Assembly: GCA_965219445.1 (NCBI GenBank)
Contig: CBDCNQ010000002.1
Location: 32,001-96,000 of the forward strand
Length of the DNA: 64,000 bases
Source of the DNA: Longimicrobiales bacterium
GTDB lineage: Bacteria > Gemmatimonadota > Gemmatimonadetes > Longimicrobiales > Gaopeijiaceae
Reading direction: 5' to 3'
Below are positions 1-64,000 of the stretch, one piece after another. Position 1 is the stretch's first letter; every line of letters begins with the position of its first letter. The position numbers and the translations under genes were made by a program. A model generated the notes under the pieces. That model saw only the letters and a list, made by a program, of their open reading frames with translations. It did not search any database and had not been told where the DNA came from.

Positions 1-699
1 GACGCGGTTAGCGATCGCGATTGGGCCCTCGGGCTCGCCTTCGTGGCCGCTCGCCTCGGGATCCACTTATCGCGGTTGGCGGAGGATCTGGTGCTATTCG
101 GATCCAGGGAATTCGGGTTCGTCCGCTTGTCTGACGGGTTCAGCACGGGATCCAGCCTGATGCCGCAGAAACGGAATCCGGACGTGGCGGAGCTCGTGCG
201 GGGGAAATCAGGTCGGCTGACGGGCAATCTCGTGTCGCTCCTCACGGTGTTGAAGGGACTTCCCACCGGTTACAACCGTGACCTCCAGGAAGACAAAGGA
301 ACGCTCTTCGATTCCGTGGACACGCTCAGCATGGTGTTGCCCGCGATCGAAGGGGCCGTCCGCGGCGCGGAATTTCAAACGGACCGCATCGAGGCCGCGC
401 TCGACCCGCAACTTCTCGCCACGGATTTGGCCGATTATCTGGTCCGGGCCGGCGTACCCTTCCGGAAGGCTCACGAGGTCGTCGCCACGGTCGTGCGCGT
501 CGCGGAGAACCAGGGCGTTGCGGTGAACCAGCTTCCGCTCGAGGCGTTCCAGGAGGCACACGCGGCGTTCGGTGCCGATGTGCTCGACGTGTTCGAATGG
601 GAACGCTCGCTCGAGGCCCGGGAAGCCCCAGGAGGCACGGCCCGAAAGGCGGTTATGAAGCAGATCAAGACTGCGGAGACGTGCCTCCAGCAGCCCTAG
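1..699 (+). CDS. argH: Argininosuccinate lyase (5'-partial, runs off window start)
   Basis: Frame open from base 1 (DAVSDRDW); signature [38 protein letters not shown]. Confidence 0.96.
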
Positions 700-1732
700 A
701 GGCTGCGACGTTGAGACCCTCCAGCGCCCTCCCCGCCGCCGCCGCAAATGGTGCCAGGTCGGCCATGAGTGAGTCGAATTCTTCGAACAACAACGACTGG
801 TCCCCGTCGGATACGGCCATCTCGGGGTCGGGATGGACCTCCACGATGAGGCCATCGGCCCCCGCAGCGATGGCCGCGTAGGAAAGGGCCGGCACCAGGT
901 CTCGCCGCCCTGCGGCATGGCTGGGATCGGCCACTACGGGCAGGTGTGTTTCCTTCTTGAGCACGGGGATTGCGGCCAGATCGAACGTGTTGCGCGTCGC
1001 GTCTTCGAACGTTCGGATGCCTCGCTCACAGAGCACCACGTTCATGTTCCCTTGCTTCATGACGTACTCGGCGGCCAGGAGGAGGTCCTGGATCTTGGCC
1101 GACATGCCGCGCTTGAGAAGGATCGGCCTGTGGAGCCGTCCGACTTCCGTGAGGAGGGAGAAATTCTGCATGTTTCGGGCTCCGATCTGCAGCATGTCGG
1201 CGTACTCCGCGACAAGGTCGACCTGACGGGTATCCATGACTTCCGTCACCACCGGGAGCCCGGTCTCGGCTCGCACGTCCGCGAGCATCTTCAAGCCCTC
1301 CTCACCGAGACCGTCGAAGGCGTAGGGAGAGCTCCTCGGTTTGAACGCCCCACCGCGTAATCCGGTCGCTCCCGCCGCCTTCACGCGCCGTGCCGTATCC
1401 TGGAGCATGAGGAGGTTCTCGACGGAGCACGGTCCCGCGACGATCGAAAGGGCGTTGCCTCCTACCGTTGCGCCCCCGAGGGGAACCTCCGTGGGCTGCA
1501 TGTCGGCTTGCCGGCTCGCCAGCTTGTACGGCTTCATGACCGGGCGAACACCCTCGACACCAGGAATCGAGAGCAGGGGCACGTTGGCAAGTTGTTCCGG
1601 ATCTCCGATACAAAGCACGACCGTCCGGTGCTCGCCTCGAATGAGGTGCGTGCGAGGGCCTAGGGACTCGATTCTTTCCCGGATGTGGTCGAGTTCTTCG
1701 TCGGTCACGCCGGGGCGGGTGACAATGATCAT
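665..1732 (-). CDS. aroF: DAHP synthase, type I-beta with N-terminal regulatory domain
   Basis: Start MIIVTRPG at 1732; motifs [45 protein letters not shown]; 3' end overlaps argH by 35 bp. Confidence 0.93.
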
Positions 1733-1782
1733 GGTCTTCTCAGCTTGTGAGTGGTGGCCCGCTTCCCGAATGAAAGGCCACG

Positions 1783-1814
1783 AAAAAAGGCCCCCGACCA
1801 AGAGTCGAGAGCCT
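1783..1814 (-). terminator. Intrinsic terminator (attenuator) in the aroF leader
   Basis: Minus strand GGCTCTCGAC-TCTTG-GTCGGGGGCC-TTTTTT: 10-bp stem (two G-U pairs) followed by U6, about 50 nt upstream of the aroF start. Confidence 0.85.
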
Positions 1815-1849
1815 CGGGACGAAACGCGTTTGCGCTCAGCGCGCGCGCA

Positions 1850-1918
1850 TCAGCCGCTGGCTCCCGGAGGGGGCCACCCGGTAAAGTAGAAAGCCTGATG
1901 CTTGTGCGCGTGAATCAT
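1850..1918 (-). CDS. Aromatic-rich leader peptide MIHAHKHQAFYFTGWPPPGASG (22 aa)
   Basis: Translated by hand; F-Y-F-x-x-W cluster; lies immediately before the terminator hairpin preceding DAHP synthase. Confidence 0.8.
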   Translation of the reverse strand: MIHAHKHQAFYFTGWPPPGASG

Positions 1919-1925
1919 GGGCTAA

Positions 1926-1954
1926 AAGCTGTGCTTCCAGTGATCATGAGTCAA
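1926..1954 (-). promoter_or_regulatory. Putative sigma70 promoter for the aroF leader (possibly leaderless mRNA)
   Basis: TTGACT-17 nt-CAGCTT-7 nt-ATG of the leader peptide on the minus strand. Confidence 0.5.
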
Positions 1955-2045
1955 GAGACGGTCTGGTCTGTGGCCCTCGGCGTTCTTAGATTCCGGCAGT
2001 AAAACCGCTTTGTCAGACACTTTTTGCACGTCGGAGGAGCTATAC

Positions 2046-2984
2046 ATGTCCACGGCCGCCGTTGCTGCGGGGTCCACGGTCACGGCGAGCGTTACGCGCC
2101 CCGTCCTCGATGAACTCGATGTCCCACTCGGGAAACGCGTACGCCTTCGTAGACTGCTCTATGGACGGGGGTTGAAGAACGGAACGCTTCTCATCCTCCC
2201 GATCGACCAGGGTTTGGAGCACGGTCCGATCGATTTTTTCCCCAATCCGCCCTCCCAGGATCCGGACTATCAGTGGCGGCTGGCGTTGGAGGGCAACTAC
2301 AACGCCGTGGCGTGCCACTACGGGCTCGCCCGCAAGTACATGGCGAAGTACGCGGGGGAGGTCCCACTTCTTCTGAAGATCAACGGAAAGACCACGATAC
2401 CCTCCGATGCGGAGGCCTTTTCGTCGTTGACCGGCAGCGTTGAGGACGCAGTATCGATGGGCGCCGACGCCGTCGGGTACACCCTTTATGTCGGTTCTCC
2501 CCGGCAGGACGAGGATCTCCAACAACTCCAGCTCGTTCGTGAGGACTGCGACAAGTACAACATGCCTCTGGTGGTGTGGTCGTATCCAAGGGGTGCCGCG
2601 ATCGAGGAGAAGGGGGGACGCGACAGCCTCTATGCCGTCGACTATGCGGCCCGAGTCGCCCTCGAAATGGGTGCCGACATCGTGAAGCTGAACATTCCAA
2701 AGCACGGTCCGAAGGACGCCGATCAGCCCGGGGAATACTCCGGGATCGAGTACGACTATCGGGAGGGCGCGAGGCGGGTGGTGGAGTCCGCGGGGCGCTG
2801 TCTCGTACTCTTTTCCGGGGGAAGCAAGCTCGGCGATGACGACCTCATGACCAAAGTGCGTACGGGCCTGGAAGCCGGCGCGACAGGTCTCATCTTCGGC
2901 CGCAACATGTGGCAGCGGCCCTTCGATGAGGCGCTTGCCATCACCGAGCGAGTCCACGAGGTGATGAAGGAGTTCGGCGCCTGA
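2046..2984 (+). CDS. fbaB: Class I fructose-bisphosphate aldolase (DhnA/FbaB type)
   Basis: ILPIDQGLEHGP, WSYPRG, GADIVK Schiff-base Lys, FSGG, GLIFGRN; GGAGGAG RBS before ATG 2046. Confidence 0.9.
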   Translation: MSTAAVAAGSTVTASVTRPVLDELDVPLGKRVRLRRLLYGRGLKNGTLLILPIDQGLEHGPIDFFPNPPSQDPDYQWRLALEGNYNAVACHYGLARKYMAKYAGEVPLLLKINGKTTIPSDAEAFSSLTGSVEDAVSMGADAVGYTLYVGSPRQDEDLQQLQLVREDCDKYNMPLVVWSYPRGAAIEEKGGRDSLYAVDYAARVALEMGADIVKLNIPKHGPKDADQPGEYSGIEYDYREGARRVVESAGRCLVLFSGGSKLGDDDLMTKVRTGLEAGATGLIFGRNMWQRPFDEALAITERVHEVMKEFGA

Positions 2985-3017
2985 CGAAGCCACCGGTCCG
3001 CACTCCGGGAGGGCCAC

Positions 3018-3779
3018 GTGACGGACGCTGACTCCATGAAGAGAGCGGTGGGCACGGAAGCGGCCGAACTCGTGGAGAGCGGGATGCGTTTGGGGCTGGG
3101 CACTGGATCGACCGTGGCCCACTTGTTGACCGCTCTGGCCAATAGGCTCGACACGGGTAGGCTGGTCGATGTGGTCGGCGTACCCACGTCTCTTCGCACG
3201 GCTCACGAGGCCCGGGAACTTGGCATTCCGCTGACCTCCTTGACCGAGACTCCCGTTCTCGATTTGACGATCGATGGCGCCGATGAGGTCGATCCCGAGT
3301 TGAACCTCATCAAGGGTCTCGGGGGAGCGCTTCTCCGGGAAAAGATAGTGGCCCAGGCCTCTCGACGGTTGGCGATCATGGTCGACGACACCAAGATGGT
3401 GCCCGCACTTGGGACACGGTGCCTCGTGCCGCTCGAGGTGATACAGTTCGGATGGGAGGTCCACGGCGGGTTCGTGGAGTCGTTCGGCGCCCAACCCACG
3501 CTACGGGTGGGGCCGGACGGAGAGCCGATGGTCACGGACAATGGCAACTACATCATCGACTGCCATTTCCCGGACGGAATCGCCGACGCTGAAAACTTTG
3601 AGCTGGCCATCCGTACGAGAGCCGGAATCGTGGAATCCGGGCTCTTTCTCGGAATGGCGACCGAAGTGCTGGTGAGTGGTCCGGCTGGTGTTGAAAGGCT
3701 GACGAGGGGAGATGGTGCCGTCATGAGAGATGGCCCCGCGGAGGGAGATGGTCCCGTGACGGGAGGCCACGCCCCATGA
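3018..3779 (+). CDS. rpiA: Ribose-5-phosphate isomerase A
   Basis: GLGTGST, DGADEVD, IKGLGGALLREK, TDNGNYIID. Confidence 0.96.
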   Translation: MTDADSMKRAVGTEAAELVESGMRLGLGTGSTVAHLLTALANRLDTGRLVDVVGVPTSLRTAHEARELGIPLTSLTETPVLDLTIDGADEVDPELNLIKGLGGALLREKIVAQASRRLAIMVDDTKMVPALGTRCLVPLEVIQFGWEVHGGFVESFGAQPTLRVGPDGEPMVTDNGNYIIDCHFPDGIADAENFELAIRTRAGIVESGLFLGMATEVLVSGPAGVERLTRGDGAVMRDGPAEGDGPVTGGHAP

Positions 3780-4498
3780 CGGTTCTGATCGCTCCATCCA
3801 TTCTTTCCGCAGATTTTGGGCGTCTGGCCGAGCAGGTGTCGGAGGCGGACGAAGCCGGAGCCGACTGGATTCACGTGGACGTTATGGACGGGCACTTCGT
3901 CCCCAACATCACGATCGGACCTGCGGTGACATCGGCCGTGCGGGCAGCTACGGACCTCCCCGTCGACGTGCACCTGATGATCGAAGAGCCCGACCTGTAC
4001 CTCTCCGCCTTCGCGGATGCCGGAGCCGACTACATCACGGTTCATCAGGAGGCGTGCTCCCATCTCCACAAGACCATCGAGCGTATTCGCCAACTGGCCG
4101 TACGCCCCGGCGTGACACTGAATCCGGCTACGTCCGTCGAGACGCTGGCGGAAGTCGTACGCGAGATCGATCTCGCTCTGATCATGTCAGTAAATCCAGG
4201 GTTCGGAGGGCAGGCGTACATTCCGTCGAGTACCGAGAAGATCCGCCGGCTCCGGGCGATGCTCGACGAAAAAGGCGCGGGCGGCGCCGAGCTCGAGGTG
4301 GATGGAGGGGTGAATGTCGACACGGCGGGCACGGCGAGCCGGGCGGGGGCGTCCGTGCTCGTGGCCGGAGCGGCGGTTTTTGGCCATTCGGGCGGCATTG
4401 GGGAGGCGATCCGGTTGATCCGAAGCGCCGCCGAGGATGGAAGCGCTGCCGAAGAGAGTGGACTGGCAGAGGAGGGTGGAGCGGACGGAGTCCGGTGA
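3776..4498 (+). CDS. rpe: Ribulose-phosphate 3-epimerase
   Basis: APSILSADF, HVDVMDGHFVPN, MSVNPGFGGQ, EVDGG. Confidence 0.96.
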   Translation: MTVLIAPSILSADFGRLAEQVSEADEAGADWIHVDVMDGHFVPNITIGPAVTSAVRAATDLPVDVHLMIEEPDLYLSAFADAGADYITVHQEACSHLHKTIERIRQLAVRPGVTLNPATSVETLAEVVREIDLALIMSVNPGFGGQAYIPSSTEKIRRLRAMLDEKGAGGAELEVDGGVNVDTAGTASRAGASVLVAGAAVFGHSGGIGEAIRLIRSAAEDGSAAEESGLAEEGGADGVR

Positions 4499-5235
4499 AC
4501 CCGTCGCCGACGCTCCTTGCCGTGCTGGCGCACCCGGACGATGAGGTGCTCTGTGCCGGCGCTCTACTCGCCCAACGGGCCGCTGGCTCGCGGGTCGTAG
4601 TACTGTGGCTCACCCGAGGGGAGATGACGGACGCTTTCGGCCCACTCCCGACGGCGGAGGTAGCCAAGCGCCGGATGGACCTGGGTATGCGGGTGGCGGA
4701 GTGTTTGGGCGTCGAAGGACGCTTCCTCTCGTTTCCGGACTCCGCAGTCCAGGCGACGTCTGAAGCGGGCGACGAGGTCGCCAGGGTCATGGCCGAGATC
4801 AAGCCCCATGGGCTCCTTACCTGGGGGGATGCATGGGCCCGAGGCTTCCGGCATCCGGACCACCAGGCGACGGGAAAAATCGCGCGCGACGCGGTCAATT
4901 TCGCACGCATCTCCAAGGTTGTAGAGCCAGAGGAACCCCACAGAGCGTTCTGCCCAATCTTCACGTTGCGGGGTGTGCACTCCAGCCTCCCAACCGTCGC
5001 GCTTGACGTAAGTGGGTATGCGGACAAGATATTTGAAGTGGCGGATATTTATCGACGAGCGATCGGCTTCGGGGCTCCCGAGTGGCTCGAGGGTCGTCTT
5101 CGTTCCGCTGGAAGTCGATGGGGCCGAGATCTGGTTGAAGAGTTCGACGCTTGGGAGACCGGGTCCGGACTGGTCGATCAGCTGTTACCCCATCGAGACG
5201 GGCCATTCTATCATCACCCGGAGAGAGAAACTTGA
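4495..5235 (+). CDS. PIG-L/LmbE family deacetylase
   Basis: GTG start overlapping the rpe stop; AHPDDE, TRGE and HPDH motifs. Confidence 0.85.
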   Translation: MNPSPTLLAVLAHPDDEVLCAGALLAQRAAGSRVVVLWLTRGEMTDAFGPLPTAEVAKRRMDLGMRVAECLGVEGRFLSFPDSAVQATSEAGDEVARVMAEIKPHGLLTWGDAWARGFRHPDHQATGKIARDAVNFARISKVVEPEEPHRAFCPIFTLRGVHSSLPTVALDVSGYADKIFEVADIYRRAIGFGAPEWLEGRLRSAGSRWGRDLVEEFDAWETGSGLVDQLLPHRDGPFYHHPERET

Positions 5236-5304
5236 ACTCGATCGCGGCCCGTCCGCGATTCGGCAAAGTGAACCCTCCCGGGGGAAGAAGCTGAGCGGGA
5301 ATCC

Positions 5305-5667
5305 ATGTCCATAGATCCGACCATCATCGATCCGGCCGCCCTAAAGAGATTAGAGGGCTGGGGCGGTACGAAGCTTTCAAGAGAGATCGTTCGACTCTTC
5401 CTCGACAACGGCCCCACGCGGGTCGACCAGATTCGTGGGGCCATGAACGGAGATGATCTCGAGGTGCCCGAGCGGGGTGCCCACTCGTTGAAATCCAGCG
5501 CCGCGAATGTCGGGGCGCAACAACTCCAGAGCGTCGCGAGTGAGCTCGAGCTGGCAGCGTCGGGTGGCGACCTCCAACGTGTTCGGGATCTCATTCCCAA
5601 TCTCGAGCAGGCGTACGCTCAGGCCGCTGGAGAGTTGGCGGTGATTGTCGAGGAAGACGGGGAATGA
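5305..5667 (+). CDS. Hpt (histidine phosphotransfer) domain protein
   Basis: AHSLKSSAANVGA Hpt motif; coupled to a receiver gene. Confidence 0.88.
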   Translation: MSIDPTIIDPAALKRLEGWGGTKLSREIVRLFLDNGPTRVDQIRGAMNGDDLEVPERGAHSLKSSAANVGAQQLQSVASELELAASGGDLQRVRDLIPNLEQAYAQAAGELAVIVEEDGE

Positions 5668-6038
5668 AGCCTAAAATCGCTGTCGTTGAGGATAACATCG
5701 ACAATCGCCTCCTCGTCCGGGCCATTCTCGAAGAGCAGTACGAGATCTCCGAATACGAGAACGGGATGGAAGTCATGGACGGCCTGGCCGACGACATCCC
5801 GGACCTCGTTCTGCTCGACATCTCTCTGCCGGGAATGGATGGCACCGAGGTGCTCGAGTGGGTCAGGTCTCAGGAGGGATTGAGTAGCCTCCCCGTGATC
5901 GCGCTGACCGCCCATGCCATGTCCGGCGATCGGGAGAAGTACCTCGAGATGGGTTTCGACGAGTACGTCACGAAGCCGATCGTCGATGAGGAAATTCTCA
6001 TGGAGGCTATCGAGCGTCTGCTCGCCAGATCGCTGTGA
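5664..6038 (+). CDS. Single-domain response regulator (DivK/CheY-like)
   Basis: VVEDN, LLDISLPGMDG, ALTAHAM, TKP. Confidence 0.92.
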   Translation: MKPKIAVVEDNIDNRLLVRAILEEQYEISEYENGMEVMDGLADDIPDLVLLDISLPGMDGTEVLEWVRSQEGLSSLPVIALTAHAMSGDREKYLEMGFDEYVTKPIVDEEILMEAIERLLARSL

Positions 6039-9000
6039 ACGAGTCCGGCACCGACGAACGCGAGATGGTACCCGCCGGGGATCGGGAGGCGGAGGGGGTC
6101 GAGGATCTGGCAGAATTTCTGGATGCCGCCATCAGCGAGTTGGAAAGCCGGCCCGAGGATTCGAGGCTGTTGGCCGACCGACCTCCGGAACCTGGTAACG
6201 AGCGGTCGGCCACGATCTACTGGATGCTCCTCACGGTTCTATTTGCCTTTGCCATCTTCCTCAGGCTCTTCCCCTTCGATGACAACGAGGCCCGCCATGT
6301 CATCTGGGAATTCATCAGCACGACGCTGGCCCTGGTCGTCGGGAGCCTTTCTCTCGTCCGTTTCTACAGTAAGAAACAGGAAACCTTCCTGTTCATCGGC
6401 ACTGGCTTCCTTGGTACCGGATTCCTGAATGCATACCACGCCGTCATGACCTCGGCGCTCATCGGGGGGGAAGCGACTGGGCTCGAGAGCGCGGACCGGG
6501 CCGCCTGGACTTGGACGGCCTCGAGGCTGTTCTTGTCGATGTTCCTTTTCGGAAGCGTTCTTCTCCGGTCGGACGAAGCCGGGTCTGAACGATCTCACAC
6601 CAATGAGTTGTTCGTCTACGTCTTGGCCGCAATCTTGACGACTGCCTTCTTCCTGGTGTTTATCTTCTTTCCCCTCCCTCCCGCGTATTATCCCGATTTC
6701 CTTGTGTGGCGGCCAGCCGAATTCATCCCGGCGACCTTCTTCTTCGCCGCTTGGGTTGGATACCTCCGCCGAGGTGAGTGGCGCACTGAACCCTTCCAGT
6801 ATTGGCTGCTCATCTCGCTGATAATCAGTGTGTTCCTGCACGCGATGTATATGTCGCAGGCCACGAGCGAGTTCGACGGAATCGCCGATGCCGCACATCT
6901 CCTGAAAATTCTGGCCAACGTAAGCGTGCTGGCGGGGCTCATGATCAGTGTCTTTGTGACATTTCGGTCAGAGACGGCAGCACTGGAGACGGTGCACGAG
7001 ACCAATCTCCTGATGGCTCGTGAAGTGGAGGTTCGAGCGAAGGCCCAGCACCGGCTTCGCGACTTCCTCGACAACGCGAACGACCTCATTCAAATCACCG
7101 ATGCCGACGGGTATCTGGCCTACGTCAATCGTGCGTGGGCGGCCACGTTCGGGTTCGAAGAAGAAGCCGTCGAGGGAAAGAACGTGTATGAGTTGCTCCG
7201 ACCGTCCAATCGGGTCGAACTCGAGACAGCCTTCCGGCGGCTTGCCGAGGGAGGCTCGATGGAGCGCTTCATCTCGGAGTTTCATACGCGGGACGGAGAG
7301 CCGGTCATCTGCGCGATCAGTGCCAACTGCAGCCGGACGGGCGAAGACGTGCTGGTCGTCCGGTCGATCATCCGGAACGTCACCGAGACCGTGAGGGCCG
7401 AGCGGGAGCTGGCGGGGTCGCGCGCCAACCTCAACGCCTTGGTCGAAAATACCGGTGACGTGATCTGGTCGGTCAATGCTGACCACGAGCTGATCACGTT
7501 CAATTCCGCCTTTGCTCTGGCCGTCGAAGCACGTACAGGTCTTGAGCCCAGTGTAGGGGATGGTCCGGAGGATCTTTATCCGAGCGACCAAGCGGTCTGG
7601 TTCCAACAGGCCTACGACGAAGTATTGAGGACGGGTCGCATGTCCAAGATTCGTTCCGAGGAGATGGATGGCGACATCCGGCACTTCGAGTTGTTCTTCA
7701 GCCCGATCAGAGACCAGGCCGATGCGGCCGGCGTTGTGGTGTTCGGAAAGGACATCACGAGACGGAGGAGGGCCGAGGTGGATCTGGTGTCGGCCAAGAA
7801 CGAGGCGGAGGCCGCGAATCGGGCCAAGAGCCAATTTCTGGCGAACATGAGCCACGAGTTGCGTACGCCGCTCAACTCGGTGATCGGGTTCGCCAACATC
7901 CTGTTGAAGAACAAAAAGCAGAACCTGAAGTCTTCAGACATCGGCTTCTTGAATCGCATCCAGGCCAATGGAAAGCACCTACTTGCGCTTATCAACGAGA
8001 TCCTCGATCTGGCGAAAATCGAATCCGGGCGCATGGAATTGGATCTCATGCCGGTCGACATCGGCCTCCTCGCCCAAGAGGCGCTGGCGCTCGTCGAGGG
8101 TCAAATTCGGGGCCGTGAGCCGGAGGTGGAGGTCCGCCTCGAGGGCCCCGAGACGACGTACGAGGTCGAAACGGACCCCGCTAAGCTGAAGCAGGTCATT
8201 GTGAACTTGGTGGGAAATGCACTGAAGTTCACGGAGTCGGGAGAGATCGTGGTCCGCATCGACATCGATGAGGGTATTGGAAAGCCTGCTGCCATCTCCG
8301 TCAGTGACACCGGAATCGGGATTCCCGAAGAGCGCCTGAGCGCTATCTTCGAGGCCTTTCAACAAGCGGAGGCCGGGACCGCGCGTCAGTTCGGTGGTAC
8401 CGGTCTCGGCCTCGCCATCTCGCGCTCCATGTGCCTTCTGATGGGCTACGAACTCACCGTCGAGAGTGAGGTAGGCCAAGGGACCACGTTCAAGATCGAC
8501 TTCCCGTCGATCCAAGTGTCGGAGGGCTCCGCCCTGGCCGCGGCCCAGGAGGGGGCCCAGGGACCTGACGGAGAAGAGGCCGAGCGCTCGACGGATGTCT
8601 CGGTCGCTGGAGACGACGATGTCGAAGTGGCTGTGGGCTCCGAGGAAGGGGGTTCGGCGGGTAATGATACAGGCAGGGGTGCGGCGCGAGGCAAGGTTAA
8701 GCATTACAAAGTCCTGGCCATCGACGACGACCCGGACTCCCTCGTCCTGATGGAGGACTACCTCGCTGATTTTGGCTGTGAAGTTCTTCAGGCCTCCTCG
8801 GGAGTTGTGGGGCTCCAGATGGCCACGACGCACAAACCGGATCTCGTGACGCTCGACCTCCACATGCCCGACGTGGACGGTTGGGAGGTGTTGCGGAGGT
8901 TGAAGGCGGACCCGGACGTGAGGCACATACCGGTGGTCATCGCGAGCGTCGCAGCCAACGAGAGCCGAGGAAGACTCTTCGGCGCGGTCGATCTGCTGAC

Positions 9001-9466
9001 GAAGCCAATCGAGCGGTCCGACCTTATGCGTGTGCTCTGGCGGCAGCTCGTGAATCAGCATGGGCGCAAGGTGCTGCTGGTCGACGACGATCCTGAGGTT
9101 CAGGCTCTCCTCACGAACGCATTGGCGGCAGACGATCTGGACGTGTGCTGCGTGGAGAACGGAGAGGAGGCTCTCCTCTTCCTGGAACGGGACACGCCGG
9201 CTGCGGTTCTCCTGGACCTGCGAATGCCGGTGATGGACGGATTCGAGTTTCTCGACCGGATGCGTGAGAGCCGTTATCACAAAGGCCTTCCCGTCATCGC
9301 GATTACGGTCAAACGGCTCACGCCGAAGGAAGCGGCCCAATTGGCCGACAAGGCGTCGGCCGTCGTGATCAAGGATGCGAACTTCGTTCCGCGGGTGCGG
9401 GCGTCCCTCACGACGCTTTTCCCGATGGAATCCCGTAGGAGCGAGGTGGAACCTATCGCCGATTGA
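6035..9466 (+). CDS. Hybrid sensor histidine kinase (multi-TM MASE3-like sensor, 2 PAS, HisKA, HATPase, 2 REC)
   Basis: Hydrophobic N-terminal helices; H-box ANMSHELRTPLN; NLVGNALKFT; DTGIGI; GGTGLGL; two receiver domains (LDLHMP, LDLRMP). Confidence 0.92.
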   Translation: MNESGTDEREMVPAGDREAEGVEDLAEFLDAAISELESRPEDSRLLADRPPEPGNERSATIYWMLLTVLFAFAIFLRLFPFDDNEARHVIWEFISTTLALVVGSLSLVRFYSKKQETFLFIGTGFLGTGFLNAYHAVMTSALIGGEATGLESADRAAWTWTASRLFLSMFLFGSVLLRSDEAGSERSHTNELFVYVLAAILTTAFFLVFIFFPLPPAYYPDFLVWRPAEFIPATFFFAAWVGYLRRGEWRTEPFQYWLLISLIISVFLHAMYMSQATSEFDGIADAAHLLKILANVSVLAGLMISVFVTFRSETAALETVHETNLLMAREVEVRAKAQHRLRDFLDNANDLIQITDADGYLAYVNRAWAATFGFEEEAVEGKNVYELLRPSNRVELETAFRRLAEGGSMERFISEFHTRDGEPVICAISANCSRTGEDVLVVRSIIRNVTETVRAERELAGSRANLNALVENTGDVIWSVNADHELITFNSAFALAVEARTGLEPSVGDGPEDLYPSDQAVWFQQAYDEVLRTGRMSKIRSEEMDGDIRHFELFFSPIRDQADAAGVVVFGKDITRRRRAEVDLVSAKNEAEAANRAKSQFLANMSHELRTPLNSVIGFANILLKNKKQNLKSSDIGFLNRIQANGKHLLALINEILDLAKIESGRMELDLMPVDIGLLAQEALALVEGQIRGREPEVEVRLEGPETTYEVETDPAKLKQVIVNLVGNALKFTESGEIVVRIDIDEGIGKPAAISVSDTGIGIPEERLSAIFEAFQQAEAGTARQFGGTGLGLAISRSMCLLMGYELTVESEVGQGTTFKIDFPSIQVSEGSALAAAQEGAQGPDGEEAERSTDVSVAGDDDVEVAVGSEEGGSAGNDTGRGAARGKVKHYKVLAIDDDPDSLVLMEDYLADFGCEVLQASSGVVGLQMATTHKPDLVTLDLHMPDVDGWEVLRRLKADPDVRHIPVVIASVAANESRGRLFGAVDLLTKPIERSDLMRVLWRQLVNQHGRKVLLVDDDPEVQALLTNALAADDLDVCCVENGEEALLFLERDTPAAVLLDLRMPVMDGFEFLDRMRESRYHKGLPVIAITVKRLTPKEAAQLADKASAVVIKDANFVPRVRASLTTLFPMESRRSEVEPIAD

Positions 9467-9474
9467 GGTGGGAC

Positions 9475-10881
9475 ATGCCTGACTTCGTTCTCCGAACCCA
9501 CCTGGACCATCCCGTCGCTAAGGTGTTCGCGTGGCATATGCGTCCCGGTGCCCTCGAGCGGCTCATCCCGCCATGGGAGAGGGTCACGATCGAGAGCCGT
9601 GAGGGAACACCGGCAACGGGCGGGCGCGTCGCGTTTCGGGTTCGGCGTGGTCCGACCGAAATCCGGTTCGAGGCGCTCCACACCGATTTCGAGCAAGACC
9701 GCTTCTTCCGTGACGAGCAGATCCGGGGACCCTTCACGCGATGGGTTCACACCCATCGCTTCGAGCGGGCAAACGAGGATGGATGTACGGTGGAGGACCA
9801 GGTCGATTGGGCACTACCTTTGGGCACTGCCAGGCGCCTGCTGGGAGGGTCGAGCGCGGAGGCGGAGTTGGGACGGCTCTTCACGTTCCGACATCGTAGG
9901 CTCCAGCACGACCTCGACCGAATGGCCCGTTACGGGAACGGGGGACCCCTGAAGGTTGCCGTCACCGGATCACGTGGTCTGATCGGCCGCACCCTTTGCG
10001 ACGTACTCACCACCAGTGGCCACCGTGTCGTTCGCCTGGTCCGCAGCCGGGAAGCACAGACGTCGGAAGACGTGTTTTGGGATCCGATCGAGGGCACCGT
10101 CGAAGAAGAGAGGCTCGAGGGACTCGACGTAGTCGTACACCTGGCGGGGGAACCCCTACTCGGCCTTCGTTGGACTGATGAAAAAAAGAAGCACATTTGG
10201 GCGAGCAGAGTGGAAGGTACCGAGCACCTTTCACGTGCCTTGGCGCGGCTCCGGCGTCCCCCCGCAGTGCTCGTCTCTGCGTCCGCCGTGGGCTTCTACG
10301 GGAACCGCGGTGATCAAGCGTTGATTGAGAGCGCCAAGCCCGGCAAGGGATTTCTTGCCGAGCTTTGCCAGGCCTGGGAAGCAGCCACGCGTCCCGCGGC
10401 ACGTATGGGCATCCGGGTCGTTTACCTACGGACCGGACTCGTACTTACGCCGGCCGGCGGCGCGCTCGGTACCATGCTGCTCCCGTTCAAGATAGGCGTC
10501 GGTGGACGGCTTGGGAGTGGGCGGCAGTACGTGAGTTGGATCGATCACGACGACTTGTTGGGCATGATCATTCACGTCATCCATACGCCGTCGATCCGAG
10601 GGGGGGTGAATGCCACGGCGCCCTATCCGGTTCCCAATTCCACGTTTACCAGCACGCTCGGCCGCGTACTCCAGCGCCCGACCTTGATTCCCGTACCCGG
10701 TCTGGCGGTCCAGGCGCTGTTCGGTGAGATGGGCAAGGAGTTGCTGTTGCACGGACAGAGAATCCAGCCCGCGGTGGCTGAAGCATCGGGTTTCGAGTTC
10801 AAGTACCCGGGGCTGGAGGAATCCCTGCGCCATCAGTTGGGGCGACAGGTACAGTCTCTCGATAGGCCACAGCCCTCCTAG
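9475..10881 (+). CDS. TIGR01777-type NAD-dependent epimerase with N-terminal SRPBCC domain
   Basis: RPGALERLIPPW and GPFTRWVHTHRF, then VTGSRGLIG, HLAGE, SASAVGFYG, LGSGRQYVSWI. Confidence 0.85.
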   Translation: MPDFVLRTHLDHPVAKVFAWHMRPGALERLIPPWERVTIESREGTPATGGRVAFRVRRGPTEIRFEALHTDFEQDRFFRDEQIRGPFTRWVHTHRFERANEDGCTVEDQVDWALPLGTARRLLGGSSAEAELGRLFTFRHRRLQHDLDRMARYGNGGPLKVAVTGSRGLIGRTLCDVLTTSGHRVVRLVRSREAQTSEDVFWDPIEGTVEEERLEGLDVVVHLAGEPLLGLRWTDEKKKHIWASRVEGTEHLSRALARLRRPPAVLVSASAVGFYGNRGDQALIESAKPGKGFLAELCQAWEAATRPAARMGIRVVYLRTGLVLTPAGGALGTMLLPFKIGVGGRLGSGRQYVSWIDHDDLLGMIIHVIHTPSIRGGVNATAPYPVPNSTFTSTLGRVLQRPTLIPVPGLAVQALFGEMGKELLLHGQRIQPAVAEASGFEFKYPGLEESLRHQLGRQVQSLDRPQPS

Positions 10882-10927
10882 GAGGACCACACCGACACAG
10901 CATCGCCACAACCGTCGGCCAAGACCA

Positions 10928-11587
10928 CTACTCGAAGGATGCCCTCGGCAGACCTCCATCATCACCCAGAGACGGGTAAGGCGTTCCCCGGTCACGGCAG
11001 TAGCGGGCGATACGTGGATACGCCCACTCGAATAGGATCCGCTCCGAGTCCTCCGGGTCGATCCGGGACTCGTCATACATATTGGCCGCCTCACGTTGGC
11101 GAAACGCCTCGAAAAGCAGGAGGGCAGCCGCAACGGAAACGTTGAACGACCGGGCCATCCCTACCATAGGGATCGAAATCTGCAGATCCGCCAACGCGAG
11201 CGCCTCGTCGCTCAGGCCCAGAAGCTCCGCCCCCATCATAAGTGCGGTCGGTACCGTAAGATCCACCTCCCGAAAATCGACGGCTTCCGGACCCGGGTGT
11301 GCCGCCAGCACCCGGAAGCCGCGGCCCTTCAATTCCTCGATCGCTGCTTGGATCGTGCGGTGCCGTACCAATCGAACCCACTTGGCCGTTCCCGCGGAGG
11401 TGTGCGAATGAATCTGAAGTCCTTCGTCGGGGGGGACCGCATGAGCCTCCAACACTCCCACCGCGTCACAGTTACGGAGGATGGCCGAGAGATTGTGGCT
11501 CTTATGGACTCGCTCCATGAGCACCGTGAGGTCCGGTTGTCGCCGGCGTAGGGCTCGGGCCAGCCTCTGGAAACGCTCCGGGTTCAT
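10928..11587 (-). CDS. trmH: tRNA (guanosine-18-2'-O)-methyltransferase
   Basis: RQPDLTVLMERVHKSHNLSAILRNCDAVG; GAELLG; IPMVGMARSFNVSVA SPOUT motifs. Confidence 0.92.
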   Translation of the reverse strand: MNPERFQRLARALRRRQPDLTVLMERVHKSHNLSAILRNCDAVGVLEAHAVPPDEGLQIHSHTSAGTAKWVRLVRHRTIQAAIEELKGRGFRVLAAHPGPEAVDFREVDLTVPTALMMGAELLGLSDEALALADLQISIPMVGMARSFNVSVAAALLLFEAFRQREAANMYDESRIDPEDSERILFEWAYPRIARYCRDRGTPYPSLGDDGGLPRASFE

Positions 11588-11645
11588 CGTTGAAAGGTGC
11601 TCGCCCACCAGGGTCGGATGGCCGCTCTAGCCGCGAGCGCTCACG

Positions 11646-12061
11646 CTAGATTCCACGTCCCCAAGGGTCGTGTGCCGCGGATCCCGCTCCTAGCGGTGGG
11701 GATGGTGGCAGTTTTCCAAGGATCTCTTCGACCGTCTCGACGAGGTCTTGCGGCTCGACAGGCTTGACGAGCGCCGCGATCGCTCGAACTCCTCGGCTTT
11801 GTCGAGGTGTTGGGCAAGGCTGGAGACCGCGATTATGGCCGCCTCGGGATTGAGCGCGAGAATGTTTCGGATGAGGCTTAGCCCGTCCACTTTGGGCATC
11901 CGAAGATCCGTGATCACCAAAGCGATGTCGTTCTCCTCGTACATCGTCATCGCCGCCTCACCGTCACTCGCGAAGAGGGGTGTGTGCCCGGCATCCTCGA
12001 TAATTCTGGCCTCGAGAAACCGATCCATCTCTTCGTCATCGACTATCAGTACGTTGGCCAT
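11646..12061 (-). pseudogene. Single-domain response regulator with a 1-nt deletion frameshift near 11785
   Basis: VLIVDDE and ITDLRMPKVDG; adding one G after AEEF restores GAIAALVKPVEPQDLVETVEEIL (conserved KP) to TAG at 11646. Confidence 0.75.
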
Positions 12062-12362
12062 GGTGTGTATGGATCTGGGACACCCTGACTTAGGGGACGA
12101 TATTCAATCGATACGGAAGAAAGAGCGGGGACGCAACCGAGCGGCCAGATGATAGCGCCTGCACTCGACGTGCAGCTTTCCGTGCGGTGACACCCACGGT
12201 GACAGACCCTACGGTTGAAAGCTCAAGTGACATATCCCCGAGCAGGGCCTTACATTCCATCCCAGACGCGTACCTGAACAGCCTTCCGGTAAAGATGCCC
12301 GTGCCGGTGGGCGAGATGGTGGGTGACGTTCTCGGGCGAATGCAGAAGGGGGCCGCGTAGCG

Positions 12363-12920
12363 ATGTTTACTTCTCTCTGGCGACTGTTTCCGTTCTTTGG
12401 AGATTGGTGGTTACCGTTCGATGGTTCGTGGAGGAGGGTGTTGTTGCTGGCGCTGCTCATGCCGGGCGCTCTTAGCGCACAGCTCGAGTTCGGAATCGAC
12501 TCCGGAATCAGGATCGAGCGCACGGTCGGCGCCAACCGCACGACATTTCGCGTCCCGTCCGAATGGTTACGTGTAGGCATCCGCGGCCAGAGAATCTCAT
12601 TTGAATCTCTCATCAACTTCGCCCACCAACGCTTGAGCGGGCAGTCGGCGACAGAAATCGTGTTCATACCCGGCTTCGCCTACAACATCTTCCAGAGCTA
12701 CTACGTGCGTGGCGAGGTGGGAATGTTTTTGCGCAGCCAGGAAAACTCAAGCGCTAGCTAATTTGCTTACGGCATAGCGGTGGGCACGAAATATCCGCTC
12801 GGCACGAGGCCATTCTATGTGCGTCTTGAGACGGGCTTCGATAGGTGGGTTGAGAACGGAGACTTCTTCGAGAGCAGGGAGTTTCGATTGCTGGTTGGCC
12901 TAACGGTTATGGTGAATTGA
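12363..12920 (+). pseudogene. Small outer-membrane beta-barrel-like protein interrupted by an in-frame TAA at 12759-12761
   Basis: Signal-like segment then amphipathic strands; the same frame continues FAYGIAVGTKY...VRLETGFDRW...FRLLVGLTVMVN to TGA at 12920; true start uncertain. Confidence 0.65.
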
Positions 12921-13130
12921 GGGTGGCCCATGAATCGATATGGGGTGGAGACAGTGAGGGCTAGCTCGTCGAGCGCTGAGGCGACCGCTCTTACTGTAGC
13001 ACGTTCCCCGGCGGGCTTTACTGTACAAGATGTCTGGGAGGTGGAGGCCCACCCAACGGGAGCAGCAACCGAAGCAGTGGCGAATCAAACCGGACACGAA
13101 ACGTGACAATGTGGCGTGAATATGGAGAAA

Positions 13131-13213
13131 GCCGGGGTGGCGGAACGGTAGACGCAAGGGACTTAAAATCCCTCGGGAGAAATCCCATGTGGGTTCGATT
13201 CCCACCCCCGGCA
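13131..13213 (+). tRNA. tRNA-Leu (anticodon TAA), CCA not encoded
   Basis: Acceptor GCCGGGG/CCCCGGC+A; anticodon arm AGGGA-CTTAAAA-TCCCT; long variable arm; T arm GTGGG-TTCGATT-CCCAC. Confidence 0.97.
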
Positions 13214-13282
13214 CTTGGTCTAAGGCTCAGCAGGGCAGGGAATTAGGCGGATTCGTTCTACCTCCACTTCAGCCGACACTGA

Positions 13283-13561
13283 CTACGCTTTGGCGTCATT
13301 GTGCCGTGATTGTGCCGCTCTGAAGGCCGCGAGCTTCTCCAGGCCCTCCTCCAGGCTACGCTGATCTGCGATGGCGTAGCGGAGATAAACGGCCTCGGTC
13401 TTGTGTCCGGTGATCTTCATGGCGACGGAGCGTGAGACTCCAGCACGCTCCAGGTTCCGAACTGCCGTGCGGCGAAGATCGTGGAAAGTGGTGCCCGGCA
13501 CTCTGGCGTTCTCACATGCGGCGTTCCACGTCCAACGGATCGGGATACTCGCAGCGAACGG
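13283..13561 (-). mobile_element. Tyrosine recombinase/integrase C-terminal remnant next to the tRNA 3' end
   Basis: WNAACENARVPGTTFHDLRRTAVRNLERAGVSRSVAMKITGHKTEAVYLRY (HxLRR, GH, catalytic Tyr); frame closed upstream at 13562, so the N-terminal part is missing. Confidence 0.85.
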
Positions 13562-13575
13562 TCAGTCCAGTGCGA

Positions 13576-14322
13576 TCAGCCCGGCTTCCTCGAACAGTAG
13601 AAAAGGTCCTCCGAGGCGGGGTCGGCCAGTCCATATCGCTCGATATTCGCGTCCGCCACGAGGTCGCCAGCCGAAATGCGTGTGACCTCGAAGCCTGCGG
13701 CGGTCAACCTCTCCATGTAATCCGGGCCATAGCGACGGACATGACCTTTTTGCCCGAATCGACGAATCCGCTCCATCGGATCTGTCTCGGAGGGATCCTC
13801 GATAGTCTCATTGGCGGTAATCGGCACATTCAACATCGCCCAGCCGCTGGGCGCAAGGACCCTGCAGAGTTCGCGCATCGCCTGGCGATCGTCGGCCACA
13901 TGCTCCAAGACATGGCTGCAGTAGATGACGTCAAAGCTGCCATCCGGCCACGCGATGTCGGTGATGTCCATCGACTCCATGACCTCCGTTTTCAGGAGAT
14001 CGGCGGTCAAGTATCCATCACCAGCCGCCTCGGAGAACATCTGTCTGAAAAATCTCTCTGGAGCTATGTGAAGGAACCGTTTCGGTAAACCATCGAAGAG
14101 GTTGGTCCGCTCGCGGAGAAAGACGATGGCCAACCGGTGGCGCTCCAACGAACCACATTGTGGGCATTGAGCATCGGGCCTCGGACAAACACCGAACGAT
14201 AGGAACTTGCGTGACGAGCGATTGCAAACGGTGCACTGTCGGAAAGAACCAAAGTAGAGGACCCGCCCAAGGCCCCACCTCACCGTCAGTCTCCGGAAGA
14301 TCCTGGCGGCCTTAGAGGGCAT
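13576..14322 (-). CDS. Class I SAM-dependent methyltransferase with N-terminal Cys cluster
   Basis: CTVC...CPQCGSLERHR, LHIAPE, DITDI, FDVIYCSHVLEHV, RFGQKGHVRRYG; start could be 14364. Confidence 0.82.
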   Translation of the reverse strand: MPSKAARIFRRLTVRWGLGRVLYFGSFRQCTVCNRSSRKFLSFGVCPRPDAQCPQCGSLERHRLAIVFLRERTNLFDGLPKRFLHIAPERFFRQMFSEAAGDGYLTADLLKTEVMESMDITDIAWPDGSFDVIYCSHVLEHVADDRQAMRELCRVLAPSGWAMLNVPITANETIEDPSETDPMERIRRFGQKGHVRRYGPDYMERLTAAGFEVTRISAGDLVADANIERYGLADPASEDLFYCSRKPG

Positions 14323-14560
14323 AGTGATGTCTACAGGCAGCCATGCCGCCTTCGCCCAGCTCACGCTCTATCGCGTACCGGCCTTCTAGGGCTGCGTTGA
14401 GACGCTCGACCATGTCGGACATGGAGGTCAACATGCGTCTAAGACGTGTGGGGCGGCAAGGATCTGAGCCAGGTGAGCGACGCCGCAGAGGCCCATCGGT
14501 TGATCCCTGACAACGAGGTCTCAGGCAACGTGGTGCTTCTGCCGTGGGCCTAGCCTTCCC

Positions 14561-15913
14561 CTACACCACTCCGTAGGCCAGCATCGCGTCGGCGACCTTG
14601 ATGAACGCCGCGATGTTCGCGCCCTTCACGTAGTCGATATAGTCGTCGCCGGGGGTCCGGCCGTACTCGGCGCAACGGTCGTGGATGCCGGTCATGATAT
14701 CGCACAGGAGCTTCTGGAGCTCCTCTTCCTTCCACGTGATTCGCGCGGAGTTCTGGCTCATTTCGAGGCCGGAGACAGCTACGCCGCCGGCGTTCGCGGC
14801 CTTGCTGGGGGCGAAGAGGATCCTCGCCTCGATGAAGGCACGGATTCCGTCCTGCTCGGTCGGCATGTTCGCGCCCTCGGAGACACCGCGGATCCCGTTT
14901 CTGATGAGAACGTTCGCGTCCTCGGTCGAGATCTCGTTCTGCGTGGCGCAAGGGAAGGCGAGATCCGCCTCGATGTCCCAGGGGCGGCCCACGTGGTGCT
15001 CGCAGCCGAACTCCGCGGCGTACTCGCTCATGCGGCCTCGACGGACGTTCTTCAGCTCCATCACCCAGGCCAACTTCTCCTCGTCGATGCCGTCCGGGTC
15101 ATAGATGAAGCCGCTCGAGTCGGAGAGCGTGACGGCCGTGCCGCCCAGCTGGTTGATCCTCTCTACGGCGTACTGCGCGACATTGCCGGAGCCGGATACG
15201 AGGCAGCGCTTGCCCTCCACCGAGTCCTTCACGTTGGCGAGCATCGACTCCATGAAGTACACGGTTCCGTAGCCCGTCGCCTCGGTGCGAATCGGACTCC
15301 CGCCGTACTCCATGCCCTTGCCGGTGAGGACCCCGACGAAGCGGTTCGTCAGTCGCTTGTACTGCCCGAAGAGGTAGCCGATCTCGCGCGCTCCCACTCC
15401 GATGTCGCCGGCGGGCACGTCGGTGTCCTCACCTACATGCCGGTAGAGCTCGCTCATGAAGCTCTGGCAGAAGCGCATGACCTCGCTAGTGGACTTGCCC
15501 CTCGGATTGAAGTTCGCGCCGCCCTTGGCGCCACCCATGGGCAGACCGGTAAGGCTGTTCTTGAAGGTCTGCTCGAAGGCCAGGAACTTGAGGATGCTCT
15601 GGGTCACGCTCGGGTGGAAGCGGAGGCCTCCCTTGTAAGGGCCGATCGCATTGTTGTTCTGAACGCGCCAGCCGCGCTGCACGCGGACGTTCCCGTCGTC
15701 GTCCTCCCAGCAGACGCGGAAGCTCACCACGCGGTCCGGCTCGGCGATACGCCGCAGGATCTGCGCGTCGTGGTAGATCTCCTTGTCGGCGATGTAGTCG
15801 AAGACATTGCTCGCCACCTCGTAGACGGCCTGCTGGAACTCTGTCTCTCCGGGATTACGCCTCCTCAAGCCCTCCATGAACTGCTCGAGATTGACGTGGT
15901 CCGATATGGCCAT
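14561..15913 (-). CDS. gdhA: NADP-specific glutamate dehydrogenase
   Basis: GPYKGGLRFHPSV, LPMGGAKGG, DVPAGDIGVG, SGSGNVA, EGANMP, KAANAGGVAVSGLEMSQN. Confidence 0.95.
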   Translation of the reverse strand: MAISDHVNLEQFMEGLRRRNPGETEFQQAVYEVASNVFDYIADKEIYHDAQILRRIAEPDRVVSFRVCWEDDDGNVRVQRGWRVQNNNAIGPYKGGLRFHPSVTQSILKFLAFEQTFKNSLTGLPMGGAKGGANFNPRGKSTSEVMRFCQSFMSELYRHVGEDTDVPAGDIGVGAREIGYLFGQYKRLTNRFVGVLTGKGMEYGGSPIRTEATGYGTVYFMESMLANVKDSVEGKRCLVSGSGNVAQYAVERINQLGGTAVTLSDSSGFIYDPDGIDEEKLAWVMELKNVRRGRMSEYAAEFGCEHHVGRPWDIEADLAFPCATQNEISTEDANVLIRNGIRGVSEGANMPTEQDGIRAFIEARILFAPSKAANAGGVAVSGLEMSQNSARITWKEEELQKLLCDIMTGIHDRCAEYGRTPGDDYIDYVKGANIAAFIKVADAMLAYGVV

Positions 15914-16208
15914 GGGATTCCCCTTCAAGGAGGCCCGAGCGGGGCTCTCGCCTGGGCGGGAGGAGCAGCCGTTGTGGGCCTGCGCGAGCGAGAAAATAGC
16001 GATGAGATGGTTTCTCGCGAATCCTGACCTACTCAGGTCAGCCGCGATATGTAAAATCTCGGGGAGTGTACGCAGGGTTCGTCGGAGTGACCATCGTCAG
16101 CGTGCCGGTGCTTATCACTTCCCTGAGCCAGGCAGCCGACCGCGCCGGGGAGAGCTGGTGCCCTTCGGACGCCCTCCCCCCGACGCATCCTGCGTCCGCG
16201 TGTTTGCG

Positions 16209-16655
16209 TCAGCCGGCGGTCGCTAGGACCGAGCCGACATCGCGGTGACGGAGCCGGGCGTAAACCAGGCCGAGGACACCGCCGTACACCAGGTGACCGA
16301 CCAAGCTGGGGAGCATGGCCGCAGCAGCGGCGGCATTCCAATTCACGCCGAGACCCATGCCCATGAAGAGCGGCATCAGGGTGAGCGGTCCAAGGATCCA
16401 CCAGGCCCCACCGTATGCGAGGCCGACCCCCACACCGCTGCGGATCCCGCTCACGAACCGGCCGAGTACGATGGCGAAGCCCGCCCCGATGATTACGCTG
16501 TTCACCATGTGCACAACGAAACCGGCACCGGCCGTCGGTTGGCCGATCATACTTCCGATCATTGGAAGCATGCCCATCATTCCCATCATCGCTCCGAAAA
16601 TCAAACCGCCTGCGAAGCCGCCGTAGGCGCCCAACTTCAGTTCTCTCGTGCTCAT
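16209..16655 (-). CDS. Four-helix Met/Gly-rich membrane protein of unknown function
   Basis: Four hydrophobic segments with intramembrane His (VVHMVNS, LVGHLVYG); GAGGGG RBS. Confidence 0.75.
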   Translation of the reverse strand: MSTRELKLGAYGGFAGGLIFGAMMGMMGMLPMIGSMIGQPTAGAGFVVHMVNSVIIGAGFAIVLGRFVSGIRSGVGVGLAYGGAWWILGPLTLMPLFMGMGLGVNWNAAAAAAMLPSLVGHLVYGGVLGLVYARLRHRDVGSVLATAG

Positions 16656-16783
16656 TTTATATCCCCTCGTTTAGTAGGTCTTCACGGTCGGACACCCAGC
16701 GAGATCGTGAACCGGATTCCGTCACTTGCCAGTGAGTGGGCGAAGGGGGCATTTCATTACACTGCAGACACATTCTCGCAGCT

Positions 16784-18046
16784 ATGGAGGAGCGGATTCC
16801 ACACGATAGCTCGACTGTTCCAGGGGGCCCTCCATCCCTGACTCTAAGTGACGTTGTCGAGTCGAGGGGACGCCTCGGAGATCAGGTGGTGCTCACCCCC
16901 TGTACGAGATCGATGGCGTTTGGCGATCTATTGGCATGCTCCCTCTGGCTCAAATTCGAGACCCGGCAGCGCACGGGCTCGTTCAAGGACCGCGGAGCGC
17001 TCAACAAGCTACTTCAGTTATCGGACGAGGAGCGTTCGCGGGGAATCGTGACGGCCAGTGCAGGCAACCACGCCCAAGCGGTTGCGCACCATGCCACACG
17101 CCTCGGAATTCCGGCGACGGTGGTGATGCCGATCGGTACCCCCCTGGTGAAAAGCGCGAACACCCGTTGCTTTGGAGCCCGTGTGATTCTACATGGGGAC
17201 ACGGTTTCCGAGTCCCTGGGCGAGGCCCTCCGCATGGTCGATCAGGACGACCTCGCCATGGTGCATCCCTACGACGATCGGGCGGTTATGGCGGGCCAGG
17301 GGACCATCGGCCTGGAACTCGTAGAACAGGTGGCTGACCTGACTCACATAGTGGTCCCTATCGGTGGGGGTGGGATCATTTCGGGAATCGCGGTTGCCGC
17401 CAAAGCCCTGAACCCTTCGCTCCGTATAGTCGGGGTGGAAGCTGCAGCCGCGCCTGCGGCCTACCGCTCGCGAGAGATGGGTGAGGTGACTCCCATCGAG
17501 AGCACTGAGACCATAGCCGACGGCATTGCGGTGCAGCGAATCGGCGACCTGGCCTTTCCTTTGATCGAGGAGTACGTGGATGACATCGTCATCGTTGAAG
17601 AGGAGGAGATTGCAAGCGCAGTCCTACTGCTTCTGGAACGAGAACGAACCGTGGTCGAAGGGGCGGGTGCAACACCCCTGGCGGCGTTGGTGGGCGGGCG
17701 GATCTCGGTCGGCGCCGACGACGTGGTTGCTGCGGTGCTGTGCGGCGGCAATATCGACGTGAACATGATCGCCCGCATCATCGAACGGGGATTGGTGGCG
17801 GATGGGCGGATGGCCAGGCTGATGGTGACCGTGCGGGACCGCCCAGGATCGCTGGCCGCACTGAGCAAGGTCGTGGCGGGTCTGGGTGCCAACGTTCTCG
17901 AGATCCGGCACCGTCGAGCGTTCGCTGACATCACTGTAGGCGACGTCGAGGTCGTGATGCACCTGGAGACGCGTGGGAGGGAGCACGTAGAGGAGATCGT
18001 CGCTGCGCTGGAGGCTTTCGGGCACACAGTAGGGGAGCACGTCTAG
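16784..18046 (+). CDS. ilvA: Threonine ammonia-lyase with one C-terminal ACT domain
   Basis: QRTGSFKDRGA PLP Lys, ASAGNHAQ, PIGGGG, CGGNID, DRPGSL; start uncertain. Confidence 0.9.
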   Translation: MEERIPHDSSTVPGGPPSLTLSDVVESRGRLGDQVVLTPCTRSMAFGDLLACSLWLKFETRQRTGSFKDRGALNKLLQLSDEERSRGIVTASAGNHAQAVAHHATRLGIPATVVMPIGTPLVKSANTRCFGARVILHGDTVSESLGEALRMVDQDDLAMVHPYDDRAVMAGQGTIGLELVEQVADLTHIVVPIGGGGIISGIAVAAKALNPSLRIVGVEAAAAPAAYRSREMGEVTPIESTETIADGIAVQRIGDLAFPLIEEYVDDIVIVEEEEIASAVLLLLERERTVVEGAGATPLAALVGGRISVGADDVVAAVLCGGNIDVNMIARIIERGLVADGRMARLMVTVRDRPGSLAALSKVVAGLGANVLEIRHRRAFADITVGDVEVVMHLETRGREHVEEIVAALEAFGHTVGEHV

Positions 18047-18127
18047 TGAGCCACCCCGAGCTTGCGCCTAACCTGGCCCAGCGATAGGATCCCGCTGTAG
18101 ACTTACCAGCGGGAGGAAGTACGCCTG

Positions 18128-18310
18128 ATGTTCAAGGGATTGGCCCATCTGGGGATGTGGACGTGCACTTGGATCGCATTCTGGCAGGGAGCCCAGATGA
18201 AGGGTGGGCCCGATGACGATTTCGTCACGGTCCTGTTCTGGCTCATATGCGGTTTCACGCTGTGGTTCGTGACCGACCCGCAGGAAGGAGCAGGTCCCCA
18301 GGGCTCGTGA
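18128..18310 (+). CDS. Small two-helix membrane protein, hypothetical
   Basis: GGAGG RBS, two hydrophobic stretches, fills the intergenic gap. Confidence 0.45.
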   Translation: MFKGLAHLGMWTCTWIAFWQGAQMKGGPDDDFVTVLFWLICGFTLWFVTDPQEGAGPQGS

Positions 18311-18388
18311 TTTTAATCTCGTGATCTTAATACAGTGGAGGTGAGGACGGTGCCCACACTCCCTTTGCCAAGCAGGGCTAGGAGTGCT

Positions 18389-19513
18389 TCACCAGCTCAC
18401 ACGTAGACCGGTCGTAAAAGCGAGGCCGGAGTATTCCCCACCGTCTGCGGCGCTGTCGTTCATAGCTCCGAACTGTAGACCGCTCTGCAATTTCAACTTG
18501 TGGCCGTAGAAGAAGTAATTGACCCCTGCGTAGAACTCGTTGTAGCGATCCCCACGACCAGCGGTCACCTGATTCTCGTACCGCGCCAGGCGGACACCGT
18601 TGGCGTCTCCACTACGGAGGTAAGTGTAGCGGCCGACTACCTGAAAGCGAGAAGTAAGGTTAAAGAAAGGCATCGTCATCACACCCCACAAGTCGCTCTG
18701 ACCCATGTAACCGAACCCCGAGGAAAAATCAGAGCGGAAACCCCACCGATCTGCCTCGAACCTGAAGTTCACGGAAGCCATGTGCTGAAGCTGTCGGGTG
18801 AAAGTGTTGTTCGAATCAGGGTCCTGATATACGTAGTTTCCCCTTAGCAGCGCGTCTTCAACTCCGAGAGCCTCAGAGAAGTCGTAGCCAAGGGACAGAA
18901 GCCCGAAACCACTCCCGTCGAACTCGCCAAATTCCCGATTCGCACTACCTCCAGAGTAAACGCCCAACTCGTAAACCCAGTGCGAGCGCCCGCCCGACGC
19001 GCCTACACCGGGCATGTACTCCTCGGGAAACCACATGTTGTTGGCGAGATTGCTCCGATCTATGGTCAGAAGCTCCTTTGACGAGGTCGACCCGTCCATC
19101 GTGAACGGAACTCCTTGCTTCCCGACCGTGAGTGTGAAGAGATCACTCGCCTCCCATTCGATATGAGTATCTGTGAGCCTCTTGTAGAACGGGGATCTTT
19201 CCTGAGGATTGAAGTCGGCCTCGACGTGCACGATGAACTGACGGAACAACTCCGATCTCACACCGAGCCGCATACGTCGGACATTCCATTCATCGTGCGT
19301 TCCCTGGTCCGCATCGACGGCCGCAAATTCGTACTGGAACCTTCCGCTGAAGAGCATGCTTTGAACCGTTTCGTTTTGGTCGTTGTGGTACCACTCGGCA
19401 AACGTCCAGATATCATCGTAGGTTGACTGCGCTGTGACCTGTTTTGATGCAGTCAGCACCAATAATCCGTTTGCAATGACGGCAAGAATGCTACAGGTCA
19501 GATTGAGTCTCAC
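18389..19513 (-). CDS. OprO/OprP-family (phosphate-selective type) porin
   Basis: GTG start with AAGGAG RBS; signal peptide; SGRFQY, VRRMRLG, VGKQ..PF, TSSKELLTIDRS; C-terminal Trp. Confidence 0.8.
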   Translation of the reverse strand: MRLNLTCSILAVIANGLLVLTASKQVTAQSTYDDIWTFAEWYHNDQNETVQSMLFSGRFQYEFAAVDADQGTHDEWNVRRMRLGVRSELFRQFIVHVEADFNPQERSPFYKRLTDTHIEWEASDLFTLTVGKQGVPFTMDGSTSSKELLTIDRSNLANNMWFPEEYMPGVGASGGRSHWVYELGVYSGGSANREFGEFDGSGFGLLSLGYDFSEALGVEDALLRGNYVYQDPDSNNTFTRQLQHMASVNFRFEADRWGFRSDFSSGFGYMGQSDLWGVMTMPFFNLTSRFQVVGRYTYLRSGDANGVRLARYENQVTAGRGDRYNEFYAGVNYFFYGHKLKLQSGLQFGAMNDSAADGGEYSGLAFTTGLRVSW

Positions 19514-19596
19514 ACGCCGCTCCTTTCGAAATCTGAATTCAAGCAACAAGATGCCTGTGTGCCATGAACTGTCTGGCCGGATAATGGATGGAGCCG

Positions 19597-19638
19597 TTGT
19601 AATCGTTCTGTGAGTGTTTTTTGTCATGGATCTGTAAC
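19597..19638. promoter_or_regulatory. Two Pho-box-like direct-repeat pairs
   Basis: TTGTAAT-N4-CTGTGAG (19597-19614) and TTGTCAT-N4-CTGTAAC (19621-19638); 11-bp period within each pair. Confidence 0.65.
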
Positions 19639-19665
19639 AACTCGGTGGTGGAAACGGAACAACCC

Positions 19666-20883
19666 ATGAGCCACATGACCCCGGTTCGACACCTGTCACT
19701 CGCGCTCACCCTCGGGCTTGCCCTCGCCGGCGGACCCGCATCCGCCCAGACCCGGGGCGGGGTCCCGGCACGGCCACCACCGGACGGGCCCGTGTCGATC
19801 AACACGGACGTGGTGCCTCGAGTTCGCGTGGTGCCGATCGCCGGCGGGCTCTCGCATCCGTGGGGCATGGCTTTCAGACGCAACGGCGACATCCTTGTGA
19901 CCGAGCGCGACAAGGGCATGCTTCGGGTGATCCGAGACGGCCGGCTCCAGGAACGCGACGTCCCAGGTGTGCCCGAAGTGTTCGCCGGTCGGAACCGTGC
20001 CGGGCTCATGGACATTGCCCTCCACCCCGACGACGACCGCATCGTCTACTTGACGTACACCAAGTCGATAGAGCATGAGGGAGAACCTGCCGAGACCGTT
20101 GCGCTGGCCCGGGGTCGCCTCGCCGGGGGTGAATTGACCGAGTTGGACGATATCTTCGTGGCGGAGGGCTTGGATGACGGCATCGCCGCATCCAGACTCC
20201 TCTTCCGGCCGGATGGCACACTCTTGATGAGCGTGGGCGGCTCCTACGTGTTCGCGGAGACGGGGGGGTACGCGCAGGACCCGGGCACCCACTTCGGCAA
20301 GCTTCTGAGGCTGAACGACGACGGGACGGCGCCCGACGACAATCCGTTTGTTGGCAACGCCGATTACCTTCCCGAAATCTACTCCATGGGCCACCGCAAC
20401 CAGCTCGGTCTCGCGTTTCACCCCGAAACGGGCGCCCTGTGGGCGAGTGAAAACGGACCGCAAGGTGGCGACGAGGTCAACATCATTCGTGCGGGAGGGA
20501 ACTACGGTTGGCCGATCGCCTCGTACAGCCGCCAGTACATCGGAGATTGGGTGACGGACACACCGTGGGTCGCCGAACTCGAAGCAGCCGAGGTGCTCTG
20601 GTGGCCGTCCATCGCGCCGTCCGGCCTGGTCTTCTACACGGGCGAGCACTTTCCCGCGTGGCAGGGCAACCTGTTCGTCGGCTCGATGATGGTCGGGAGG
20701 ATGCAGCACACCGGGCACTTGGAACGGATCGTGTTCAACGCGGACGGTGAGGAGATCCGGCGTGAGTGGTTGCTCACCGAGCTCAAACAGCGGATCCGAG
20801 ACGTTCGGCAGGGGCCCGACGGCTACCTCTATGTCCTGACCGAGGAGGACGACGCGGTGCTGCTCCGGCTCGAGCCGGCCTGA
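19666..20883 (+). CDS. PQQ-dependent sugar dehydrogenase (GSDH/YliI family), secreted
   Basis: Signal peptide; LSHPWGMAF, PEIYSMGHRNQLGL, ENGPQGGDEVN, NYGWP, RIRDVRQGPDG. Confidence 0.88.
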   Translation: MSHMTPVRHLSLALTLGLALAGGPASAQTRGGVPARPPPDGPVSINTDVVPRVRVVPIAGGLSHPWGMAFRRNGDILVTERDKGMLRVIRDGRLQERDVPGVPEVFAGRNRAGLMDIALHPDDDRIVYLTYTKSIEHEGEPAETVALARGRLAGGELTELDDIFVAEGLDDGIAASRLLFRPDGTLLMSVGGSYVFAETGGYAQDPGTHFGKLLRLNDDGTAPDDNPFVGNADYLPEIYSMGHRNQLGLAFHPETGALWASENGPQGGDEVNIIRAGGNYGWPIASYSRQYIGDWVTDTPWVAELEAAEVLWWPSIAPSGLVFYTGEHFPAWQGNLFVGSMMVGRMQHTGHLERIVFNADGEEIRREWLLTELKQRIRDVRQGPDGYLYVLTEEDDAVLLRLEPA

Positions 20884-20916
20884 GGAGCCGAGCCTGTCCT
20901 CTTATTCTCCGCCGGT

Positions 20917-22044
20917 CTATTGCACCCAGCGGACTCTCCAGATGCGCCCCGCTCCATCATCCGACACATACAGGCTCCCATCAGGCCCCACCTCGACCGC
21001 TACCGGTCGACCCAGGACGGCCCCGCCCCCGGTAAGCCAACCGGCAGCGAAGTCCTCGTAGGAGACGGGTTGCCCGTTCTCGACCCTTACCCTCACGACC
21101 TTGTATCCCGTGGGCTCGGAGCGATTCCAGGAGCCATGGAAGGCGAGGAACAGGTCGCCCCGGTACTCCACCGGAAACTGGTCCCCATCGTAGAAGACCA
21201 TCCCGAGGGGTGCCGAGTGCGCCTGCATCTCCAGGGCCGGCGAAACCGTTCCTACGCATCGAGACGGGTCCCCGTATTCGGGATTCGGTAGGCGGTCCTC
21301 GTAGCAAAATGGCCATCCGAAGTGCTCGACGGCACCTCCCGGCGAGAAGATGTTGATCTCCTCGGCGGGAACGTCGTCGCCGAGATTATCGCGCTCGTTC
21401 TGACTCGCCCAGAGCGCCCCGGTCTCGGGGTGGAACGCCAGCCCGACGGTGTTCCGAAGCCCCTCGGCGATGATCTCTTCACCCGAACCGTTGGCCGCGT
21501 AGCGCACGACGGCTGCGCGTCGTGCGTCGCCCTCCTCGCAGATGTTGCAGCTCGAGCCCACCGAGAGGTACAGCCGACCGTCGGGGCCGAACTCGATCTC
21601 ACGGGTCCAGTGGCCTCCGGTCGGAAGCCCAGGCACGATGACGGTCTCTTGAGTGAACGCCGGCCCCGCCAAGCGGATGACCTGATGGGTCTCGCCGACG
21701 TACAGGTCTCCGTCGCGGAACGCCAGCCCGAACGGCTGACGGAGTCCCGTCGCGACGACGGCTGGACCCCCGTTGGCGGTCCCATCCGCGTTCAGATCGA
21801 AGCGGACGATCTCACCGGCTGAAGAGCGCACCGCATAGAGCCGCCCGTCGGGGCCCATTTCTAGCATGCGAACCCCCGACAGACCCTCGGCGAAGATCGA
21901 CACCGCAAAGCCCTGCGGCACCTGCACGAAAGCCTGGGTGTCGTCATCGGTCGTCTGCCCGGTCCCGTCCGTGGGACCGGAGCACGCTGCGGACAGCACG
22001 AGGACCATGCTCAGGCCCACGCCAACGGTAGTATCGGCTCGCAT
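20917..22044 (-). CDS. PQQ-dependent sugar/sorbosone dehydrogenase family lipoprotein
   Basis: Lipobox SAAC; GGHWTR, VGSSCN, GLRNTVG, AHSAPLG, HGSWNR, GRPV. Confidence 0.88.
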   Translation of the reverse strand: MRADTTVGVGLSMVLVLSAACSGPTDGTGQTTDDDTQAFVQVPQGFAVSIFAEGLSGVRMLEMGPDGRLYAVRSSAGEIVRFDLNADGTANGGPAVVATGLRQPFGLAFRDGDLYVGETHQVIRLAGPAFTQETVIVPGLPTGGHWTREIEFGPDGRLYLSVGSSCNICEEGDARRAAVVRYAANGSGEEIIAEGLRNTVGLAFHPETGALWASQNERDNLGDDVPAEEINIFSPGGAVEHFGWPFCYEDRLPNPEYGDPSRCVGTVSPALEMQAHSAPLGMVFYDGDQFPVEYRGDLFLAFHGSWNRSEPTGYKVVRVRVENGQPVSYEDFAAGWLTGGGAVLGRPVAVEVGPDGSLYVSDDGAGRIWRVRWVQ

Positions 22045-22271
22045 CTTTACCCTCGCTCGTGTGTGACGACTGTCGACCCAACGGTGAACACCGAACTGCA
22101 GGTGAATGGTCCCGGTGCCCCCCGGATCTCGCCGTGACAAGCCTTCACCATAGCCACGTTCAGCGCGGCGTACGAGTGCGAAGCGGGGTGAGGCTCGGCT
22201 CGGTTTGCCCTGGGAGTTCTGACGAGGATCAGCTTGACTCCACTTTGGCGGTCCGCGATGATCATCGCGTC

Positions 22272-22607
22272 ATGAGACGATCAAGATCCCATAAGGCGAT
22301 TTCCGGCTTCCTGCTGTTCCTCCTCGGGGCGCTGGGCACGGGGCTTCCGACCCACAGTCATGGGATAGATGACCGTGACCTCGTCGAGCTCGTCGCGCCC
22401 GACCATCACGATCACGGTGTCGTCCTGACGGATCAGTCGGATCGGATCCCAACAGTGCCCGGCACGTTCGCCGTGTCGACCACCACGACGACGTTCGTGA
22501 CGCTCCCCATTTTCACCGAGGTTCAGGTCCCGCCGCTCCAGCGCGACGCACCTCATGAGCGTGCGCCCCCTTCCACCTCTCCACGCGCTCCTCCCCTCCC
22601 GATCTGA
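22272..22607 (+). CDS. His-rich leader protein (111 aa) with N-terminal hydrophobic segment and C-terminal RAPP-STSP-RAPP
   Basis: MRRSRSHKAISGFLLFLLGALG..THSH..DHHDH..HERAPPSTSPRAPPLPI; directly upstream of the metal RND operon. Confidence 0.78.
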   Translation: MRRSRSHKAISGFLLFLLGALGTGLPTHSHGIDDRDLVELVAPDHHDHGVVLTDQSDRIPTVPGTFAVSTTTTTFVTLPIFTEVQVPPLQRDAPHERAPPSTSPRAPPLPI

Positions 22608-22717
22608 TCCGAGCGCCTTCGGCGTCCGGACCCTACCCGTATAGCCTGAAACCGAGACGCTTCGGTGCCGCGTTTTCTTTTGGCATCGAGCCGGAACACG
22701 ACCCGGGAGTCGCGACA

Positions 22718-24049
22718 GTGAACAGTCCGATCAGAATCATCCTACTTCTCGCCGCCGTGAGCCTATGGCCCATCGACATGGGCGCACAGGAAACGATGGT
22801 GCGTGTGAGCCTCGACGAGGCGCTCCGACTTTTTTCCGAGAACAACCTCGAGCTCCGCCTTGCGCGCTCCCGAGAGGCAGAGGCAGAGGGACTCGCGCGA
22901 CAGGCGAGAGCATTTCCCAACCCGATCGTCGACCTCACTCGGGAGCCGCTTTCCCGAGGCGACCAAAATTACTCGGAGACCTACCTAAGCCTGAGCCAGC
23001 GCTTTGAGGTTTCGGGGGAACGGGGGGCCCGGGGCGAAGCGGCAGACTGGCTCTTGCTGGCCGCGGAAGCCCTCGTGCGAGCGGACAGCGCGCGGCTTGC
23101 GTTCGCGGTGAAGCGGGCGTTCGTCGAGGCGGCGGTGGCAGAGGACCACGTGGCAGTGACTGAGCAAGCCGTCGAGGTCTTTCGCCAAGGGGAGCGAAAC
23201 GCGGCCGTCCGGGAGGCTGAGGGGGACATTTCCGTCTACGACCTACAACGGCTGAGCATTGAGCGTATGCGCTACGAGAATCTGGTGGCCGAGGCGGATC
23301 TGGCGGCCTCGGCCGCCCGCAGAGAGCTGGCGTTACTCATCCTCCCGGATGCAGACGGATCGTCCGAGACGGCCAGGCCAGAGATCGGCCCTGGCGAGGG
23401 AATCGAGGCGTTGCCCAAAGAGCCCGTAGTCGACATTGCTTTCGAGAATTTCGAGTTCTTCGAGCGTGCGGTCGCGCGGCGACCGGAGGTCGAGGCTGCA
23501 GATGCGGAAATTCTGGCCGCTCAGGCCAACCAACGCGTGGCCCGTGCCGTACGCATTCCCGACATCACCGCCACGGGAGGCTACAAACGCCAATCTGACG
23601 GTTTCAGCGGAGCCTTCTTGGGATTGTCCGTTCCCCTTCCGCTGTTCGACCGCCGCTCGGGCGACATCGAGGCTACGGGGGCGCGGGTTCGCGCCGCCGA
23701 GGAGCGTGGCGTGCTGACCCGACGTCGGATAGAGGCAGATCTCCGCAACGCGATCGAGTCGTATAGGAGTCTGAGAGACCGGAGCACGTTCCTGGAAGGA
23801 AACCGCCCCGCTGGTAGTCCGAACATCCTCGAGATCGCACAAGTGGCTTACAACGCCGGTGAAATGACCCTCGTGGAGCTCTTGGATGCGGCAGATGCGC
23901 TTCGGGGCGCCCGAATGGCCGAGGCCCGCCTCGGGGCTGATCTACGGATCGCATTCTACGACCTAGAGCGGGCGCAGGGCGGTCTCGATGCGGAGGCTCC
24001 AGATGCTGACACTCCCCGACAGACGACTTCAACGGAGATCGCACGATGA
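22718..24049 (+). CDS. TolC/CzcC-family outer-membrane efflux protein
   Basis: Signal peptide; FPNP, IPDI..GGY, LSVPLPLFDR, AYNAGEMTLVELLDA. Confidence 0.9.
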   Translation: MNSPIRIILLLAAVSLWPIDMGAQETMVRVSLDEALRLFSENNLELRLARSREAEAEGLARQARAFPNPIVDLTREPLSRGDQNYSETYLSLSQRFEVSGERGARGEAADWLLLAAEALVRADSARLAFAVKRAFVEAAVAEDHVAVTEQAVEVFRQGERNAAVREAEGDISVYDLQRLSIERMRYENLVAEADLAASAARRELALLILPDADGSSETARPEIGPGEGIEALPKEPVVDIAFENFEFFERAVARRPEVEAADAEILAAQANQRVARAVRIPDITATGGYKRQSDGFSGAFLGLSVPLPLFDRRSGDIEATGARVRAAEERGVLTRRRIEADLRNAIESYRSLRDRSTFLEGNRPAGSPNILEIAQVAYNAGEMTLVELLDAADALRGARMAEARLGADLRIAFYDLERAQGGLDAEAPDADTPRQTTSTEIAR

Positions 24050-25608
24050 TTCGCCGTGCGGTGCGACGCTTTCGCGTGACGACGATGACGAGGAGGACGA
24101 GAACGGGAAGGGGAACGAGGATAGGAACGACCCCGGGGTCTTGGCTCGCGGTGGCGATCGCATCGGCCGTATGGGCTGGCGGCTGCGCCGATTCGGGCGC
24201 CGACACCCAGGAGGTGGAGATCGGCGTGGTCGTTGTGACTCAATGGAACGACGCGACGGAGCTCTTTCTCGAGTACCCGCACCCGGTCGCGGGGGAGGCG
24301 ACCGGAAATTGGGCGATTCACCTCACAGACATGGAGGACTTCAAGCCCATTCGTTCAGGGAGCCTGACCGCACGCTTCGCCAGTGCTACGGGTACGGCCG
24401 AGACGTTCGAAATCGATGTGCCGGCCCGTGACGGAATCTTCCTGCTCGATCCGGTCGTGCGAGAGCCCGGTACCTACCGCGTCGAGCTGGAACTCACGAG
24501 CGCACAGGTGAGCAGCAAACATATTCTCGACCAAGTCGTGGTCTATCCCAGCCTCGAGGAGCCTCTTGCGGTAGCGGAGACCGAAGACGAGGGCGGGATC
24601 GCGTTCCTGAAGGAGCAACAGTGGGTAATCCCCTTTGCGGTACACCCGACCGGCGAGGGCGAGGTGCATCGAACCGTGGTAGCTCCTGGGGAGATCGTGC
24701 CACCGGACGGCGCGCTGGTTCAGGTGAGCGCCCTGGTGGAGGGCATCGCGCCCGCCGAGGGAAATCGTGACGCTCCGTCGGTCGGCGAGGAAGTCCGTGA
24801 GGGTCAGATCCTTGTCGTCCTCGCCCCCACCGCTCAGGAGGGCGGCTTTGCACAGGCTCGGGGCCGAGTGGAGCGACTGGAACGGGAGGTGGAGAGGGCC
24901 GAGCGGCTGTTCGAGGCTGGAGCAATCCCCAGTCGGCGTTTGGAAGAGGCTCGTCACGACTTGGAGATCGCTCAAGCCGAGGTCGACGCCATGGGGGGCA
25001 TGACGGATGACAATTACCGACTCAGTCTGCGGGCCCCCATCTCCGGCGTCATAGCGGAGCGAAGCTTCGTGCCGGGAGGACGTGTGGAGCCGGGAGAGCC
25101 GCTCTTCACGATCGTGGATCTCTCTACGGCCTGGCTCCGAGTCCAAATGTCGGCGGCAGCCGCGACGAGCATTCCCGACGACGCGCGAGCCACCTTCACG
25201 ACGGAGGACTCGGATCTGGTCTTCGGTACGTCCCGGCTCCTTTCCGTCGGAAGTGTCATCAACCCCCAAACTCGCACCGTGCCCGTGGTCTTCGAAACCG
25301 AGGAAACCGGGGCTGTCCTAACCTTCGGGCAGCTCGCCCAGGCCGCCGTGCCGACGGGGGGCACAGTGATGGGCATCGTGCTCCCGAACAGTGCGATCCT
25401 CGATGACAACGGCACTTGGGTGGCCTACGTGCAGACGGGAGGTGAGGCGTTCGAACGGCGTATCCTCACTCTGGGTGCGAGCGACGGGGTGCGGTCTCAA
25501 GTGCTAGCCGGGGTGAGCCTCGGGGACATGGTTGTGACCACGGGCGCCTACCAAGTTCGCCTCGCCTCATTGTCCGGCGGTGAATTCGCCGGCGCACACA
25601 CTCATTAG
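24046..25608 (+). CDS. CusB/CzcB-family periplasmic adaptor (lipoprotein) with extra N-terminal domain
   Basis: Lipobox AGGC; TELFLEYP, FLKEQQW, LRAPISG, GAYQVRLAS; C-terminal HTH tripeptide; start may be slightly downstream. Confidence 0.88.
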   Translation: MIRRAVRRFRVTTMTRRTRTGRGTRIGTTPGSWLAVAIASAVWAGGCADSGADTQEVEIGVVVVTQWNDATELFLEYPHPVAGEATGNWAIHLTDMEDFKPIRSGSLTARFASATGTAETFEIDVPARDGIFLLDPVVREPGTYRVELELTSAQVSSKHILDQVVVYPSLEEPLAVAETEDEGGIAFLKEQQWVIPFAVHPTGEGEVHRTVVAPGEIVPPDGALVQVSALVEGIAPAEGNRDAPSVGEEVREGQILVVLAPTAQEGGFAQARGRVERLEREVERAERLFEAGAIPSRRLEEARHDLEIAQAEVDAMGGMTDDNYRLSLRAPISGVIAERSFVPGGRVEPGEPLFTIVDLSTAWLRVQMSAAAATSIPDDARATFTTEDSDLVFGTSRLLSVGSVINPQTRTVPVVFETEETGAVLTFGQLAQAAVPTGGTVMGIVLPNSAILDDNGTWVAYVQTGGEAFERRILTLGASDGVRSQVLAGVSLGDMVVTTGAYQVRLASLSGGEFAGAHTH

Positions 25609-25683
25609 CGTGGCGACCATCAGCGTGGCGGCGCTACACCATGGGGTGGCGACGCTACACTGTCGACCCAGGCGGAGACGACG

Positions 25684-28600
25684 ATGCTAGGGCGCGTGAT
25701 CCGCTGGTCTATCGACAACCACTTTCTTGTGTTGGTCGGGGCTTCCATTCTCGTCGTGGCCGGAACCATCACCGCGGTAAGCATGCCTGTCGACGTCTTT
25801 CCCGACCTGACCGCGCCCACCGTCACGGTTCTGACCGAGGCCCACGGGATGGCGCCCGAAGAGGTTGAGACCCTCGTCACCTTCCCGGTGGAGACGGCCG
25901 TGAACGGTGCCACGGGCGTACGCCGGGTGCGTTCTGCTACGTCACAAGGCATCAGCATCGTTTGGGTGGAGTTCGACTGGGGAACGGACATTTTCCGAGC
26001 TCGTCAGATCGTGAACGAGAAGCTTCAGCTAGTCGCGTCGGGACTCCCTGAGGGCGTCGAAGCACCGGTCCTGGCTCCGATCTCATCGATCATGGGCGAG
26101 GTCATGCTCATCGCCGTAACGGGCGATGCTTCGACATCACCGATGGACATGCGTTCCGTTGCCGATTGGACGGTCCGTAGGCGCCTCCTGGCGGTCCCCG
26201 GAGTTGCGCAGGTCGTGCCCTTGGGGGGTGAGGTCAAGCAGTACCAGGTTTTGGTGGATCCGCCCCGGTTGGCCGCTTTTGGCGTGACGCTCCAGGACGT
26301 AGTGCTCGCGGCGGGGGGCTCCAACGTAAACGCCTCGGGTGGCGTGTTCATGGAGCGGGGACAGGAATATCTGATCCGAGGGACGGGACGTGTCCAATAC
26401 GTCGACGACATTGCCGCTACCGTGGTCGCGGTGCGGGAGGGAACGCCCGTTACGATCGGCGACGTGGCCGATGTACGAATCGGGGCTGCTACCCGTCTCG
26501 GGGAGGGATCCGCCAACGCCAGTCGGGCCGTCATCCTCACTGTCCAGAAGCAGCCCGACACCAACACACTCGAACTCACCGAGAGCATCCTCCAGGAGCT
26601 GGCGGACATCGAGAGTGACCTTCCAGCCGGCATGGAGATCAACCGAGGCATTTTCCGCCAAGCGAGCTTCATCGAGACGGCGGTGGAGAATGTCATGGAA
26701 GCGCTCCGCGATGGAGCGATTTTGGTGGTGGTGATCCTCTTCATCTTCCTCTGGAGCTTTCGGACCACGCTCATCTCCGTGATCGCGATTCCCCTTTCGC
26801 TGATCACTGCGGTGTTGGTGCTGAAGATGTTGGATATCACGATCAACACGATGACTCTGGGCGGGATGGCGATCGCCATCGGGGCCCTCGTCGACGACGC
26901 GGTGATCGTCGTGGAGAATGTATTTCGGCGCTTGCGAGAGAATCATCAACAGCCGCCGGAGAATCGACGACCGGTCCATGACATCACCTTCGGAGCTTCG
27001 AAAGAGATTCTGGGGAGCATCGTCATCGCCACGTTGATCATCGGCGTGGTGTTCGTGCCGCTCCTCTTCTTATCCGGCGTAGAAGGCCGGATGCTCCGCC
27101 CGCTGGGACTCGCCTACATCGTCTCCATCATGGCCTCGCTGGTGGTGGCGCTCACTGTTACGCCCGCGCTCTCCGCATACCTGTTGCCGAGTTCCAGAGC
27201 CATGGACACGGACGAAGAAAGCCGGACTGTCCGCGTGTTCAAGCGTGGGTACGCGACCGCCCTCAGAATCGTGCTGCGTCATCGCCGCTTTGTCATGATG
27301 GGCGCCGCAATCCTCACCGCCGCTTCGTTGATAGCGCTTCCATTCCTCGGCCGCTCGTTCCTACCCGAGTTCCAAGAGGGCTCGCTAGTGATCAGCGCGC
27401 TCACCGTGCCCGGCACGTCGCTCGATGAGTCCGACGCACTAGGGCGTAGGATCGAAGAGATCCTACTCACCCATCCCGCGGTGGCGGAAACCGCCCGACG
27501 CACGGGCAGGGCGGAACTCGACGAGCACGCACAAGGGGTCAACGCCGCCGAGATCGATGTGCGGCTGGAATTAAGCGGGTATGACTATGACACCGTGCTC
27601 GAAGCGTTGCGCGCGAATCTGGCGCTTGTCCCTGGAACTCAGATTACGATTGGCCAGCCCATCGGTCATCGCATCGACCATATGTTGTCGGGCACGAGGG
27701 CCAGCATCGCCATCAAGATTTTTGGGCCAGACCTATACGAATTACGGCATCTAGCGGCCGATATCGAGGCTTTGGCGCGGCAAGTCGAGGGAACCGTGGA
27801 TGTCGCCACGGAAGCGCAGGCGGATGTACCCCAAGTGCGGGTGGCCATGGAGCGGCGGGCAATGGCCCGTTACGGCGTGACGCCGAGACACTTGGCCGAA
27901 GCCATCGATGTCGCCTTCGCTGGAGAATCCGTCTCGCAGGTTCTGGAGGGCGAGCGTGCCTTCGATCTCGTCGTACGCTTTGCCCCCGAGTACCGGGGCA
28001 GTCTCGACGCGGTGCGCACCGCTCGGGTCAACACTCCTGTGGGCTCTCAAGTCTCACTCGGATCTCTCGCCGACGTCCGTCAGGATCTGGGCCCCAACGC
28101 CATCTCCCGAGAGGACGTGCAGAGGTTGATCGTTGTACAGTCGAACGTTGCCGGACGTGACGTGGGCAGCGTCGTAGATGATATCCAGGTGGCGATCGAC
28201 GCCGAGTTGGATCTCCCCCCCGGGTACTACATCGAGTACGGGGGCCAATTCGAATCCGCCAACGAAGCCACCCGAACGATCGGCCTGATGAGCCTGCTTT
28301 CATTGGCGGCAATTTTCCTGCTTCTTTTTGTCGAATTCGGGTCCGTTCGACAGGTTCTGCTCGTCATGGTGAACCTTCCCTTAGCGCTCGTCGGCGGAAT
28401 CTTGGCCGTGTGGCTCAGTAGTGGCGTACTGAACGTGGCCACGTTGGTCGGGTTCATTACCCTCTTCGGCATCGCGATGAGGAACGGAATCCTCATGGTG
28501 AGCCACTACAACCATTTGCTCGCGGAGGGTGTGGCCCTACGACCAGCGGTGGTCCAGGGGTCCATGGAACGGCTGAGCCCGATCATGATGACGGCTCTCA

Positions 28601-28770
28601 CGGCCGGATTGGCCTTGCTACCTCTTGCGCTATCGGGAGGGGAGCCCGGGAATGAAATCCAGAGCCCCATGGCTGTTGTGGTGCTCGGAGGAATCCTCAC
28701 CTCGCTCGCTCTGAACATGGTTGTCGTGCCGGTGTTGTTCCTCGAGTATGGCACGACCAACCGGGCATAG
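25684..28770 (+). CDS. CusA/CzcA-family heavy-metal efflux RND permease
   Basis: DVFPDLTAP, INTMTLGGMAIAIGALVDDA, GRAELDEHA, ERLSPIMMTALTAGLAL. Confidence 0.95.
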   Translation: MLGRVIRWSIDNHFLVLVGASILVVAGTITAVSMPVDVFPDLTAPTVTVLTEAHGMAPEEVETLVTFPVETAVNGATGVRRVRSATSQGISIVWVEFDWGTDIFRARQIVNEKLQLVASGLPEGVEAPVLAPISSIMGEVMLIAVTGDASTSPMDMRSVADWTVRRRLLAVPGVAQVVPLGGEVKQYQVLVDPPRLAAFGVTLQDVVLAAGGSNVNASGGVFMERGQEYLIRGTGRVQYVDDIAATVVAVREGTPVTIGDVADVRIGAATRLGEGSANASRAVILTVQKQPDTNTLELTESILQELADIESDLPAGMEINRGIFRQASFIETAVENVMEALRDGAILVVVILFIFLWSFRTTLISVIAIPLSLITAVLVLKMLDITINTMTLGGMAIAIGALVDDAVIVVENVFRRLRENHQQPPENRRPVHDITFGASKEILGSIVIATLIIGVVFVPLLFLSGVEGRMLRPLGLAYIVSIMASLVVALTVTPALSAYLLPSSRAMDTDEESRTVRVFKRGYATALRIVLRHRRFVMMGAAILTAASLIALPFLGRSFLPEFQEGSLVISALTVPGTSLDESDALGRRIEEILLTHPAVAETARRTGRAELDEHAQGVNAAEIDVRLELSGYDYDTVLEALRANLALVPGTQITIGQPIGHRIDHMLSGTRASIAIKIFGPDLYELRHLAADIEALARQVEGTVDVATEAQADVPQVRVAMERRAMARYGVTPRHLAEAIDVAFAGESVSQVLEGERAFDLVVRFAPEYRGSLDAVRTARVNTPVGSQVSLGSLADVRQDLGPNAISREDVQRLIVVQSNVAGRDVGSVVDDIQVAIDAELDLPPGYYIEYGGQFESANEATRTIGLMSLLSLAAIFLLLFVEFGSVRQVLLVMVNLPLALVGGILAVWLSSGVLNVATLVGFITLFGIAMRNGILMVSHYNHLLAEGVALRPAVVQGSMERLSPIMMTALTAGLALLPLALSGGEPGNEIQSPMAVVVLGGILTSLALNMVVVPVLFLEYGTTNRA

Positions 28771-28779
28771 CGACGATGA

Positions 28780-29107
28780 TGCGTACGACGTGACCGAGAA
28801 GTACGGCCAGGCCCAGAAGCTCCACATCACGTTCACCATCTCGGGTGAGTTGGCTGCAGGACCTCGCATGAACGAGCGGTCCAGGTGGCATGAGTCGGTA
28901 TCTCCCTTCGAGGTGATCCCATGTACGCCCGAGGTTTCCTGGCGCTACGGCCGCCTGTATCGATACCTGAGAGATAACGGCCTGCTTATCGACGCGAACG
29001 ACCTCTGGATCGCCGCGACCGCTCTAGTATTTGAAATGCCAGTAGTTACACGGAATGAAAGACACTTCGCGCGCGTGCCAGAGCTGAACGTGATCGGTTA
29101 TCGGTGA
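28780..29107 (+). pseudogene. VapC/PIN-domain toxin fragment, N-terminus missing
   Basis: ISGELAAG..IDANDLWIAATAL..VVTRNERHFARVPEL; no first-strand xLDT motif and no antitoxin gene; left boundary approximate. Confidence 0.78.
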
Positions 29108-29299
29108 GGGGAATTCAATCAGGGGGACAGGACGAGGGCGGCTGCGAGAAGGTGTCGAGCCTTGAGTCCGGATCGAATGGACCGATATTGTGTAGGATGC
29201 GGCGAGTTCGATGTCCGGGGCGGGAGAGCCCCGAGCAGCCAATCACGGCCTGGCTGGACGGCTCGACGATGGCCAAGGCCCACGAGCGACGCGTACGAG

Positions 29300-30379
29300 A
29301 TGCTTGAATACACCCCCGAGGTCGCGCGCAAAACCGCGGATCTTCAGGAACGGGTCAAGGATTTCATCCCCGCGGTTGAGTGGCCGGTGGTGGCGCCGCT
29401 GATCCATGCGATCAACGAGCTCAAGAAAGCCAAGAACGCGGTTATTCTCGCCCATAACTATCAAACCCCCGATATCTACCACTGCGTCGCCGACTTCGTT
29501 GGGGATTCCCTTCAGTTGGCAATCCAGGCCGGCAAGACGGACGCAGACATCATCGTGCAGGCCGGCGTCCACTTCATGGCCGAGACTTCGAAACTTTTGT
29601 CGCCTGATAAGACCGTGCTGATACCGAGTCTCGAGGCCGGATGCTCGTTGGCCTCTTCGATCACCGGAGAAGACGTGCGCCGAATGAAGCAGAAATATCC
29701 GGGCGTACCGGTCGTGACGTATGTGAATACGTCGGCGGATGTGAAGGCGGAGTCGGACATCTGTTGTACGTCGTCCAACGCCGTCAGCGTGGTGGAGGCG
29801 ATGGGCGTTGATCGCGTCATGCTTCTTCCGGACGAATACCTCGCCAAGAATGTCGCTGCGCTCACCGATGTCGAGGTGATCGCCTGGGGTGGGCTGTGCG
29901 AGGTCCACGAGCGCTTTACCGCCGAGGAGATCCAACAATATCGTGGAAGTACCCCCGGCCTGGTGGTGCTGGCGCACCCGGAGTGCTCTCCGGACGTCCT
30001 CGCAGATGTCGACTTCGCCGGGTCTACGGCGTCGATGATTCGCTACGTGAAGGAGAAGCGGCCGGCCCGGGTCTTGATGGTCACAGAATGTTCGATGAGC
30101 GACAACGTCGCGGCCGAGACTCCGGACGTCGACTTCATTCGGCCGTGTAACCTGTGCCCCCATATGAAGAGCATCACGCTTCAGAACATCCTCGAAAGCC
30201 TTCAGGAAATGAAGCACGAGGTCACCATTCCCAATGATGTGGTCGAAGGCGCTCGCCGAGCGGTTCAGCGCATGGTGGACCTGGGGGCCGAGAGTCGCGA
30301 CTTCGTCGATGGTGTGGAAGCTGCGGTAACCGTGGAAAACCGGGTTTCTCTCGGTCCGGTGGCTGGGGTGTCCGGATAG
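29300..30379 (+). CDS. nadA: Quinolinate synthase
   Basis: [56 protein letters not shown]. Confidence 0.95.
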
Positions 30380-30384
30380 TTTCT

Positions 30385-31263
30385 GTGTCGATCCACGGCG
30401 TGAAAGACATTTCCGACCTCCCCGAAGCCCTCATCGAACCGGTTGTGCGACGTGCCCTCGACGAGGATCTCGGGGCCGGCGGGGACGTCACATCTCGAGC
30501 GGTGATCTCGCCGGATGCGACGGCGCGTGCCCATGTCGTCGCACGGGAGGCTGGCGTTCTGGCGGGGGTACCGCCCGCATCCCTGACCTTCAGGTTGGTC
30601 GATCCAACAGTGGAGCTTCACTTTGAGGCAGACGAGGGCGCTTCCATCGAGGCTGGCAGGGTCGTGGCCACCGTGGAGGGGCCGACTCGATCGATCCTTG
30701 CTGCGGAACGGACGGCTCTCAATTTCCTGGGCCACCTCTCCGGTGTTGCCACGGCGACGGCAACGCTTGTGGCCCAGGTGGCCGGCACCGACGCGAGGAT
30801 CTGCTGTACGCGGAAGACTACACCGGGACTCCGCTCCCTCGAGAAGCAGGCGGTTCGAGCGGGGGGTGGCGCGAATCACAGATACGGGCTCGGCGACGCA
30901 GTCCTCATCAAGGACAACCATGTGGCCGCGGCCGGGGGAGTGGCAGCCGCGATCGGCGCGGCGCAGGGGCAGAGTGGACCGGCCACCACGATCGAAATCG
31001 AAGTCGATACGCTGGATCAGCTAAGCGAGGCCCTCGAGGTGGGCGTCACGGCCCTCCTTTTGGACAACATGGCCCCGCCGGATCTGCGTCGGGCGGTTGA
31101 GATGACCGCTGGGCGGGCGGTGCTCGAGGCGTCCGGTCGGGTGACGGCCGAGACGGTCCGCTCCATCGCGGAGACTGGCGTCGACTACATCTCCAGCGGC
31201 TGGATCACCCACTCGGCGCCAATGCTCGACTTCGGCTTGGACTTCGTATCCCATCCATCGTGA
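30385..31263 (+). CDS. nadC: Quinolinate phosphoribosyltransferase
   Basis: ERTALNFL, TRKTTPG, NHRYGL, LIKDNH, EIEVD, LLDNM, EASG. Confidence 0.95.
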   Translation: MSIHGVKDISDLPEALIEPVVRRALDEDLGAGGDVTSRAVISPDATARAHVVAREAGVLAGVPPASLTFRLVDPTVELHFEADEGASIEAGRVVATVEGPTRSILAAERTALNFLGHLSGVATATATLVAQVAGTDARICCTRKTTPGLRSLEKQAVRAGGGANHRYGLGDAVLIKDNHVAAAGGVAAAIGAAQGQSGPATTIEIEVDTLDQLSEALEVGVTALLLDNMAPPDLRRAVEMTAGRAVLEASGRVTAETVRSIAETGVDYISSGWITHSAPMLDFGLDFVSHPS

Positions 31264-33389
31264 GAGTGCCGATCCCACCCTCCATAGCGGGACATCGTAA
31301 GCTGGCCTTCCGGGCTTCCTTGGTGGCGACGCTCGTGATGCTGGGCACGTGGCCTGAAACCGCGAGAGCCCAAGTACGGGACTCGCTCCGTTCAGATACG
31401 CTCGCGAACTATCCGAGCAGCTTCCGACTGGACGGGATTCAGGTTGTGGCCGGTCGCCGTCTCACGTCCACCGGCGGCGTGGGAGTGGTGGAAATGCGTC
31501 TGGATTCCCTGGGCTCCGTGCCGATCCCAACGCTGGAACAGGTTTTGCGCGAAATGCCGCTGGTGCGCGTGCGGGAAAACTCGAGGGGGGAGGCGCAGCC
31601 GAGTCTGCGGGGCGCGACCGACCGGCATATCGCGGTACTCGTGGACGGCGTCCCCCTTACCCTAGGTTGGGACCATCGGACGGACCTCGCCATCATTCCA
31701 CTGACGGCCGCCCGGTCTATTCGTATGCTGAGAGGGCTCTCGTCGGTCCTCTATGGTCCCAACGTTCTGGCCGGCGTGGTGTCGATCGACGTGGCGCGTG
31801 GCGTTGAACGCTTGGAGACGCCCCCGCCGGCCACCTTTGGTACGGCACTTCACGACAGCGGAGGTCTGATCCTCGGAGGGACCGTTGCCCGCTCGTTCGA
31901 GTCCGGGGGAGGGCAGTGGCTGGTGCAAGGCGGCGGTGGCTTCCGGGACCGGCCCGGCGTCTCGATTCCGGACGCCGACTCGGGGATCCCCGGGGACCCC
32001 GCACTGTTGAGCGCTGACGGGGATCTGCGGCTCAACAGCGACGCCGAGCACAAGGATGCGTTCGTGTCCGCCCGATATCAGGGTGAGGGGGGCGGCTGGA
32101 TGTCGCTCACCTCCACAGGATTCGACGTGGAGCGTGGCGTACCACCTGAGATCCATGAGGTAGACCCGAGGCTTTGGCGATATCCGGATCAGAAGCGTGT
32201 AATTACTGCGTTTTCCGCCGGCACCGGCTCCAAGGAGACGGGGTGGGGAATGGGCGGTCTCGAAGCGAGCCTGGGCCTCGATTTCGGCTCATTCCAGATA
32301 GAGCGGTTCGATACGCCCACATACGGGAGCGTGATCGAGGAGGAGAAGGGGGAGGACAGGACGGCCACGCTACGGGTGCTCGGTGAGCACAGCATCGGAG
32401 AGAGGCGTGATCTACGGGCGGCGCTGACGTATGGAGACATCTCCCACACTGAGCGAGTGACGGGCTCCGGGGGGCGAGACTTTCGGCAGCGCCTGTGGAG
32501 CCTCGGGACCGAGGTGGAGTGGCGGTTCGATGATCTCCCGGGTTGGGAGAGCCTAGGGGCAACGCGCCTCAACGTGGGCTTATCGGCCGACGGAGCGGAC
32601 ACGCCGGAGTCGGGGGGTTACGCCCCAGTCGGGCGGATGGACGACTGGGGTGCACGTCTCGGTTTGTCGTCACTCACCGGTGGCGGCTCTCTGCTGCTCC
32701 ACGGGGGGATCAGCCGTCGCGCACGGTTCCCCTCCCTCAGAGAGTTGTACTCGGACGCACTGGGGCGCTTCCTTCCGAATCCGGATCTGGTGCCAGAAGT
32801 TCTTACGGGCCTGGAGCTTGGGCTGACTTGGGACCTGGAGGGGGTCGACATCCAGGTGGTGGGCTTCCGGCAGGCCCTGTCAAACAGCATCGTGCGGATC
32901 GGCGTGCTAACGCCACAGGGGCCCAAGCGCCAGCGGGTAAACCGTGATCGTATTCGGAGTACCGGTCTGGAAATGGTCGCGTCGGGAGGGTGGGGGGCTG
33001 TCCAGTACAGTGGCGATCTCACACTCCAACAGGCCTGGCAGATTGAAGATGGGAGCGGCGATCGTACCCGGCCCGAATACGAGCCCAGCGTAGTGGGGGG
33101 CCTCGATGTGGCCACGCACCTTCCGGCGGAATTCAGGGTGTCCGGCGGATACCGGTTTGTGGGCAGGCAGTATTGCCTGAACGTCGACTCGGCCTCGATG
33201 GACCGCCTGACGCGAACACACCGCTTCGATCTTCGGCTCCGGAGACTTTTCGCGTTCGAGGGGAGGTCCGCTCTCGCGAACGCGGATGCCATCGTCTCGG
33301 TTAGCAACCTGACCGACAACGCGATCTTCGATCAGTGCGGCCTCCCGCAGCCAGGCCGGACGTTCGGGATCCAGCTTCGGCTCTTCTGA
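31260..33389 (+). CDS. TonB-dependent receptor
   Basis: Plug motifs VLVDGVPL and RGLSSVLYGPN; RFPSLRELY, NPDLVPE, VSNLTD, PGRTF; C-terminal Phe. Confidence 0.9.
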   Translation: MRVPIPPSIAGHRKLAFRASLVATLVMLGTWPETARAQVRDSLRSDTLANYPSSFRLDGIQVVAGRRLTSTGGVGVVEMRLDSLGSVPIPTLEQVLREMPLVRVRENSRGEAQPSLRGATDRHIAVLVDGVPLTLGWDHRTDLAIIPLTAARSIRMLRGLSSVLYGPNVLAGVVSIDVARGVERLETPPPATFGTALHDSGGLILGGTVARSFESGGGQWLVQGGGGFRDRPGVSIPDADSGIPGDPALLSADGDLRLNSDAEHKDAFVSARYQGEGGGWMSLTSTGFDVERGVPPEIHEVDPRLWRYPDQKRVITAFSAGTGSKETGWGMGGLEASLGLDFGSFQIERFDTPTYGSVIEEEKGEDRTATLRVLGEHSIGERRDLRAALTYGDISHTERVTGSGGRDFRQRLWSLGTEVEWRFDDLPGWESLGATRLNVGLSADGADTPESGGYAPVGRMDDWGARLGLSSLTGGGSLLLHGGISRRARFPSLRELYSDALGRFLPNPDLVPEVLTGLELGLTWDLEGVDIQVVGFRQALSNSIVRIGVLTPQGPKRQRVNRDRIRSTGLEMVASGGWGAVQYSGDLTLQQAWQIEDGSGDRTRPEYEPSVVGGLDVATHLPAEFRVSGGYRFVGRQYCLNVDSASMDRLTRTHRFDLRLRRLFAFEGRSALANADAIVSVSNLTDNAIFDQCGLPQPGRTFGIQLRLF

Positions 33390-33417
33390 CCCGGCAGGCT
33401 GGACGCTACTTTCTCTA

Positions 33418-33720
33418 GAAGGCTGTTGAAGGAGTACAGCGGGTCGCGCACAGGGCGCTTGTGCGCGTTCAGACAAGGAACGACGACGAGGCGTAGCAAC
33501 GCTACGGCGAGGAGGAGAGACGCAGGATCAACCGCACAACCGCCCTGTGCCCACGACCATCTTGGGCATGACCTTACACGCTGCAGGGTTGCGGTGGCAC
33601 GGCCTCATCTCCGTTGTTGGAGCTCCTAGCCATAGCTACGGCTATGGCGTCGTCGCTCCGCCTAGGAGCTAAGACCGTGGCATCCGCAACGCGGCCCGCT
33701 GTACTCCTTCAACAGCCTTC
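33418..33720. repeat. 303-bp structured element with terminal inverted repeats, copy 1 (MITE-like)
   Basis: Ends GAAGGCTGTTGAAGGAGTACAGCGGGTCGCG / CGCGGCCCGCTGTACTCCTTCAACAGCCTTC; nested internal stems; homologous to 56761-57062. Confidence 0.9.
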
Positions 33721-33809
33721 AAGGGCTGCACCCCTCTACAGCGCCGGCTTGGCCAGGACGTTGAGCACAGGTGTCGGGCAGAGACGTCGAGCGAAGACGT
33801 CGGGCAGAG

Positions 33810-34793
33810 ATGAGCATGATTCGAGTCACATTCCTCGGCACCGCTGCTGCGCGCCCTACCGTTCGTCGCAACGTGAGTGCGATCGCCCTTCAGCGGGAGG
33901 GAGACTCCTTCCTCCTCGATTGTGGAGAGGGAACGCAACGGCAGATGATGCGTTACGGCACTGGCTTCGCTGTCCAGGACGTATTCGTGACTCATCTCCA
34001 CGCCGATCACTTCCTCGGTATCACGGGTCTTCTGAGGACCATGGCGCTTCAGGGTCGAATCGACCCGCTGCGCATCTTCGGACCTACCTCGTCCCGGGTC
34101 ACACTCGAACAAGCGGTGAGCCTGGGCGTGGACCGCGTGCCTTTCCCACTCGAGATCGACGAACTCAGCGCGAGTTCGCGCGTGGAGTACGACGAGTACG
34201 ACGTAGTCGCTTTCCCGGTGGATCACCGTACCTCGGCGTTGGGGTACGCCTTCGTTGAGCACGAGCGGCTCGGCCGCTTCGATGTTGAGCGCGCTCGCGC
34301 CCTGGGAGTACCCGAGGGAGAGCTCTTCGGAAAGTTGCATGTGGGAGAGGCCGTCGAGGTCGATGGGCGGCGAATCGAGCCTGCTGATGTCGTGGGACCA
34401 CCCCGTCCGGGGCGTGTGGTGGTCTATGCGGGCGACACCCGCCCGTGCGAAGCGACGACCGAGGTTGCAAAAGACGCTTCCTTGCTGATCCACGAGGCCA
34501 CCTTCGGGAACGAGGAGGCCGACCGAGCCGAGCAGACGTATCACAGTACCGCTTGGGGCGCTGCCGCCCTGGCGGCAGAGGCTGGCGTCCGCCGGCTCTG
34601 TCTGACGCACATCTCGGCGCGATATTCCGACGACCCCTCGGTGCTCGAAGCAGAAGCGCGGGAGGCGTTTCCCGGCGCAGTCATCGCCCGTGACGGCCTC
34701 AGCGTAGAAATTCCGCACAACGACGGGGCCGCCGGGGGTGACGGTGATGCCGATACCGAGATCGAGCCAAGTGAAAAGGCGGGGAAGCTGTGA
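33810..34793 (+). CDS. rnz: Ribonuclease Z
   Basis: [22 protein letters not shown], exosite [31 protein letters not shown]. Confidence 0.95.
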
Positions 34794-35635
34794 GCGGGGA
34801 GTTCACCTTCGAGCGCGTGGGGATCGTGGGTCTGGGTCTTATCGGAGGATCGCTCGCGCGGGCGCTACACCTACTAGATAATGGGCCGCGGATCGTCGCG
34901 TTCAACCGGAATCGGAACGATGCCGAGCGGGCTTTGGCGGACGGCGTGATCGATGCCGTGGCCGATACCCGCAGGGAGGCCGTCGAGGGGCAGGATCTGG
35001 TGGTCTACGCGACGCCGCTGGATGTGGTTCGAGAGATGATGAGGGCCGATTCCGCAGGGTGGGGGGATGCGACCGTCACCGATGTGGCGGGCCTCAAGGG
35101 GCCGCTAATGAGGGAGGCCGGTAAACTCGGTTTCGCCGCGCAATTCGTCGGGAGTCATCCGATGGCCGGTGGAACCGCCTCGGGATACGAGGTTTCATCG
35201 GCCCATCTCTTCTCAGGCGAAACCGTGTTCGTTTGTGGCGGAGAGGCCGGGAGTGAGCGGATCGGAGCCGTGGAGTCGATGTGGCAGGCTTTGGGCGTGA
35301 GGGTGCGGACCATCGACGCGGACGCCCACGACCGGCTCATGGTGTGGGCGAGTCACCTTCCGCAGCTGATATCCAACGTGGTGGCACGGGCGATGTCTGA
35401 GGCGGGGCTCACCATGAGCGATCTCGGCCCTGGGGGCAGGGACTTGACCCGCCTGGCGGAGAGCTCGCCGGAGATGTGGACAGGCCTTTTCAACGAAGCG
35501 AGTGAGGACAACCTGTTGGCGATCGATAGTGTCCAGGCTGGTCTGGCTGCCGTACGGGCGGCGTTGTCCGAGAGATCGATCGAAGCGTTGGCCGAGTTGA
35601 TGCGCGCTACGCAGGAGTGGAGGAGGGAACGGTGA
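34790..35635 (+). CDS. tyrA: Prephenate/arogenate dehydrogenase
   Basis: [42 protein letters not shown]. Confidence 0.9.
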
Positions 35636-36918
35636 GGCAAATTCGGGTGCCGGGGGACAAGTCGGTCACCCAACGGGCCCTCATCTTCGCCTCACTCTGC
35701 TCGGGAGAAAGCCGGCTGCGGAGTCTACTGTCGGGTGAGGATCCCCAAGCGACAGCACAGGCCCTTCGTGCATTGGGCGCAGACATCCCTCCGCTCGTCG
35801 GAGATGGAGCCGACGTGCGGATTCAAGGCGTGGGTCTTCGTGGCCTGCAGGAGCCGCCCGACGTTCTGGATTTCGAGAATAGCGGCACGGGCGCTCGGCT
35901 CATGCTGGGTGTCTTGGCCGGTCAGCCGATGACGGTGACCGTGACCGGAGACGCGTCCTTGCGGAGTCGTCCCATGAGGCGAGTAACCACGCCGCTGTCC
36001 ATGATGGGCGCGGTGTTTCGTGAGATGGAGGAGCCCGATCGGCTCCCTCTCGAGGTGACCGGCGGCGTGCTCGATGCGATCGACTACGACTCCCCGGTGG
36101 CGAGCGCACAGGTGAAGAGTGCGCTGTTGTTGGCGGGCCTGGTGAGCGGCGCCTTCGTCTTCGTGTCGGAGCCCCATCGCTCACGAGATCACACGGAGCG
36201 GATGCTGAGCATGTGCGGTGTTCCGGTCATCTCTCATGACATGGGCGGCGTCTGGAGGGTAGAGTTGAGAGACCCTCCCGAGCAGATCACTCCTCTCGAC
36301 CTCGAGGTTCCGGGCGACTTTTCCTCTTCGGCGTTCTTCCTCGCTTTGGCAATCCTGGGGGGGGTCGAGGGCGGAATCGAGATCGACCACGTGGGCATGA
36401 ATCCAACCCGCCGCGGACTTCTGAATGTACTGGACCGCATGGGTGCGAACGTGGGTGCCGATCCCTTCGACGAGGATAGCGGGGAGCCCGTGAGTTCGCT
36501 TCGTGCGCTGCCCTCGACGTTGGTAGGCACGAGCGTTGAGGGGGGTGAGGTGCCCGCCATGATCGATGAGTTTCCCGTCCTCGCGATCCTGGCGGCACGG
36601 GCCGAGGGAGTGACCCGCATTACCGGGGCAGCCGAACTAAGGCTCAAGGAATCCGATCGGATCCACGTTATCGCCGAAAATCTACGAGCCGTGGGCGTGC
36701 AGGCCGAGGAGCTGAGTGACGGCCTCGAAATCGAGGGAGGCGATCACCCCCTCGTGGGCCGTGTGTCGAGCCATCACGACCATCGGATCGCCATGGCGTT
36801 CGGCGTGCTCGGAGCCCTTGCGGGTAATCAAATCGAGATCGACGGTGCGGACGTGGCGGACGTGAGCTTCCCGAACTTCTGGGGCTTGCTCGAAGACCTG
36901 ACCATGGCGCGCACCTGA
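35632..36918 (+). CDS. aroA: EPSP synthase
   Basis: VPGDKS, NSGTGARL, SAQVKSA, SRDHTERML, LKESDRI, DHRIAMAF. Confidence 0.96.
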   Translation: MRQIRVPGDKSVTQRALIFASLCSGESRLRSLLSGEDPQATAQALRALGADIPPLVGDGADVRIQGVGLRGLQEPPDVLDFENSGTGARLMLGVLAGQPMTVTVTGDASLRSRPMRRVTTPLSMMGAVFREMEEPDRLPLEVTGGVLDAIDYDSPVASAQVKSALLLAGLVSGAFVFVSEPHRSRDHTERMLSMCGVPVISHDMGGVWRVELRDPPEQITPLDLEVPGDFSSSAFFLALAILGGVEGGIEIDHVGMNPTRRGLLNVLDRMGANVGADPFDEDSGEPVSSLRALPSTLVGTSVEGGEVPAMIDEFPVLAILAARAEGVTRITGAAELRLKESDRIHVIAENLRAVGVQAEELSDGLEIEGGDHPLVGRVSSHHDHRIAMAFGVLGALAGNQIEIDGADVADVSFPNFWGLLEDLTMART

Positions 36919-36931
36919 GCGTGGGGCGCCT

Positions 36932-37627
36932 GTGACCGCCGAACCCGCCCGCCGCCCCGTGATCACGCTCGACGGCCCGGCCGGATCCGGGAAGACAAGC
37001 ACGGCGCAGGCGGTGGCCAAACGGTTGGGCTTTCGGCACCTCGATTCGGGGGCACTCTACCGGGCGGTGACCTTCGCGCTTCTCCAGGAGGGTGTGCCGG
37101 AGGAAGTGTGGGGGACTCTCCAGGCGGAGCAGTTGGATGAACTCAACATCGAGGTCGAAGCAGAGGGCGACGGTGTGAATATCTACGTCGATGGGGTGCT
37201 TCTCACCTCGCAGCTCCGTGGTTCTGAGGTGACCGGGCGCGTGTCGGCGGTGGCCCGCCTGCCTACGGTCCGTGATTGGCTTCTCGGGCTGCAGCGGAGT
37301 GTAGGTGCTCACGGGAACCTGGTGGCCGATGGGAGAGATATGGGCACCGTCGTTTTCCCCGACGCGGACGTGAAAATTTTCCTGGTTGCTGGGCTGGAGG
37401 AGCGCGCCCGGCGCCGGCTCTTCCAAGACAGCGGACAGGAACCGACCTCGCGCGAGATCCAGGAAGAGGCTCGCCGCATCGAAGAGCGGGATCAGGCCGA
37501 TCAGAGCCGAAGTCACTCGCCTCTGAGACGGCCGGAGGACGCCGTGGAGGTGGACACCACGGGGCTACCATTCGATGATCAGGTAGGCCTCATTTTGAGG
37601 CGGGTAAAAGACTTGACTGCCCTTTAG
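36932..37627 (+). CDS. cmk: Cytidylate kinase
   Basis: DGPAGSGKTS, LDSGALYR, DGRDMGTVVFPDA. Confidence 0.96.
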   Translation: MTAEPARRPVITLDGPAGSGKTSTAQAVAKRLGFRHLDSGALYRAVTFALLQEGVPEEVWGTLQAEQLDELNIEVEAEGDGVNIYVDGVLLTSQLRGSEVTGRVSAVARLPTVRDWLLGLQRSVGAHGNLVADGRDMGTVVFPDADVKIFLVAGLEERARRRLFQDSGQEPTSREIQEEARRIEERDQADQSRSHSPLRRPEDAVEVDTTGLPFDDQVGLILRRVKDLTAL

Positions 37628-37762
37628 GCGCAAGTATAGCTTCAGCACGCTAGGCCCTCGGCGCCGGGGCCTGCTTTTCATGTATCCCTCAACCCGGACC
37701 GGGGCGCTGCTGTGGTGTCCGGCAAAAAATAGGCACGGGCGTAGATCCGCCAGTGATGAGCC

Positions 37763-40492
37763 ATGACGAAAGACCCTGACCCCCAGTCCCCGGACCCCAC
37801 CTCCGAAGCAGAAGCCCCCTCACAAGACACCAGCGGTGACTCGGCACCCGTAGCCGTGGCCGTGGCCGAGGCGGAGAAGGGACCGGATGGTATCTCCCCC
37901 GAGTTGCTTGCGGATCCATATGGCGAGGAGATTCTCGACATCTCCGCAGCGGACTTCGAGGCCCTGCTCTCCGATCACGCCGATGTGATGGGCGACTTCC
38001 GGGAAGGGGAGATCGTACACGCGAAGGTGCTCAGGGTGACTGAGAGCATGGTCATCCTGGAATTCGGCTTCAAGAGCGAGGGGGCGGTCCCGCTCGACGA
38101 GTTCAAGGACCGCGACTCGATCGAGCCGGGCCAGGAGGTGGAGGTTCTTCTCGAAAGCCTCGAGGACGATGACGGAATCGTCGTTCTTTCAAAGAAGAAA
38201 GCCGACTTCCTGCGTGTTTGGGAGAAGATCCGGGAGGCTCATGAGGCCGATGAGCCGGTCGAAGGGATGCTGGCTCGGAAGATCAAGGGTGGTGTCACGG
38301 TAGACATAATGGGTGTTGACGCGTTTCTGCCCGGCTCGCAGATCGCGCTGCGTAGGGTCCCGAACATCGATGACCTCCTCGGACAGACGTTCGAATTCAA
38401 GATCATCAAGCTCAACAAGCGTCGCCGGAACATCGTGGTTTCTCGCCGCGTCATCCTGGAAGGAGAGCGCGAGAAGAAGCGCGAGACCCTGGTCATGGAG
38501 CTTTTGGTCGGCCAGATCCGGGAAGGTATCGTCAAGAACATCACCGATTTCGGCGCGTTTATCGATTTGGGTGGACTCGACGGTCTGCTCCACATCACCG
38601 ACATGTCATGGGGGCGCGTAGGACATCCGTCCAAGGTCGTCGATATCGGCGCCAAGCTCGACGTAAAGGTCCTCGACATCGATTGGGACCGAGAGCGTAT
38701 TTCATTGGGTCTAAAGCAGCTTCTGCCCTACCCGTGGACCGACATCGACAAGAAGTACCCGGTCGGCTCTCGAGTGCGCGGAAAAGTCGTATCGATCACG
38801 AACTACGGAGCCTTCATCGAGCTCGAGAAGGGTGTCGAGGGCCTCGTTCATATCTCCGAGATGTCGTGGACACGTAACATTCGACATCCGTCCAAGCTCG
38901 TGAACATCGGCGACGAGATCGAGGCTGTGGTTTTGAAGGTTGATATGCAGGACGAAAAAATCTCTCTGGGAACGAAGCAGATCGAAGAGGATCCCTGGCT
39001 TGCACTGCCGGCCAAATACCCGACGGGTACGCAGTTGGACGGAGTCGTCCGGAACCTGACGTCCTTCGGTGCGTTTGTCGAAATCGAGTCCGGGATCGAC
39101 GGCCTCGTGCACGTATCCGATTTGAGCTGGACCCGGCGGGTCGAGCATCCTTCGGAAATCATCCAGAAGGGTGACGAGGTCCAGGTGTTGGTGCTGGACG
39201 TCAATGCAGAGGCGAAGCGGATCTCCCTCGGGATCAAACAGCTTACCGACGATCCGTGGCCCGAGATTTCCGAGCGGTTTTCCGCGGGTGTCGAGCCCGC
39301 CGGTTCGGTCGTTCGAGTGCAGGAAAAGGGTGTGGTCGTCGACCTCGGCGACGACATCGAGGGTTTCGTCCCGACGTCCCACTCCGGAGTCGAAGACGGG
39401 GATAAGCTTCCCGAGTATTTCCGGCCTGGAGAGGCACTAGAGCTCAAAGTGATCGAGTCCGACGCCGCGAACCGCAGAATCGTGCTCGAGGTCGGGACGC
39501 TTCCGGAGCGTATGGATGTGCCGGAGCCTCCGCCGGAAGAAGAGTCTGAGGAGGAGTCCAAAGCGTACGGTGACGAAGCCCCACCCGATGTGTCAGCGGA
39601 CGAGCCGTTAGGGGACGCCGGGGACGCCACGGTGGACGAGGACGCGGACGAGGATACGGGCGAGGATACGGCTGAGGATACGGCTGAGGATACGGCTGAG
39701 GCGGATGAAAGTGGGGTTGCGGAAGCGGCCGCCGGCGAAGATGAAGCCGATGCTGGCGACGACGAGGCCGAACCCGTTGAAGCAGCAGCCGATGCCGGTG
39801 GGGAAGACGCTGCCGCCGATGAAGGTGACGCCGACGCCGATGAGGCTGAGGCCAAGGAAGATGAAAGTGGGGTTGCGGAAGCGGCCGCCGGCGAAGATGA
39901 AGCCGATGCTGGCGACGACGAGGCCGAACCCGTTGAAGCAGCAGCCGATGCCGGTGGGGAAGACGCTGCCGCCGATGAAGGTGACGCCGACGCCGATGAG
40001 GCTGAGGCCAAGGAAGATGAAAGTGGGGTTGCGGAAGCGGCCGCCGGCGAAGATGAAGCCGATGCTGGCGACGACGAGGCCGAACCCGTTGAAGCAGCAG
40101 CCGATGCCGGTGGGGAAGACGCTGCCGCCGATGAAGGTGACGCCGACGCCGATGAGGCTGAGGCCAAGGAAGATGAAAGTGGGGTTGCGGAAGCGGCCGC
40201 CGGCGAAGATGAAGCCGATGCTGGCGACGACGAGGCCGAACCCGTTGAAGCAGCAGCCGATGCCGGTGGGGAAGACGCTGCCGCCGATGAAGGTGACGCC
40301 GACGCCGATGAGGCTGAGGCCAAGGAAGATGAAAGTGGGGTTGCGGAAGCGGCCGCCGGCGAAGATGAAGCCGATGCTGGCGACGACGAGGCCGAACCCG
40401 TTGAAGCAGCAGCCGATGCCGGTGGGGAAGACGCTGCCGCCGATGAAGGTGACGCCGACGCCGATGAGGCTGAGGCCAAGGAAGAGGCCTAG
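37763..40492 (+). CDS. rpsA: 30S ribosomal protein S1 with long acidic repetitive C-terminal extension
   Basis: Six S1 repeats (e.g. AFLPGSQI, DFGAFIDLGGLDGLLHITDMSW); follows cmk; Asp/Glu/Ala tail of roughly 320 aa. Confidence 0.95.
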   Translation: MTKDPDPQSPDPTSEAEAPSQDTSGDSAPVAVAVAEAEKGPDGISPELLADPYGEEILDISAADFEALLSDHADVMGDFREGEIVHAKVLRVTESMVILEFGFKSEGAVPLDEFKDRDSIEPGQEVEVLLESLEDDDGIVVLSKKKADFLRVWEKIREAHEADEPVEGMLARKIKGGVTVDIMGVDAFLPGSQIALRRVPNIDDLLGQTFEFKIIKLNKRRRNIVVSRRVILEGEREKKRETLVMELLVGQIREGIVKNITDFGAFIDLGGLDGLLHITDMSWGRVGHPSKVVDIGAKLDVKVLDIDWDRERISLGLKQLLPYPWTDIDKKYPVGSRVRGKVVSITNYGAFIELEKGVEGLVHISEMSWTRNIRHPSKLVNIGDEIEAVVLKVDMQDEKISLGTKQIEEDPWLALPAKYPTGTQLDGVVRNLTSFGAFVEIESGIDGLVHVSDLSWTRRVEHPSEIIQKGDEVQVLVLDVNAEAKRISLGIKQLTDDPWPEISERFSAGVEPAGSVVRVQEKGVVVDLGDDIEGFVPTSHSGVEDGDKLPEYFRPGEALELKVIESDAANRRIVLEVGTLPERMDVPEPPPEEESEEESKAYGDEAPPDVSADEPLGDAGDATVDEDADEDTGEDTAEDTAEDTAEADESGVAEAAAGEDEADAGDDEAEPVEAAADAGGEDAAADEGDADADEAEAKEDESGVAEAAAGEDEADAGDDEAEPVEAAADAGGEDAAADEGDADADEAEAKEDESGVAEAAAGEDEADAGDDEAEPVEAAADAGGEDAAADEGDADADEAEAKEDESGVAEAAAGEDEADAGDDEAEPVEAAADAGGEDAAADEGDADADEAEAKEDESGVAEAAAGEDEADAGDDEAEPVEAAADAGGEDAAADEGDADADEAEAKEEA
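39704..40483 (+). repeat. Tandem repeat, 5 x 156 bp (52 aa)
   Basis: Units begin GATGAAAGTGGGG at 39704, 39860, 40016, 40172, 40328; translations identical in every open frame. Confidence 0.95.
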
Positions 40493-40505
40493 GGCGAAGC
40501 TTTCA

Positions 40506-42416
40506 ATGCTTAACTTGTTCTCGAAAGCCCGGACGCCAGTTGCGCCCGGGCTTTCGATTGCCGCCGTGCTCGCCATCTTCGGATGCACTACAGTGGGCGC
40601 ACCGACGGCCGAGGCCGATCGAGCGGAGCCGGCGATCGAGGCGGGAGCACCTGCCGTGGCCAGGAATACGGAAGTCGATTCGCTTCTTGCTCTGGCGCAG
40701 GCCGCCCTCGATCAGGAGGCTTTTCAGCTTGCCGAAGCAGTCTCTCTCGAGATCGAGGCCGAGTACCCGGCTGCCCCGCAGAGTGTGTCTGCCCTGTGGA
40801 TTCGTGCTCGCGCTGCCAAGGCCAACGGCAATGTGGAGGGGTCGTTGGAGGCCGCGCGGAGGTTCCGGACGTCTCTCCCCGACGGAGACGAGCGAATCGC
40901 GGAAGTAACCCTCTTGGAGGGCGACGCGCTCCAGGCGTTGGGCAGAACCGCCGAAGCGGTGGCGGCCTGGTTGCCCGCTCCGGGCGAGCCCGTTTCCGAT
41001 GAGGCTCTTGTGCGTGTGGAGGATCACGTAGAAGTGCTCACGCAGAGCGAGCTTCGTAGGCTGGTCGCGTCGGAAGAAGGTTTGGTTGCCCCGGTCCTGG
41101 CTGAATTCGCTTTCCGGCAATACACCCTGGGCGCGGATGCCTCCGCCGAATTTTATGCGACCCGTGCGGTGGATGCCGGGGCCACCGGCAGGGCACAGCT
41201 CTTGGCCGAAGCCGTTCTGGCCGGTGACCTGAGCGAGTTTCTGGTCGCTCCGCGCATCGGGGCGATTCTCCCCACGAGCGGATCGCCACGGTTGAGGCAG
41301 TTCGCGACCGGAATCCAGGAGGGGATACAAGTCGCCTTTCAGATGTTCGGCCGGCCGGTGGGAAATCGGACGGCGGCCGAGCTGGTCGTCCAGGACAGCG
41401 GCGGCGATATCGTCGGCGCGAGCATCGCCTTTTCGGCGATAGAAGCGTCGGAGGTGCTCGCGGTCATCGGACCCCTTCAGGACGGTGCTTTATCGGAGAT
41501 CGCCGCTCGAGTGCAGGGGACACTTGCTGTGATCTCGCCGACATCTCCCGTCGTCCCCGATGGTTCCACCGGGGTGTATTCACTCAGCAGTGCGGACCCT
41601 GGCGGTGCACGCGCGTTGGCGCGCTATGCGATTTCCAGCGATCTGTACACGGCCGTTGTGGTGTATCCCGAAGGTGCCGACGGCATGTACGAAGCGCGGG
41701 CGTTTTCCGAGGCTTTCCACTCCTATGGGGGCCTGATGCTGGGTGAGATCAGCTACCCCACAGGGGCGACATTTTTCGAAGATCAGCTTCGGCAGGCCGA
41801 AGCTCTACTTCCGGATGTGCTTGTTCTGCCGCTTCCCGCGAGGGACGTGGAGTTGATGGCGCCCCAGGTGACCTTCTTTGGGCTGGATTCTTTGGAAATC
41901 CGCGTACTGGGCACCACTGGGTGGAGCGACGAGGCGATGCTGTCCAGAGTGGACACCCGGCACACCAACGGGGTGGTGACGGCGTCTCCCCAGCCCGCCG
42001 AGGGGGAGTGGGAGGGATACCAGCGTTTCGTCGAGGCCTATGAAGCGTTTTATCAACGCACCCTTCCCGACCTGGTTCCAGCTTTGGGTTTTGACGCGGC
42101 CGGGCTGCTTCTCGAGGGTATCCGGAGGGGGGCCTCTACACCGGATGATTTGCTCGATACACTCGAGGCCATGCCGGGCTTCTTAGGCGCGACGGGCCGG
42201 TTGTTCGTCGATGAGGGAAGGGTAGTACGGGACCACTTCGTCGGTTGCCTCCAGGATCGGCAGGTTCTCAACGTGGCCGACGGGGCGCGAGCGGATCCCA
42301 TCCTGACGCCGCCCCTACGGGACCCGGAAACAGATTCGATTCCCGAGGGAGCACTCGACCGCATCGTGGGGTTCCGTTGTCCGATGCTGGTCCCCTCCGT
42401 GCCTGTCAGCCGGTAG
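40506..42416 (+). CDS. LpoA/LppC-like lipoprotein (TPR-like helices plus type 1 periplasmic-binding fold)
   Basis: ATG 40506; lipobox IFGC; IGAILPTSG, VIGPL, ALGFDAA, FLGATG. Confidence 0.78.
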   Translation: MLNLFSKARTPVAPGLSIAAVLAIFGCTTVGAPTAEADRAEPAIEAGAPAVARNTEVDSLLALAQAALDQEAFQLAEAVSLEIEAEYPAAPQSVSALWIRARAAKANGNVEGSLEAARRFRTSLPDGDERIAEVTLLEGDALQALGRTAEAVAAWLPAPGEPVSDEALVRVEDHVEVLTQSELRRLVASEEGLVAPVLAEFAFRQYTLGADASAEFYATRAVDAGATGRAQLLAEAVLAGDLSEFLVAPRIGAILPTSGSPRLRQFATGIQEGIQVAFQMFGRPVGNRTAAELVVQDSGGDIVGASIAFSAIEASEVLAVIGPLQDGALSEIAARVQGTLAVISPTSPVVPDGSTGVYSLSSADPGGARALARYAISSDLYTAVVVYPEGADGMYEARAFSEAFHSYGGLMLGEISYPTGATFFEDQLRQAEALLPDVLVLPLPARDVELMAPQVTFFGLDSLEIRVLGTTGWSDEAMLSRVDTRHTNGVVTASPQPAEGEWEGYQRFVEAYEAFYQRTLPDLVPALGFDAAGLLLEGIRRGASTPDDLLDTLEAMPGFLGATGRLFVDEGRVVRDHFVGCLQDRQVLNVADGARADPILTPPLRDPETDSIPEGALDRIVGFRCPMLVPSVPVSR

Positions 42417-42466
42417 TGTGGTGTCCCAGAAGTAGACGTTGATCCTCTGACGCCGGGGGTCGGCGC

Positions 42467-44017
42467 ATGTCGATGAGCAAGAAGCTCGAACATCTCGAAG
42501 CCCTCGGACGGGAGGCGGAGCTCGGGGGTGGGGAAGCGAGACTCGATGCCCAGCAGGCGAAGGGCAAGCTTCTGGCCCGCCAGCGTGTGGCGCTCCTCCT
42601 GGACGAGAATTCTTTCGTGGAGATGGATCGGTTCGTTACGCACCGGTCCACAGACGAGACGCTCGCTGATCAGAAGATCCTGGGCGACGGGGTCGTCGCC
42701 GGATACGGGACGATCTTTGGTCGGCTCGTCTACGTTTTTTCCCAGGACTTCACTGTTTTCGGGGGTTCACTCTCCGAAGCGCACGCTGAGAAAATCGTCA
42801 AGCTTCAGGATATGGCCCTGAAGAACGGGGCGCCGCTCATTGGACTGAACGACTCCGGCGGTGCACGAATTCAGGAAGGGGTGGTCTCCCTGGCCGGCTA
42901 TGCCGACATCTTTCTCCGAAACACGCTGGCGTCGGGTGTGATTCCCCAGATCAGCGTGATCCTCGGTCCGTGTGCCGGCGGAGCGGTATACTCACCCGCC
43001 ATCACAGACTTCGTGTACATGGTCCGTGGCACGAGCTACATGTTCGTCACCGGGCCTGGCGTCGTGAAGACGGTCACGCACGAGGACATCGACATGGAGG
43101 GCTTAGGGGGGGCGGACGTGCACGCGTCCACTTCGGGGGTGGCTCACTTCGCCCACGACTCGGAGCCGGAGTGTTTGGCTGCGGTTCGAGACCTGATGGC
43201 GTTTCTGCCGCAGAACAACACCGAGGTCCCTCAGTCGCGAGCCACGGACGATCCGCATGGACGGCGAGATGAGAAATTACTTGAGATGGTACCGGATAAC
43301 TCGAGTAAACCCTATGATATGCATGAAATCATAGAGGCCGTGGCGGATGATCGGGAGTTCTACGAAGTTCATGAGGCGTTCGCTCGAAATCTTATCGTTG
43401 GTTTCGCGCACGTTGGGGGGCATGCCGTCGGGATCGTCGCCAATCAGCCTGCGGTTCTCGCGGGAGTGCTGGATATCGATTCGTCTGTAAAGGGGGCGCG
43501 CTTTGTCCGGTTTTGCGACGCCTTCAACATCCCGCTGATCGTCTTCGAGGACGTCCCCGGGTTCTTGCCGGGGGTCGGCCAAGAGCATGGAGGGATCATC
43601 CGGCACGGTGCGAAACTGCTCTACGCCTTCGCCGAGGCGACGGTTCCAAAGATCACGGTCATCATCCGGAAGGCCTACGGAGGGGCTTACGACGTGATGA
43701 ACTCCAAGCACATCAGGGGAGACGTCAACCTGGCGTGGCCGACAGCGGAGATCGCGGTCATGGGTCCCAAGGGTGCCGTCGAAGTACTGTTCCGTAGGGA
43801 ACTCGATGCAGCCGAAGACCCGGAGGCCACGGCCGAGGACCGAATCGAAGAATACCGAACCGAGTTCTCACATCCCTACATCGCCGCCGCGCGTGGCTAC
43901 ATCGATGATGTCATCGATCCCCGTACCACACGACCGCGCCTCATCAACGCGCTCGACATGCTTCGCAACAAACGCGACGAGAACCCCCGAAAGAAGCACG
44001 GAAACATCCCACTCTAG
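42467..44017 (+). CDS. pccB: Acyl-CoA (propionyl-CoA) carboxylase carboxyltransferase subunit
   Basis: [54 protein letters not shown]. Confidence 0.92.
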
Positions 44018-44104
44018 AGCGGCACCGCAGTAATTTCCCGGACTCCCCGACTGGGTCATAGGCAACGCTCCGGTGGGTTTGCGCCATCTCAGGTATGGCT
44101 TCCT

Positions 44105-44512
44105 TCCGGCCCAACGTCTTCTGGCCTTAGCCCGTGACTTGGAGCCGGGCCAGACCGTCGAGATCCGATACTTGAGGGATGGCGCCAATAACACGGTGAG
44201 TGTCGAGGTCGATGAGTTCGAATATCCGGAGGTCCGAACGTTCGGCCAAGGTCTGGGTCGCATCTGGGGTGTTGGCCCGGACGGAAACAGGTGGAACTTC
44301 GGGTTGGATGAGGATTTCGAGCTCGAGATGGCCGAGCGAATGAGGCACCTGGAGGATGTCGAGCATCGTCTGGTCGTCTGGAGGAGGTTCGCGGAGCGAT
44401 GCCTGGCGCGTACACGTTCATCCGGTCTTATGATGAGGACGAGCCGATCCGATTCAGAATCATCCGGAGGGGCAGCGAAATGATAATTACTTCTCATCGG
44501 CGCCTTCGGTAA
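44105..44512 (+). pseudogene. Remnant of a two-PDZ-domain protein
   Basis: PAQRLLALARDLEPGQTVEIRYLRDG..VSVEV, then in another frame FIRSYDEDEPIRFRIIRRGSEMII; both resemble PDZ C-terminal halves; boundaries approximate. Confidence 0.55.
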
Positions 44513-44609
44513 TACCTATTTTAGGTATTGGACGTCTGCCATACGTTCGGGCAGGCGTCTGTGTGGGACTCGCGCCCTGTGCTGACGTCCACCCGCGGTG
44601 ATCGACCTC

Positions 44610-45338
44610 ATGACGAAAGACGACCCTCAGGCTCGACCACCGATCTCGGCGGGCTGTCTCCCGCCTCTGACGCTGCTTGTGCTCGGGTGGGTGGTGTGGC
44701 AGTGGATCACCTGGCCCGACGTGAAGGATCTCGTCGACAACAACCCCGAGACCACTGCTTTCATCGAGCTATACCGAGATGGCGGGAGTCGATCCGAAGA
44801 CCGCACCGTGGACTGGAGATGGGTGCCCTACAGCGAGATATCTCCGCACCTCAAACGCGCGGTGATTGTGGCTGAGGATGTCCGTTTCTTCACGCATCAC
44901 GGTTTCGAGACCGAGGAGATCAAGGCGGCGATTACCGAGGCAGTCGAGCGCGCCGAGGCGCCGCGTGGCGCATCCACTCTCACGCAGCAGCTAGCCAAGA
45001 ATCTTTGGCTTTCACCTACACGCAATCCGTTGCGCAAGCTCAGCGAAGCCGCACTCACAATCCATCTGGAGGAATCCGTTCCAAAACGGCGGATGCTAGA
45101 GATCTACCTCAACGTGGTGGAGTTCGGGATCGGAATCTACGGAGCGGAGGCGGCCGCACAGCATTATTTCAACAAACCGGCTTCAGATCTGAGCGTGCGA
45201 GAGGCGGCCCTATTAGCGGCATCGTTACCGAGGCCAAAGAGCTGGCACCCGGGAGTCGACGACGACGTGTACCTGAGGAGGGCGAACCGCATCCAGACAT
45301 GGATGACCCGAGCGAGCTTCCTCAACCGCTATCTCTGA
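44610..45338 (+). CDS. mtgA: Monofunctional peptidoglycan transglycosylase
   Basis: AEDVRFFTHHGF, RGASTLTQQLAKNL, RKLSEA, LEIYLN. Confidence 0.93.
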   Translation: MTKDDPQARPPISAGCLPPLTLLVLGWVVWQWITWPDVKDLVDNNPETTAFIELYRDGGSRSEDRTVDWRWVPYSEISPHLKRAVIVAEDVRFFTHHGFETEEIKAAITEAVERAEAPRGASTLTQQLAKNLWLSPTRNPLRKLSEAALTIHLEESVPKRRMLEIYLNVVEFGIGIYGAEAAAQHYFNKPASDLSVREAALLAASLPRPKSWHPGVDDDVYLRRANRIQTWMTRASFLNRYL

Positions 45339-45469
45339 CGGGATATCCCCAGGTCTCCCGCTGTTAGGGGTTTACACCCCCACACGCGTCTACCAGAATT
45401 CAGTCTCCACCTCGCGAGAGAGGGCCCTTCGGCCCTGAGACCCTTCCCAAGGACTCTGAGCGGCCGTCC

Positions 45470-46963
45470 ATGTTCGACACCGTGCTTGTGGCCAATCGTG
45501 GCGAGATCGCCGTCCGAATCATTCGGGCGTGCCGTGAGTTGGGTCTGGCTTCCGTGGCGGTCTATTCGGACCCGGATCGCCTGTCGCCGCATGTTCTCGA
45601 GGCAGACAAGGCGGTTCGGATCGGACCCGCGCCGTCATCTGAGAGCTACCTTCGGGGCGAGCATCTCATCGAGGTGGCCCAGAGCGTGGGTGCGGGTGCG
45701 ATTCACCCGGGGTATGGATTCCTGGCCGAACGCGCCTCGTTCGCGGCGGCCGTAGAGAAGGCCCGTTTGGTCTTCATCGGACCCCGCCCGGAGTCCATTC
45801 AGGCGATGGGGGACAAGACCGAAGCGAGGCGTCGTATGACGGAAGCGGGCGTGCCGATCATCCCCGGCAGTCTGGAGCCGGCATCCAGTTCCACCGAAGC
45901 CGCCGACGCCGCGCATGAGTTGGGATTTCCCATACTACTCAAAGCAGTTGCGGGGGGTGGCGGGAAGGGAATGCGGGTCGTGGCCGACGGGGATGACCTG
46001 CCCGGGGCCCTCGAGGCGGCGTCCCGGGAGGCTGAATCCGCCTTCGGCGACGGGTCGATCTATGTGGAGAAGTACTTGGAGCGGCCTCGCCACATCGAGA
46101 TTCAGATCCTCGGGGATCAGTCGGGCGACGTGGTCCACTTGGGCGAGCGCGAATGTTCGATACAACGGCGTCATCAGAAACTCATCGAAGAGTCACCCGC
46201 GCCGTTGCTGGGGGCCGGGGATCGGGGTGCGATGGGCCTGGCGGCCGTCCAGGCTGCAGAGGCCGTAGACTATCGAGGCGCGGGCACTGTCGAATTCCTC
46301 TACCAGGACGGGGAATTCTATTTCCTGGAGATGAACACGAGGTTACAGGTCGAGCACCCGGTCACGGAGTTCGTGACCGGTCTGGACCTCGTGCAGTGGC
46401 AGATTCGCGTTGCGCGTGGCGAGTCCTTGGACTTTTGCCAGGAAGACGTCTCGTTTTCGGGGCATGCCATCGAGTGCCGCATTACGAGTGAGGACTCCGA
46501 CCGGGGTTTTCTCCCAGCTACGGGGCGCATCGACCACCTGGAGGTTCCCTCGGGACCCGGCGTCCGGTGGGACGGTGGGATCCGGGTTGGTTCCGACATT
46601 GGACTTCACTACGACCCCCTCTTGGGAAAGCTCGTCGTCCATGCCGGCTCCAGGCCCGCCGCCATCGCTCGCATGAAACGAGCACTGGGTGAGCTCGTGG
46701 TCCACGGGGTCGAGACGAGTGTCCCGTTCCACCTCCGCGTCATGGAAGAGGATGATTTTAGGGAGGGGGATCTCACGATCGCCTACATCGAGGAGCATCC
46801 GGCCTTGTTGCGGCCTTCCGATGGTGAGGTCCGTCTGGTGGCCTTGGCGGCGGCACTCCTGGAGCATGGCGGGTGGGGACGCCCAGGCACGGCTCGGATC
46901 AACGGACCCGGTGGACGGGGGCTCTCCACGTGGCGGGCTTCGGGATGGCCATGGCAGACCTGA
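45470..46963 (+). CDS. accC: Biotin carboxylase subunit
   Basis: ANRGEIA, HPGYGFLAE, GGGGKGMR, RECSIQRRHQK, EMNTRLQVEHPVTE. Confidence 0.93.
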   Translation: MFDTVLVANRGEIAVRIIRACRELGLASVAVYSDPDRLSPHVLEADKAVRIGPAPSSESYLRGEHLIEVAQSVGAGAIHPGYGFLAERASFAAAVEKARLVFIGPRPESIQAMGDKTEARRRMTEAGVPIIPGSLEPASSSTEAADAAHELGFPILLKAVAGGGGKGMRVVADGDDLPGALEAASREAESAFGDGSIYVEKYLERPRHIEIQILGDQSGDVVHLGERECSIQRRHQKLIEESPAPLLGAGDRGAMGLAAVQAAEAVDYRGAGTVEFLYQDGEFYFLEMNTRLQVEHPVTEFVTGLDLVQWQIRVARGESLDFCQEDVSFSGHAIECRITSEDSDRGFLPATGRIDHLEVPSGPGVRWDGGIRVGSDIGLHYDPLLGKLVVHAGSRPAAIARMKRALGELVVHGVETSVPFHLRVMEEDDFREGDLTIAYIEEHPALLRPSDGEVRLVALAAALLEHGGWGRPGTARINGPGGRGLSTWRASGWPWQT

Positions 46964-48339
46964 TCGACCGGGGCGAAGCGTTTGCCGACGCTGCCGATAC
47001 CCCTGCCGAGGCTGCCGCAATCCCCACCGAGGCCGGCGAAATCCTCCGGATCCGCGGGTTGTCGTCGGACGGAGCCGGCGTGGGGAATCTCGGCGATGGA
47101 CGGGTGGTGTTCGTGCCGCGGACCGCTCCGGGCGATGAGGTCAGAGTACGGGTCACACATGGCAAGCCGCGGTGGGCCAGGGGGCAGCTCCACGAATTGT
47201 GTGTTCCGTCCCCGGATCGGGTTTCGCCGGCCTGTCCGTACTACGAAGAGTGCGGCGGCTGCACGCTGCAGCATGTCGCATACGCCCAGCAGCTCCATTG
47301 GAAGGGCGACACGGTAAGAGCGGCTCTCGGGCGCATTTCGCACGTGGACGTCGAGCCACCAGTGGTGGTTCCGAGCCCGAAGGAAAGAGGCTATCGGTCC
47401 CGTGTGACGTTTACGCTGGTGCGCCTAAAGGGTGGTCGGGTGGTGGCGGGATTTCACCATCTCTTTGCGCCCCACCGGATCGTCGACGTGTCGGACGGTT
47501 GTATTCTGCCGGAGCCGGCCGTGGCATCGGTATGGACCGGCTTACGCCAGGCTTGGGGAGAGGGTGCGCGGAGGCTCCCGTCCGGCCGAAAATTGCGCCT
47601 CACGCTGCGAGCCATGGACGAAGGAGTGATTCTCGTCGTCGAGGGTGGTCGAGGTCCGGGGCGGCCGGACATTCTTCTCCGAGAAGTCGAGGGACTCGTG
47701 GCCGTCTGGGCCGTCAGGCCGAAGGGCGGTGGAAAACTTCTGGCCGGGCTGACCCAGGTTCATGACACCCGGTTCGGAGAGACCGTCCAAACCGGCCCGA
47801 CCACTTTCCTCCAGGTAAACAGGGAGGCGAGCGAGGCGCTTCACCGATGGGTAGTAGATCAGGGAAGCGTGAGGTCGGGCGAAAGGGTGGTGGACGCGTA
47901 CTGCGGTGTGGGCTTGTACGGTCGGGATCTGGCGAGACGTGGGGCGGATGTCCTCGGCATCGAGCGTGACACGGAGGCGGCCAAAGCCGCAGCGCGCGAT
48001 GCTCCTGAGTGCTTCACGGTGTGGACGGGCGCAGTCGAGGATCGAATGGCGGAGGCCCTGCCAGCGGGCCTCGTGGTCCTCAATCCACCCCGGAGCGGTG
48101 TCGAGGCGAGAGTAACGGAAGTGCTTCGGGCCGCGGGTCCGCCACGGCTGATCTATGTCAGCTGTGACCCCGCGACCTTGGCGAGGGATATCGGGCGTCT
48201 CTCGTCTTCGTATGAGGTAGTGGACGTACGAGCCTTCGACCTTTTTCCACAGACGGCCCACGTGGAAGTCGTGGTCGTGTTGAAGAGGAACGCCGTCGGG
48301 CTCCGGAGTGGATCCGCTCCGCGGCCCGAGAGTGAGTAA
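46951..48339 (+). CDS. RlmD/TrmA-family RNA m5U methyltransferase with TRAM domain
   Basis: CPYYEECGGC, TFLQVN, DAYCGVG, NPPRSG, YVSCDPATLARD, DLFPQTAHVE. Confidence 0.9.
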   Translation: MADLIDRGEAFADAADTPAEAAAIPTEAGEILRIRGLSSDGAGVGNLGDGRVVFVPRTAPGDEVRVRVTHGKPRWARGQLHELCVPSPDRVSPACPYYEECGGCTLQHVAYAQQLHWKGDTVRAALGRISHVDVEPPVVVPSPKERGYRSRVTFTLVRLKGGRVVAGFHHLFAPHRIVDVSDGCILPEPAVASVWTGLRQAWGEGARRLPSGRKLRLTLRAMDEGVILVVEGGRGPGRPDILLREVEGLVAVWAVRPKGGGKLLAGLTQVHDTRFGETVQTGPTTFLQVNREASEALHRWVVDQGSVRSGERVVDAYCGVGLYGRDLARRGADVLGIERDTEAAKAAARDAPECFTVWTGAVEDRMAEALPAGLVVLNPPRSGVEARVTEVLRAAGPPRLIYVSCDPATLARDIGRLSSSYEVVDVRAFDLFPQTAHVEVVVVLKRNAVGLRSGSAPRPESE

Positions 48340-48874
48340 GCCCGTGCGCTATCATGTCACGGTCGACGACCTCACATTCGACGTGGAAATCGACGCCGAG
48401 GGGGTGTCGGTCGACGGGGACCGGATGGAGGCCCGTGCCCCCGAGCCAGCGAGCCGAGACCTCTATTCCTTCCTCGTGGATGGGGCATCGCATAGGGTCC
48501 TGGCGGAGCGAGCTGGCCCCGGCGAGTGGGATCTCCAACTTCGAGGGCGCCGCTTTCGTGTCGACGTCGCGGACGAGCGTACGAAGGCGATGCGAGAGAT
48601 GGGCCTCGCGGGATCGAGGGGCAACGGCCCCGAGCCCGTTCGGGCTCCAATGCCCGGGCTCGTCGTAACGGTGGAGGTGGAAGAGGGTGAGTTGGTGGAC
48701 GCGGGAAGCGCGCTCCTCGTAGTCGAGGCCATGAAGATGGAAAATTCACTCACCGCCCCGGTCCGAGGGCGTGTTGGCGTGATCCACGTCGTCGCGGGAC
48801 AGACGGTGGAGAAGGACGAGGTCCTGATGGATATGTTGCCCATCGACCAGGTATCGGAGAGCGAGGGGGATTGA
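48332..48874 (+). CDS. Biotin carboxyl carrier protein
   Basis: APMPG and EAMKMEN biotinylation motif; start approximate. Confidence 0.9.
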
Positions 48875-48882
48875 AAGACCCG

Positions 48883-50451
48883 ATGAACGATGACAGCAGC
48901 GAGGGGAGCTTCCGTACCGGCAGCGGAATCGAAGTCGATGCTGTTTACGGGGCCGAGGCGGGTGATGCGGAGGCGTCCGGGAAGCCCGGCGAATTCCCGT
49001 TCACCCGAGGCATCTACCCGGACATGTACCGGGGCCGCCTGTGGACCATGCGGCAATATGCCGGGTTTGGGACGGCGGGAGAGACCAACCAGCGGTACCG
49101 CTACCTCCTGACCCAGGGCACCACCGGTCTGTCGGTGGCCTTCGATCTCCCCACACAGATGGGGTTCGACTCAGACCATCCCATCGCGCGAGGCGAGGTT
49201 GGACGGGTCGGGGTGGCGATCGACACCATCGAAGACATGCGTGCTCTCTTCGACGGGATCGCGCTCGATCAAGTGTCCACGTCGATGACGATCAACTCGA
49301 CGGCAGCCATCCTTTTGGCGCTGTACCTCGCCGTGGGAGACGAGACGGGCGTGGGGAGGAGCACACTGTCCGGCACGGTCCAGAACGACGTGCTCAAGGA
49401 GTACGTCGCTCGAGGCACGTACATCTATCCGGTCGATCCCAGCCTCAGGCTGGCTACGGATCTCGTGGCCTTCTGTGCCCGAGAGGTACCGCAGTGGAAT
49501 CCGATCTCGATCTCGGGTTATCACATCCGCGAGGCCGGCTCCACAGCCCCACAGGAGGTCGCGTTCACGTTGGCCAACGGACTCGCTTACGTCGAGAGGG
49601 TGCTGGCTGCCGGAGTTCCGCTGGAGGATTTCGCGCCGCGTCTTTCCTTCTTCTTCGCGGCGCACAGTGACCTCCTTGAAGAAATCGCGAAATTCAGGGC
49701 TGCACGCCGCCTATGGGCCCGGCTCATGAAGGAGCGCTTCGGCGCCTCGGATCGGTCGTGCCGACTGCGTTTTCATACGCAGACGGGCGGGTCGACTCTG
49801 ACGGCTCAGCAACCGCTCAACAACGTCGTTCGCGTGACGATCCAGGCCCTGGCGGCTGCGCTGGGAGGGACTCAATCCTTGCACACGAACGGTTTCGACG
49901 AAGCCCTGGCCCTCCCGACCGAAGGCGCCGCCAAGCTCGCTCTTCGCACACAACAAATCTTGGCCCACGAATCGGGAATTACGAAGACGGTGGATCCCAT
50001 CGCCGGCAGCTATTACGTGGAAGCCCTTACTGACGCAATCGAAGAGGGTGCTTGTGCCGATATGGACAAGATCGAGGCCCTAGGCGGAGCACCGAATGCC
50101 ATCGAGTTCATGCAGGGCGAGATCCATGAGTCCGCGTACCGTCACCAGATGGAGATCGAAGAGAACGAGCGCCGGGTGGTGGGCGTGAACGTTTTCGAGG
50201 AGGAGGAGGAAGCGACGTCGGTCCTGAGCCCCGATTTTTCGGGGCTGGAGGCGGACCAAAGGCGCGGACTGGAGGCCTTTAAGGCACTGCGAGACTCTGG
50301 AAACGCCTCGCAGGCGCTCGAAGGGGTTCGATCCGCTGCCCGGGCGACCGAGAACTTGATGCCACCGATGATCGAGGCGGTGAAAGCTTCGGCCACGCTA
50401 GGTGAGATCAGCGAGGTGCTGCGGGAGGAATGGGGGACGCACGACGAATAG
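48883..50451 (+). CDS. Methylmalonyl-CoA mutase, substrate-binding subunit (no B12-binding domain)
   Basis: [46 protein letters not shown]; no DxHxxG motif. Confidence 0.9.
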
Positions 50452-50585
50452 TGTCCTGAGTCATCACAGCCGTTACCTTTCACCGCTGTTGGGCCCAGAC
50501 CGCTGTCGTTCCAACTCCGCGGTCGTGCGCCACCACGGCTGCTGTACCGGCCATTTGCCGAATCACCGATTGACGCGAATCCAAG

Positions 50586-51020
50586 ATGCCCACGTACGAG
50601 TATCGTTGCCCGAAGGGACATGAATTCGAGCTGTTTCAGCGTATGTCCGATGAGCCCCGGGCGGCCTGTCCGGAATGCGGAGAAATCGCGGAGCGTCTAT
50701 TGTCCGGTGGGGCCGGCCTGATCTTCAAGGGTGAGGGGTTCTATATCACGGACTACCGGAGTGAAGAGTATAAGAAGGCGGCTTCGTCCGATAAGGAAGC
50801 GGCTCCCGAAAAGGTAGCGAGTGGTTCCAGCGGAGACCCCGGGGGAGGAGCATCCAGCGCGGGAGCCCGGGAGGCGTCCAGCGCGGAAGCCGGTTCGTCC
50901 GACGGGGGCGGCGGCAGCTCCGACGTGGGTGCGAGCGAGTCGAAGGGCGCTTCCTCTGATGCATCGGCGGGTGAATCAAAGTCCTCTGACGTCGGCAAGT
51001 CCCCCTCCTCGGACACCTGA
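50586..51020 (+). CDS. FmdB-family zinc-ribbon protein with Ser/Gly-rich tail
   Basis: MPTYEYRCPKGHEFE..CPECG..FKGEGFYITDY. Confidence 0.88.
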   Translation: MPTYEYRCPKGHEFELFQRMSDEPRAACPECGEIAERLLSGGAGLIFKGEGFYITDYRSEEYKKAASSDKEAAPEKVASGSSGDPGGGASSAGAREASSAEAGSSDGGGGSSDVGASESKGASSDASAGESKSSDVGKSPSSDT

Positions 51021-51045
51021 TCGGGGCCGGGACGGCTGAGATTTC

Positions 51046-52737
51046 ATGTCTGAAGAAGCCATTAGGCAAGCGGTCCAGGGGGCTCTCAGCGGGATGGGAG
51101 TGGAGGAGGTCGATGTGCGCCTCGAACAACCCAAGGATCCCACCCATGGTGATCTGGCGACCACCATCGCCCTGACGCTGGCGAAAACACTGGAGCGGCC
51201 GCCGCGCGAGATTGCAGAGGAGATCGCCTCCCGGATCGACACCGAGGGCTCCGGCATCGAGTCCGTGAGCGTGGCCGGGCCGGGCTTCTTGAACTTCAAG
51301 CTCAGCTCCGGGCAGGTCGCGTCCGGACTCGTGGAGATCATTGCCGCGGATGACGATTACGGGCGATGCGATGAAGGCGGCGGGGAATCGATGGTGGTCG
51401 AGTTCGTCTCGGCCAATCCGACGGGGCCGTTGCACCTCGGGCACGGACGACAGGGCGCAATCGGAGACGCGATTGCGGGGCTACTCGACTGGACCGGATG
51501 GTCCGTGAGCCGGGAGTACTATTACAACGATACCGGAGCCCAAATCGATCGCCTTGCCGAAAGTGTTTGGGCCCGGTATCAGCAGCGATTTGGGCGGGAC
51601 TCGGAGATTCCGGAGGGGGGATACCAGGGGGAGTACGTCGCTGAAATCGGGGCGGGCTTGGCGGAGGAATATGGGGATCGCTTCGTAGGAGAGCAGGACG
51701 AAGAGGCGTTGGAGATCATGCGGAAGACCGCGGTGCGCACTCTTCGTGAGGAGCAGGACAGGGACCTCTCCGATTTCCGCGTTCACTTCGACGTATACTT
51801 CCTGGAGTCATCCCTATACGAGGACGGTCGGGTGGACGCCACCGTCCGAGCCCTCCGAGAGACCGGCAAAGTCTTCGATCTCGACGGGGCAGTCTGGCTT
51901 CGTACGACGGAGTATGGAGACCAGAAGGATCGTGTCATGATCAAGAGCGATGGATCTCCGACCTACTTCCTTCCCGATGTGGCTTACCACATGGACAAGT
52001 GGGGGCGTGACTTCCATCACGCCATCAATGTCCAAGGGGCCGATCACCATGGAACCGTTGCACGTGTGCAGGCAGGGGTACAGGCGCTCGGGTTGCCAGC
52101 AGGGTACCCGGAATACGTGCTCCATCAGATGGTTCGGGTCGAGCGAGACGGCGAAGAGGTGAAGTTCTCGAAGAGGTCGGGCTCGTACACGACGCTTCGG
52201 GATCTCATGACGGAAGTGGGGGTGGACGTCACGCGATATTTCTTCCAGATGAGGAAACCGGATGGGCATCTTGTCTTCGATCTGGGTCTCGCCCTGGACC
52301 AGTCAGACAAGAATCCGGTGTACAAGGTGCAGTACGCGCACGCACGCATGTGCAGCATCTTCAACAAAGCCGGCTTGGAGCGGTCATCCGTGGGCGCGGA
52401 AAGCGTCGACCTGTCGGTGCTCACTACGGACGCCGAGCGGGAGGTCATCAAAGCACTCGTGCAATTCCCGGATCTGATCCGCAACGCGGCACGCCTGCGG
52501 GCGCCCCACTTGATCTGTGACTATTTGGAGCAGACGGCGGGGGCGGTCAATTCATGGTATCATGCGGGCAACCCGAGCCGGAACCCGGAGTTGGCGGTGC
52601 TTGTGGAGGATGCGAACCTTCGCAGCGCACGGCTCGTCTTCGCCCGTTCGGTACAGATCGTGCTTCGAAACGGACTGACTGTCCTGGGCATCGCGGCTCC
52701 CGAGCAGATGACTCGGGATGACGACGCAGCCGGATAG
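51046..52737 (+). CDS. argS: Arginine--tRNA ligase
   Basis: AGPGFLNF, EFVSANPTGPLHLGHGR, GADHHG, FSKRSG, VQYAHAR. Confidence 0.97.
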   Translation: MSEEAIRQAVQGALSGMGVEEVDVRLEQPKDPTHGDLATTIALTLAKTLERPPREIAEEIASRIDTEGSGIESVSVAGPGFLNFKLSSGQVASGLVEIIAADDDYGRCDEGGGESMVVEFVSANPTGPLHLGHGRQGAIGDAIAGLLDWTGWSVSREYYYNDTGAQIDRLAESVWARYQQRFGRDSEIPEGGYQGEYVAEIGAGLAEEYGDRFVGEQDEEALEIMRKTAVRTLREEQDRDLSDFRVHFDVYFLESSLYEDGRVDATVRALRETGKVFDLDGAVWLRTTEYGDQKDRVMIKSDGSPTYFLPDVAYHMDKWGRDFHHAINVQGADHHGTVARVQAGVQALGLPAGYPEYVLHQMVRVERDGEEVKFSKRSGSYTTLRDLMTEVGVDVTRYFFQMRKPDGHLVFDLGLALDQSDKNPVYKVQYAHARMCSIFNKAGLERSSVGAESVDLSVLTTDAEREVIKALVQFPDLIRNAARLRAPHLICDYLEQTAGAVNSWYHAGNPSRNPELAVLVEDANLRSARLVFARSVQIVLRNGLTVLGIAAPEQMTRDDDAAG

Positions 52738-52745
52738 GGGGAGGG

Positions 52746-53672
52746 ATGTCGATCTTGGTGGTGGGAAGCGTGGCTCTCGACTCGGTGGAAACGCCGTTCG
52801 GCTCCGCAGACCGCGTGATTGGTGGATCAGCCGTGTTTTTCGCAGCGGCCTCGAGCCTCCTGTGTCCGGTTCGCCTCGTGGCTGTCGTCGGAGACGACTA
52901 TCCGTTCGAGAAACTGGATTTCCTCACTGAGCGTGGCGCAGACCTCACGGGGGTGGAACGGGCCGAGGGCGAGAGCTTTTTCTGGGCCGGGCGGTATGCG
53001 TATGACCTGAACTCGAGGGACACCCTCGAGACCCGCCTGGGCGTGTTCGGTGACTTCAAACCGTCCGTCCCGGATGCGTTTCGGGATTCGCGGTACGTTT
53101 TCCTGGGTAATATCGATCCCGTGCTCCAGCTCGAGGTACTCAATCAGGTCCGAGAACCGTCGGCTGTCATCTGTGACACCATGAACTACTGGATCGAGGG
53201 GAGTCGTGAGGCCCTCGTCGAGCTCCTGAGCCGGGTCGACATTCTGATGGTCAACGACGCAGAGGCACGGCAGCTCGCGGGAGATCACAATCTGGTCCAG
53301 GCGGCGCGCTGGATACAGGAACGCGGCCCACGCTACGTTGTGGTGAAGAAGGGTGAGCATGGAGCCATTCTCTTCGGGCCGGATTGGATGTTCTTCGTGC
53401 CGGGGTTCCCTTTGGAGGTGATCTTCGACCCCACCGGGGCCGGAGATTCCTTCGCGGGTGGCTTCGTGGGGTACATGGCCTCCGTCGACTCTCAGGAGCC
53501 CCACGATCTACGGCGGGCCATGGTTTACGGGTCGGCCATGGGCTCGTTCGCGGTCGAGAGTTTCAGCGTCGATCGGTTCCGTTCGCTCAACGAGAGCGAG
53601 ATCCTGCACCGGATCCTGGAATTCAGGGAGATAACGGCGTTCGAGCATCAACTGGTGGAGTCGGATGGCTGA
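52746..53672 (+). CDS. PfkB-family carbohydrate/nucleoside kinase
   Basis: VGSVALD, GGSA, KKGEHG, DPTGAGDSFAGG. Confidence 0.9.
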   Translation: MSILVVGSVALDSVETPFGSADRVIGGSAVFFAAASSLLCPVRLVAVVGDDYPFEKLDFLTERGADLTGVERAEGESFFWAGRYAYDLNSRDTLETRLGVFGDFKPSVPDAFRDSRYVFLGNIDPVLQLEVLNQVREPSAVICDTMNYWIEGSREALVELLSRVDILMVNDAEARQLAGDHNLVQAARWIQERGPRYVVVKKGEHGAILFGPDWMFFVPGFPLEVIFDPTGAGDSFAGGFVGYMASVDSQEPHDLRRAMVYGSAMGSFAVESFSVDRFRSLNESEILHRILEFREITAFEHQLVESDG

Positions 53673-54699
53673 GCCGCGTGCGTTGAGCTATCGCTCAGCG
53701 GGGGTGGATCTGGACGCTGCCGAGCGAGCGAAGGAGGGCCTGAGATCGTTGGTGGCATCCACCGGCGACGAGCATACTCTGTCGGCGCTCGGTCAGTTCG
53801 GTGGCCTTTATGCCGTACCCGGTGACGTGGAAAGCCCTGTGCTCGTTTCGAGCGCGGATGGTGTGGGGACCAAGCTCAAGGTTGCCTTCTTGGCGGGTCG
53901 GCACGACACCGTGGGCCGTGATCTCGTGAACCACTGTGTCGACGACGTCCTGGTGCAAGGAGCCCGGCCCTTGTTCTTCCTGGACTATCTCGCATGCGGC
54001 ACCATGGACGAGTCGGTCGTGAACGAGGTCGTGGGCGGTGTAGCGAAAGCGTGCAGGGAGAACGGGTGCGCGCTCCTTGGCGGAGAGACCGCTCAGATGC
54101 GTGAGTTCTATGCCAAGGACGAATACGATCTGGCTGGGTTCATCGTGGGGGTCGTGGAGCGCGACAGGATACTGGATGGCTCCCGTGTCCGTGCCGGAGA
54201 TGTCTTGATCGGGCTTGGGTCGACCGGCCTCCATACCAACGGATACACGTTGGCGAGGAAGATCGTCTTCGAGTCGATGGGGTTGGCGATCGATGACGAG
54301 TTTCCCGAGTCCGCACGCTCGGTGGCGGATGTCCTCTTGGACGTTCATCGAAGCTATCTGCCCGTCTTGTCCGAGGCCCTGAACGCCGGACGTGTGCGTG
54401 GGCTGGCTCACATCACCGGTGGCGGTATCCCGGGCAATCTACCCCGAACGCTCGGCTCCGAGCTCGGTGCGGTCATCGACCTCATGTCTTGGGACGTGCC
54501 CCACGTGTTTCGCGTGCTCGAGGAGGCGGGAGGTGTCGAACGGGACGAGATGCTGCGTGTGTTCAACATGGGTGTGGGCATGATCGCGCTGGTTGCACCC
54601 GAGGGCGTCGACGAGGTCCTCGAGGGCTTGAGCCAAGGCGATTGTCCAGCGTGGGTCATGGGAGAGGTGGAGACCGGAGAGGGCGTGCGGTGGGCGTGA
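53665..54699 (+). CDS. purM: AIR synthase
   Basis: YRSAGVD, DGVGTK, PLFFLDY, GGETA, GLHTNGY, AHITGGG, FNMGVG. Confidence 0.96.
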   Translation: MAEPRALSYRSAGVDLDAAERAKEGLRSLVASTGDEHTLSALGQFGGLYAVPGDVESPVLVSSADGVGTKLKVAFLAGRHDTVGRDLVNHCVDDVLVQGARPLFFLDYLACGTMDESVVNEVVGGVAKACRENGCALLGGETAQMREFYAKDEYDLAGFIVGVVERDRILDGSRVRAGDVLIGLGSTGLHTNGYTLARKIVFESMGLAIDDEFPESARSVADVLLDVHRSYLPVLSEALNAGRVRGLAHITGGGIPGNLPRTLGSELGAVIDLMSWDVPHVFRVLEEAGGVERDEMLRVFNMGVGMIALVAPEGVDEVLEGLSQGDCPAWVMGEVETGEGVRWA

Positions 54700-55664
54700 G
54701 GGCCAGGCATACAGCGTTCTGCTTCCTGGCCCTTTCGTGGTATTGCGGGCCCGCCACGGCGCAGGATCTCACGCCGCTGGTCGACCAATGTGCGTCGGGC
54801 GGATCGGCGGAGTTACTTACGTCCTGCCAAAGTGCTGTACTGGCGATACAGGCCGTTCGTGGTGGAATCGGCTTGGCCGATGTCGCGGGTGCCGACCTTG
54901 CGGGGGCGTCGAGCACCATCGGAAGGCGGCTGGGAAGCGCGCCCAGGGTGAGTTTGGACCTGCGCCTCCGGATGGCGCGCTTCGCTATGCCCGACATCCT
55001 TGGAGGAGGCACAGGCGTCGCGGGAGAGAACACGATCAACGGATACGGGATCAAGGGTTCGGTAGCGGTCGGCCTTCTGGACGGGTTTTCCTTAATGCCG
55101 ACCGTGGGTGGGCTGCTATCCCTCGACCTTCTCGGGTCCGCGAGCCTCATTCTCCTTGGAGAGTCGGACGGCTTCTTGGGCGATGAGGGCATAGTTTCGG
55201 TCGGTGGGCGGCTCGGGATCTTCCGCGAGTCGTTCACTATGCCTGGCCTCACTCTGTCTGTGTTGCGGTCCTTTGGACAGAGCGTGGAGTGGGGCGCCGC
55301 TGCCGTGAGCGGGTCCCAGATGGATACCGACATCTCGACCACCGCGGTGCGGGCGATAATCGGAAAAGACTTCTTCACGCTCGCTGTCTTTGGAGGCTTG
55401 GGATGGAATTGGGACCAAGGTGAAATGGGCGTCCAAGTGTCGGATCCCACAATCCCGGGGGGACGGGGGATCGGCCGCGTGGGCGACCTGACGACCCGAC
55501 GATCCGTATACTTCGCGGGCGTGTCGATCACGAGGCTCGTGTTCCAGTTTTCGCTCGAGGGGGGATTGGCCAGAGGATACGATGGACTTGCCGGTTACTC
55601 GGGCGCGTACGATCCCGGTGCGATCACGCCGTTCGCCAGCGTGGCGGGCCGACTCACGATCTGA
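54696..55664 (+). CDS. Hypothetical exported protein, probable beta-barrel
   Basis: GTG overlapping the purM stop; signal peptide; alternating hydrophobic strands ending VAGRLTI. Confidence 0.65.
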   Translation: MRARHTAFCFLALSWYCGPATAQDLTPLVDQCASGGSAELLTSCQSAVLAIQAVRGGIGLADVAGADLAGASSTIGRRLGSAPRVSLDLRLRMARFAMPDILGGGTGVAGENTINGYGIKGSVAVGLLDGFSLMPTVGGLLSLDLLGSASLILLGESDGFLGDEGIVSVGGRLGIFRESFTMPGLTLSVLRSFGQSVEWGAAAVSGSQMDTDISTTAVRAIIGKDFFTLAVFGGLGWNWDQGEMGVQVSDPTIPGGRGIGRVGDLTTRRSVYFAGVSITRLVFQFSLEGGLARGYDGLAGYSGAYDPGAITPFASVAGRLTI

Positions 55665-55665
55665 C

Positions 55666-56772
55666 ATGTCTCTGACCGAGTCGGACCGGGAGTGGCTTCA
55701 GCGGGCCGCCTCCCTGGCGGGTCGGGGGTGGGGTCGGGTGCATCCCAATCCGATGGTCGGGTGCGTTCTGACGCGTGATGGACAGCTCGTGGGGGAGGGA
55801 TGGCACGAGGAATTCGGCGGTCCGCACGCGGAAGTGAACGCGATCCACTCCGCGGGAGATTCCGCCCGTGGCGCTACCGCATACGTGAGCCTGGAGCCGT
55901 GTAGCCATCACGGTAAGACACCCCCGTGTTCGGAATTACTGGTGGAGGCCGGAGTAACTCGGGTGGTCTTCGGGGCTGCCGATCCGGGCCAGGTGACGGG
56001 GGGAGGGGCCGAGCTCCTAGGGCAGGCGGGGGTCGAGGTCGTCGGCCCGGTGGCCGACGTTCGGACGTTCTACGACGTCGATCCTGGGTTTTTCTATACA
56101 TCGACGTACCGGCGACCGTACGTCGCCGTGAAATTGGCGGTGAGTTTGGACGGGCGGATCGCCGCTCGGGCCGGTGAGCGGACCCTCCTCACGGGTGACG
56201 AAGCGAACAGAGAAGTCCATCGTCTCAGAAGCGGATTCGATGCAGTGTTGGTCGGCGGCGAGACCGCCCGTGTCGATGATCCCTTGTTGACCGTGCGATA
56301 CGGCTTGGACCCCCGGATTCCGCCCAGGCGTATCGTATTGGACCCGAGGGCTGCTCTGTCACCGGATGCGTCCGTGTTCGCTTCCGGCAGCGAAGCATCA
56401 GCCCTGATTTTCGCGACCGAAGCCGCTCCGGCCGAGCGCGTCGAGGCACTGAGCGATGTCGGGGCCCAGGTGGAAATCGTGGCGCAAGGGGGCGGGGGAG
56501 CGAACCTGGAAAAGATGCTCGAGCGGTGTTGGCATCTCGGTCTTCGGTCTGTTTTCTGCGAGGGTGGGGGGAGATTGGCCACGGCGCTTACACGTGAGGG
56601 ATTGGCCCAGCGGCTTTATCTTTTCCAGGCACCAGTGACCCTCGGGTCTCAAGGTGTTCCGGCGTTTGGGAGCCAGAACTCGACGCCCGAGGACATGGGC
56701 TGGTCGAGTAGGGGCGACCCGATCCGATTCGGACCCGACGTTCTAATCACTTACGACTATGAAGGCTGTTGA
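55666..56772 (+). CDS. ribD: Riboflavin biosynthesis deaminase/reductase
   Basis: PNPMVG, HAE, LEPCSHHGKTPPC, SLDGRIA, DDPLLT, EGG. Confidence 0.95.
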   Translation: MSLTESDREWLQRAASLAGRGWGRVHPNPMVGCVLTRDGQLVGEGWHEEFGGPHAEVNAIHSAGDSARGATAYVSLEPCSHHGKTPPCSELLVEAGVTRVVFGAADPGQVTGGGAELLGQAGVEVVGPVADVRTFYDVDPGFFYTSTYRRPYVAVKLAVSLDGRIAARAGERTLLTGDEANREVHRLRSGFDAVLVGGETARVDDPLLTVRYGLDPRIPPRRIVLDPRAALSPDASVFASGSEASALIFATEAAPAERVEALSDVGAQVEIVAQGGGGANLEKMLERCWHLGLRSVFCEGGGRLATALTREGLAQRLYLFQAPVTLGSQGVPAFGSQNSTPEDMGWSSRGDPIRFGPDVLITYDYEGC

Positions 56773-57062
56773 AGGAGTACAGTGGGTTGCGCACAGGGCG
56801 CTTGTGCGCGTTCAGACAACGAACGACGACGAGGCGTAGCAGCGCTACGGCGAGGAGGAGAGACGCAGGATCAACCGCACAACCGCCCTGTGCCCTCCAC
56901 CATTTATGACATAAGCTTACACGTTGATGGGTTGCGGTGGCACGACCCCATCTCCGTTGTTGGAGTTCCTAGCCATAGCTAAGGCTATGGCGTCGTCGCT
57001 CCGCCTAGGGTCTGGGGCCGTGGCATCGCAACGCGGCCCACTGTACCTCTTCAACAGCCTTC
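56761..57062. repeat. 302-bp structured element with terminal inverted repeats, copy 2
   Basis: Colinear diverged homolog of 33418-33720; its left end supplies the ribD stop codon. Confidence 0.9.
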
Positions 57063-57072
57063 CGGAGGCCTG

Positions 57073-57669
57073 ATGTTCAGCGGGATCGTAGAGGAGGTGG
57101 GAACCGTACGGGCCACGCGCGAGATGGACGGCGCCCGTGGATTGGAGATCGATGCTAAGCTCGTCCTTGAGGATCTCCAGCCTGGCGCTTCCGTCTCTCT
57201 CGACGGAGCCTGTCACACCGTGGCGGAGGTCATGGCCGAGGGCTTCACGGTCAACAGTGTGGGGACGACACTCTCTCGGACCGTAGCGGGAGATTACAGT
57301 GAAGGGAGCCCCGTCAATCTTGAACGGGCCGTCGCCGTGGGAACGCGCTTGGACGGACACCTCGTTCAAGGCCACATCGACGCTGTGGGGGATTTGATCG
57401 GTGTCGAGGACAAGGGGGAGTATCGTCTCCTCGACTTCAAGATTCCGGCGGATGTGGCATCGGGGACCATCCTCCACGGATCAATCGCCCTGAACGGTGT
57501 CAGTCTTACGGTCAACGCGATCTCGGACGACCACATCTGTCAGGTGGCCGTGGTCCCTTACACTTGGGAGCATACCAACCTCAGCATGCTTGAATCCGGC
57601 GCGCGGGTGAACGTCGAGGGTGACTTGATCGGGAAGTACGTTCGGAGGCTGCTTTCCGACCGTTCCTGA
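57073..57669 (+). CDS. ribE: Riboflavin synthase
   Basis: MFSGIV, VNLERA, GHLVQGHID, GSIALNGVSLTV. Confidence 0.94.
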   Translation: MFSGIVEEVGTVRATREMDGARGLEIDAKLVLEDLQPGASVSLDGACHTVAEVMAEGFTVNSVGTTLSRTVAGDYSEGSPVNLERAVAVGTRLDGHLVQGHIDAVGDLIGVEDKGEYRLLDFKIPADVASGTILHGSIALNGVSLTVNAISDDHICQVAVVPYTWEHTNLSMLESGARVNVEGDLIGKYVRRLLSDRS

Positions 57670-57712
57670 GGGCGCTACTTGCTGGCATGGTCCTTCCGGA
57701 AGCCCTCACCAC

Positions 57713-57721
57713 TGATATAAT
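57713..57721 (+). promoter_or_regulatory. Extended -10 element upstream of ribBA
   Basis: TGATATAAT (TGn-TATAAT) in a GC-rich intergenic region about 80 nt before the start. Confidence 0.5.
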
Positions 57722-57801
57722 GTCTGTACGGCGAAGCGCACGCTGCCGTAGGCTGACGTCGTGCGTACTGGAGCCATCGTAGCGGGAAGGAGCGTCTGGC
57801 C

Positions 57802-59049
57802 ATGCCGTTCGATTCCATCGAACAGGCCCTAAAGGACATTCGTCAGGGCAAACTCATCATCGTCGCCGACGACGAGGATCGCGAAAACGAGGGAGACCTG
57901 GTTTGCGCGGCTTCGCTCGTAACGCCCGAGACGGTGAACTTCATGACCCAGTTCGGCCGGGGCCTCATTTGCGTTGCGCTGACACAGCCCCGTGCGACGG
58001 CGTTGGGTCTTCCGTTGATGACCGATGAGAACTCTGACCCGCAGGGGACCGCCTTCACGATTTCTGTGGACGCCCACCGACGGTTCGGCGTGACAACAGG
58101 AATCAGCGCTCATGATCGAGCCAAGACGATCGAGGTCTTGGTGGATCCCGAGACCGAGCCCGGTGACCTCAGGCGTCCGGGACACATCTTTCCCCTCAAG
58201 GCCCGCCCGGGTGGCGTCCTTCGTCGCGTGGGTCAGACGGAGGCTGCGGTGGACCTGGCACGCATGGCCGGGCTGCCTCCAGTTGGGGTGATCTGTGAGA
58301 TCCTCAATCCCGATGGGACAATGGCGCGCCGCCCCCAGTTGGAGTTGTACGCGCAGGAGCACGGCCTTTCGTTCATCACGGTGGCCCAGCTTGTGGCGCA
58401 CCGACTCGCGAAGGAACGCCTGGTTACACGTGTGGCGGAGGCGAATCTGCCGACCGAGTTCGGACCGTTTCGTATCATCGCCTACCAGAGTCCGATCGAT
58501 GACCGGGAGCACATCGCGCTCGTAAAGGGTGACATCGAGGGTGATGTGGAGGACATCGACGACGGTGCGATCGAGGGTGACGCCAAGAGTGACGCGGACG
58601 TACTCGTTCGTATGCACTCGGAATGTCTGACGGGTGATGTGTTCGGCTCGCTTCGTTGCGATTGCGGCTCGCAGTTGAGGGCTGCGCTCAAGCAGATTTC
58701 CGAGAGAGGCCGGGGGGTTATCGTTTATCTGAAGCAGGAGGGCCGGGGGATAGGCCTGCACAACAAGATTCGTGCGTATGAATTACAGGACCAGGGTCAC
58801 GACACGGTCGAGGCGAACCAGGCTTTAGGGTTCAAGCCGGATCTGCGGGACTACGGGATTGGCGCACAGATTCTCCTCGATCTCGGGCTAAGCAAGATTT
58901 GCCTTCTGACCAACAATCCACGGAAGATCGTCGGGCTCGAGGGTTACAGTCTCGAGATCACCGGCAGGGAGGCTCTCCGCGTCGGGCGTGGGGAACACAA
59001 TGAGGGTTATCTCGACACGAAGCGATCGAAGTTGGGGCACCTTCTGTAG
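57802..59049 (+). CDS. ribBA: Bifunctional DHBP synthase / GTP cyclohydrolase II
   Basis: [45 protein letters not shown]. Confidence 0.96.
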
Positions 59050-59069
59050 GATGCCATAGGACGTCTGAC

Positions 59070-59552
59070 GTGCAAATCGACATCGGCTCGCACCTTCCGG
59101 AACCGACGCCGGCGCCGGGCAGGCGCATCGGGATCCTGGCGGCGCGCTTCAACGGCGATGTGACGGGAGAAATGCTCGAAAGCTGCCGGAGTACCCTCGA
59201 AGAGTTCGGCGTCGAGGCGAACGCGGTGGATGTCTACTGGGTGCCGGGCGCCTGGGAGCTTCCACAGGCGGCCCGGAAGATTGCGGCCCTCAACCGCCAC
59301 GATGCCTTCATTGCTCTAGGATGCGTGATACGAGGGGAAACGCCACACTTCGATTACGTGGCCGGTGAGGCCTCTTCGGGGCTCGGGGCCGTCGCTCGTG
59401 AGATCGATATCCCGCTCTTGTTCGGTGTATTGACGACCGACACACCAGATCAGGCCTGGGCTCGAGCTTCGCGAGAGGCGGGCAACAAGGGGCGTGAACT
59501 CGCGCAGAGCGCGCTTCACATGATCGGCCTTTACGAAGGTCTAGAGGATTAG
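59070..59552 (+). CDS. ribH: Lumazine synthase
   Basis: ARFN, VPGAWELP, GCVIRGETPHFDYV, FGVLT, NKG. Confidence 0.95.
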   Translation: MQIDIGSHLPEPTPAPGRRIGILAARFNGDVTGEMLESCRSTLEEFGVEANAVDVYWVPGAWELPQAARKIAALNRHDAFIALGCVIRGETPHFDYVAGEASSGLGAVAREIDIPLLFGVLTTDTPDQAWARASREAGNKGRELAQSALHMIGLYEGLED

Positions 59553-59579
59553 AGGCCTCATGGCTCGCCCCACTTCTCC

Positions 59580-60050
59580 ATGAAGTCTCGGGGCACGTTG
59601 AAGAAATCGAGTGGCGTCGCTGAAAGCGCGACCAGGCGGATCGATCGAACCCGGGCGAGGGCGTGGGGGCTCCAGATCCACTACCAGTGGGACGTGGGGG
59701 AGCGGGAAGGTACCTTCGCGCAAGCACTTGAGGAAGCTGGGGCCATGCGGAGGATTGCAGAGTCACGCATGCCCTATCTGCGCAGCCTCGCGGCCGCGCT
59801 GGACGCTCGCGGAGATGAGTTGGATCAACTGCTGGGGGTCGCCCTTGACAATTGGCGCATGGAGCGCCTGGCTCTGCTCGACCGCGGAATTCTCAGGATC
59901 GCCGCTGCCGAGTTGATCTGTTTCGATGAAATTCCCCCCAAGGTTTCGATTCAAGAAGCCGTGCGGTTGGCCGAACGGTATAGTGGGCCCGAGTCTCCCC
60001 GATTCGTAAACGGCGTCCTGGACGCGCTTTACAAGCGCGTGATCGGTTGA
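59580..60050 (+). CDS. nusB: Transcription antitermination factor NusB
   Basis: NWRMERL..DRGILR, EAVRLA..Y, FVNGVLD; follows ribH. Confidence 0.93.
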   Translation: MKSRGTLKKSSGVAESATRRIDRTRARAWGLQIHYQWDVGEREGTFAQALEEAGAMRRIAESRMPYLRSLAAALDARGDELDQLLGVALDNWRMERLALLDRGILRIAAAELICFDEIPPKVSIQEAVRLAERYSGPESPRFVNGVLDALYKRVIG

Positions 60051-60066
60051 TCCCGGCGTCCGGCGA

Positions 60067-61179
60067 GTGAAGATCCTCGTTCTCAACTGGCTCGATCCGG
60101 AAAACCCACAGGCCGGGGGAGCAGAAGTTCATTTCCACGAGATTTTCCGCCGCCTCGTGGCGTGGGGACATTCGGTCACGCTCTTGTGCTCGGCATGGCC
60201 GGGTTGTGAGCGTCGTACTGTACTCGATGGGATCGAAGTCCATCGAGTCGGCAGCCGGTACACGCTCTCTCTGGTCGCCCCGGTTTACTTCAGACGCCGA
60301 CTCCGAATCGAGCGCTTCGACGTCGTGGTGGAGGACCTGAACAAGGTGCCTTTTTTTTCGCCCTTTTGGGGGGTAGGTGCGCCCGTGGCGCTGATCGTCC
60401 ACCACCTCTTCGGAACGGCCGCATTTCAAGAAGCGTCCCTCCCGGTGGCGGCGGCGACCTGGTTTCTGGAGTTGCCGGTGGCCAAAGTGTTTCGATCCGT
60501 GCCGACCGTTGCCGTCTCCGAGAGTACCGCGACGGATCTCGCGCGGCGCGGAATGCCGCGTAACGGGATCGAGATTGTTCCCAACGGGGTCGATCTCGAC
60601 GTCTTGTCTCCGCTTGCTCCCGAAGAACGCTTTCCCGAGCCCACCCTCCTGTACCTGGGAAGACTCAAGCGTTACAAGCGCATCGATCTCTTGCTCCTGG
60701 CCGTGGCCTCCCTGGTGGGACACGGAACTCCGTGCCGGCTTCTCGTAGCGGGTCGTGGAGACGATCGACCCCGCTTGGAGGCCCTCCGGGAGTCCCTGGG
60801 CCTTGAGCAGCACGTCGAATTTCTGGGCTTCGTATCCGAGGTCGAGAAGGGGGAGCTCCTGGGGAAGTGTTGGATCAATCTCCTCACATCCGTGAAGGAG
60901 GGCTGGGGCATCTCGAACCTGGAGGCGGCGGCCTGTGGAACGCCGACGATCGCTAGCGATGTGCCCGGCCTACGAGATTCGGTCGTCGATGGGCGAACCG
61001 GGTTTCTCGTTCCCCACGGAGACGTGGAGATCCTCAGCCGGCGGATCGAAGAGCTCCTCGAAGACGAGGAAAAACGTGCGCGGCTGGGGCGGGGCGCCCG
61101 GGCCTTCGCTGAGGGTTTCGGTTGGGATGCTTCGGCGCGCGCCATGGAGCACTTCCTGAACGAGCGAGTAGCGTCCTGA
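60067..61179 (+). CDS. Glycosyltransferase family 4
   Basis: AGGAE, LGRLKRYKR, KEGWGISNLEAAACGTP. Confidence 0.9.
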   Translation: MKILVLNWLDPENPQAGGAEVHFHEIFRRLVAWGHSVTLLCSAWPGCERRTVLDGIEVHRVGSRYTLSLVAPVYFRRRLRIERFDVVVEDLNKVPFFSPFWGVGAPVALIVHHLFGTAAFQEASLPVAAATWFLELPVAKVFRSVPTVAVSESTATDLARRGMPRNGIEIVPNGVDLDVLSPLAPEERFPEPTLLYLGRLKRYKRIDLLLLAVASLVGHGTPCRLLVAGRGDDRPRLEALRESLGLEQHVEFLGFVSEVEKGELLGKCWINLLTSVKEGWGISNLEAAACGTPTIASDVPGLRDSVVDGRTGFLVPHGDVEILSRRIEELLEDEEKRARLGRGARAFAEGFGWDASARAMEHFLNERVAS

Positions 61180-61282
61180 AGCAGGAAACTAGTGGCCACG
61201 CCCAGTCCGAGCTAACTTTCCTTGACGCTTGGGAAGACCAACCGACCTTGAGGCGTCATGAAATCCCATGAACGGAGGCGGC

Positions 61283-61609
61283 ATGGAAGTGCGGATTACA
61301 TCACGACATACGACCCTTCCCGAGCCCCTTCGAGCCCGAACCGAAGAGCTTCTCTCCAAGCTGAATAAATATGACGGTCGCGTTTCCGTCGTCGAGGTCA
61401 TTTTTGATGAAGAAAAGAATACCAAGAAGGTCGAGGGGATCGTGCATATCGACCGGAGTGCCCCGATCGTTGCCACTGGGGAGGGTGATGAATTCAGCGA
61501 AGCGCTCAGCCAGCTGAACGGCCGCCTGGGGCGTCAGCTTCGGAAGCTTCGCGGGCAGTCGAAGGATCACCGAGCTCCACCGCTGACCGAAGCTCTCTCA
61601 CAGGAGTAG
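61283..61609 (+). CDS. hpf: Ribosome hibernation factor HPF/RaiA (short form)
   Basis: MEVRITSRH..KL.KY..RQLRK; precedes hprK; alternative start 61268. Confidence 0.8.
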   Translation: MEVRITSRHTTLPEPLRARTEELLSKLNKYDGRVSVVEVIFDEEKNTKKVEGIVHIDRSAPIVATGEGDEFSEALSQLNGRLGRQLRKLRGQSKDHRAPPLTEALSQE

Positions 61610-61616
61610 TCCCTAT

Positions 61617-62612
61617 TTGACTAGCGATGCGCCGGAGGTATCGCCGGAGTCGATCCCAGAGATCACCGTCCAGAGGTTGTTCGAGGACAGGCACGAGACG
61701 CTCCAGCTCGAAGTCTTGACCTCTGACATCGGGCTCGAGCGCCGGGTTCTGGACCCGGATCTCTCCAGCCCTGGGCTCGCGCTAGCAGGGTACACGGAGC
61801 GGTTTTCGTCCGATCGAATACAGGTATTTGGTGAGACCGAGATCACTTATCTGGAGGACCTTACTCCAGAGGAGCGGCGAGATCGGATCAAGGGCATCTT
61901 CGGTTTCGGAATTCCGGTCGCGTTCGTCACGAAGTCACTGTCGGTGCCCGAGGAACTTCTCGAGGTGGCGGCAGAGTGCTCGGTTCCGATCCTCCGCTCG
62001 GGTCTCAGCACGAAAGAATTTTACCGGCGCATCAAGCCCTATCTCGATGCGATCCTCGCTCCCCACACCAATCTTCATGGGTCCTTGGCCGACGTATACG
62101 GCGTCGGGTTGCTCTTCGTCGGCGAGAGCGGTGTCGGGAAGAGCGAGTGTGTATTGGACCTGGTTGAGCGAGGCCACCGACTCGTCGCGGATGACCACAT
62201 TATCGTCTCACGGCGAGGGCCCGACATCCTTCTGGGGCAGGGGCATCAGCTCCAAGCACACCACATGGAAATTCGGGGCCTCGGCATCATCGACATCCGC
62301 ACGCTATTCGGGATCCACGCGACGCGCCAGCAGAAGCGCATTGAAGTGATGGTCCAGCTTGAGCGTTGGGACGAAGACAAGGTCTATACGCGTACGGGGC
62401 TCGACTCGACGGAGGTCGACGTTCTCGGGATCAAGGTTCCCCGAGTGACGATTCCGCTCAATCCCGGAAAGAACATCACGGTAATCTCCGAGGTGGTGGC
62501 CATGAACCACCTTCTGAAGTATGCGGGCATCGATTCCGCAGGCGCCTTCAATCAGCGCTTGAAGGAGGCCATGCGCCCCGTGCGCGAGTACTTCGAGCAG
62601 GACTATGAGTGA
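61617..62612 (+). CDS. hprK: HPr kinase/phosphorylase
   Basis: GESGVGKSE, RGHRLVADD, HMEIRGLGII, PGKN. Confidence 0.95.
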   Translation: MTSDAPEVSPESIPEITVQRLFEDRHETLQLEVLTSDIGLERRVLDPDLSSPGLALAGYTERFSSDRIQVFGETEITYLEDLTPEERRDRIKGIFGFGIPVAFVTKSLSVPEELLEVAAECSVPILRSGLSTKEFYRRIKPYLDAILAPHTNLHGSLADVYGVGLLFVGESGVGKSECVLDLVERGHRLVADDHIIVSRRGPDILLGQGHQLQAHHMEIRGLGIIDIRTLFGIHATRQQKRIEVMVQLERWDEDKVYTRTGLDSTEVDVLGIKVPRVTIPLNPGKNITVISEVVAMNHLLKYAGIDSAGAFNQRLKEAMRPVREYFEQDYE

Positions 62613-63000
62613 GGGACAGCTGGTGAGGGGCGTTTTGCTCAGCCATGGAAAGTTGGCTGAAGGAATGCTAGACGCCGTCCGGAGGATCACGGACCTGGAC
62701 GAGGGTGTTCTCATGGCGATGAGCAACGAGGGACAGAATCCCCAGGGATTGGCCGACCAAGTGGATGCCTTGGTGGGAAATGAGCCGGTCGTCGTCTTCA
62801 CCGATCTCGGAAGTGGAAGCTGTGCGCTAACGGCGCAACTGACGTGCAGAGGCAACGGACGGCGAGCGGTGGTGTTCGGCATGAACTTGCCGATGCTTCT
62901 CGAGTTCGTATTTCACAGGGAGCTTCCCCTCTCCCAGCTGGTTCCGCGTCTCCTCAAGAAGGGCAGAGAAGGTGTCAAGACCACCGAGCCGCCCGCATAG
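62605..63000 (+). CDS. PTS mannose-family IIA component
   Basis: LLSHG phospho-His, TDLGSGS, GMNLPMLL. Confidence 0.88.
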   Translation: MSEGQLVRGVLLSHGKLAEGMLDAVRRITDLDEGVLMAMSNEGQNPQGLADQVDALVGNEPVVVFTDLGSGSCALTAQLTCRGNGRRAVVFGMNLPMLLEFVFHRELPLSQLVPRLLKKGREGVKTTEPPA

Positions 63001-63480
63001 ATGTCGGTCGTCCTGTATCGAATCGATGAGCGGCTCATCCACGGACAGGTCGTGATGGGCTGGGGGCCGCAGCTCCAGGTGGAGCACTACGTGGTCGCGG
63101 ACGACGAGTTGGCCACCAGCGAATGGGAGCAGGATCTCTACCGGCTGGGCCTTCCCGACACGGCCTCGGCGGAGTTCCTGAGCGTTGGGGAAGCGAGGGC
63201 ACGCCTCCCGAACCTCGACGCCGATCCCCGGCGGACGGTGGTTCTGACGCGTACGGTTGCCGCGATGGGCCGACTGGCCGAGCGTGATGGATTGCGTGGA
63301 CGTGAGGTCAACGTCGGCGGCCTGCATCACGCGGCCGGGCGCACCGAACGTGTTCCGTACGTGTTCCTGGGCCAGGAGGAGGAGGAGGGTCTTCAAGCCC
63401 TCGCGGATGAGGGGGTCGAGGTCTCCGCGCGGGATCTTCCTGGGAGTCGAGCGGTCGATTTAGAGGCACTCTTAGCCTGA
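63001..63480 (+). CDS. PTS mannose-family IIB component
   Basis: RIDERLIHGQV, VNVGG. Confidence 0.92.
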   Translation: MSVVLYRIDERLIHGQVVMGWGPQLQVEHYVVADDELATSEWEQDLYRLGLPDTASAEFLSVGEARARLPNLDADPRRTVVLTRTVAAMGRLAERDGLRGREVNVGGLHHAAGRTERVPYVFLGQEEEEGLQALADEGVEVSARDLPGSRAVDLEALLA

Positions 63481-63483
63481 CCC

Positions 63484-64000
63484 GTGTCCTGGTCACTTGC
63501 CTTTTTGGGTGGGCTCCTGGCTCTCGACGCGACGTCCGTCGGGCAGTTCATGGTGTCGCGTCCGCTCATCGCGAGCACGTTGACCGGCTGGTGGCTTGGA
63601 GACCCGGCGTTGGGTCTGGAGATCGGTGCGATTCTCGAGCTCTTCCATCTCGCAGGAGTTCCGGCCGGCGGGTCCCACGTTCCAGAGTCGGGACCGGCTT
63701 CGGTGGTCGCCGTGGCGGTCGCCATGTCCGCGGGGGGGGTAGCCGGTTTGGCGTTGGGCTTGGTGGCCGGACTTGCGGTCTCCGAAATCGGCGGGATGAC
63801 CGTGGGTCTGCAGCGGCACTTGGTGGCCCGTTTTCTCGGCCGCGTCGAAGCCGGGTCGATGACCGCGCCGAAGCTCACGGCTGTGCATCTCTCGTCAGTG
63901 CTTCTCGATTTCATGCGTGGAGGGGTGGTTACGGTGCTGGGGCTGATCGTGGGAGGGTGGTTGTCCGGGGTTTTCGTGTCGCGATGGCCATTGCCCTATG
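63484..64000 (+). CDS. PTS mannose-family IIC component (3'-partial; not in the ORF track)
   Basis: Hand translation from GTG 63484: SWSLAFLGGLLALDATSVGQFMVSRPLI..GDPALGLEIGAILELF. Confidence 0.85.
   Translation, partial: MSWSLAFLGGLLALDATSVGQFMVSRPLIASTLTGWWLGDPALGLEIGAILELFHLAGVPAGGSHVPESGPASVVAVAVAMSAGGVAGLALGLVAGLAVSEIGGMTVGLQRHLVARFLGRVEAGSMTAPKLTAVHLSSVLLDFMRGGVVTVLGLIVGGWLSGVFVSRWPLPY

Follow-up and report, generated by a model that had tools for sequence, protein, structure and literature searches.

A predicted aromatic attenuator, class-wide and probably leaderless, in front of a DAHP synthase gene in Gemmatimonadetes

The window, by which we mean the whole 64,000-nucleotide stretch of DNA analysed, carries on its minus strand an aroF gene (665..1732) whose domain matches indicate a DAHP synthase of type I-beta carrying a ferredoxin-like domain at its N-terminus: its product matches PRK08673 above cut-off as well as DAHP_synth_1 and DAHP_snth_FXD. 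The gene is monocistronic: a class I aldolase gene diverges from it on one side and argH converges on it from the other. The TTG at 1801 given as the aroF start in the ORF list was rejected, as it falls in the loop of a terminator and the HMM match begins at the ATG at 1732. The divergent cluster beside aroF (2046-4498, plus strand) comprises the class I aldolase gene, rpiA and rpe; the pentose phosphate pathway supplies erythrose 4-phosphate to DAHP synthase, and rpiA and rpe adjoin aroF. With trpB, trpE, prephenate dehydratase and prephenate dehydrogenase all encoded, the genome has the Phe, Tyr and Trp branches of the pathway. The genome holds two further I-beta paralogues of this DAHP synthase, at 80% and 50% identity and with no visible leader, and a third match at 33% is probably KDO8P synthase (the three sites being G000:C5:860079, C1:9542 and C2:425103). 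No aromatic leader with a terminator was seen in this genome before trpD, trpE, tyrA or the two aroF paralogues. In some relatives, an ORF 3′ of aroF resembles, by eye, chorismate mutase or prephenate dehydratase.

Between the divergent cluster and aroF, ORF translation gives a leader ORF of 22 codons on the minus strand (1918-1850), just as the original prediction had described it. Its further claim of codons for Phe, Tyr and Trp within six codons also holds, with F10, Y11 and F12 at 1891-1883 and W15 at 1876-1874, and every other element that it had named (a 1:2 helix, an antiterminator, a terminator with U6 and a TTGACT-17-CAGCTT promoter) is present in the sequence. Phe10-Tyr11-Phe12 are the predicted control codons, and the Trp15 codon TGG, variable in the genus comparison, also provides the first bases of strand 1 of the RNA structure. 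Length and register of the ORF are unchanged in 10 of 11 genus loci, and the leader of L004 has a 1-nt insertion 3′ of codon 15. An independent contig (run X2 record 3) matches 1708-2153 with full identity. When the 4.56-Mb genome was searched for TTG[AC][CT] followed 34-39 nt on by the ATG of a short ORF and then by a terminator, only two sites were returned, the aroF leader and a His-rich leader before hisG; the aroF leader therefore exceeds chance. Directly after the control codons, 8 of the 11 genus leaders encode Pro-Pro-Pro (1873-1865, minus strand), a run that may merely mirror the C-rich strand 1; a ribosome paused on it would cover strand 2. Most leaders end in a GCGCG-type motif (peptide ends such as ARA, ARV or VRD), and since in this genus the motif falls 3′ of the stop codon (window 1848-1839, minus strand), it is probably conserved at the RNA level.

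A 191-nt element spanning this region recurs in 10 of the other 11 genomes in the genus. For a broader comparison, 110 aroF loci were pooled, from which 11 duplicates and 4 loci with <250 nt upstream were removed to leave 95; L037, a paralogue, was left out by hand. A locus was scored as having a leader if it had an ATG ORF with an aromatic cluster and a TTG 35-39 nt upstream. The F/Y/W-rich ORF that the original prediction expected in relatives was found at 69 of the 95 loci, with at least three aromatic codons in eight in 67 of the 69, although the loci are related and such counts overstate independence. A phylum-wide draw gave 35 genomes with a match, and 20 further loci were chosen from these; the leader is present at 11 of the 13 that belong to other orders of the class, at none of three from the same family and at none of four from other classes. 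The aroF relatives with named records belong to Gemmatimonadota, the nearest being Longimicrobiales. Two records titled Gammaproteobacteria (L059 and L109) have an aroF that falls among Gemmatimonadota with similar flanks, and are probably mislabelled bins.

At the 26 of 95 loci that have no leader, several keep the promoter 55-150 nt from aroF or hold decayed remains. Presence and absence of the leader require 14 changes on a quick aroF tree, at least eight of them forced, which together with the decayed leaders suggests that attenuation may have been lost repeatedly. Leaders are decayed or deleted in L023, L049, L052, L054, L056, L076, L096 and L101, where the types of decay include loss of the start codon, a premature stop, and internal deletion sparing the promoter and part of the terminator.

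The predicted promoter consists of a -35 box TTGACT (1954-1949), invariant in 14 of 14 aligned close loci, a 17-nt spacer, and a -10 box CAGCTT of the xAxxxT type (1931-1926) that ends 7 nt before the leader ATG. A generic sigma-70 promoter scan scored no site, the TTGACT/CAGCTT pair having 7 of 12 matches. The distance from TTG to leader ATG is 35-39 nt in all 69 leader loci (35-38 nt in 68), the TTG itself being part of the leader filter, so that its presence in 69 of 69 is selected. Positions 4 and 5 of the -35 box are A in 61 and C in 60 of the 69 leaders, and the unselected bases before the leader ATG (n = 69) peak for A at -12/-11 and for T at -8/-7, which fits a -10 box whose end lies some 7 nt short of the ATG. 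A Shine-Dalgarno-like motif precedes only 6 of the 69 leader ATGs, versus 48 of the 69 aroF ATGs. Because such motifs are rare and a TTGAC box lies 35-39 nt before the ATG, leaderless translation of the ORF is likely, in agreement with the original prediction that the ATG lies at about +1; from the promoter spacing, the transcript is predicted to start at or beside the ATG.

Downstream of the promoter, the leader RNA is predicted to form the alternative helices of a classical attenuator. Strand 1, the protector (1869..1876), pairs with strand 2 in helix 1:2 (1876-1869 with 1865-1858), with 7 bp, one bulged A and a computed energy of -9.9 kcal/mol; the 14-row consensus structure contains this helix, three of whose pairs show one double change each. 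Strand 2, the antiterminator strand (1859..1866), lies within the ORF at codons 18-20 and pairs over 8 bp with the 5′ terminator arm (1866-1859 with 1813-1806), closing a domain of -33.7 kcal/mol. Nested in this 2:3 domain, 3′ of the stop codon, is an inner hairpin (1848-1824, -12.2 kcal/mol) that is part of the consensus structure and adds stability to the domain; the original prediction had not included it. The intrinsic terminator, recovered by a terminator scan and by folding, has arms at 1814-1803 and 1799-1788 around a loop, followed by U6 (1788-1783); its hairpin (1814-1788) has 12-13 bp and -18.7 kcal/mol, it is the sole terminator-like site that the scan gives in 1600-2300, and 2 of the 14 consensus rows have a C-G to U-A double change in it. 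A credible intrinsic terminator lies between leader and aroF in 62 of the 69 leader loci, and the seven leaders without one were dropped from further comparisons, leaving 62.

The antiterminator overlaps the 5′ arm of the terminator and its pairing is conserved. In the window, the 2:3 duplex is better than 200 of 200 shuffles (z -3.5), and in the 14 close loci strand 2 and strand 3 pair in 98.2% of 112 alignment cells, against 28-50% when one strand is slid along the other. The covariation that the original prediction proposed to look for does not rise above shuffles for this helix (80/500), the 14 close loci holding only one double change. Strand 2 does vary in step with the terminator arm across divergent loci, where mean duplex energy is -17.3 kcal/mol for cognate and -15.4 kcal/mol for non-cognate pairs, a modest gap, and the 2:3 duplex is better than its own shuffles at p ≤ 0.05 in only 34 of the 62 leaders.

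Stronger evidence than duplex pairing or covariation is the position of the aromatic codons. Anchored on the antiterminator strand, they pile up at codons -11 to -3 from strand 2 and vanish from codon -1 on, and the last of them ends a median of 11 nt (range 3-16) before strand 2 starts, about the distance from a ribosome's site to its front edge. We defined codons -10 to -2 as the sensing window. Its 558 codons include 82 Phe, 144 Tyr and 38 Trp, compared to 19, 31 and 11 among 991 codons elsewhere, which amounts to 14.7%, 25.8% and 6.8% within and 1.9%, 3.1% and 1.1% outside, or 47% versus 6% for the three together. All three amino acids are encoded in the sensing window of 21 of the 62 leaders, Phe and Tyr in 19, Trp and Tyr in 12, Tyr only in 7 and Phe only in 3. 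Trp thus occurs there in 33 of 62 leaders and is enriched about 6-fold at class level. Given this mixed content over 62 leaders, the combination of aromatic codons, Trp included, is a lineage-level trait, and many lineages of the class probably sense more than one aromatic amino acid.

To model the switch, the window transcript was cut before the second terminator arm and folded with the ribosome footprint forced single-stranded. With a ribosome at codons 2-14 of the window leader, the computed probability of the 2:3 helix is 0.61-1.00; at codon 15 it is 1.00 or ~0.47-0.5 according to footprint length, and from codon 16 on it drops to 0.00-0.10. Across the 62 leaders, placing the ribosome on the aromatic cluster turns the 2:3 helix on in 53 (footprint +6) or 52 (+9), and moving it 4-8 codons past the cluster turns the helix off in 61, an off state that is partly built in since a ribosome past the cluster covers strand 2; the two conditions hold together in 51 of 62. 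On this computed geometry, stalling would free the antiterminator and continued translation would block it. The mutually exclusive pairings of the original prediction are all present as helices, but in the window copy helix 1:2 alone fails to block 2:3 while a ribosome is on the leader, and the modelled switch would be mainly the ribosome covering strand 2, located inside the ORF. In three genus loci (L002, L003 and L007) helix 1:2 is stronger: there, a stall at F10 or Y11 gives no 2:3 helix, and F12, the one control codon of the three that does switch, needs the longer footprint to do so.

Folding the full leader at equilibrium yields the terminator only and was rejected as a test of the switch: on the full-length transcript the terminator wins at every ribosome position, with the 2:3 helix at ≤0.08. 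The modelled switch would therefore have to be kinetic. Superattenuation, that is termination in the absence of translation, is predicted for the window copy, where the 2:3 helix is off (0.09) with no ribosome on the leader. As a general feature it was rejected (27 of 62), since the helix forms without a ribosome in 35 of the 62 leaders. Once the ribosome has reached the stop codon, the 2:3 helix comes back in 26 of the 62.

We consider it highly likely that these features constitute a class-wide, probably leaderless, ribosome-dependent aromatic attenuator for DAHP synthase. The trpL/pheL-type attenuator proposed by the original prediction is thus supported by its conservation in relatives with the antiterminator kept. 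Transcription would begin at or beside the leader ATG. When charged Phe-tRNA, and probably Tyr-tRNA too, is low, a ribosome held at codons 10-15 would leave strand 2 (codons 18-20) available for pairing with the nascent 5′ terminator arm, RNA polymerase would read through and aroF transcription would rise. A ribosome at codon 16 or past it would cover strand 2, letting the terminator form and stopping transcription near 1783; codons 16-18, a Pro-Pro-Pro run, may keep the ribosome on strand 2. Any Trp input through Trp15 would be marginal at best.

How much weight the Trp codon deserves in the window copy bears directly on the original claim that a single leader integrates all three end products. 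At class level the Phe/Tyr/Trp mix stands, in 21 of 62 leaders, and a real, selected Trp input through W15 would also fit with W15 being the last codon that still favours 2:3 in the folding model, at the edge of the switch. In addition, neither trpD nor trpE was seen to be preceded by a Trp leader with a terminator in this genome, which would make aroF the natural site of a Trp input. In this copy, however, the Trp codon of the sensing window is not conserved: at codon 15, 4 of the 11 genus loci have Trp and the other 7 Arg, the Trp15 loci are interspersed with Arg15 relatives, and Arg is also what the three nearest leaders from the outgroup carry. Trp and Arg differ here by one C/T transition at base 1876, which is also the first paired base of helix 1:2; in the window copy the change is matched by one on the opposite strand, and contigs of near-identical strains (runs X2, X4 and X6) have the Arg-type base. 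The modelled effect of W15 falls to ~0.5 with the longer footprint, and in C. glutamicum the Tyr codon within a Phe-Tyr-Phe leader gave no Tyr response, according to PMC11802643. We therefore regard a selected Trp input in this copy as unlikely, and its Trp codon as probably a minor, recent addition. As the nine closest loci are largely unresolved on our aroF tree, which is a quick version, W15 gains cannot be counted. All 14 of the 14 aligned loci have TTT at codon 12, so that Phe12 is invariant, and L010 and L011 have Glu in place of Tyr11; Phe12 is predicted to be the main sensor in this genus, and for the window copy we predict Phe to come first, Tyr second and Trp to be marginal.

Three other readings were weighed. 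In the first, the leader reports tRNA modification or general translation speed rather than amino-acid supply. UNN codons are read by tRNAs with MiaA/MiaB modification at A37, and Pro-Pro-Pro runs could bring EF-P dependence. The codons for Phe, Tyr and Trp all start with U and Pro-Pro-Pro occurs in 8 of 11 genus leaders, and MiaA has reportedly been linked to Trp attenuation in Pseudomonas (2026, PMC13434334). Cys codons are also UNN, yet they are depleted in the sensing window (4/558 versus 28/991), Pro-Pro-Pro is not retained beyond the genus, and the target is the entry enzyme of aromatic synthesis; we find this reading very unlikely, and modification would rather be a side input to the same switch than its purpose. 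That the terminated RNA or the peptide is itself the functional product appears highly improbable. rnTrpL and peTrpL are described as acting in trans in Sinorhizobium, and Rfam gives a weak suhB/mmgR match (RF00519) over 1855-1775. At 19.9 bits (E 0.16), this match is far under the gathering threshold of 41 and depends largely on the terminator hairpin and U tail, so it was rejected, as were weak snoRNA matches below gathering level. The peptide has no conservation beyond its aromatic codons and a frameshift after codon 15 is tolerated in L004, and any role in trans would come on top of attenuation. Barely credible, finally, is a chance ORF before a constitutive terminator, the transcription of aroF starting at a different promoter: the predicted promoter does fail the generic scan and some relatives express aroF without a leader, but ORF, aromatic cluster, spacing and antiterminator are conserved class-wide, and the only two such sites in the genome each have the cognate amino acid.

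The attenuator predicted for aroF would extend ribosome-dependent attenuation to Gemmatimonadota, an abundant and barely cultured phylum. About 80 leaders with varied Phe/Tyr/Trp mixes on one RNA scaffold make up a natural series, in which the number of amino acids sensed per leader and the codon positions that count become testable. The predicted leaderless layout also bears on how ribosomes are loaded and coupled to RNA polymerase without a Shine-Dalgarno site. A more far-reaching picture, which we find tentative and somewhat doubtful, would have one ancestral leaderless attenuator in Gemmatimonadetes that truly integrates Phe, Tyr and Trp and has been retuned by swaps of aromatic codons within a ribosome-footprint window that stays fixed (with a recent regain of Trp in this copy), as part of an undescribed phylum-wide set of attenuators (aro, his, leu and tandem cys).

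Both the attenuation mechanism, which is textbook knowledge, and a Phe-Tyr-Phe leader before aroF are already known. The AroF of C. glutamicum is a type I-alpha enzyme from a different phylum, whereas the Gemmatimonadota target is of type I-beta with a ferredoxin-like domain. The aroR leader of C. glutamicum is the closest precedent, compared here by the shared Phe-Tyr-Phe and target gene only: Mentz 2013 (PMC4046766) places a Phe-Tyr-Phe leader peptide directly before the DAHP synthase gene, in an arrangement of ribosome-stalling attenuation, and PMC11802643, summarising Neshat 2014, gives induction by Phe limitation and not by Tyr limitation. Compared with aroR, Phe-responsive only by that account, the class-wide Gemmatimonadetes leaders add Trp and are richest in Tyr; the likeness is likely one of convergence. 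The enterobacterial trpL, pheL and pheM leaders share the short ORF with cognate codons, the alternative 1:2/2:3/3:4 helices and the intrinsic terminator, but the aroF leader differs from them in being predicted leaderless, in its mixed aromatic codons, in having strand 2 wholly within the ORF and in acting at the entry step of the pathway. Up to E 5, Rfam matched no known Trp or Phe leader here, and none of its families reached gathering level in 1500-2300. The uORFC-13-1 motif of Acholeplasma is a predicted Phe uORF with a terminator before aroF (PMC8632094) that differs in having an RBS, in encoding Phe only and in being confined to Acholeplasma and environmental sequences. Attenuators have also been predicted from databases before aroA-tyrA in Thermus and Vibrio (PMC1173090). 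Leaderless sensory short ORFs as such have precedents: those encoding polycysteine are established as attenuators in mycobacteria (10.1101/834739) and form the first unit of the transcript, like the ORF proposed here, although they sense Cys and act on translation through RBS sequestration, in contrast to the intrinsic terminator and aromatic codons of the aroF leader. The RBS-less ilvBNC leader reported for C. glutamicum is likewise a leaderless sensory short ORF at the head of its transcript. For Gemmatimonadota, no report of leader-peptide attenuation was found in the literature searched; subscription papers and one supplement could describe it. Lopatovskaya 2010 may cover aroA/aroF leaders in other phyla. 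The phylum is unmentioned in the main text of PMC8632094, PMC11109978, PMC2965389 and PMC4833913 and in the readable supplements of PMC8632094 and PMC4833913.

Further short ORFs that resemble leaders were observed elsewhere in the genome. The His-rich leader before hisG (G000:C5:821987, plus strand; L150) has 25 codons, a terminator and an antiterminator; its ATG follows TTGACC by 37 nt, which predicts a leaderless start. A Leu/Ile-rich leader of 37 codons (G000:C5:692657, plus strand; L151) has a Shine-Dalgarno-like motif and a terminator, and the gene after it resembles leuA by eye. In front of the prephenate dehydratase gene, a 10-codon ORF with Phe and Trp (G000:C3 ~258790-258825, plus strand; L116) begins 35 nt past TTGACA and overlaps the first codon of that gene with its stop (ATGA), making it a possible leaderless, translationally coupled uORF. 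Two tandem Cys-rich leader ORFs lie upstream of a PAPS reductase/sulfite reductase operon (G000:C5:874850-875480, minus strand), each followed by a terminator; a third hairpin plus U tract lies between the two. Apparently a pair of tandem cysteine attenuators, they are arguably more unusual than the aroF leader. The region is matched in 8 of 11 other genomes of the genus (loci L149 and L152-L161), with both Cys leaders adjacent in L153, L154 and L155.
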